20,000 nt of DNA from an uncultured virus (IMG/VR IMGVR_UViG_3300048832_000103) (Duplodnaviria; Heunggongvirae; Uroviricota; Caudoviricetes): IMG/VR virus record IMGVR_UViG_3300048832_000103; one strand, written 5' to 3'. Both the position numbers and the translations under genes were made by a program. Under the pieces are notes generated by a model. The model was not told the DNA's origin. It saw only the letters and a list, made by a program, of their open reading frames with translations, and did not search any database. Shown one piece after another: positions 1-20,000 of this stretch (positions within the stretch are counted from its first letter, which is position 1; each line of letters starts with the position of its first letter).

Positions 1-267
1 CTCGAGCACTGGCTCTGCCGGAATAGCTGGAATCGGTTCCTCACGAGCTTTGAAGCACTCGTCGCAATAGTCCGTGCGCGAGCCGTCCGAGTTACGCCCA
101 CCTTGCCAGCCAGGCGCAGGCAGACCGTCGAGGAACCATATCGACGGGATAGGCCCCTTCCACTGAGGGTCGTATACTGTATGCTCAATACCGCATAGGT
201 CGCACTTGATGTGCGGCTTGCCGGGAACGCCGTTCAGTCTATCGTCTAAACCGCAGTGGTAACTCAT
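1..267 (-). CDS. Hypothetical Zn-finger-like protein (3' end outside window)
   Basis: Translated by hand from ATG at 267: MSYHCGLDDRLNGVPGKPHIKCDLCGIEH...DYCDECFKAREEPIPAIPAEPVLE. Open to the window edge; two CxxC pairs; not in the ORF track. Confidence 0.7.
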   Translation of the reverse strand, partial: MSYHCGLDDRLNGVPGKPHIKCDLCGIEHTVYDPQWKGPIPSIWFLDGLPAPGWQGGRNSDGSRTDYCDECFKAREEPIPAIPAEPVLE

Positions 268-545
268 GAAAAGTCTTATCCGCTTTCCGGTCCGCTTCGA
301 CCTCTTCAGGCGTGGGTACTCGATTCTCTCGCTGATAGGTGTTGAAGCCGCAGCAACACCCTTCGCCGGCACTTAGCGTTTTCGCACGAGCAGGGCTCCT
401 CGCAATTATGTGGCAGCGCCAGCGCTCGCCGTTCCAAAATAGGTGTTTGCAATACGTTATAGGGTCAAACTCCCCATAACCGCACGGCCCTTTGCGACAA
501 CAATAATCAACCGCACCCGATGCAAGGTCTATTCAACTCTCGCAT
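239..545 (-). pseudogene. Frameshifted Cys-rich protein (CxxCGxCC-type metal-binding hypothetical)
   Basis: ATG at 545, downstream of a purine-rich tract, reads MRELNRPCIGCG then TGA (509-507). The +1 frame continues YCCRKGPCGYGEFDPITYCKHLFWNGERWRCH...GEGCCCGFN... to TAG at 241-239 and has no start codon upstream of the Cys motif. Confidence 0.6.
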
Positions 546-570
546 ACGGGTGCAATTTCCTTTCTCTTTA

Positions 571-1353
571 TTAGTCAATTAAAAACCCATACTTTCTTGC
601 CAGTCTAGGCCCATCACTACTATATAGCGCTTTCCAAAGAAGGCGAACACTATTACCACCAAACTGAACGATATGGAATTTACTTTTACGTGTTAAACTG
701 CCAACTTCCCGAAACGTTCGCCAGCACCAGTCCCGAAATCCGTCAATTACAGTGGGATGCTTTGCTATTTTGGCGCATAAACCGCCATTTTTCCTTCTAT
801 GAAAACACCCATCTCCATCAAACAAACCCCGATAATAATGACACTCTAAATCCTCTCTCAAACATATCCGCTGTGCCTTATATGTTTTCCGTGGGACAAC
901 CCCCCACAACAAAAGCTGACTAGCGATATCGGGTGCCGTTACGCGAAGCGATATCATTTCTGATACTAATCCAGATTTTCGACGACAACTTCTCGGTATA
1001 ACTGGCCCAGTATATTGTATAAACGATGCTAATCCGTCAACAAGCTCTCTGTCCTTACTATGCAATTCGAGAGATACTAACCCTCTATCAGACACGCTTC
1101 CATCCGCCGCAAGAAGACCTGCCCAGTACGCTGTTACAGGTTCGAAATGTTCAAACGCATCATGCCTATAAGTGTATTTTCTATTTCTATCAGAAATTGT
1201 TCTTCTTTCAACACCAGCTTTTTCTAACCATTTCCTGATAGTCTCGCCACTTACGCCAAAATCTCGCGCAATCCTTGAACAATGCTCTCCACGCTCATAC
1301 CTTTGTATGATTTCTTGTACGTTAGTAAGCTCAAACTCGGACGACGAAATCAT
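571..1353 (-). CDS. Free-standing LAGLIDADG homing endonuclease with N-terminal HTH
   Basis: Two LAGLIDADG-type helices, AYWAGLLAADGSV and YYRGLFDGDGCF; N-terminal HTH (IARDFGVSGETIRKWL); C-terminal LARK. Lower GC than neighbours. Confidence 0.85.
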   Translation of the reverse strand: MISSSEFELTNVQEIIQRYERGEHCSRIARDFGVSGETIRKWLEKAGVERRTISDRNRKYTYRHDAFEHFEPVTAYWAGLLAADGSVSDRGLVSLELHSKDRELVDGLASFIQYTGPVIPRSCRRKSGLVSEMISLRVTAPDIASQLLLWGVVPRKTYKAQRICLREDLECHYYRGLFDGDGCFHRRKNGGLCAKIAKHPTVIDGFRDWCWRTFREVGSLTRKSKFHIVQFGGNSVRLLWKALYSSDGPRLARKYGFLID

Positions 1354-1598
1354 TACTTCTTAACCTTTTTGTTGACCGACTCCCAACCAGAGCAAATACC
1401 AGACCCGCAAGTGTAAACGATAACCTCTCGAGGGAAAAACTCGTTCGGGTCATAGTGGCTTCTAAGCTCGCACTTCCAATAGTGACCTTTGTAGCCGAAA
1501 TCCATCAAAACCGTGCCGCTGTGCTCGTCTTCGCTTATATGCTTACAGCTTTCGCAGGTCTTGCCTCTCGGGTGTAAAACGTCAACGGCCATGGTCAA
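1353..1598 (-). CDS. Small Cys-rich hypothetical protein
   Basis: 81 aa with CESCKH...C...C...C; overlaps both neighbouring genes by 1-4 nt. Confidence 0.65.
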   Translation of the reverse strand: MTMAVDVLHPRGKTCESCKHISEDEHSGTVLMDFGYKGHYWKCELRSHYDPNEFFPREVIVYTCGSGICSGWESVNKKVKK

Positions 1599-1906
1599 TC
1601 GTCCTTCACAGTCCCAAAGATTCGGTATGACTCGATCTCGGTAGCCTTGTCCTTGAAAGGCCCTTCGACCATCGCGTCAGGAATGAACGTCAAGGCCTCG
1701 GCAACCTGATCGCCGAGCTGCGTCGAAACCTGCACGAGCACCCCGCGACCTTCGATGTTCATGGCCTTTGTTGATTTCATCCACTGGTGCTGATCAGAAA
1801 AAACTTTTGAGATGAGCTTCCAGAGGTCTGGATTGCCAATTATTTTTACAGTGCTATCTAGCTCCTTGGCGTCATTGGTGTTTTTTGCGTTCACTTGCTT
1901 TACCAT
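1595..1906 (-). CDS. Conserved phage hypothetical protein
   Basis: 103 aa with AAGGAG RBS. WMKSTKAM...VQVSTQ...VAEALTFIP resembles a phage hypothetical family I recall (not searched). Confidence 0.75.
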   Translation of the reverse strand: MVKQVNAKNTNDAKELDSTVKIIGNPDLWKLISKVFSDQHQWMKSTKAMNIEGRGVLVQVSTQLGDQVAEALTFIPDAMVEGPFKDKATEIESYRIFGTVKDD

Positions 1907-1909
1907 TGG

Positions 1910-2965
1910 TCACTCCTTTATGTGTTCTATCTGCAAAGCGCATGCTCCACAGGTTGTGCAGGCGCCGTAAATCCCAGCCTCTTCAGGCAGGTCGATCACG
2001 GTGTCAAGAATCCACGACGAGCCCTGTGGGCAGGCACAGCGCCACGCTAAGAGCGGCCGCGAAGACCTCGAGATCAAGAGGAGCTGTTCCTTGTCGCGGA
2101 AGAACTTGACCACGAATCTATCGAAAACAGATTCGCCCGGTAGCAAGAGCAACCGCACCGCGGCATGACCTTCCCCACGGGCAATCAGGCGCATGTAGAC
2201 CGGAACTCTGCTCAAATCTCCCCAAATCGAGCCTTGAGCTCCAGGCCGAGCGCTCCCACGGGTATCCTCGGCAAGCTCAAAGAGCGCTTGATACTCGCCA
2301 ACTTGCTCCATGGGGAGAATCTCCGCGAGGAGCTCGAGGTCGACGGGCAACCGCTCGACGAGCAGGCGCTCTTCCTGCCATTGTCGCTGAGCGGCCTGGG
2401 CCTTGCCGGCCGGTGTCCAGCCGCCCTTGTCCCGGCGAATCTCCCCTCGAGGTACTTCGGGCAGGGGCTCGACGGCGCCGAAGGCTAGAGCGGCCTCGCA
2501 TTCGTCCTTGCCACAGCTCTTTGGTGGCACGGCCACGCCGCCCGTTCCATAGAAGAACTTCTTCGCAGGGATGAGCTCTTGGCAGACCGGGCAAAGCACC
2601 TCGGGCGCAACCACTCGAGGTCGGTGCGCGGGCTTGATGGGCTCGTTCACGCGGCCAAGCTCCACGACGAGCTTTTTCGCGTCGCAATGGAAGTGAGCGG
2701 CAAGAGCCTCGAGGCTTTCCCCATCGCGATACCTCTGAACAAGCTCGACGAGCTGGTCTGGCGTGAACTGGTACTTGTTGGGTGGAGGTCGGCGTATTGG
2801 CCTATCAGGGCTCCCAGTGATGCCGAGCTCGCGACAGACGACCTTGACCACGGTAGACCAGACCACACCAGTCTTGCGGGCAATGTCCGGGCCGGTGTGA
2901 CCCGTCTCGTACAGTTCAACGATTTCGTCGATTTGCTCGCGTGTTAAGTGAACTCCACTAGGCAT
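1910..2965 (-). CDS. Double-HTH / Zn-finger DNA-binding protein
   Basis: 351 aa with two HTH-like repeats (EIVELYETGHTGPDIARKTGV; ELVQRYRDGESLEALAAHF) and Cys clusters CPVC, CGKDEC, CAC, CTTC. Confidence 0.7.
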   Translation of the reverse strand: MPSGVHLTREQIDEIVELYETGHTGPDIARKTGVVWSTVVKVVCRELGITGSPDRPIRRPPPNKYQFTPDQLVELVQRYRDGESLEALAAHFHCDAKKLVVELGRVNEPIKPAHRPRVVAPEVLCPVCQELIPAKKFFYGTGGVAVPPKSCGKDECEAALAFGAVEPLPEVPRGEIRRDKGGWTPAGKAQAAQRQWQEERLLVERLPVDLELLAEILPMEQVGEYQALFELAEDTRGSARPGAQGSIWGDLSRVPVYMRLIARGEGHAAVRLLLLPGESVFDRFVVKFFRDKEQLLLISRSSRPLLAWRCACPQGSSWILDTVIDLPEEAGIYGACTTCGACALQIEHIKE

Positions 2966-3240
2966 TAGCGCTTGATCCTTATTGATTCCTTGACGGTGTC
3001 AAGGAGCTGTGACTCGACACACGAGCCGAGGCATGCTTGCAAGGTTGCCGAGCAGCTCTTATTTACGATTTCGATTTCGGCTATATGTTCCTTGAGAGCT
3101 TTTATTTCCGCTTCGAGGGTTTGAATTTTCTTAAGCTTTTCGTCGCCTTTGATAGCGGAAACCATTGTTAGGAACATTAGTGCTGCAACCGCCAGCATAT
3201 AAAAGATTGCTACCATACGCCCGTTCGAAAAATTTATCAT
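2965..3240 (-). CDS. Small membrane-anchored coiled-coil protein
   Basis: Hydrophobic N-terminal segment MVAIFYMLAVAALMFLTMVSAI followed by a heptad-like helix. ATG 3240 preferred over GTG 3279. Confidence 0.65.
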   Translation of the reverse strand: MINFSNGRMVAIFYMLAVAALMFLTMVSAIKGDEKLKKIQTLEAEIKALKEHIAEIEIVNKSCSATLQACLGSCVESQLLDTVKESIRIKR

Positions 3241-3269
3241 TTTTTCGCCTTTTTTAGCTCGCGAGCCTT

Positions 3270-3320
3270 TCCCTATCACGACAAATAGGTATTTGTCAAG
3301 AGGCGGTTTACATTGTAAAC
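3270..3320 (-). promoter_or_regulatory. Putative promoter with two palindromic operator-like sites
   Basis: TTGACA on the minus strand at 3299-3294 overlaps the palindrome GACAAATA-GG-TATTTGTC (3280-3297). A second palindrome GTTTACA-T-TGTAAAC lies at 3306-3320. The -10 element is weak. Confidence 0.5.
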
Positions 3321-3429
3321 AGCAAAAAAGCGTGTGAACGCTAATCGAGCGTTTGGCTCAAAATTCGCGAAAAAGGGGGTTTGGTTGTTTTGAACGCGCT
3401 TTGACCAGGTTTTTGGGGAGCTTGACCGA

Positions 3430-3690
3430 CTAGTCGGGAAGGCATGCTAAACGACGTACTTGAGAATAAGCCCAGTTAAAAAGCTGTGGTTTGGTAATAT
3501 TGGTTGGCATACGCTCAGTAATGCCAAGCTCATAACCGGCAGGACAATCCTGAGCAAACACAATCGAACCACGTTTGAAGTAAAGGTACAAAGAAATAAC
3601 ACCGGCATGCTGGCAAGCGATAACAAATGCCTCATTCACCGCTTTACTCGTTTCTTCAATTAGCCACTTTTCACTTTCTTGATGATTCAT
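3430..3690 (-). CDS. Hypothetical protein (early region)
   Basis: 86-aa ORF, ATGA-coupled to the upstream gene. Confidence 0.7.
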   Translation of the reverse strand: MNHQESEKWLIEETSKAVNEAFVIACQHAGVISLYLYFKRGSIVFAQDCPAGYELGITERMPTNITKPQLFNWAYSQVRRLACLPD

Positions 3691-4025
3691 GACAACGCCC
3701 CTTTCAGTATCGCGGAAACAATCCGCTTGTCTTCGGCCGTAGCATTGCGCAGCTTTTCGGCCAGTAACTCGGACAGTTCTGCCACTTCCGGATCGAGGTT
3801 ATTCTCTAGCATCGCATGGACCTTTTCAGTAGCGGTCAAAATAGCGTTCCCTGCTACGTAGCAGATTTCGTCTCGGTAGCGCGTTAACATTCCTTCAAGT
3901 AGCTCATGCTTAGTCTTAGGGAACCCGTGAAAATCGGGATAGTCCACTTCGCTAGCGGCTAGGTCGATGTCTTCGCACGCCATTTCCAGCGCTCCACGTA
4001 CTATGTGATCTTTTAGTAGCGTCAT
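3687..4025 (-). CDS. Hypothetical protein (early region)
   Basis: 112-aa ORF with ATGA overlaps at both ends and a purine-rich RBS. Confidence 0.75.
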   Translation of the reverse strand: MTLLKDHIVRGALEMACEDIDLAASEVDYPDFHGFPKTKHELLEGMLTRYRDEICYVAGNAILTATEKVHAMLENNLDPEVAELSELLAEKLRNATAEDKRIVSAILKGALS

Positions 4026-4375
4026 TGTCCGTCCCTTTCCATGCAGAAATGATCAATAATTTGCCACGGCACAAGCTCAATATGCACAGAATATTCATCA
4101 AAGTTTTCGGTTTCACTTTGATGCTTCATAGTCCAAACGCTAATCCTGCCACTTGATACAGAATAAAAGCTTTGACCAGGCGCAAACGCGCTAGCTAATC
4201 TCAAAACCTGCAAAAAAATATCGTTGACACTAGGAACATGCATACCGTGGTTGCTAGTCCATTGCCAGTTATTCGCCTCGAAAATTGGCTGAACTTTTTC
4301 AGCAAACTCATACGCTCTGCTTTTGATTGTCTCGCACGTTCTATTTAATTCTTCCTGGTCCATTGGTTTAGTCAT
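4022..4375 (-). CDS. Hypothetical protein (early region)
   Basis: 117-aa ORF with GAGGA RBS, coupled to neighbours. Confidence 0.75.
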   Translation of the reverse strand: MTKPMDQEELNRTCETIKSRAYEFAEKVQPIFEANNWQWTSNHGMHVPSVNDIFLQVLRLASAFAPGQSFYSVSSGRISVWTMKHQSETENFDEYSVHIELVPWQIIDHFCMERDGQ

Positions 4376-4535
4376 TTTCCTCTATCCTTTCGTTGTCTCG
4401 TTCTATCATTCGTCGTTCTGCCTCTAATTCAAGTTCCTCGCACAATCGAGCGCGAAAATAGCTCCATTCCTGGGAATAGCTCATTCCTCGAGTATGTTCC
4501 AAAATATCTTTGTTCAATGGGTATTTAACTTTCAT
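4368..4535 (-). CDS. Small charged hypothetical protein
   Basis: ORF track 4368-4553. ATG 4535 preferred because GAGGTG lies upstream. Confidence 0.6.
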   Translation of the reverse strand: MKVKYPLNKDILEHTRGMSYSQEWSYFRARLCEELELEAERRMIERDNERIEEND

Positions 4536-4542
4536 CGGTTTT

Positions 4543-4752
4543 TCACCTCTCATTCCACAATTCAGGATCGCCGTCTAATTCCCAGTATGCGCAAACCCAA
4601 TGACCAGCATCGACCATACGATGGTCTGTTTTTGTGCATACCGCGAATTTCATGGGCGGAGTCAATGAATGGATACAATTTGCACAGCTAGCACGTTGCC
4701 CGAATTTTTTTAGAATTGCTTGTCCCACTTTCGACAGTCTATCTACTTCCAT
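4543..4752 (-). CDS. Small Cys-rich hypothetical protein
   Basis: 69 aa with CANCIH...C...C; AAAGGGA RBS. Confidence 0.7.
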   Translation of the reverse strand: MEVDRLSKVGQAILKKFGQRASCANCIHSLTPPMKFAVCTKTDHRMVDAGHWVCAYWELDGDPELWNER

Positions 4753-4775
4753 TGTTTTTCCCTTTCATTTAAAAT

Positions 4776-4985
4776 TCACGGCCACTGGTCCAAACCCGTC
4801 AAATCCCTAGCGAATTCCTTTTTTCCTTCTTTGGTCAACCGAGAAAGAATTTTATCACATATCCGATAAAAAAGAACCATATCAGATTCGAATTCACGAG
4901 TCAGTGTTTCAATCAATAACTCCCTGTCATTGATTTTGGCATACTTGTCTCTAATTGCCTTTTCTCGTTCTAATTCAGTGTTCAT
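4776..4985 (-). CDS. Hypothetical protein (early region)
   Basis: 69-aa ORF preceded by the purine-rich RBS GGAAAGGGAA. Confidence 0.7.
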   Translation of the reverse strand: MNTELEREKAIRDKYAKINDRELLIETLTREFESDMVLFYRICDKILSRLTKEGKKEFARDLTGLDQWP

Positions 4986-5031
4986 TTGTTATTCCCTTTC
5001 CCTTTCGTTTTTTTCGTTTCTCGATCTCGCT

Positions 5032-5057
5032 TCACTGCCCAAGTATTTGGGCAGTGA
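5032..5057. other. Intergenic perfect hairpin
   Basis: TCACTGCCCAA-GTAT-TTGGGCAGTGA, an 11-bp stem. No U-tract follows on either strand. Confidence 0.7.
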
Positions 5058-5064
5058 TACCAGA

Positions 5065-5436
5065 TCAAGAAGCGTACTCGAATCGAGCACAAAACACTGT
5101 CTCACCATCCTTAATGTCATGAACGTCTAAATTGATTTGTTCACATTCATCGGAATCGGTAAACGCTAGTTGTTCCTCGGTATATTCATCGAAATATGTC
5201 GAATCGGTATCTCCCGGTTTAAGAGTTAAAAAACCTAGAAGTGAAAGCAAACATTCATCGGAATCAATAGCAACGCGAGCTGAGCAATAAAAGTCACGGC
5301 CAGCGAATAAAATGGACCCGTCCGAATTACAAAATTCATATCGTAGCATTGACTTATTGTCCCTAACTTGATACGTATCCCATAACTCTAAGGTCATTCC
5401 CGTTTCGATATGCCTTACTTTCCTTAGCTTTTCCAT
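5065..5436 (-). CDS. Acidic phage hypothetical protein, first gene of leftward early unit
   Basis: 123 aa; motif AIDSDECLLSLLGFLTLKPGDTDSTYFDEYTEEQLAF; RBS AAGAAAGAGG. Confidence 0.8.
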   Translation of the reverse strand: MEKLRKVRHIETGMTLELWDTYQVRDNKSMLRYEFCNSDGSILFAGRDFYCSARVAIDSDECLLSLLGFLTLKPGDTDSTYFDEYTEEQLAFTDSDECEQINLDVHDIKDGETVFCARFEYAS

Positions 5437-5748
5437 TTCTTTGCCTCTTTCTTTCTCAAAATCGCCGTTTTTGTTTCCCGCAAAAACGGTTACTATATAT
5501 GAGACATAATATAACCCAAAAAATTCACAAAAAATAGTAAAAAAGTATATCTCACAATATACTGTGACAATTTTGACATACTAAACAACGTTTCAGTGAT
5601 AGTATTTCACAAGTTTAGATATACTGTAATAAAAAATAGTTAGGGATATTCTTTTTTGTTGAATTTTATCAGATTCGGGATAGTCTCAATAATGGAAACA
5701 GTAGTTTCGGGAAACGTGGGAATGTTTCCCCCAAGAAAGAGGCACAAC
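5437..5748. promoter_or_regulatory. AT-rich divergent promoter/control region
   Basis: Genes diverge from here. Contains TTGAAT-16-TAGTCT (5659-5686, +), TTGACA (5573-5578), extended -10 TGnTAGTAT (5597-5605), palindrome TCACA-N6-TGTGA (5552-5567) and leader hairpins at 5465-5489 and 5709-5730. Confidence 0.75.
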
Positions 5749-6096
5749 ATGAGGGAAAAGAAGAAAGAGGAAATCAAAAACCTAGACGATCTGATCAGAT
5801 CAGAGGGTTTTTCCGCGTTCGATGCAGATCGGCGTGGAAATCAAATGTTCCTCGACGATCCTGAACGAGCTGATCGCTGCTATGACGCGGCAGAAAATGG
5901 GTCAGACGGATCGACTCATGCCGAAATAATCCAAGACTGGCGCGATTATCTCGGAACTTTGCGAGTAATTGATCCTGAATTCCCGGAAGAAAACGGCGAC
6001 ATTACCGAAACGGTGCTCGATCTAATCGTTTCGGAAATTGACGCATGCGAAGAATGGCACGCGAAAAACGGATCGCTACATAAACAGCTCGGATGA
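5749..6096 (+). CDS. Small highly acidic protein, first gene of rightward early unit
   Basis: ATG 5749 follows AAGAAAGAGG (the track's TTG 5656 lies in the promoter). 115 aa with about 29 D/E by hand count. Confidence 0.8.
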   Translation: MREKKKEEIKNLDDLIRSEGFSAFDADRRGNQMFLDDPERADRCYDAAENGSDGSTHAEIIQDWRDYLGTLRVIDPEFPEENGDITETVLDLIVSEIDACEEWHAKNGSLHKQLG

Positions 6097-6111
6097 AAAG
6101 GACGACACAAA

Positions 6112-6729
6112 ATGAAAACATTGACCCGCGAATTTTACATAGCGAAAAACAGCAAAATAGTAGCATCGCCAGACATACCGCAAGAAAAGGCGGTATGTTA
6201 CATAATCGAACAAAATGGTAAAGCTCTAGTTCAGTTTTTTGTCGGCAAACAATCAAAACCGTCAAAATATTTGGCATATCGTGACTTAAACAGCGCGACA
6301 AAGGCAATTGAGGCGTTTTATCAAAACATGCTTGATGTTATTGAATATAAAGAACGGCAAAAACAGGAACAAAAACAAGCAAAGATAAATGCAAAAGCCA
6401 ATTTCGCGGGTGTTCCTGGGTCTGTTTTTGTTGCGTCATGGGGTTATGAACAAACGAACGTCGATGCATATCAAATGACTCGGCGCATCAATAACCAAAC
6501 AATCGAAGTGGTTGAAATTGGATTTGAATCTATTCCAAGGGAAGGCCTTTCTCCCATGGCCGAAAATGTTCGACCGATCCCAATATCGGCCGAAGTAGCA
6601 GCGACAAAACCCAAGCTTTTGGCCAGAATCGCGGCAGAAAACAGAATTCAGGTTACCGGAAAAAATAGTTCGGGCAATGCCGATTTATGGGACACAAAAG
6701 AGGTGTACTATCATTCGTGGTACGCATGA
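6112..6729 (+). CDS. Conserved phage early hypothetical protein (SWGYEQTN motif)
   Basis: 205 aa; AAAGGA RBS. SWGYEQTNVDAYQ resembles a recurring mobile-element hypothetical motif (recalled, not searched). Confidence 0.8.
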   Translation: MKTLTREFYIAKNSKIVASPDIPQEKAVCYIIEQNGKALVQFFVGKQSKPSKYLAYRDLNSATKAIEAFYQNMLDVIEYKERQKQEQKQAKINAKANFAGVPGSVFVASWGYEQTNVDAYQMTRRINNQTIEVVEIGFESIPREGLSPMAENVRPIPISAEVAATKPKLLARIAAENRIQVTGKNSSGNADLWDTKEVYYHSWYA

Positions 6730-6752
6730 CAGCGAACAGAAAGGAGCAAAAA

Positions 6753-6995
6753 ATGGGTAATTTGATTGGACATCAACACAAAGCAATCAAAAGCAGGCAT
6801 GTTTGCTTCATCAATTGTGTAAATCCGCACAACTGCAACGAAGTGGCTCATGGAGGTATCTGCATCATTGAAACCTGTTCGTGTAAAGCCGAGCGCTACA
6901 CAAACTCAAATCAAGGGCGTTTGGAAATAGGAAAATGGTTTGATGCAGAACCAACACAATTCGACGAAACGAGCCATTACAAATGCGTGCTATGA
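6753..6995 (+). CDS. Small Cys/His-rich hypothetical protein
   Basis: AAGGAG RBS before ATG 6753; HGGICIIETCSC...TNSN...W. Confidence 0.7.
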   Translation: MGNLIGHQHKAIKSRHVCFINCVNPHNCNEVAHGGICIIETCSCKAERYTNSNQGRLEIGKWFDAEPTQFDETSHYKCVL

Positions 6996-7008
6996 AAGGA
7001 TCAAAAAA

Positions 7009-7812
7009 ATGAAAGAGCGTAAAGTTTTCATTGAATTCGATTTCCAATCTGGCCAAATCAGTATCGGCGAGGACTGGTGTGGCAATGGTCGACCAATGCT
7101 TGAGCATAGCGGGATGATATATCGCCACGATATCGGCAAGTACCTATCAATTGGAGATCAAGAAGAAGCGGAATCCAATATTTCGGCCGAGCAACGCGCT
7201 GAATTCGCTCGACTTTGGGAAAGTGGCTTTGAAACTTATCATAATAATGGCCACATAAAAGGGCGTATAGGTGAAGAACTAGGCAATTTTATTGAGGCTT
7301 TGTGCGAAGAAATTGACGAAGATATGCGTTGTAATACCTTGCCCGGACTATTACATATTGTCGATGCTCATGACGTGCTGGACAAAGATATGGTAATATC
7401 CTACGGTTTAACTATGCTTTCGACAGACCGAGAAATTGAAAAACTGGCCGAGGAAATCGACCAAATAGGCACAAGCGATTTCCATCAAGATATGCAATAC
7501 ACTGAGCAGTGTTTGCGCGATTATCGCGTAACACTCCGCGAAAGTTACGAAGAAAAAATCGCGTGGATTGTTACCAATGATTCAAACATTTTGAAAGTTT
7601 GTGACGATTTTGACTCTGCCATAGACGCAGCGCAAGAGCTAGCCGAGGAACAAGCAACCACGGAAGAACTCGAAACCCTTGAACGTTGGGGCGATGATAT
7701 GGCCACAGGTTGGGGCGTTTGCCCCGTCAATGATACTGGCGGTTACTGGCCACAGGTTCACTGTGAATACAAAGGCAAGCGCATTGAGCGTTTACCATGG
7801 GAAAGGGGCTAA
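7009..7812 (+). CDS. Acidic hypothetical protein
   Basis: AAAGGA RBS before ATG 7009; 267 aa, D/E-rich throughout. Confidence 0.8.
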   Translation: MKERKVFIEFDFQSGQISIGEDWCGNGRPMLEHSGMIYRHDIGKYLSIGDQEEAESNISAEQRAEFARLWESGFETYHNNGHIKGRIGEELGNFIEALCEEIDEDMRCNTLPGLLHIVDAHDVLDKDMVISYGLTMLSTDREIEKLAEEIDQIGTSDFHQDMQYTEQCLRDYRVTLRESYEEKIAWIVTNDSNILKVCDDFDSAIDAAQELAEEQATTEELETLERWGDDMATGWGVCPVNDTGGYWPQVHCEYKGKRIERLPWERG

Positions 7813-7814
7813 AA

Positions 7815-8033
7815 ATGGGTAAATACAAAGTGGTAGGAGTCACGGAAGAAGACTACATGGAAATGACCGAGTCATACATGGGTTTTTGCCCGGATTGCGG
7901 TGATTTTACACGAGACACCACAGAGCCGGACGCAGAAAATTACGATTGCCCGGACTGTGAGAAAAACAACGTGGTTGGCGCTGAACAAGCGCTCTTACTG
8001 GGACTAATTGACATAACGGAAAGCGAGGAATAG
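7815..8033 (+). CDS. Acidic Zn-ribbon protein
   Basis: GFCPDCG...EPDAENYDCPDC...VVGAEQ, two CxxC pairs; AAAGGGG RBS. Confidence 0.8.
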   Translation: MGKYKVVGVTEEDYMEMTESYMGFCPDCGDFTRDTTEPDAENYDCPDCEKNNVVGAEQALLLGLIDITESEE

Positions 8034-8056
8034 CACTGGCGCAACCATGAAAAACA

Positions 8057-8171
8057 GAGCGGCAACCTTGCCGCTCGAAACGAATCATCGAACGAGCTGT
8101 GCAACTCACGCCTCTTGCTGCACGACTATTCCCACGTTCGATGGTTCGTTTCGAGTAACAAGGGAACTCGA
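8057..8171 (+). other. Structured intergenic element (21-bp stem with competing hairpins)
   Basis: 8074-8094 pairs with 8135-8155 (20 Watson-Crick pairs plus 1 U-G on +). Flanking hairpins at 8057-8076 and 8151-8171 overlap its arms. Confidence 0.65.
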
Positions 8172-8189
8172 CAACAAAAGAGGTAACCA

Positions 8190-8822
8190 ATGGCGCGACG
8201 AAAAGACCCGGTAGAAAAATGGCTCGAGCTAGCATTGAGCGAAGACACAACAAGACCGACCCTACTAAAACCGTTTTTTTCAAAAGACGACAAAAACATG
8301 GTTGGCGCTACAGATGGACACCGGTTACATCTAACTACCACTAAAATGTACGCTAAAGAAATACGCGAAAATGACCCAGTGTATACAGACATGTTTTTCA
8401 AGCCACAACATGGATTTGAGCATGTAAAAACATTTAGTCGGCTAGCATTATTGAACGACATTGAAACCTTGGTTAGTAAAACACTGAACGAGAAACTAGT
8501 CGAACAATTGGCAGAACTAAACAAAGCGCAAGAGTCATTTAAAGAAGACAAAAACTTTCACACGCGAACAGTGCTCGAAAATGAACTAAAAACTACGGCA
8601 ACCATTCTTCGAGCATACCGCAATCCGGTAAACCTGGTATCTTTGAAAGAGTTCATAGATTCAGATATTGTCTTGAATGAGCGCTATCTACTCGAAGCGC
8701 TATCTTACGATGGACCAAAATCGACTAGGATCAAAATTCAAGCAAACGGACCGCTCGATCCTGTGATCATTGGATACCTAGACTTTCCACTTGCGGCATG
8801 TATAATGCCGATGCGACACTAA
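8190..8822 (+). CDS. Miniature beta-sliding-clamp (DnaN)-like protein
   Basis: ATDGHRL motif; C-terminus IVLNERYLLEAL...GPLDPVII...IMPMRH resembles DnaN domain III (FNxxYLLDAL...MPMR). Only 210 aa. Confidence 0.7.
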   Translation: MARRKDPVEKWLELALSEDTTRPTLLKPFFSKDDKNMVGATDGHRLHLTTTKMYAKEIRENDPVYTDMFFKPQHGFEHVKTFSRLALLNDIETLVSKTLNEKLVEQLAELNKAQESFKEDKNFHTRTVLENELKTTATILRAYRNPVNLVSLKEFIDSDIVLNERYLLEALSYDGPKSTRIKIQANGPLDPVIIGYLDFPLAACIMPMRH

Positions 8823-8836
8823 CGAAAGGAAAAAAA

Positions 8837-9208
8837 GTGGCTAAAGTACGACTTTTATTGAGGAAAATGTTGAAAGACGGTCAAGTGGTTGACTTGGTTG
8901 ATGCGTGGACGGCAAATCTGCGCGCAAAGATCGAGGCGCACGATTTTGGGGACGTCGAACCGTATATGGTGGCAGTAGCTCACGCCTCGGTATACCGACA
9001 CACGCGGTGCATGGCCGAGCTATCCGCAGACGAAGGCGTGATTTTCCCGCCGGTCATTCCTCGGAAAGTAAGAGAGCCGCTAATGCGAGTGCTCAATGAA
9101 GCGATAGACGTCTGCGACGGGGCAAACTTGGGCAGGCAGTACGCCCGTGCAAAGAAGCACGGAACGTGGCCACCACCACCAGAAACGTGGATAAAAAAAG
9201 AACCATGA
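8837..9208 (+). CDS. Hypothetical protein
   Basis: AAAGGA RBS before GTG 8837; in frame with track ORF 8798-9208. Confidence 0.7.
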   Translation: MAKVRLLLRKMLKDGQVVDLVDAWTANLRAKIEAHDFGDVEPYMVAVAHASVYRHTRCMAELSADEGVIFPPVIPRKVREPLMRVLNEAIDVCDGANLGRQYARAKKHGTWPPPPETWIKKEP

Positions 9209-9221
9209 AAGGGGACAAACG

Positions 9222-9608
9222 ATGAAAAAGCTGCACTGGCTCGTGATTGTGCTCGCATGCTGCATGCCACCATGTTTGTGGACTGCTTGTGAACAAGCAG
9301 ACGAAAACGAAGAAGCACAAGAAGATTGCGCCACGTGGCAGGAAGTGTACAACGGATGCGAAGCGGTCTATGAAACGGCAGTAGCAGAGTGGCGCTGGTG
9401 CACAGAAACCTATGATATGCCTGCCGGTAAGGTCGAAATGGTTTGGAACGTGTTGCCAGTGTTCCAGCAACTCTGTGAATCGTATGGGGCAAACAATTGC
9501 GTGGACGTGAACAACTATGAGACCTGTATCGACAGCGGCATAAAATGCAGTCCTGAACTAGTCGATATGACCCTATCACCTATCTGCATGCAAGTTCTAG
9601 AAGACTAG
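9222..9608 (+). CDS. Putative Cys-rich lipoprotein
   Basis: MKK plus hydrophobic stretch and lipobox-like VLAC or WTAC; acidic, Cys-rich mature region; AAAGGGG RBS. Confidence 0.65.
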   Translation: MKKLHWLVIVLACCMPPCLWTACEQADENEEAQEDCATWQEVYNGCEAVYETAVAEWRWCTETYDMPAGKVEMVWNVLPVFQQLCESYGANNCVDVNNYETCIDSGIKCSPELVDMTLSPICMQVLED

Positions 9609-9610
9609 GC

Positions 9611-10270
9611 TCAAAAAATCCGATTCACTAAAATTTGCGTCTCATCGAGTAAAAACGGCCGGATTTTTTCGGCCAGTCTAAGCCGGCCGCGAATGAGCTG
9701 TGCTGTGCGCACAGTCCGTGCTGAGCAGCTCCCACTTGCGTAGCCGGCTAGACCTCCGCTACACGCGCCTCGAGCGCCCGTATTTCGGCACTTCTCCGCG
9801 TCGAGCACCAAAGACCCGCCGCACTCTTGAACGACCCTGGCAAGCCAGCGAGCGCCACATGCCGCTTGACCTTCGGCCGTGGTCAGATCACACCCACGCT
9901 TTGCCTTGCCATGGACCTGGACCAAGCCAAACTCGCCAAGCCGACCTCGAGCTGCGGTGTCGAAAGAGCTCTCCTTGTAGGCCATGGCGATGAACAGGGC
10001 AGGATCTAGGTTGTTGTCTACCGCGGCACCGTATAGGGCGACCTCGAAGCGCTCGCTCTCTTTCCATCTTGGGTCTTTTGCGGGGGTATGGTCACGCTCG
10101 AGCAGGTAAGCTACAGCTCCCAGGGGCCTGGATTGACCCGTATTGGGCTCGGCCGGCTCGGCAAAAGCTGGTTTCAGACCGCACGTTTCGAAGAATAAAG
10201 CGATGCAGACGCCTATGAACAGGGCGAAAAATACAAATTTCATTCCAGCGGTTAGGTCACGACGATCCAT
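9611..10270 (-). CDS. Lytic transglycosylase (SLT domain) with N-terminal signal/anchor; candidate endolysin
   Basis: LDPALFIAMAYKESSFD (catalytic E-S), GEFGLVQV (GLxQ), late AGYASG; N-terminal TM FVFFALFIGVCIALFF; GGAGG RBS before ATG 10270. Confidence 0.85.
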   Translation of the reverse strand: MDRRDLTAGMKFVFFALFIGVCIALFFETCGLKPAFAEPAEPNTGQSRPLGAVAYLLERDHTPAKDPRWKESERFEVALYGAAVDNNLDPALFIAMAYKESSFDTAARGRLGEFGLVQVHGKAKRGCDLTTAEGQAACGARWLARVVQECGGSLVLDAEKCRNTGARGACSGGLAGYASGSCSARTVRTAQLIRGRLRLAEKIRPFLLDETQILVNRIF

Positions 10271-10332
10271 TTTGTACCTCCATGGTCCATTGGTTTCATC
10301 GACCCTACCAGACACCGGGAGTCATTTCAATA

Positions 10333-10361
10333 TTGACAAATTTTGTCGACTTCTGTAGACT
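10333..10361 (+). promoter_or_regulatory. Near-consensus sigma70 promoter with overlapping palindrome
   Basis: TTGACA (10333-10338), 17-nt spacer, TAGACT (10356-10361). The palindrome GACAAA-T-TTTGTC overlaps the -35. Confidence 0.75.
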
Positions 10362-10367
10362 ACGTCA

Positions 10368-11102
10368 CCGTAGGGGGCGGTATATCCTTTATAAATTCAA
10401 AATATATGGAAAAAGGGGCAAAAGAGGAACTCCCAAGCTTGCGCTTAGGAGCCCCTGCCTCAACCGGATCGGACTTGGAGTTACCCTGTTCTACCCCGGG
10501 AAAGACCAGAGTCAAGAGATTTCGATAGGGGAGCACCTTCGAAGGCGTTCGAAGACGCTCCCAGGACAACGACACAGCCGAGGGGACGAAGCGAACCTAT
10601 CACGAGCTCCCCGCGAACGCAAGTTGCACGGCTTGTGCGGAAAATGTGCGGCCTTAAAATGTAGCTGGACCCCGCGTGGAATCTAACAAGGCGCTTGCAT
10701 CCATCCTGGTTCCGCACGGGGTCTGTTTTCCGTGCGAAAAGCGTGCGGTGCGGTTTTATCAGACAACCGGACAAGACAACCAGACACCGTCCTGTCTGAT
10801 TGTCTTGTTCGCGGTAAACTCAACAGCACAGCGACCTCGGGAGCATTTTTTGCTTGCCTCGAGGAGCTCGTCGTGGTAGCAGAGAGGCGGCTTCGGTGCG
10901 GTCCCCTGTCTAATACCCAGCAGGGGGCCGCACAGGGCCTCCGACGGTGTTGTTTTTCATGCTCGGCTCCTCGTAAAAGGGCTCCCTCGGCTGCAACCGA
11001 GGGGCTCAGTTATGCCTCGGCGCGGCTCTCGTCTCTCTTACGGTTTGCGGCTCTTTAGAGGCGGGAACTTTGGATGTTGGGAGCTGCGCCGAGGCCACCT
11101 TT
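10368..11102 (+). ncRNA. Candidate large structured non-coding RNA (family unassigned)
   Basis: No credible long ORF. At least seven stems whose non-canonical pairs are mostly G-U on the + strand; upstream promoter; terminal stem 11014-11095 followed by CACCTTTT. Confidence 0.55.
10420..10455 (-). terminator. Intrinsic terminator (minus strand)
   Basis: Minus strand reads GGGGCTCCTAAGC-GCAA-GCTTGGGAGTTCC-TCTTTT: 13-bp stem with three G-U pairs, GNRA loop and U-tract. Confidence 0.65.
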
Positions 11103-11900
11103 TCAAATCTTGGCGTAGAGCATGAACTCGAGCTCACGGAAGAGCTTGTGCGGCGGCTTCGGGTCGAGCGTGCCGATGCCCATTAGGCCGCGAGGCTTGA
11201 GCACCTTCGCAATCTCGACCATGGTATCCTCGGCGACCGAGGCCTCGAGGTACAAGAGCAGGTTCCTGCAAAGCACGAGGTCATAGACCGCGGGCTCGAC
11301 ACCCCACCAGTCGCCCGTCCTGGTCCGAACGTCCGCAACCCTGGCATGGATGCGCGCCGCGAGCTCGGGGATGAGCCGCAGACGGTTCCCAGGGGGGATC
11401 TCCACGAGAGACTTCCAAACCCTCGGCGTCAGGAAGGTCAGCTTGTTCAAGTGCTTCTTGGGAAAGGTCGGGTTCATGGCATTCTTGACGCACTTGGGCG
11501 CGATGTCCAAGGCGTCAATCGTGATGTTCTTCTCCGAGGTGAACTGGTGCAAGAGCAGCGCAATCGTCGCGAGCTCATGCCCGTCGGAGCACCCCAGAGA
11601 CAGAACGCGCACGTTGTCCTCGGGTTTGATTTGGCAGAGAAAGTGCCGCTGCAAGGCTTCCCAGAACGTGTGATTTCGGCCGAAGTACGTCGAGTGCACC
11701 AGGCCATGATCGGCCAGGTTCGGCATCTCTTGGTCAATGTGCTCTCGGAGATACTCTAGATAGGCCTTAGCCGTGGCGAATCCGCGAGTATGTGCGTACT
11801 TTTTAATGTTCCTCTTTGAGAAGTTTTTGATGACCGAAATCTGGGCTCCAGTGTGCTCAACGAGTACGGCACAGAACTGGGCATAAACCTTCTTGTCCAC
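11103..11900 (-). CDS. cheR: CheR-like SAM-dependent protein-glutamate methyltransferase
   Basis: N-terminal helical domain ending STYFGRN (cf. TxFFR); VRVLSLGCSDGHE (cf. IWSAGCSTGEE); IDALDI; YDLVLCRNLLLY (cf. FDxIxCRNVLIY); LKPRGLMGIG. GGAGG RBS before GTG 11900. Confidence 0.85.
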   Translation of the reverse strand: MDKKVYAQFCAVLVEHTGAQISVIKNFSKRNIKKYAHTRGFATAKAYLEYLREHIDQEMPNLADHGLVHSTYFGRNHTFWEALQRHFLCQIKPEDNVRVLSLGCSDGHELATIALLLHQFTSEKNITIDALDIAPKCVKNAMNPTFPKKHLNKLTFLTPRVWKSLVEIPPGNRLRLIPELAARIHARVADVRTRTGDWWGVEPAVYDLVLCRNLLLYLEASVAEDTMVEIAKVLKPRGLMGIGTLDPKPPHKLFRELEFMLYAKI

Positions 11901-12088
11901 GACAACCTCCGGTAGAACGACAACGCTTGCGAGGCATCGAAGACCAGCTTGCAAGCGGGGCACCTAAACACCCACTCCAACGGGTCATCGCCCAGAGTGG
12001 ACACGACGATCTTCTTCGCGAATTCCACGGGAATCGGGCTCCCTCGTTGGCCGCAGTGGGGGCAGACGAGTACGGCCAGGTAGGTCAT
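11756..12088 (-). CDS. Zn-ribbon protein, C-terminal tail overlapping the CheR-like gene
   Basis: CPHC...CPAC within the first ~46 aa; ATGA-coupled to the upstream gene; last 145 nt overlap the CheR-like ORF. Confidence 0.6.
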   Translation of the reverse strand: MTYLAVLVCPHCGQRGSPIPVEFAKKIVVSTLGDDPLEWVFRCPACKLVFDASQALSFYRRLSWTRRFMPSSVPYSLSTLEPRFRSSKTSQRGTLKSTHILADSPRLRPI

Positions 12089-12378
12089 TTACTGCTTACG
12101 AGGATCTTCGCGACGTGCTCGCGAAGGGAGGTCAAAGTTACCGAGGAGCACCACGTCACCTCACCGAGCAGGACAGGATCGTCGCCACCGGCCTCACACG
12201 GGTGTCTGTTCCAGTAGGCCATGTAGCGGCCATCCTCGCCGTTCATCTTGATGTCAAACTCCATCTCCCGGCCGCATTGCTGGCACTCACCGCGCCAAAT
12301 ATCGACGTGCTGCCAACGAACGGCCGGACACCTACAGCCTGGCATACAGACCTCTAAGTATTCGCTATTTTTAGTCAT
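12085..12378 (-). CDS. Small Zn-finger protein (paralog B)
   Basis: ATG 12378 in ATGA overlap; CQQC...HPC; aligns with 12375-12608. Confidence 0.75.
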   Translation of the reverse strand: MTKNSEYLEVCMPGCRCPAVRWQHVDIWRGECQQCGREMEFDIKMNGEDGRYMAYWNRHPCEAGGDDPVLLGEVTWCSSVTLTSLREHVAKILVSSK

Positions 12379-12608
12379 TTCTCGGTTATGACGGCGTAGC
12401 CTTGCCGAGGCAAGACCTGATTTCGCAGCAAGGAGAGCGTCTTGGCCGAGTACGTGACCTCGGGGGGCTCTTGATCCCCTTGGGTGCATCCATGGTGAGT
12501 GAACTGTAGCAGGTAGTTTCCGCTATCCGAGTCCATTTTAACACTCATGTCGACCACTTGCGAGCAGTAGGTACACTTGCAAACCCACTCGGCCACGTGT
12601 TGAATCAT
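12375..12608 (-). CDS. Small Zn-finger protein (paralog A)
   Basis: 77 aa; CTYC...HGC; AAAGGA RBS; aligns with 12085-12378. Confidence 0.75.
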   Translation of the reverse strand: MIQHVAEWVCKCTYCSQVVDMSVKMDSDSGNYLLQFTHHGCTQGDQEPPEVTYSAKTLSLLRNQVLPRQGYAVITEK

Positions 12609-12612
12609 GAGG

Positions 12613-13332
12613 TCATCCTTTGCGTGTCAGCACCCATCCTATGAGGCCCCCTACTGCCGCCAAGAGCATCCACCCCCACCATCCTCGAGCCGAGCCCTGA
12701 TCAATGTTGATCAAGGCAAAATCCTGGGCCTTGGCGATCTGCGCAGGGTCGGCGCGGTAAATCTCCGACCGGACACGAGCGCACAGCTTCGCGAAGTCTT
12801 CGCCGTCGAAGGCCTTGTCCGTGTAGTAGCCACCCGTGCCGAGGGAATCCCAATACCGGGCGTCATACCCAGGCCCACCGGCAATCAAGTACCTCGCAGC
12901 GCTCGCGTAGCCGGCATTCTTCGAGGTCGGAGAGATCCGGTTCAAGAAGTCGTCTATGGCTTCCTTCCAGTTCTTGAACGCTCGCCACTGCTCGCCGGGG
13001 ACAGCATAGTAGTTGCCGGCCGCGTCCGCCTCTTGGGTGTTCATGGTGTAGTAGCCGTCGGGCCACGTACCACGCTTCACTCCCCAGGCGTTGTAATGCC
13101 AGACCTTCTGAGCCCAACCGCTCGCGAAGATGGCATGAGCGGTCATACGCGCCCGCTGGTCGGCGTTCGTGATCCCGTAGCGGGATAGAAGCGCGTCCAT
13201 GTTCAGGGCGACTTCGCTGTGATTGTTGGCTTCCGCCCAAGGAGTCTTTCGTGCGTTCAAGAGTTCGCCCAAGAGGATACCTCCATAGACCACGCCAGAG
13301 AGCAGACTCACCGTGAGGAAAGCGTTTATCAA
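12613..13332 (-). CDS. GH73/FlgJ-like peptidoglycan hydrolase domain protein with N- and C-terminal TM segments
   Basis: AHAIFASGWA (cf. AQAxLESGWG), YNAWGVK (cf. NNLFGIK), TQE, WRAFKNWKEAIDD (cf. FRxYxSxxES), GYYTD (cf. GYATD). Start placed at TTG 13332 after GGAGAGG; the track gives 13440. Confidence 0.75.
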   Translation of the reverse strand: MINAFLTVSLLSGVVYGGILLGELLNARKTPWAEANNHSEVALNMDALLSRYGITNADQRARMTAHAIFASGWAQKVWHYNAWGVKRGTWPDGYYTMNTQEADAAGNYYAVPGEQWRAFKNWKEAIDDFLNRISPTSKNAGYASAARYLIAGGPGYDARYWDSLGTGGYYTDKAFDGEDFAKLCARVRSEIYRADPAQIAKAQDFALINIDQGSARGWWGWMLLAAVGGLIGWVLTRKG

Positions 13333-13363
13333 TATAGATAGACCTCTCCCGCGAGACGCTAGT

Positions 13364-13969
13364 CTACCCTTTAGCTTTCCCACCGTCAAGCTCAAAAAAC
13401 CTTTTTTTGAATTCCATGTAGTCTCTTCTCGGGTTCGCATGACACGTGTCCAGTTCCATTAGTCGGACCTCGAGGCCCTGCCTCTGGCCGATGTACTTGT
13501 TCAAGAGCAATCGTCCGTAGTTTCGGAAAGGCCCCTCGGGAGCCAAGCTCGTGATTTCTCGAGCCATCTGTAAGTCGTCGGCATCATTTATAATTTGCAA
13601 CTGACCTTTATGCATGGGAACGCAGTCATATCGACGCCATATCAACTTCTGCCATCGGGCTTCGTACTCGTCGAGGTCCACGCCGAGCTGCTTAAGGTAG
13701 CGCTTCACCGGCCGCGTGACGTCGCCCACATAGGTCTCATGGGCATCGTGCAAGAGGGCGGCGAGACGGAGCTCGTCGGGGACCAGACGAGACACTTCCA
13801 ACGAGTGACGAGCGACCGAGATGTGGGTCGATAGGTGTCCGTTGAACCGTAGGATTCCCGCCAGACTCCATGCAATATCTTCTATATCAATGTCTTCTGA
13901 TTTAGGATCACTTAGATCAACCCAAGCACCAGAAGACACACCTAGCCAACAGGGCTCATTTGAACTCAT
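13364..13969 (-). CDS. HD-domain phosphohydrolase (YfbR/YfdR-like nucleotidase)
   Basis: IEDIAWSLA...RFNGH...SVARHS...ALLHDAHETYVGD...P.K...AD, the characteristic phage HD family pattern. Confidence 0.9.
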   Translation of the reverse strand: MSSNEPCWLGVSSGAWVDLSDPKSEDIDIEDIAWSLAGILRFNGHLSTHISVARHSLEVSRLVPDELRLAALLHDAHETYVGDVTRPVKRYLKQLGVDLDEYEARWQKLIWRRYDCVPMHKGQLQIINDADDLQMAREITSLAPEGPFRNYGRLLLNKYIGQRQGLEVRLMELDTCHANPRRDYMEFKKRFFELDGGKAKG

Positions 13970-14445
13970 TTAGAAATTCCCCATAGCATACCAAAGGTTA
14001 TCGTTCCTGCCGCAAGTATACCTATACCTCCCCACTTTAACCCATTTTTGATTTTTCGAATCCTTTCGGCACGAGCATATTCCTTCTGCTGTTCGCCTAC
14101 CAAAGCCCGCAACCGGCTAACTTCTAAATTACTGGCTTCTAATTGGCTCGCTCTTATTTCGGATGTTTGACCTACAACAGTCAATTCAGCCCTAGTGGTA
14201 TCTAGCAGGACATTCAATTCGTGATTTACATAGTGAAAATGCTTAGCTACCTCTATCCAGATAACAATTTTTCTGAATTCCTCGGTAGGATAGCACTCAC
14301 GCAACCCCGAGGGTGTTTTTATCGTGTACCCATCGGGTACTTCAGGCAGCTCGTCGGCCCTCAGGGACCACGTCAAGGCTATCAAAGCCCAGAAAATTAG
14401 CCCGACGAGGAGGTCTTTCAGAAAATTAGTCAGCGCTCTTTCCAT
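13966..14445 (-). CDS. Envelope protein with signal peptide, coiled coil and C-terminal TM (spanin-like)
   Basis: MERAL...LLVGLIFWALIALTWSLRA signal, helical middle, terminal GGIGILAAGTITFGMLWGI. Start placed at 14445; overlaps the upstream membrane gene. Confidence 0.6.
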   Translation of the reverse strand: MERALTNFLKDLLVGLIFWALIALTWSLRADELPEVPDGYTIKTPSGLRECYPTEEFRKIVIWIEVAKHFHYVNHELNVLLDTTRAELTVVGQTSEIRASQLEASNLEVSRLRALVGEQQKEYARAERIRKIKNGLKWGGIGILAAGTITFGMLWGISK

Positions 14446-14809
14446 ATAAACGATCTTTGAGTTCCTCGTGGGTAGCGTTAGCCACTGATTTCCGGGTCTG
14501 TTCGAAGTCGGCTCGGGCATCTTGAATCACCTTCTCGACAATAGCGGCCTTGTCCTTCAAGGCTTTTTGCTGTCCTTTCAATTGGGCGATGGATTTGTCG
14601 CAGGATTTATTTAGGCTGTCAAGTGGGGCGTTCTTCGCTCGCTCGATGTAGTTCTCGGTCAACCTGCTTGAATTCAACATCCACCACAACCCTGCCACGG
14701 TGAGAAGAGCAATCCATGGAAGGATCAATAGGAGTATCACCCACCATTTTTTGTTACGGAATAGACTTGTGGGGTCATACAATATTTGGTCCCATACATT
14801 TTTTATCAT
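14426..14809 (-). CDS. N-terminal TM coiled-coil protein (i-spanin-like topology)
   Basis: KKWWVILLLILPWIALLTVAGLWW followed by a charged helical region. Confidence 0.65.
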   Translation of the reverse strand: MIKNVWDQILYDPTSLFRNKKWWVILLLILPWIALLTVAGLWWMLNSSRLTENYIERAKNAPLDSLNKSCDKSIAQLKGQQKALKDKAAIVEKVIQDARADFEQTRKSVANATHEELKDRLYGKSAD

Positions 14810-14820
14810 TCTGGGAACTC

Positions 14821-15087
14821 CTATGCCTGGTGCCGCGTGTTTGCTGAATCTAAAACGACTGTGACCGGACTATCGTCTACAAGTTCACCTATTATATGCT
14901 CACGACACATTACCCAAGAGCGCCTATCGTTAGAACTCTCCGCTCGAGAAGCAATATCGAACAGAGCGCACCACGTTCCACACTGCGCAGACCCGTCACC
15001 ATAAGGACAACCAAGCTTCCGACCATCCTCGGCTACCAGGATCTTGGTGGTCTTGGTGTTCTTCCGAATTAGGCTAACCCTCTTCAC
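14821..15087 (-). CDS. Small Cys-containing hypothetical protein
   Basis: GTG 15087 in GTGA overlap with the cysH stop; CPY...CGTWCALF...C. Confidence 0.65.
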   Translation of the reverse strand: MKRVSLIRKNTKTTKILVAEDGRKLGCPYGDGSAQCGTWCALFDIASRAESSNDRRSWVMCREHIIGELVDDSPVTVVLDSANTRHQA

Positions 15088-15707
15088 GTTTTCACCGCAT
15101 GGATTCCGCACTCTAGCCTCTCACCGGCCCAGCGGCCAGAGCGCTCATCGTCCGAGGTCGGCAGGCTCGTGCAAGGCTGGCACCCAATCGACCGGTATCC
15201 CTGGCTGTGCAGCGGTTGCACTGGTACGTCGTTATCTCGAATGTATTTCCAGCATTGCTCGCTTGTCCAGTTTAGCATCGGAGCCAAACGGATCTTGCCA
15301 AACTGGTCAGGCTCGATTTCCCTTGTGTCCTTTCTCGTCGAGGCCTGGTCCCACCGAAGAGCGGAAACCCATGCCTGATAAGGCTGTAGCGCGCACCACA
15401 GTGGAAGAACCTTGTGCTCGGTGCAGCACTCTTGCGTCGGCGGGAGGTGCGTGCTCTGCGGGGGAGGTCCGACCCAGTGCAGGTCCAGATCCCATTCCCG
15501 GCCCATGAGGTTGGCGAAGTCCACGGTTTCACTGAACAGCTTGCCAGTGTCGATGGAAATGACCGGGACGTGCTCCCAGACCTTGCGGGCATGATCAAGC
15601 AGAACCATCCCTGAGTAGCCCCACGCTGTGGTGAAGATGACCTTGTCGTTGTACATGTCACGGTAGAAACTCAAAGTCTCGCGCAACCTATCAGACTTCT
15701 CTGTCAC
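15084..15707 (-). CDS. cysH: APS/PAPS reductase (Fe-S type motifs)
   Basis: IDTGKLFSET, ECCTEHKVLPL, LRWDQASTR, PMLNWT, PLHSQGYRSIGCQPCT, ERSGRW, ECGIH. GTG start in GTGA overlap. Confidence 0.93.
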   Translation of the reverse strand: MTEKSDRLRETLSFYRDMYNDKVIFTTAWGYSGMVLLDHARKVWEHVPVISIDTGKLFSETVDFANLMGREWDLDLHWVGPPPQSTHLPPTQECCTEHKVLPLWCALQPYQAWVSALRWDQASTRKDTREIEPDQFGKIRLAPMLNWTSEQCWKYIRDNDVPVQPLHSQGYRSIGCQPCTSLPTSDDERSGRWAGERLECGIHAVKT

Positions 15708-16465
15708 CAAGGTACTGGTCCTTTCAGCGCTCCGGTGAGGTTGATCACGGGAGGTCTCTCGGTCTCACCATATTTCTTAGTCCATCTCCACCATCCTGCA
15801 AGGCCTACCGCGGCCTCGAGGCCGGGAGCAGGCAAGCAGTTCACTAAGCTCTGTAGGTGCTCCAAGGCGCGGTAAATCTCCGATGCCGAGACCTCGATAG
15901 CCTCGGGGAGCTCGGGCGCGTCGGCCAGAGCAGGCGCCCAACGAGGGATGAGATCGGGCTCGGGGCGCACGGGAATGACCACGGTACTTCGAGCTGGCCA
16001 AACGGCTTTGACCGCCGCGCAACCATATCCGCCGCCTGTGGCCTGGAAGTAATGATCTGGCGGGCTATCACGGTACATTTCATGGACTTGCTGTAATATC
16101 TCTCGAGCCATAATCTGATGAGCAATCATCTTCAATTGGTTGTTGCTTCCAGCGAATAAGATAGTCCTTCCCTTATCAGACATCTCATACTCGTCCATAA
16201 CCTGCTTTATGACACGAATCCGGGGAGTCTTATCGTCCCATGTGTAAACTACAACATCTAAATCTTTGCATATACTAGTTATAGCCTCACCAGTGTTACC
16301 ACTGGTTGCTACAATAATCGTTTTCACACCCTGCAAAGCCGCAAAATGTTTCACAACCACAGCTTCGCGGTATTTAAAAGACCCCGTTGGGAGCATATAA
16401 TCACATTTCAGATAAACCATTCGGCCGCAACCGTCATCTGATAGGATGAGGGGACTTCTTATCAT
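15704..16465 (-). CDS. Fold-type II PLP enzyme, threonine-synthase family, cysteate-synthase-like
   Basis: LKCDYMLPTGSFKYRE (PLP Lys), VATSGNTG, PDHYFQATGGGYG (phosphate loop), AAVGLAG, INLTG. ATG 16465 in ATGA overlap. Confidence 0.8.
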   Translation of the reverse strand: MIRSPLILSDDGCGRMVYLKCDYMLPTGSFKYREAVVVKHFAALQGVKTIIVATSGNTGEAITSICKDLDVVVYTWDDKTPRIRVIKQVMDEYEMSDKGRTILFAGSNNQLKMIAHQIMAREILQQVHEMYRDSPPDHYFQATGGGYGCAAVKAVWPARSTVVIPVRPEPDLIPRWAPALADAPELPEAIEVSASEIYRALEHLQSLVNCLPAPGLEAAVGLAGWWRWTKKYGETERPPVINLTGALKGPVPW

Positions 16466-17274
16466 TTCTTCCATACAACACCTTTGAATTGCGTGCCGGG
16501 GTTATGATTGATTTCTATAATCACAAATTTATTATTTTTATCAAATGTTCCATCGACGGACCAATTTTGATTTCTATAACGTTTAACCTTTGGGACTATC
16601 TCTTTGTTTATCTGCTCGACTACTTCAGGAATGCCCCCAAGCTTCTCCCCAAAAGGAGCGGTCTCAAGAGATTTTTCTTTGACTACTTTAGCCGTATGAG
16701 AATCAATTGATTTCAAATCAATATCTTCTTTACTTCGAATAACACCCTCTAAGTCGACCCATATGTATTTTCTGTCCTTCCAGCCAGAGTTAGAGATTCC
16801 TGAATGTTCAAAATACAGTGGCGTTAGGCCTATAAAGCTCACTCGGTCGTGCCCAATAAGTCGGATAACCGGGGGGCATCTAATATCATCGGTGAACTTG
16901 TGTAGCCGTTCATGTGGGTAAATCCATTCCTCGGCAAACCACGAACGTACAGCCATTAATTTTTTTGGAGTGTTTAGCTTTATCTTTCTTATCCTATTTA
17001 GTTTGACCCTTAGCTTGTTAGGTGCAATTAAATCTTTATCTGGAAACATTATGAAACCTTCAGAAGTCTTCTCTAGCAGAGCTATGCCGCTGCTTTGACG
17101 ACCACTCTGAGGTTTCCACACGTATTCTCCCATAGGGGCGTTCACTAGAGCCCCTACCGTAGCATAAAACCGCCCAGGATTAATCAAGTTGTTAGGATAA
17201 GAAAAAGAGGTATTCTCGCTAAGCCAAAGCTTAGTGAAAATCTTGTTCCAAAACATTTTGGCATTTATTAACAT
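16462..17274 (-). CDS. ATP-grasp ligase (paralog 4)
   Basis: NKIFTK, YVWKPQSGRQSSGI, WFAEEWI, PVIR, WSVDG, IIEINHNPG. Confidence 0.85.
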   Translation of the reverse strand: MLINAKMFWNKIFTKLWLSENTSFSYPNNLINPGRFYATVGALVNAPMGEYVWKPQSGRQSSGIALLEKTSEGFIMFPDKDLIAPNKLRVKLNRIRKIKLNTPKKLMAVRSWFAEEWIYPHERLHKFTDDIRCPPVIRLIGHDRVSFIGLTPLYFEHSGISNSGWKDRKYIWVDLEGVIRSKEDIDLKSIDSHTAKVVKEKSLETAPFGEKLGGIPEVVEQINKEIVPKVKRYRNQNWSVDGTFDKNNKFVIIEINHNPGTQFKGVVWKK

Positions 17275-18102
17275 CTATTTCTTCTTCCAAGTGACTCCTA
17301 AAAATGGGGTTCCTATTGCAGAGTTAATTTCGATAATAACAAACCGATTATTCTTATCAAAGACTCCATCAACAGACCAGCACTTGTTATGAACTAGCTT
17401 CAATTTCGGACTAATTTCACTATTCACTTGATCGATGATTTCCTTAACGCCCTCAATTTTTTGGCCACACAAGTCCGTGTCAATACGCCTATCCACAACA
17501 GACTTTAGTGTTTTCTTGTCAGCACTAGACAGGTCCATTTCATCGGTGTGTCTTACGACACCATTAAAATCTAACCATAGATACTTCCGATGGTCCCAAC
17601 CAAAGGAAGATATGCCGACCTCGTTAAAGTATACTGGCGAAATCACAACAAAATGAACTTTACTGCGGCCGCAAATACGAATAACTGGCGGACAGCGCAT
17701 GTCATCCGTAAACGGTTTCAAGCGTTCGTGTGGCTTAATCCATTCCTCGGCAAACCACCTTCTATGACCTCGAATCTCTTTGGCCTCGGAAATAGTTAAC
17801 CGCTTTATCCTAATTAACTCTTCAATAGTGGCTTGCAAAGATAATACATCACTAGATGGAAATATCTTGTATCCGTCGGCAGTTTTATCCAGTAGAGCTA
17901 CTCCCCAACCCTTGCGGCCAAAGCATGGCTTCCACACATATTCCCCAACGGGTAACTCCTCTAATTTATTGATAGAAACGTCGAAATAATCGAGCTCTAT
18001 GCAGTTCTTAGGATAAGCAAATGTAGTATTTTCGCTAAGCCATTGCTTAGTATAAATCTTGTTTGCAAACCTTTTAGGTATTATCCTATGATTAATAATC
18101 AT
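17275..18102 (-). CDS. ATP-grasp ligase (paralog 3)
   Basis: NKIYTK, YVWKPCFGRKGWGV, WFAEEWI, PVIR, WSVDG, IIEINS. ATG 18102 in ATGA overlap. Confidence 0.85.
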   Translation of the reverse strand: MIINHRIIPKRFANKIYTKQWLSENTTFAYPKNCIELDYFDVSINKLEELPVGEYVWKPCFGRKGWGVALLDKTADGYKIFPSSDVLSLQATIEELIRIKRLTISEAKEIRGHRRWFAEEWIKPHERLKPFTDDMRCPPVIRICGRSKVHFVVISPVYFNEVGISSFGWDHRKYLWLDFNGVVRHTDEMDLSSADKKTLKSVVDRRIDTDLCGQKIEGVKEIIDQVNSEISPKLKLVHNKCWSVDGVFDKNNRFVIIEINSAIGTPFLGVTWKKK

Positions 18103-18941
18103 GGCCTTCCCGACTTCCCTTTCCATGTAACACCCAAAAATCCTGGTGCGGCCATTTTATTAATCTCGACGACAATGAATCTGTCATCTTTATCAAAGAT
18201 TCCATCAACAGACCAGCTTCGGAACTTGTTAAATTTCAGCTTAGGGCTAATTTCTCGATTTATTTGGTTTATCAGTTCTCTAACACCTTCTATTTTTTCA
18301 CCGTAAAAAGGTGTTTCTACACTTCTATCTGGTACAATTCGCTTAGTTAAAGCATTAGATTTTTTTATATTTAGCGCCTCTTCCGGTATAATCACGCCAT
18401 CGAAATCGAGCCATATATACTTGCGTTGTTTCCAACCCGTCGGCGCTATACCTGACAAATTGAGATACACTGGCGACAACGTCACAAAATGGACTCTATT
18501 CTGACCACAAACGCGAATAAGTGGGGGCAACCTTTTGTCATCGGTGAATTTATGGAAGCGTTCATGTGGATAAATCCACTCTTCTGCAAACCATTTTTTA
18601 AATCTTCCGGCTTCACGGACCTCTGAAATAGATAATCTTTTTATCCTAGTCAGTTCACAAACTAATTCTTCCGAAGACATAATTTTGTCGGACGGGTATA
18701 CTTTAAAACCTTCTACGTTTTTTTCTACTAGGGCTACACCCCAGCTTTTTCTACCATAGCAAGGCTTCCAAACATAGTTACCACAAGGTATATCAAGAAA
18801 CCGGCTAGAAGCTTTACCGAAATCATCTAAATCTATAACATTCTTAGGATAGGCAAAGGTTGTATTAGCCTGCAACCATTCCTTGGTAAAAATCTTATCG
18901 TCGAATCTTGCAGTGTTGAGACCATCCTTATTTATTCGCAT
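18099..18941 (-). CDS. ATP-grasp ligase (paralog 2)
   Basis: DDKIFTK, YVWKPCYGRKSWGV, WFAEEWI, PLIR, WSVDG, VVEINK..APG. Confidence 0.85.
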   Translation of the reverse strand: MRINKDGLNTARFDDKIFTKEWLQANTTFAYPKNVIDLDDFGKASSRFLDIPCGNYVWKPCYGRKSWGVALVEKNVEGFKVYPSDKIMSSEELVCELTRIKRLSISEVREAGRFKKWFAEEWIYPHERFHKFTDDKRLPPLIRVCGQNRVHFVTLSPVYLNLSGIAPTGWKQRKYIWLDFDGVIIPEEALNIKKSNALTKRIVPDRSVETPFYGEKIEGVRELINQINREISPKLKFNKFRSWSVDGIFDKDDRFIVVEINKMAAPGFLGVTWKGKSGRP

Positions 18942-19966
18942 GGTCGCCTCAACCCGTCGTAAGTGTTTAGATGCTTCACGTTTGGAGCATGCTCAATCTC
19001 AATGCAAACGAAGTCGACCGAACCATCCTTGTTCTGTCGATAGACACCGTCAAAAGCAAACAGTGAGTGAGGGCTCATTGCCAGACAGATCTCGTTTTTT
19101 ATCGAGTCTAGGATCTTGTCGAAGAACGGCAAGACCATCCCCGTGACGTCCTTCACCGTCCCGTAGTTCTCAATGGACCAGGGCAAGTCGTTTGGCACGT
19201 CTGGCCGAGTCTGGAGGAGCTCTCCCTTGTAGTTGAAGCAAACCCGCCGAGCCCCGCCCTGCAAGGTTCCCCGACCTCGAGAGGCTTTCGTCGGTATGTG
19301 GAGCTCCCCGAAGTGGAAATCTCCTCGGCTCATGATGATTCGCACGAGCGGATTGAACGGGGCATCATACCCAAGGGTTTTCAATTCGTCGGGTGCCGGC
19401 GAGACGTACTCTTCCACGATCCATTTAAAAGACGCGGGAGCTTTGGGGATGTCTGAAACAATATCAACAAACAACTCATTGGAATCAAGTAGACGTAAAT
19501 TAGCATCCCTGAATCCAATATTGTTTGGTTCCTTCCAAACCATGCGAACTCCCCTCGAACGAGACAGATTAACAGGTTTCACTATTATCCAACGTTCTGT
19601 AGGACAGCTTGTGCCTACCAGCCAATCACATAGTTCTTTCCAAGTAGCAGAGCATACTAACGTAGGAGGAATATTGAATGATGTATTAGCTAACAACCAG
19701 TTCTTAGTCCAAGATTTGTTCCATGTAGACCTCAACACTTTATTGTATTGTACTGGCGCATTCCTTCTTCGGTTTGCATGCAACCGTTTAGGATTTATAA
19801 CATTAGGCCCTACTGGAGAAGTTATTGCAACCTTACCCATCTTTTGGCCTCTTTCGTGGTGTCTTAGAGCGTACAATATGTCTGGGAGCTTTCTTTGGCT
19901 CCTTATCAGACTTAGCAGCTTGAGCTTTTTTTGCTCGCGCCGCTCTCTCAAAAGGTCCAGTTCCAT
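18932..19966 (-). CDS. ATP-grasp ligase, alpha-L-glutamate-ligase-related (RimK-related) (paralog 1)
   Basis: NRRRN...YN...NKSWTK, IVKPVNLSRSRGV, WIVEEYV, PLVRII, LHIPTKASRGRGTLQGGA (cf. LRLPTxxSxGxANLHQG), FD, IEIEHAP. The frame is open to the window edge, so the start could lie further upstream. Confidence 0.8.
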   Translation of the reverse strand: MELDLLRERREQKKLKLLSLIRSQRKLPDILYALRHHERGQKMGKVAITSPVGPNVINPKRLHANRRRNAPVQYNKVLRSTWNKSWTKNWLLANTSFNIPPTLVCSATWKELCDWLVGTSCPTERWIIVKPVNLSRSRGVRMVWKEPNNIGFRDANLRLLDSNELFVDIVSDIPKAPASFKWIVEEYVSPAPDELKTLGYDAPFNPLVRIIMSRGDFHFGELHIPTKASRGRGTLQGGARRVCFNYKGELLQTRPDVPNDLPWSIENYGTVKDVTGMVLPFFDKILDSIKNEICLAMSPHSLFAFDGVYRQNKDGSVDFVCIEIEHAPNVKHLNTYDGLRRPCE

Positions 19967-20000
19967 GTTCAGACATGAACTTGCCTGGTGAACTGGCCAG

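Follow-up and report, generated by a model that had tools for sequence, protein, structure and literature searches.

A candidate gene for a large structured non-coding RNA in a gene-free gap of an uncultured phage

To our knowledge, phages have only a few large structured RNAs, such as GOLLD, ROOL, and a transcript of ICP1, and no function has been assigned to any of them. The lambda OOP and P22 sar RNAs are cis-antisense RNAs of ~70–80 nt that act purely by pairing, and the ColE1 RNA II primer is a highly folded RNA of several hundred nucleotides made from its own promoter. By size and setting, the element described here comes closest to GOLLD, ROOL, and the ~800-nt ICP1 transcript, as these are presented in two reports (PMC7567579, PMC12286853). 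According to the first report, the transcript of vibriophage ICP1 is non-coding, occupies an ORF-less gap of ~1 kb next to the lysis cluster, and is the most abundant phage transcript by RNA-seq; its authors compare it with GOLLD and ROOL (PMC7567579).

We analyzed a 20,000-nt stretch of DNA from an uncultured virus (Caudoviricetes; IMG/VR record IMGVR_UViG_3300048832_000103), hereafter the window, in which a gap without genes spans positions 10271–11102 (~830 nt) between two minus-strand genes. A conserved ORF is absent from both strands of this gap. To its left, the gene at 9611–10270 (−) encodes an SLT-like lytic transglycosylase with an N-terminal membrane anchor (Pfam SLT, E = 3.3e-4; phrog_38211); the alignment of this protein shows an ESSFD motif and a hydrophobic N-terminal stretch, and its start is the ATG at 10270, preceded by GGAGGT. 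To the right lies a gene for a CheR-like SAM methyltransferase (11103–11963, −; Pfam CheR, 6.5e-19), the final gene of a leftward operon ahead of the gap, whose true start is probably near 11900 because its relatives are 264–281 aa long. As at the ICP1 locus, a phage gap of ~1 kb without ORFs adjoins a lysis-type gene, here the membrane-anchored transglycosylase. Unlike the ICP1 RNA, which was seen by RNA-seq, the RNA proposed here is a predicted one. A blastn comparison of the region with a collection of 50,697 phage records gave no match. We favor, with moderate confidence, the reading that the gap is a gene for a structured plus-strand RNA of ~735 nt, which would be made from a phage promoter and would fully overlap the 3′ UTR of the convergent operon. 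The element is probably a new orphan phage ncRNA. Since both flanking genes are on the minus strand, such an RNA would be antisense to them, as pointed out in an earlier note on this DNA, which had proposed a large ncRNA here.

The window is phage-like and encodes LAGLIDADG/HTH endonuclease-type proteins, a dNMP phosphatase, a PAPS-reductase-type enzyme, a glucosaminidase-like lysin, and many orphan ORFs. The LAGLIDADG-type endonuclease lies at 571–1353 (−; phrog_4645, 1.2e-32) and a 351-aa multi-HTH protein at 1910–2965 (−); a related phage contig, IMGVR_UViG_3300037041_001875 of IMG/VR (hereafter G002), has the 351-aa gene within its terminal repeat. A run of enzymes on the minus strand (15084–19966) comprises a PAPS-reductase-type protein (2.2e-34), a PLP-dependent enzyme (2.3e-17), two weak ATP-grasp-like proteins, and two orphan ORFs. 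The leftward operon continues with the dNMP phosphatase (13364–13969), a Trm112-like zinc ribbon (11756–12088), and the CheR-like methyltransferase (11103–11963). Together, the enzyme run, the phosphatase, the methyltransferase, and the Trm112-like protein may form a DNA or nucleotide modification pathway. The G+C content of the window varies from 0.38 to 0.63 in blocks of a few kilobases, and the gap falls within a G+C-richer block at ~9–13.5 kb.

With GOLLD and ROOL, the element shares a size of 0.6–0.8 kb, a phage-borne location, the lack of ORFs, many hairpins, and a division into a more and a less conserved half. Unlike in those families, the conserved half is the 5′ half, and a global fold and multimers would here be possibilities. 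No tRNA gene was found by ARAGORN in the 20-kb window, unlike around GOLLD and ROOL, for which a location beside tRNA islands is frequent though not obligatory. The element also differs from both in that the covariance models of GOLLD (RF01998) and ROOL (RF03087) found no match even at E ≤ 10 in the regions of the window, of locus L004, and of locus L006. At gathering thresholds, Rfam cmscan returned 0 matches in the whole window. Other families of Rfam 15 (OLE, raiA, HEARO, group I/II introns, riboswitches, 6S, tmRNA, and others) gave only chance-level matches: permissive scores were 10.8–19.4 bits as compared to gathering scores of 33–114, and no family was common to all three homologs described below. 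These scans, GOLLD and ROOL included, agree with the earlier note, which could not assign the region to any family. We also considered and rejected a group I/II intron remnant, a TnpB/IscB guide RNA, a retron, and a DGR template, none of which had an Rfam match; no RT, TnpB, or IscB was seen among the window proteins.

Protein-guided and pattern scans identified two full homologs besides the window, one on G002 (locus L002) and one on a 49-kb metagenome contig (L006). In L010, which is more distantly related and has a methyltransferase only 42% identical, the gene order is kept, and the gap of only ~205 nt contains both promoters and the terminator described below but no body. In IMG/VR, scans with exact patterns of conserved 18- to 22-mers and protein-guided scans found only IMGVR_UViG_3300037041_001875. 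The element was not found in 185,579 prokaryote genomes, which thus provided no prophage copy and no clue to the host. A metagenome scan with the methyltransferase alignment gave 74 loci, among which only L006 carries the element and only L010 the bodiless gap; L007–L009 and L011 end or diverge ahead of the gap. In L007 (889–1289 of a 1.3-kb metagenome contig), an identity of ~86% along the methyltransferase gene gives way to unrelated sequence from ~45 nt before the gene end, which represents either another rearrangement at the junction of this gene with the gap or a chimeric contig. When a profile built from the three homologs was run over 81 loci with nhmmer, nothing further was found. The nearest record, G001, begins at window position 13312 and does not reach the gap, and no second copy of the element is present in G002 or G001. 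Parts of the element were found in 20 sequencing runs from 11 studies of wetland, soil, and freshwater, and none of these 20 is listed as an RNA run. Contigs over the core were obtained in all four runs tried, with variants present, and one metagenome contig of 1,266 nt covers the whole gap with 26 differences from the window.

Between the window and G002, a core of 224 nt (10529–10752, +) is 93.3% identical, as compared to 72 and 83% at the third codon positions of the two flanking genes and 6–78% in the 3′ half of the gap. By this comparison, the core and the region are under selection. The pattern of substitutions and reading frames further indicates that the gap is non-coding. Mechanical ORFs of 134 and 108 aa on the plus strand and of 97 aa on the minus strand exist, but none is conserved and none of the three matches a Pfam or PHROG family, in line with the earlier judgment that the plus strand holds no credible ORF. 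A decayed protein gene or a gene for a short peptide could be suspected, as stop-free frames of 100–123 codons run on both strands of all three homologs and two insertions have a length divisible by three. However, the 29 substitutions in 10481–10752 are spread 11/11/7 across the codon positions, with a third-position excess in no frame, and 1-nt indels in L002 shift all long frames. In addition, no conserved start codon with a Shine-Dalgarno sequence was found. A 40-codon sORF at 10407 is open in all three homologs without a Shine-Dalgarno sequence, and the differences between the window and L006 in it, read by eye from the alignment, all change amino acids. Hence, we regard a decayed protein gene or a short-peptide gene as extremely unlikely.

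The promoter proposed earlier for the region, TTGACA-17-TAGACT, is present on the plus strand at 10333–10361, points into the gap, and matches the consensus at 10 of 12 positions; we refer to it as P_right. Its score alone is unremarkable, as the window contains 29 promoter-like sites (20.9 ± 3.8 in shuffles), nine of which score 10/12. Its hexamers and spacing are, however, unchanged in L002 and L006, and the distant L010, with its 42% identical methyltransferase, has TTGACA-17-TATGCT at the same place. The unit thus has its own promoter conserved among relatives, as expected of a stand-alone ncRNA gene. The pattern TTGAC-N18-TAGACT occurs twice in the window, where 0.03 copies are expected, and two copies were reached in none of 200 shuffles. 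The second copy (13389–13361, −) is co-oriented with the minus-strand genes, and both copies continue as TAGACTA(G)CGTC. G002 carries four copies, including those at 6952–6979 (+), 53805–53833 (+), and 13119–13147 (−), and the pattern is probably the main promoter class of the phage. The copy at 53.8 kb lies within ~700 nt without a long plus-strand ORF, ahead of the next plus-strand gene. Back-to-back with P_right, sequence comparison suggests a putative promoter of the transglycosylase gene, P_left (TTGAAA-17-TAGGGT; 10302–10330, −). In the window, it escaped the consensus promoter scan; its 17-nt spacing and hexamers are kept in the relatives (TAAGGT in L002 and L006, TATGGT in L010), while the spacer sequence differs.

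On the minus strand, a predicted intrinsic terminator of the leftward operon, T_left, occupies 10408–10455 and consists of a 13-bp stem (10426–10455) followed by UCUUUUGCCCCUUUUUCC. A hairpin with a U-tract of this type is found on the minus strand of the window, L002, L006, and L010, with a different stem sequence in L010, and the terminator scan picked it up in L006 and L002. Three pairs of the T_left stem are G-U on the minus strand and would be A-C on the plus strand. Its position implies that the leftward operon ends there, just within the 5′ end of the proposed RNA, so that a body of ~650 nt would double as the 3′ UTR of this operon. The earlier note missed this terminator inside the supposed RNA, as well as the divergent transglycosylase promoter and the role of the body as an operon 3′ UTR. 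P_right, T_left, and the stop codon of the methyltransferase gene are placed such that two predicted opposed transcripts would overlap by ~650 nt. In this respect, the unit would resemble lambda OOP and P22 sar, which also have their own promoter against a convergent operon and overlap its 3′ end. It would differ from them in being ten times longer and in the constraint on its core, which goes beyond the needs of antisense pairing.

With a strong minus-strand terminator at this place, the body would be transcribed on the minus strand too. In an alternative reading, it is the minus strand that functions. The body would then serve the leftward operon as a long structured 3′ UTR (~650 nt) or yield a processed RNA, in either case with its end at T_left, and P_right would supply only a cis-antisense or convergent modulating transcript. 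The conservation of T_left in the window, L002, L006, and L010 fits this alternative, as does its location in L010 within ~50 nt of the methyltransferase stop codon, by which the body sits between gene and terminator. We consider it rather unlikely, in part because of the structural comparison of the two strands given below. It is also opposed by a hairpin at 10979–11007, which the lineage of the window has gained right after the methyltransferase gene and which on the minus strand folds into a terminator-like stem followed by CUUUUAC. As a minus-strand terminator, it would stop leftward transcripts before they enter the body. The hairpin belongs to an insert of ~64 nt (10943–11006, listed on the minus strand), which leaves an alignment gap in L002 and L006 and recurs in contigs from runs X9 and X15.

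Turning to the favored plus-strand RNA, we place its start at 10368 from the −10 hexamer and its end at 11103 from a 3′ stem followed by UUUU, giving a length of ~735 nt. The earlier note had called for folding energies of each strand to be compared with dinucleotide shuffles, and both are beyond chance: −322.0 kcal/mol with z = −5.9 on the plus strand and −301.6 kcal/mol with z = −6.6 on the minus strand (20 shuffles each). All seven stems that it had listed are present where it had placed them. RNAalifold of the three plus-strand homologs predicted 194 pairs, with 96.5% of the cells paired. Changes on both sides were found in 21 of these pairs, as compared to 8.5 ± 2.2 in shuffles (21 was reached in 0 of 500) and 0–5 in slid controls; these numbers are indicative only, because the three sequences are related and the structure was derived from the same three. 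The support comes from local hairpins, namely, the lower stem of 10667–10724, a variable slot at 10753–10834, the hairpin 10893–10936, and the terminal stem 11014–11095. In this model, hairpin structure is conserved locally. The long-range helices 10576–10624/10852–10892 show no double changes and instead one-sided variation or breaks; in L002, two of their pairs have an unpaired cell, and further breaks come from metagenome changes at 10873 and 10892. Thus, across these three related sequences, double changes that suggest the covariation for which the earlier note had asked fall in local hairpins and not in long-range helices, and a single global fold remains hypothetical.

The conserved core is predicted to contain a hairpin at 10529–10562, a helix formed by 10626–10645 and 10725–10751, and a hairpin (10667–10683/10708–10724) with an invariant loop of ~24 nt. 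It is followed by the variable slot (10753–10834; 37% identity; strand unassigned), which holds a hairpin in all three homologs, at 10769–10810 in the window; the hairpin sequence of L002 and L006 is unrelated to that of the window. In the hairpin of the window itself, metagenome T>C changes at 10805 and 10808 would yield A-C on the plus strand and G-U on the minus strand. The hairpin 10893–10936 (+) covaries, with 5 of its 17 pairs double-changed around an invariant 12-nt loop, UCUAAUACCCAG (10909–10920). A search of the window for a target of this loop found one extra site with one mismatch, which is at chance level. A CsrA-type GGA sponge was rejected, as GGA is not enriched by a by-eye count. 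The terminal element (11014–11103, +) consists of a predicted 82-nt stem (11014–11095; −53.1 kcal/mol, z = −5.6) followed by CACC and UUUU (11100–11103), and the sequence CACCTTTT reported earlier behind the last stem is indeed found at 11096–11103. This UUUU abuts the convergent methyltransferase gene at its stop codon. As a terminator, this 3′ end would be weak, with only four U after a 4-nt spacer; it is not flagged by the scan, and in L006 the U-tract is absent at this place. Within the otherwise variable 3′ stem, an invariant island, CUUUGGAUG, includes UGGAUG (11071–11076), which is complementary to CAUCCA (10698–10703) in the invariant loop of hairpin 10667–10724. The two could form a tertiary contact, but their complementarity may be due to chance.

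The comparison of the two strands gave a mixed result that differs block by block. The conserved and recurrent P_right speaks for the plus strand. The consensus fold reaches −225.9 on the plus strand and −197.8 on the minus strand, with 21 vs 14 compensated pairs and 20 vs 32 pairs that contain a broken cell. The terminal 3′ stem is more stable on the plus strand by 18, 8, and 18 kcal/mol in the three homologs, and hairpin 10893–10936 by 3.5–4.1 kcal/mol in all three. These elements and the consensus energy argue against a minus-strand molecule, and metagenome changes at 11015 and 11021 are G-U on the plus strand and A-C on the minus strand. In favor of such a molecule, the minus fold is as far beyond shuffles as the plus fold, and the 5′ domain and the variable hairpin slot lean to the minus strand, being more stable there in two of the three homologs. 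The listed metagenome changes at paired places likewise break the plus structure seven times (nine kept) and the minus structure four times (nine kept), a tally of listed changes only, with 69 further differences outside it. The core is strand-neutral, and in L006 the overall strand difference is nil (+0.3 kcal/mol). The earlier note had argued for the plus strand from an excess of G-U on it. The seven stems do contain 11 plus-strand G-U pairs, but also 7 A-C positions, which are G-U on the minus strand, and ~10 other mismatches. The argument is thus weaker than claimed; over all strand-specific predicted pairs, the G-U test is symmetric, with 75 cells on the plus strand vs 79 on the minus strand. 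The least certain part of our analysis is that transcription would cross the body in both directions.

In L006, a gene for a C5 cytosine DNA methylase (dcm; 436 aa; L006 4317–5627, −; Pfam 1.6e-54), absent from the window and G002, lies directly behind the terminal 3′ stem, and a U-tract is found only after dcm. The gene is on the same strand as the RNA, which we counted in favor of the plus strand, and leftward transcripts of L006 would first have to traverse 1.3 kb of antisense dcm, which speaks against a functional minus strand. It is flanked by a 10-nt direct repeat, GCCGAGGCCT, which points to gain or loss through short-repeat recombination. A loose contig end with the same dcm junction was found in run X19, and a scan of the RNA strand of L006 found no other promoter-like site ahead of dcm. 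From this arrangement, the body could be read as the cis-acting leader of a cargo slot, where P_right and the leader drive or regulate an accessory gene such as dcm, and from which the window and G002 lost the cargo via recombination between the 10-nt repeats while keeping the leader. The location, strand, and repeat of dcm, the U-tract behind it, and the junction in X19 are all consistent with such a leader. On the other hand, the core is 93% identical between two genomes that lack dcm, the Rfam scans matched no riboswitch or leader family, and L010 has P_right with neither body nor dcm. Therefore, we find a leader function improbable.

The inverted repeats might also act as DNA, with transcription only activating an element such as a replication origin, a packaging site, or a recombination hotspot. 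The equal folding of both strands and the symmetric G-U test would agree with this, as would an AT-rich stretch after the promoter and the hairpin swap and insertions, which amount to recombination at the locus. The layout of G002 (65.6 kb, judged 94% complete), however, makes an origin or packaging site, which the earlier note had named as an option that would refute its RNA, unlikely. Its replication genes (helicase, primase-like, exonucleases, Sak4, and Gam) are at 19–30 kb and its cumulative GC-skew minimum is near 28–29 kb, while the element is at 10.2–10.9 kb, far from where the 3,735-nt terminal repeat ends. The ends of G002 (1–3735 and 61865–65599) are 99.97% identical, leaving a unique length of ~61.9 kb. 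They represent either a long direct terminal repeat or the overlap of a circular sequence, although the record describes the contig as linear and lacking end repeats. Moreover, no iterons or repeat families were noted, and a strand asymmetry of 8–18 kcal/mol in the 3′ stem would be meaningless for duplex DNA. We thus hold a DNA-level element to be very improbable. The same layout separates the element from ColE1 RNA II, which is likewise a highly folded RNA of several hundred nucleotides with its own promoter: the replication module and the skew minimum are 18 kb away, and the element shows no evidence of an origin.

Of the large ncRNA proposed earlier, the non-coding character, the selection, the conserved hairpins, and the conserved and recurrent promoter held up, whereas the long-range helices are uncompensated and the strand evidence is mixed. 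In the plus-strand reading that we favor, the phage-class promoter TTGAC-N18-TAGACT, with the shape of a host sigma-70-like promoter, would fire rightward from ~10368, away from the transglycosylase gene, and yield a hairpin-rich RNA of ~735 nt. We infer that this RNA would end with the 82-nt stem, predicted to be stable only on the plus strand, and UUUU, precisely where the convergent methyltransferase gene has its stop codon. It would consist of the constrained 224-nt core and peripheral hairpins, whose stems appear to be kept by compensatory change or by replacement of the whole hairpin, with some loops invariant. From the constrained core, the preserved stems, and the invariant loops, we expect it to work as a folded RNA whose fixed loops are offered to a partner, be it a protein or another nucleic acid. 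With the terminator of the leftward operon at its 5′ end, the RNA would be fully antisense to the ~650-nt 3′ UTR of that operon, and as a side effect, it may damp or process read-through transcripts. Our guess at a function is thus a folded RNA that shows its invariant loops to a partner, with antisense damping as a secondary effect. As a further and only tentative possibility, the element could be the founding member of a new class of ornate phage RNAs of ~0.7 kb with a defined tertiary or multimeric architecture like that of GOLLD and ROOL, acting in trans during infection. The architecture would be built from the invariant core, the swappable peripheral hairpins, the fixed loop UCUAAUACCCAG, and the CAUCCA/UGGAUG pair. 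If so, the RNA would act in trans and be more than a mere antisense transcript.

The layout of the locus is unusual in that two opposed terminators would enclose a non-coding unit and, in full overlap with it, the 3′ UTR of a 20-kb operon, which is a possible timing or insulation device. The reach of the finding is modest, as it concerns a single small clade of uncultured phages from wetland, soil, and freshwater without a known host. Nevertheless, the possible roles of such RNAs narrow with every further example that evolved independently and has a clear promoter, a constrained core, and natural variants, here the short form of L010, the hairpin swap, and the dcm read-through form.

Follow-up and report, generated by a model that had tools for sequence, protein, structure and literature searches.

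A conserved six-gene block in an uncultured phage lineage encodes ATP-grasp paralogues, a minimal fold-type-II PLP enzyme and CysH

An uncultured phage lineage from wetland and soil carries a compact block, conserved as a unit, of three or four ATP-grasp paralogues, a PLP enzyme and CysH; in the window it spans 4.9 kb and has four such paralogues (AG1 to AG4), in this order along the minus strand. We consider it fairly likely that the six genes are one co-inherited functional unit, and its product is probably a sulfur-containing amino-acid conjugate; that the unit works specifically from sulfite through cysteate to ligation is a tentative proposal that we regard as possible but somewhat doubtful. 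The window analysed is a stretch of 20,000 nucleotides from IMG/VR record IMGVR_UViG_3300048832_000103 (Caudoviricetes). The initial annotation had described in it six co-oriented genes with overlapping or abutting stops and starts, and the ORF list places six such ORFs between 15084 and 19966 on the minus strand, with exactly the same coordinates. Together with the next gene downstream, they are:

18932..19966, minus strand: AG1, divergent longer ATP-grasp paralogue, 344 aa as called, with the shared K, EE, R, D and E columns
18099..18941, minus strand: AG2, short-type ATP-grasp paralogue, 280 aa (orthogroup support 100/99; dN/dS 0.12)
17275..18126, minus strand: AG3, short-type ATP-grasp paralogue, 283 aa, likely start Met9 at 18102 (AF2 model, Foldseek, Atlas)
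16462..17274, minus strand: AG4, short-type ATP-grasp paralogue, 270 aa (orthogroup support 100/99)
15704..16474, minus strand: minimal fold-type-II PLP enzyme of an orphan family, 256 aa (PF00291, 63.7 bits)
15084..15710, minus strand: CysH, Fe-S type APS/PAPS reductase, 208 aa, TTG start (PF01507, NF002537)
14821..15111, minus strand: p96, small Cys-rich conserved ORF with a 28-nt overlap at the end of CysH

The six ORFs are real genes, as deduced from their conserved homologues and from dN/dS values of 0.03–0.19 against two related contigs, which indicate purifying selection on all of them; plus-strand ORFs across the same DNA (e.g. 19233-19991) gave no match in any test applied. Overlaps between consecutive genes, from AG1 to CysH, are of 10, 28, 0, 13 and 7 nt, and the 28-nt overlap of AG2 and AG3 becomes a 4-nt ATGA overlap with the AG3 start at Met9, the position matching the start of its relatives. 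Likewise, the basic N-terminal ~40–90 aa of AG1 are variable and the ORFs of its relatives span 286–369 aa, so that translation may really begin at Met43 (19840).

AG1 to AG4 are ATP-grasp proteins, as judged from fold and remote homology. Positions K66, E127-E128, R150, D253 and E266 are invariant in all four paralogue types, and we assign to them the roles of the conserved ATP-grasp lysine, hinge acids, arginine and Mg-binding acids. All the PDB matches listed by Foldseek for the AF2 model of AG3 (pLDDT 71) were ATP-grasp enzymes, and they included D-Ala-D-Ala ligases, ranked high, and a bifunctional glutathione synthetase, while 76 matches had E ≤ 0.001; in the Atlas, the nearest clusters were of PF14397 (TM 0.69–0.74; nine of ten rows). 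The identification of four ATP-grasp ligases thus stands only at the level of fold and remote homology, with PF14397, as anticipated in the initial annotation, as the nearest family; no Pfam or NCBIfam cut-off is reached by the AG proteins of the window. AG3 scores 17.9 bits against PF14397 (gathering cut-off 31.4), AG1, AG2 and AG4 do not match it, AG4 scores 15.9 bits against PF14398, also under the cut-off, and AG3 alone matches rimK_fam (TIGR00768), with 19 bits versus 143.4; TIGR02291, also among the searches initially suggested, gave zero matches at E ≤ 0.01 among the six proteins. Among distant members of the AG family, 13 of 16 match PF14397 at E ≤ 0.01 and four (P0032, P0037, P0039 and P0045) pass its cut-off, with 33.3–96.6 bits, and we read the AG proteins as a remote branch of PF14397 (ATPgrasp_ST). 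We know of no PF14397 member with a tested function, and a literature search under the names of the family retrieved no paper. The Pfam description associates it with sugar transfer.

Phylogenetic analysis resolved one deep AG1 type and three orthogroups of the short type. AG1, only 24% identical to AG3, groups with P0150, P0032 and P0151 in a deep clade separate from the short type, and shows dN/dS values of 0.09–0.13, compared to 0.03–0.04 for AG3. It is also locally hypervariable, being only 84% identical to its counterpart in the near-identical contig L001, whereas every other gene compared, from AG2 to the HD gene, shows 99–100% identity.

Co-occurrence of the three gene types, a check suggested in the initial annotation, was borne out in every related contig reaching far enough, always in the same order: the PLP gene follows the last AG gene in eight of eight related loci, and CysH follows the PLP gene in seven of seven. 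AG3 occurs in all six arrays seen whole (the window, L001, L002, L009, L011 and L012), and an AG3-type copy is also present in the three partial loci still showing the PLP gene (L010, L017 and L018). Close relatives contain three or four AG copies; AG2 is missing from L002, and AG4 from L009, L011 and L012. The next gene after CysH is p96 in the six loci that reach that far (L001, L002, L009, L010, L011 and L018), with 78–99% identity and a dN/dS of 0.11; it had no Pfam match at E ≤ 1 and no PADLOC match at E ≤ 0.01, and is a possible accessory protein. All this co-occurrence evidence comes from a single phage lineage, and the observations are not independent. The PLP and CysH genes apparently also co-occur in a more distant phage, where relatives of 47% and 59% identity, respectively, share the contig fingerprint '3 contigs, longest 62951'. 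The three families are rare and lineage-specific, with only 24 relatives of AG (among 1.84 billion representatives), 11 of the PLP enzyme and 16 of CysH found in billions of proteins, and they are confined to what seems to be the same set of ~60–70 kb phage contigs. Phage CysH proteins form a phage-only clade (56–87% identity), the next matches being cellular and at most 45% identical; together with the lineage-specific families, this indicates a long residence in the lineage.

The tight packing of the block is, however, general. CysH is followed by at least five further co-oriented genes (overlaps of 28, −11, 95, 4 and 77 nt), the packing being equally tight across at least 11 genes with varied functions, and in L001 it extends upstream as far as the DNA polymerase. 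Overlapping stops and starts are the norm in this phage and thus provide no evidence for a dedicated operon. Besides, GC3 is 0.72 for CysH, 0.53 for the PLP gene and 0.35–0.42 for AG2 to AG4, and dS against related contigs is also unequal among the genes of the block, which suggests separate origins. The block sits just upstream of genes for membrane proteins, as read from their sequences, and of a glucosaminidase-like gene. The packing and the sharp composition gap between the AG genes and CysH would be expected if there were no shared pathway, and the ligases were host-takeover or surface enzymes acting on ordinary amino acids, by RimK/TTL-like glutamylation or by the acidic-sugar amidation proposed for PF14397, with PLP and CysH as unrelated genes of the same long transcription unit. 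The Pfam link to sugar transfer agrees with this, and the variable copy number of AG together with the hypervariability of AG1 would fit an arms-race function. Nevertheless, every related contig keeps the block whole and its gene order unchanged, and its three families are confined to seemingly the same phage contigs; we consider independent functions unlikely.

The PLP gene encodes an intact but minimal fold-type-II enzyme of 256 aa, and its annotation as a PF00291 protein was confirmed (63.7 bits, cut-off 35). Ten members of the family share the invariant motifs GSFKYREA (Lys34), SGNT (S58-T61) and YFQATGxGxG (G147/G149/G151), and structure comparison of the AF2 model (pLDDT 82) confirmed the fold. 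The more specific label of cysteate-synthase-like enzyme could not be established: the protein is no member of TIGR03844 (26.7 bits, cut-off 324.9, in a match covering residues 27–82 only), and rival fold-II families matched as well or better. Indeed, all 26 NCBIfam matches were far under their cut-offs, including cysK models with 22–25 bits (cut-offs near 350), placing the protein in no curated subfamily. The best match in a single-sequence search of 177,635 distinct PDB chain sequences was cysteate synthase 9k3c (E 2e-4); this was also the best chain for the C-terminal half, through the motif PDxYFQAxGxG, but with an E of 1, beside an unrelated EccD5 chain with E 1.2, and is not significant alone. 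In a profile search of the PDB with the family, aspartate racemase 5ybw (7.9e-8) and serine racemases outranked cysteate synthase (1e-5). The best structural matches reached Z 22–23.5 for many fold-II enzymes, with the top 50 VIA rows all within 1.3 Z, and near matches included TrpB, CysM, O-phosphoserine sulfhydrylase, CysK and CapA1 (9k2p) of Capnocytophaga ochracea, which we regard as the cysteate synthase that serves capnine synthesis. The Z of 22.8 to 9k2p is within 1 Z of those to O-phosphoserine sulfhydrylase, CysK, IlvA, aspartate racemase, ThrC and TrpB. In all, the likeness to cysteate synthase is weak, and profile and fold comparisons do not separate this activity from racemases, dehydratases, CysK or TrpB.

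These comparisons leave room for the PLP enzyme being a serine/aspartate racemase or a dehydratase, feeding a D- or modified amino acid to Ddl-like ligases for peptidoglycan remodelling or for a D-amino-acid peptide, with CysH as an independent neighbour. Racemases head the PDB profile matches, the glycine loop TGGGYG resembles the tetraglycine loop found in dehydratases and racemases, the fold matches of AG3 include high-ranking D-Ala-D-Ala ligases, and the membrane protein and glucosaminidase-like genes lie just downstream. Yet score gaps between fold-II families are small, and an independent CysH is difficult to reconcile with its 7-nt overlap with the PLP gene, with their adjacency in all seven loci and with their seeming co-occurrence at only 47% and 59% identity; this scenario appears rather improbable to us.

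On its sequence, CysH is a genuine thioredoxin-type Fe-S sulfonucleotide reductase, and its original label proved solid: it passes the cut-offs of PF01507 (119.4 bits, cut-off 22.5, E 2e-34) and of the equivalog NF002537 (173.2 bits, cut-off 154), falling below those of TIGR02055 (149.9 vs 235.3) and TIGR00434 (143.2 vs 165.1), and it keeps the catalytic motifs. Motifs CC (95-96), CxxC (177-180) and ECGIH (200-204) are invariant among 22 aligned phage and cellular sequences, and we take CC...CxxC to be the Fe-S motif and the C-terminal ECGIH to hold the catalytic cysteine. The protein is therefore predicted to convert host APS or PAPS to sulfite. A preprint on viral organosulfur genes gives the meaning of the cysH motifs CC...CxxC (Fe-S) and ECGxH (10.1101/2021.01.05.425418). 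A thioredoxin gene is present in a relative that is 94% complete (G003), and was not found in another that is 60% complete (G002); no sulfite reductase (PF01077) was found in the former.

Sulfite might alternatively serve for cysteine synthesis, with CysH and a CysK-like PLP enzyme boosting sulfate assimilation in the host, whose sulfite reductase would act between them, and with the ligases making a thiol peptide of glutathione type or being unrelated. Both cysH and cysK are common viral organosulfur genes, and the T/SSGN substrate motif listed for CysK (10.1101/2021.01.05.425418) occurs in the PLP enzyme; CysK, CysM and O-phosphoserine sulfhydrylase are also among its top structural matches, as is bifunctional glutathione synthetase among those of AG3. 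By contrast, the enzyme has FKYR and TGGGYG in place of the CysK motifs KDR and GT/SgGT given in the same preprint, and cysK models score far below their cut-offs. Moreover, the enzyme retained by the lineage is a very divergent 256-aa protein of its own rather than a CysK resembling that of a host, and this route would place a host enzyme between two phage genes whose translation is coupled. We give cysteine synthesis a low probability.

In our preferred reading, the cysteate route, CysH would reduce host APS or PAPS to sulfite, and the translationally coupled PLP enzyme would form aminoacrylate from O-phosphoserine, O-acetylserine or serine. Sulfite would then be taken up by beta-replacement, giving L-cysteate or a close sulfonated amino acid; this direct use would make a sulfite reductase unnecessary. 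One AG1-type and two or three short-type ligases might join the sulfonated amino acid stepwise, perhaps with others, through ATP-dependent acyl-phosphate chemistry, to a carboxylate or amine acceptor, candidates for which are small peptides, proteins (at the C-terminus or a side chain) and acidic sugars in glycans of the cell surface. The overlap of the PLP stop with the CysH start, the invariant PLP lysine, SGNT substrate loop and glycine loop, a fold nearest to beta-replacement enzymes, among others, and the lack of PF01077 in G003 speak for this pathway, as do the weak match to 9k3c, the conserved linkage and the purifying selection; the composition differences, the generality of tight packing, the racemase-led profile matches, the undiscriminating structure comparisons, the single lineage behind the co-occurrence and the placement of the PLP enzyme in no subfamily speak against it. 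We identified no acceptor or carrier gene. Beyond base 20000, where the initial annotation had suggested looking for an APS kinase, a sulfurylase or a substrate gene, the near-identical L001 has no APS kinase, no sulfurylase and no obvious substrate gene; what it does contain there is a family-A DNA polymerase fused to UDG, and two small ORFs. The varying number of AG copies, three or four in close relatives, is hard to square with a product whose structure is fixed. In its full form, with cysteate made by the phage directly from host APS-derived sulfite and one initiating and two or three elongating ligases placing one or several strongly acidic sulfonate residues on a macromolecule, such as a host or virion protein, a surface glycan or even nucleic acid, we hold the proposal to be improbable.

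The module is a concrete, testable case in which sulfite could be a building block and not just a route to cysteine, and its six genes offer a 4.9-kb system for seeking a first substrate of the uncharacterised PF14397-type ligases. Its PLP enzyme is one of the smallest of fold type II that we have seen. If the phage makes and attaches cysteate, this would be a new kind of covalent modification and a role for viral cysH outside cysteine synthesis; should the product modify macromolecules of the host or the virion, a new chemistry would be added to the conflict between phage and host. As first noted, such a combination seems undescribed, and our literature searches found no paper on a phage module of this kind.

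Several known systems share parts of this block. The phage CysH resembles assimilatory CysH (NF002537; PF01507) in domain, equivalog score, CC...CxxC motif and C-terminal ECGIH cysteine, and differs from assimilatory Fe-S APS/PAPS reductases in being shorter (208 aa vs about 220–250), with a truncated N-terminus and an 11-residue deletion ahead of the CC pair. With the cysteate synthases, both the ThrC type (TIGR03844; 9k3c) and CapA1 (9k2p), the PLP enzyme shares the fold and an SFK motif that holds the PLP lysine, and the phosphate-loop motif PDxYFQAxGxG is shared with 9k3c; its 256 aa compare with 333–435 in cysteate synthases and with the length near 400 expected of the ThrC type. Cysteate synthase catalyses the first step of sulfonolipid synthesis (PMC11211663). 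The AG family and the PF14397 'alpha-L-glutamate ligase-related' proteins have in common the ATP-grasp fold, the K, EE, R, D and E columns, and RimK, LysX/ArgX and Ddl as solved relatives, but the AG proteins stand apart in their rarity and in their phage setting, where an AG1-type copy and two or three of the short type neighbour a PLP enzyme and CysH. Finally, among the organosulfur auxiliary genes of viral genomes cysH is given as the most abundant; its role there is debated, and it may serve to sulfonate organic molecules directly (Kieft et al., preprint 10.1101/2021.01.05.425418). Phage-borne cysH with CC...CxxC is common to those viruses and to ours; the terms ATP-grasp and cysteate each have 0 occurrences in the main text of the preprint and, unlike the viral cysH described there, the gene is here coupled to an array of ligases and to a PLP enzyme private to the lineage.

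The initial annotation described six co-oriented genes joined end to end, and an ORF check of the window returned them at exactly the coordinates claimed:

18932-19966, minus strand, AG1, putative ATP-grasp enzyme of 344 aa
18099-18941, minus strand, AG2, putative ATP-grasp enzyme of 280 aa
17275-18126, minus strand, AG3, putative ATP-grasp enzyme of 283 aa
16462-17274, minus strand, AG4, putative ATP-grasp enzyme of 270 aa
15704-16474, minus strand, PLP enzyme, predicted fold-type-II protein of 256 aa
15084-15710, minus strand, CysH, predicted sulfonucleotide reductase of 208 aa

Consecutive genes overlap by 10 (AG1/AG2), 28 (AG2/AG3), 0 (AG3/AG4), 13 (AG4/PLP) and 7 nt (PLP/CysH); when AG3 is read from Met9, the start used in its relatives, the 28-nt overlap comes down to ATGA. 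Comparison with two related contigs gave dN/dS values of 0.03-0.19, indicative of purifying selection on all six genes, the ratios of the AG genes being rough because their dS is above 1. Close packing is not peculiar to the block. It continues downstream through p96 (a small Cys-rich ORF), two proteins with hydrophobic stretches, as read from the sequence by eye, an HD phosphohydrolase and a glucosaminidase-like protein; upstream, the near-identical contig L001 continues on this strand as far as a family-A DNA polymerase fused to a UDG domain. The window contains neither tRNA genes nor Rfam matches, and its terminator-like sites are not enriched (6 versus 8.8 expected). We also considered p96 as a LysW-like carrier, an idea left unsupported by the lack of any family match and by a C-terminus that is not acidic.

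Conservation of the neighbourhood, a check proposed in the initial annotation, was examined in 12 related loci gathered by AG similarity. The PLP gene adjoins the last AG gene in all eight loci that extend that far, CysH adjoins the PLP gene in the seven that continue beyond it, and p96 is present in 6/6 loci reaching it; these loci are not independent, because they belong to one lineage (PLP identity of at least 81%). Somewhat more independent evidence of linkage comes from two more distant database proteins, the PLP relative P0025 (47% identity) and the CysH relative P0067 (59%), whose records have the fingerprint "3 contigs, longest 62951" in common. Likewise, the records of the related proteins P0023, P0007 and P0060 share the figure 11,335. 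Scans of IMG/VR for distant contexts of P0026, P0029, P0032 and P0049 returned nothing, and a scan of species-representative genomes with two peptide patterns from alignment A2 found no relative.

In sum, genes for a predicted sulfite-producing reductase, for a fold-II PLP enzyme that is intact and for three or four putative ATP-grasp ligases are inherited together, and the six-gene block is probably one functional unit. The simplest chemistry, with adjacent products and no missing enzyme, would be that proposed initially: CysH would yield sulfite, the PLP enzyme would put this sulfite onto aminoacrylate to give cysteate, and the AG ligases would make amide bonds from cysteate to an acceptor. 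We propose this more specific route tentatively. That the AG, PLP and CysH genes share no pathway at all seems unlikely to us, even though several observations speak against a link. GC3 is 0.35-0.42 in AG2-4, 0.53 in AG1 and the PLP gene and 0.72 in CysH, leaving sharp gaps in composition between AG2-4, PLP and CysH; AG copy number varies; and tight gene packing is general. In window 11000-20000, GC3 also reaches 0.70 in the glucosaminidase-like gene and 0.77 in a CheR-like gene, and GC per kb ranges from 39% to 61% over the window; the phage genome is a mosaic.

The assignment of CysH, already made initially, is solid: its sequence predicts an Fe-S sulfonucleotide reductase of the APS-reductase type, scoring 119 bits with PF01507 and 173.2 bits with the NCBIfam equivalog NF002537 (cut-off 154). 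When CysH is aligned to 21 homologues from phages and cells, a Cys-Cys pair, a CxxC pair and a C-terminal ECGIH are invariant. The cysteine of ECGIH is the catalytic one, and CC...CxxC is the Fe-S motif, noted in viral CysH by a preprint (10.1101/2021.01.05.425418). CysH proteins of phages make up a group of their own (16 clusters, 204-209 aa, 56-87% identity to the CysH of the window), followed, after a gap, by cellular enzymes with at most 45% identity, and this phage-only group and identity gap indicate that the gene has long been resident in the lineage. The near-complete relative G003 encodes a thioredoxin and has no sulfite reductase domain, and neither sulfurylase nor APS kinase came up when 80 of its ORFs were searched with Pfam; a cysteine route would have to proceed via a host sulfite reductase, and we regard it as improbable. 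In the species-representative genomes, a scan with CysH matched nothing beyond 19 residues in a Thermoguttaceae genome, and this match offers no clue to the host. A defence or anti-defence role was discarded, since the only PADLOC matches at E <= 0.01 were two weak ones involving the PAPS-reductase domain of CysH, to BrxP (4e-6) and QueC (8.5e-4).

The PLP enzyme is an intact, unusually small fold-type-II enzyme (PF00291, 63.7 bits), with only 11 relatives among 5.8 billion clusters (40-88% identity, 247-256 aa); ten aligned family members all share the motifs SGNT, YFQATGxGxG and GSFKYREA, the last of which holds the PLP lysine. The initial annotation called it cysteate-synthase-like: the PLP-enzyme part of this claim stands, whereas the likeness to cysteate synthase is possible and not established, with no curated subfamily being reached (cysteate synthase TIGR03844, 26.7 bits versus 325; thrC, 35.7 versus 167). 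Many fold-II enzymes match its AF2 model (pLDDT 82) equally well, with Z scores of 23.5 for O-phosphoserine sulfhydrylase, 22.9 for CysK, 22.8 for CapA1 of Capnocytophaga ochracea (9k2p), 22.7 for both IlvA and aspartate racemase, and slightly lower values for ThrC and TrpB. The best single-sequence PDB match is the cysteate synthase 9k3c (E 2e-4). This entry also scores highest when the C-terminal half is searched, owing to a common PDxYFQAxGxG loop, but at E 1, with an EccD5 chain of no relation close behind at E 1.2, that match is not significant alone. These two matches are weak clues towards cysteate synthase. The family profile, in contrast, favours racemases of aspartate and serine (7.9e-8 to 1e-5), with cysteate synthase only tying at 1e-5. 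The PLP protein could instead supply Ddl-like ligases as a racemase or dehydratase, CysH being a bystander; we judge this, too, to be unlikely. A PLP-CysH complex prediction, run without controls, scored 0.00 and has no bearing either way.

AG1-AG4 are, from sequence and modelling, predicted ATP-grasp enzymes. Fold and remote homology uphold this part of the initial annotation, whereas all Pfam and NCBIfam scores stay below threshold (PF14397, 17.9 bits; PF14398, 15.9; rimK_fam, 19; none for AG1 and AG2). The matches listed for the AF2 model of AG3 (pLDDT 71) are all ATP-grasp structures, including ArgX/LysX, L-amino-acid ligases, Ddl, TTL, RimK, cyanophycin synthetase and PurK; 76 have E <= 0.001, but with a TM of only ~0.4. 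In the protein atlas, the neighbours of AG3 are clusters of PF14397 labelled "sugar-transfer associated" or "alpha-L-glutamate ligase-related" (feature scores 0.94), and its structure rows are PF14397 proteins in nine of ten cases and TupA-like in the other (TM 0.69-0.74). Run against 1.84 billion representatives, a profile of the paralogues retrieved no more than 24 proteins, and PF14397 matched 13 of 16 distant family members at E <= 0.01, four of the 16 above its cut-off. All four types share the same invariant columns (lysine, EE, arginine, aspartate and glutamate) and thus look catalytically competent.

A maximum-likelihood tree sets a deep AG1 type apart from a short type comprising the orthogroups AG2, AG3 and AG4 (support 100/99 each). 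In whole arrays, AG1 is accompanied by two or three copies of the short type: there are four genes in the window and in L001, the related locus L002 is devoid of AG2, and three other loci (L009, L011 and L012) are devoid of AG4. Three members of a more distant group fall in three deep clades and have the same 6,085-bp contig figure in their records, so the multi-paralogue set may be old. Between the window (18932-19966) and L001 (8161-9192), AG1 reaches an identity of only 84%, while every gene compared from AG2 through the HD gene shows 99-100% identity, which points to a local recombination patch or a hypervariable gene heading the array. A CheR-type SAM methyltransferase gene lies at 11103-11963 on the minus strand (PF01739, 68.6 bits; relatives 82-90% identical). 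CheR enzymes methylate protein glutamates, and a functional tie to the AG ligases is therefore conceivable.

Its predicted gene content marks the window as phage DNA: according to PHROGs and Pfam, it codes for an endonuclease, lysis-like proteins and an HD-type deoxynucleotide phosphatase (phrog_318, 1.8e-37), and the adjoining DNA of L001 encodes Gam-like, DenV-like glycosylase, PD-(D/E)XK exonuclease, Sak4, dCMP deaminase, exonuclease and polymerase proteins. The 836-aa polymerase (L001 5078-7588), just past window base 20000, combines an N-terminal uracil-DNA-glycosylase superfamily domain with 3'-5' exonuclease and family-A polymerase domains. The deaminase gene (L001 3054-3470), between the Sak4-like and exonuclease genes, is absent from that place in L002 (3558-4883). 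DNA hypermodification via 5-hydroxymethyl pyrimidines was set aside as a leading idea because the relatives G002 and G003, 60% and 94% complete, have no thymidylate-synthase homologue; a different base chemistry is still conceivable. The HD-domain deoxynucleotide monophosphatase-like gene (13364-13969, minus strand) overlaps by 77 nt the gene for a 275-aa glucosaminidase-like protein with hydrophobic ends (12613-13440, minus strand); with the upstream ORFs p127 and p184, of membrane and coiled-coil appearance, they may form a lysis cassette. A stretch of 61% GC contains an endonuclease-like gene (571-1353, minus strand; phrog_4645, 1.2e-32) and the gene for a 351-aa HTH protein (1910-2965, minus strand). 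The latter gene falls in a part duplicated in G003 (loci L003-L006), where the same ~3.5-kb stretch, with ORFs of 212, 123, 72, 122, 351 and 91 aa, occurs at both ends (1986-3721 and 63850-65585), which means terminal redundancy or a circular assembly, though the record is classed as linear.

A 42-kb IMG/VR contig is 98% identical to the window across 13312-19996, and the 65.6-kb, 94% complete contig shows ~81% identity. Megablast of window 15000-20000 found no match in cultured relatives. Likewise, tblastn against 50,697 GenBank phage records returned none for AG1 (E limit 1e-5) or AG3 (E limit 1e-3), and the PLP enzyme had one weak match in such records, in a Staphylococcus phage (27.5% identity, E 2e-4). 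Metagenomes from wetlands and soils contain near-identical DNA (20 runs from 11 studies, with no RNA data set listed among them). At least half of the sampled words were present in four of the runs; the contigs examined, from four runs, cover 28-30 of 30 bins and contain no joints or deletion variants.

The initial annotation knew of no phage system with this combination, and our literature search found none either. Nothing was found joining cysteate and ATP-grasp, or on PF14397, ATPgrasp_ST and sugar-transfer associated ATP-grasp; the entries listed included no phage cysteate synthase, and the paper examined on ATP-grasp and phage cysH concerns an unrelated Xanthomonas phage. cysH is described as the most abundant viral organosulfur gene, with direct sulfonation as one possible use (Kieft et al. 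preprint, 10.1101/2021.01.05.425418), and sulfonolipid synthesis is described as beginning with cysteate synthase (PMC11211663). In all, the initial observation holds and its interpretation is supported in part: the block is a rare, lineage-specific phage module, in which known kinds of enzymes come together in a combination not described before.
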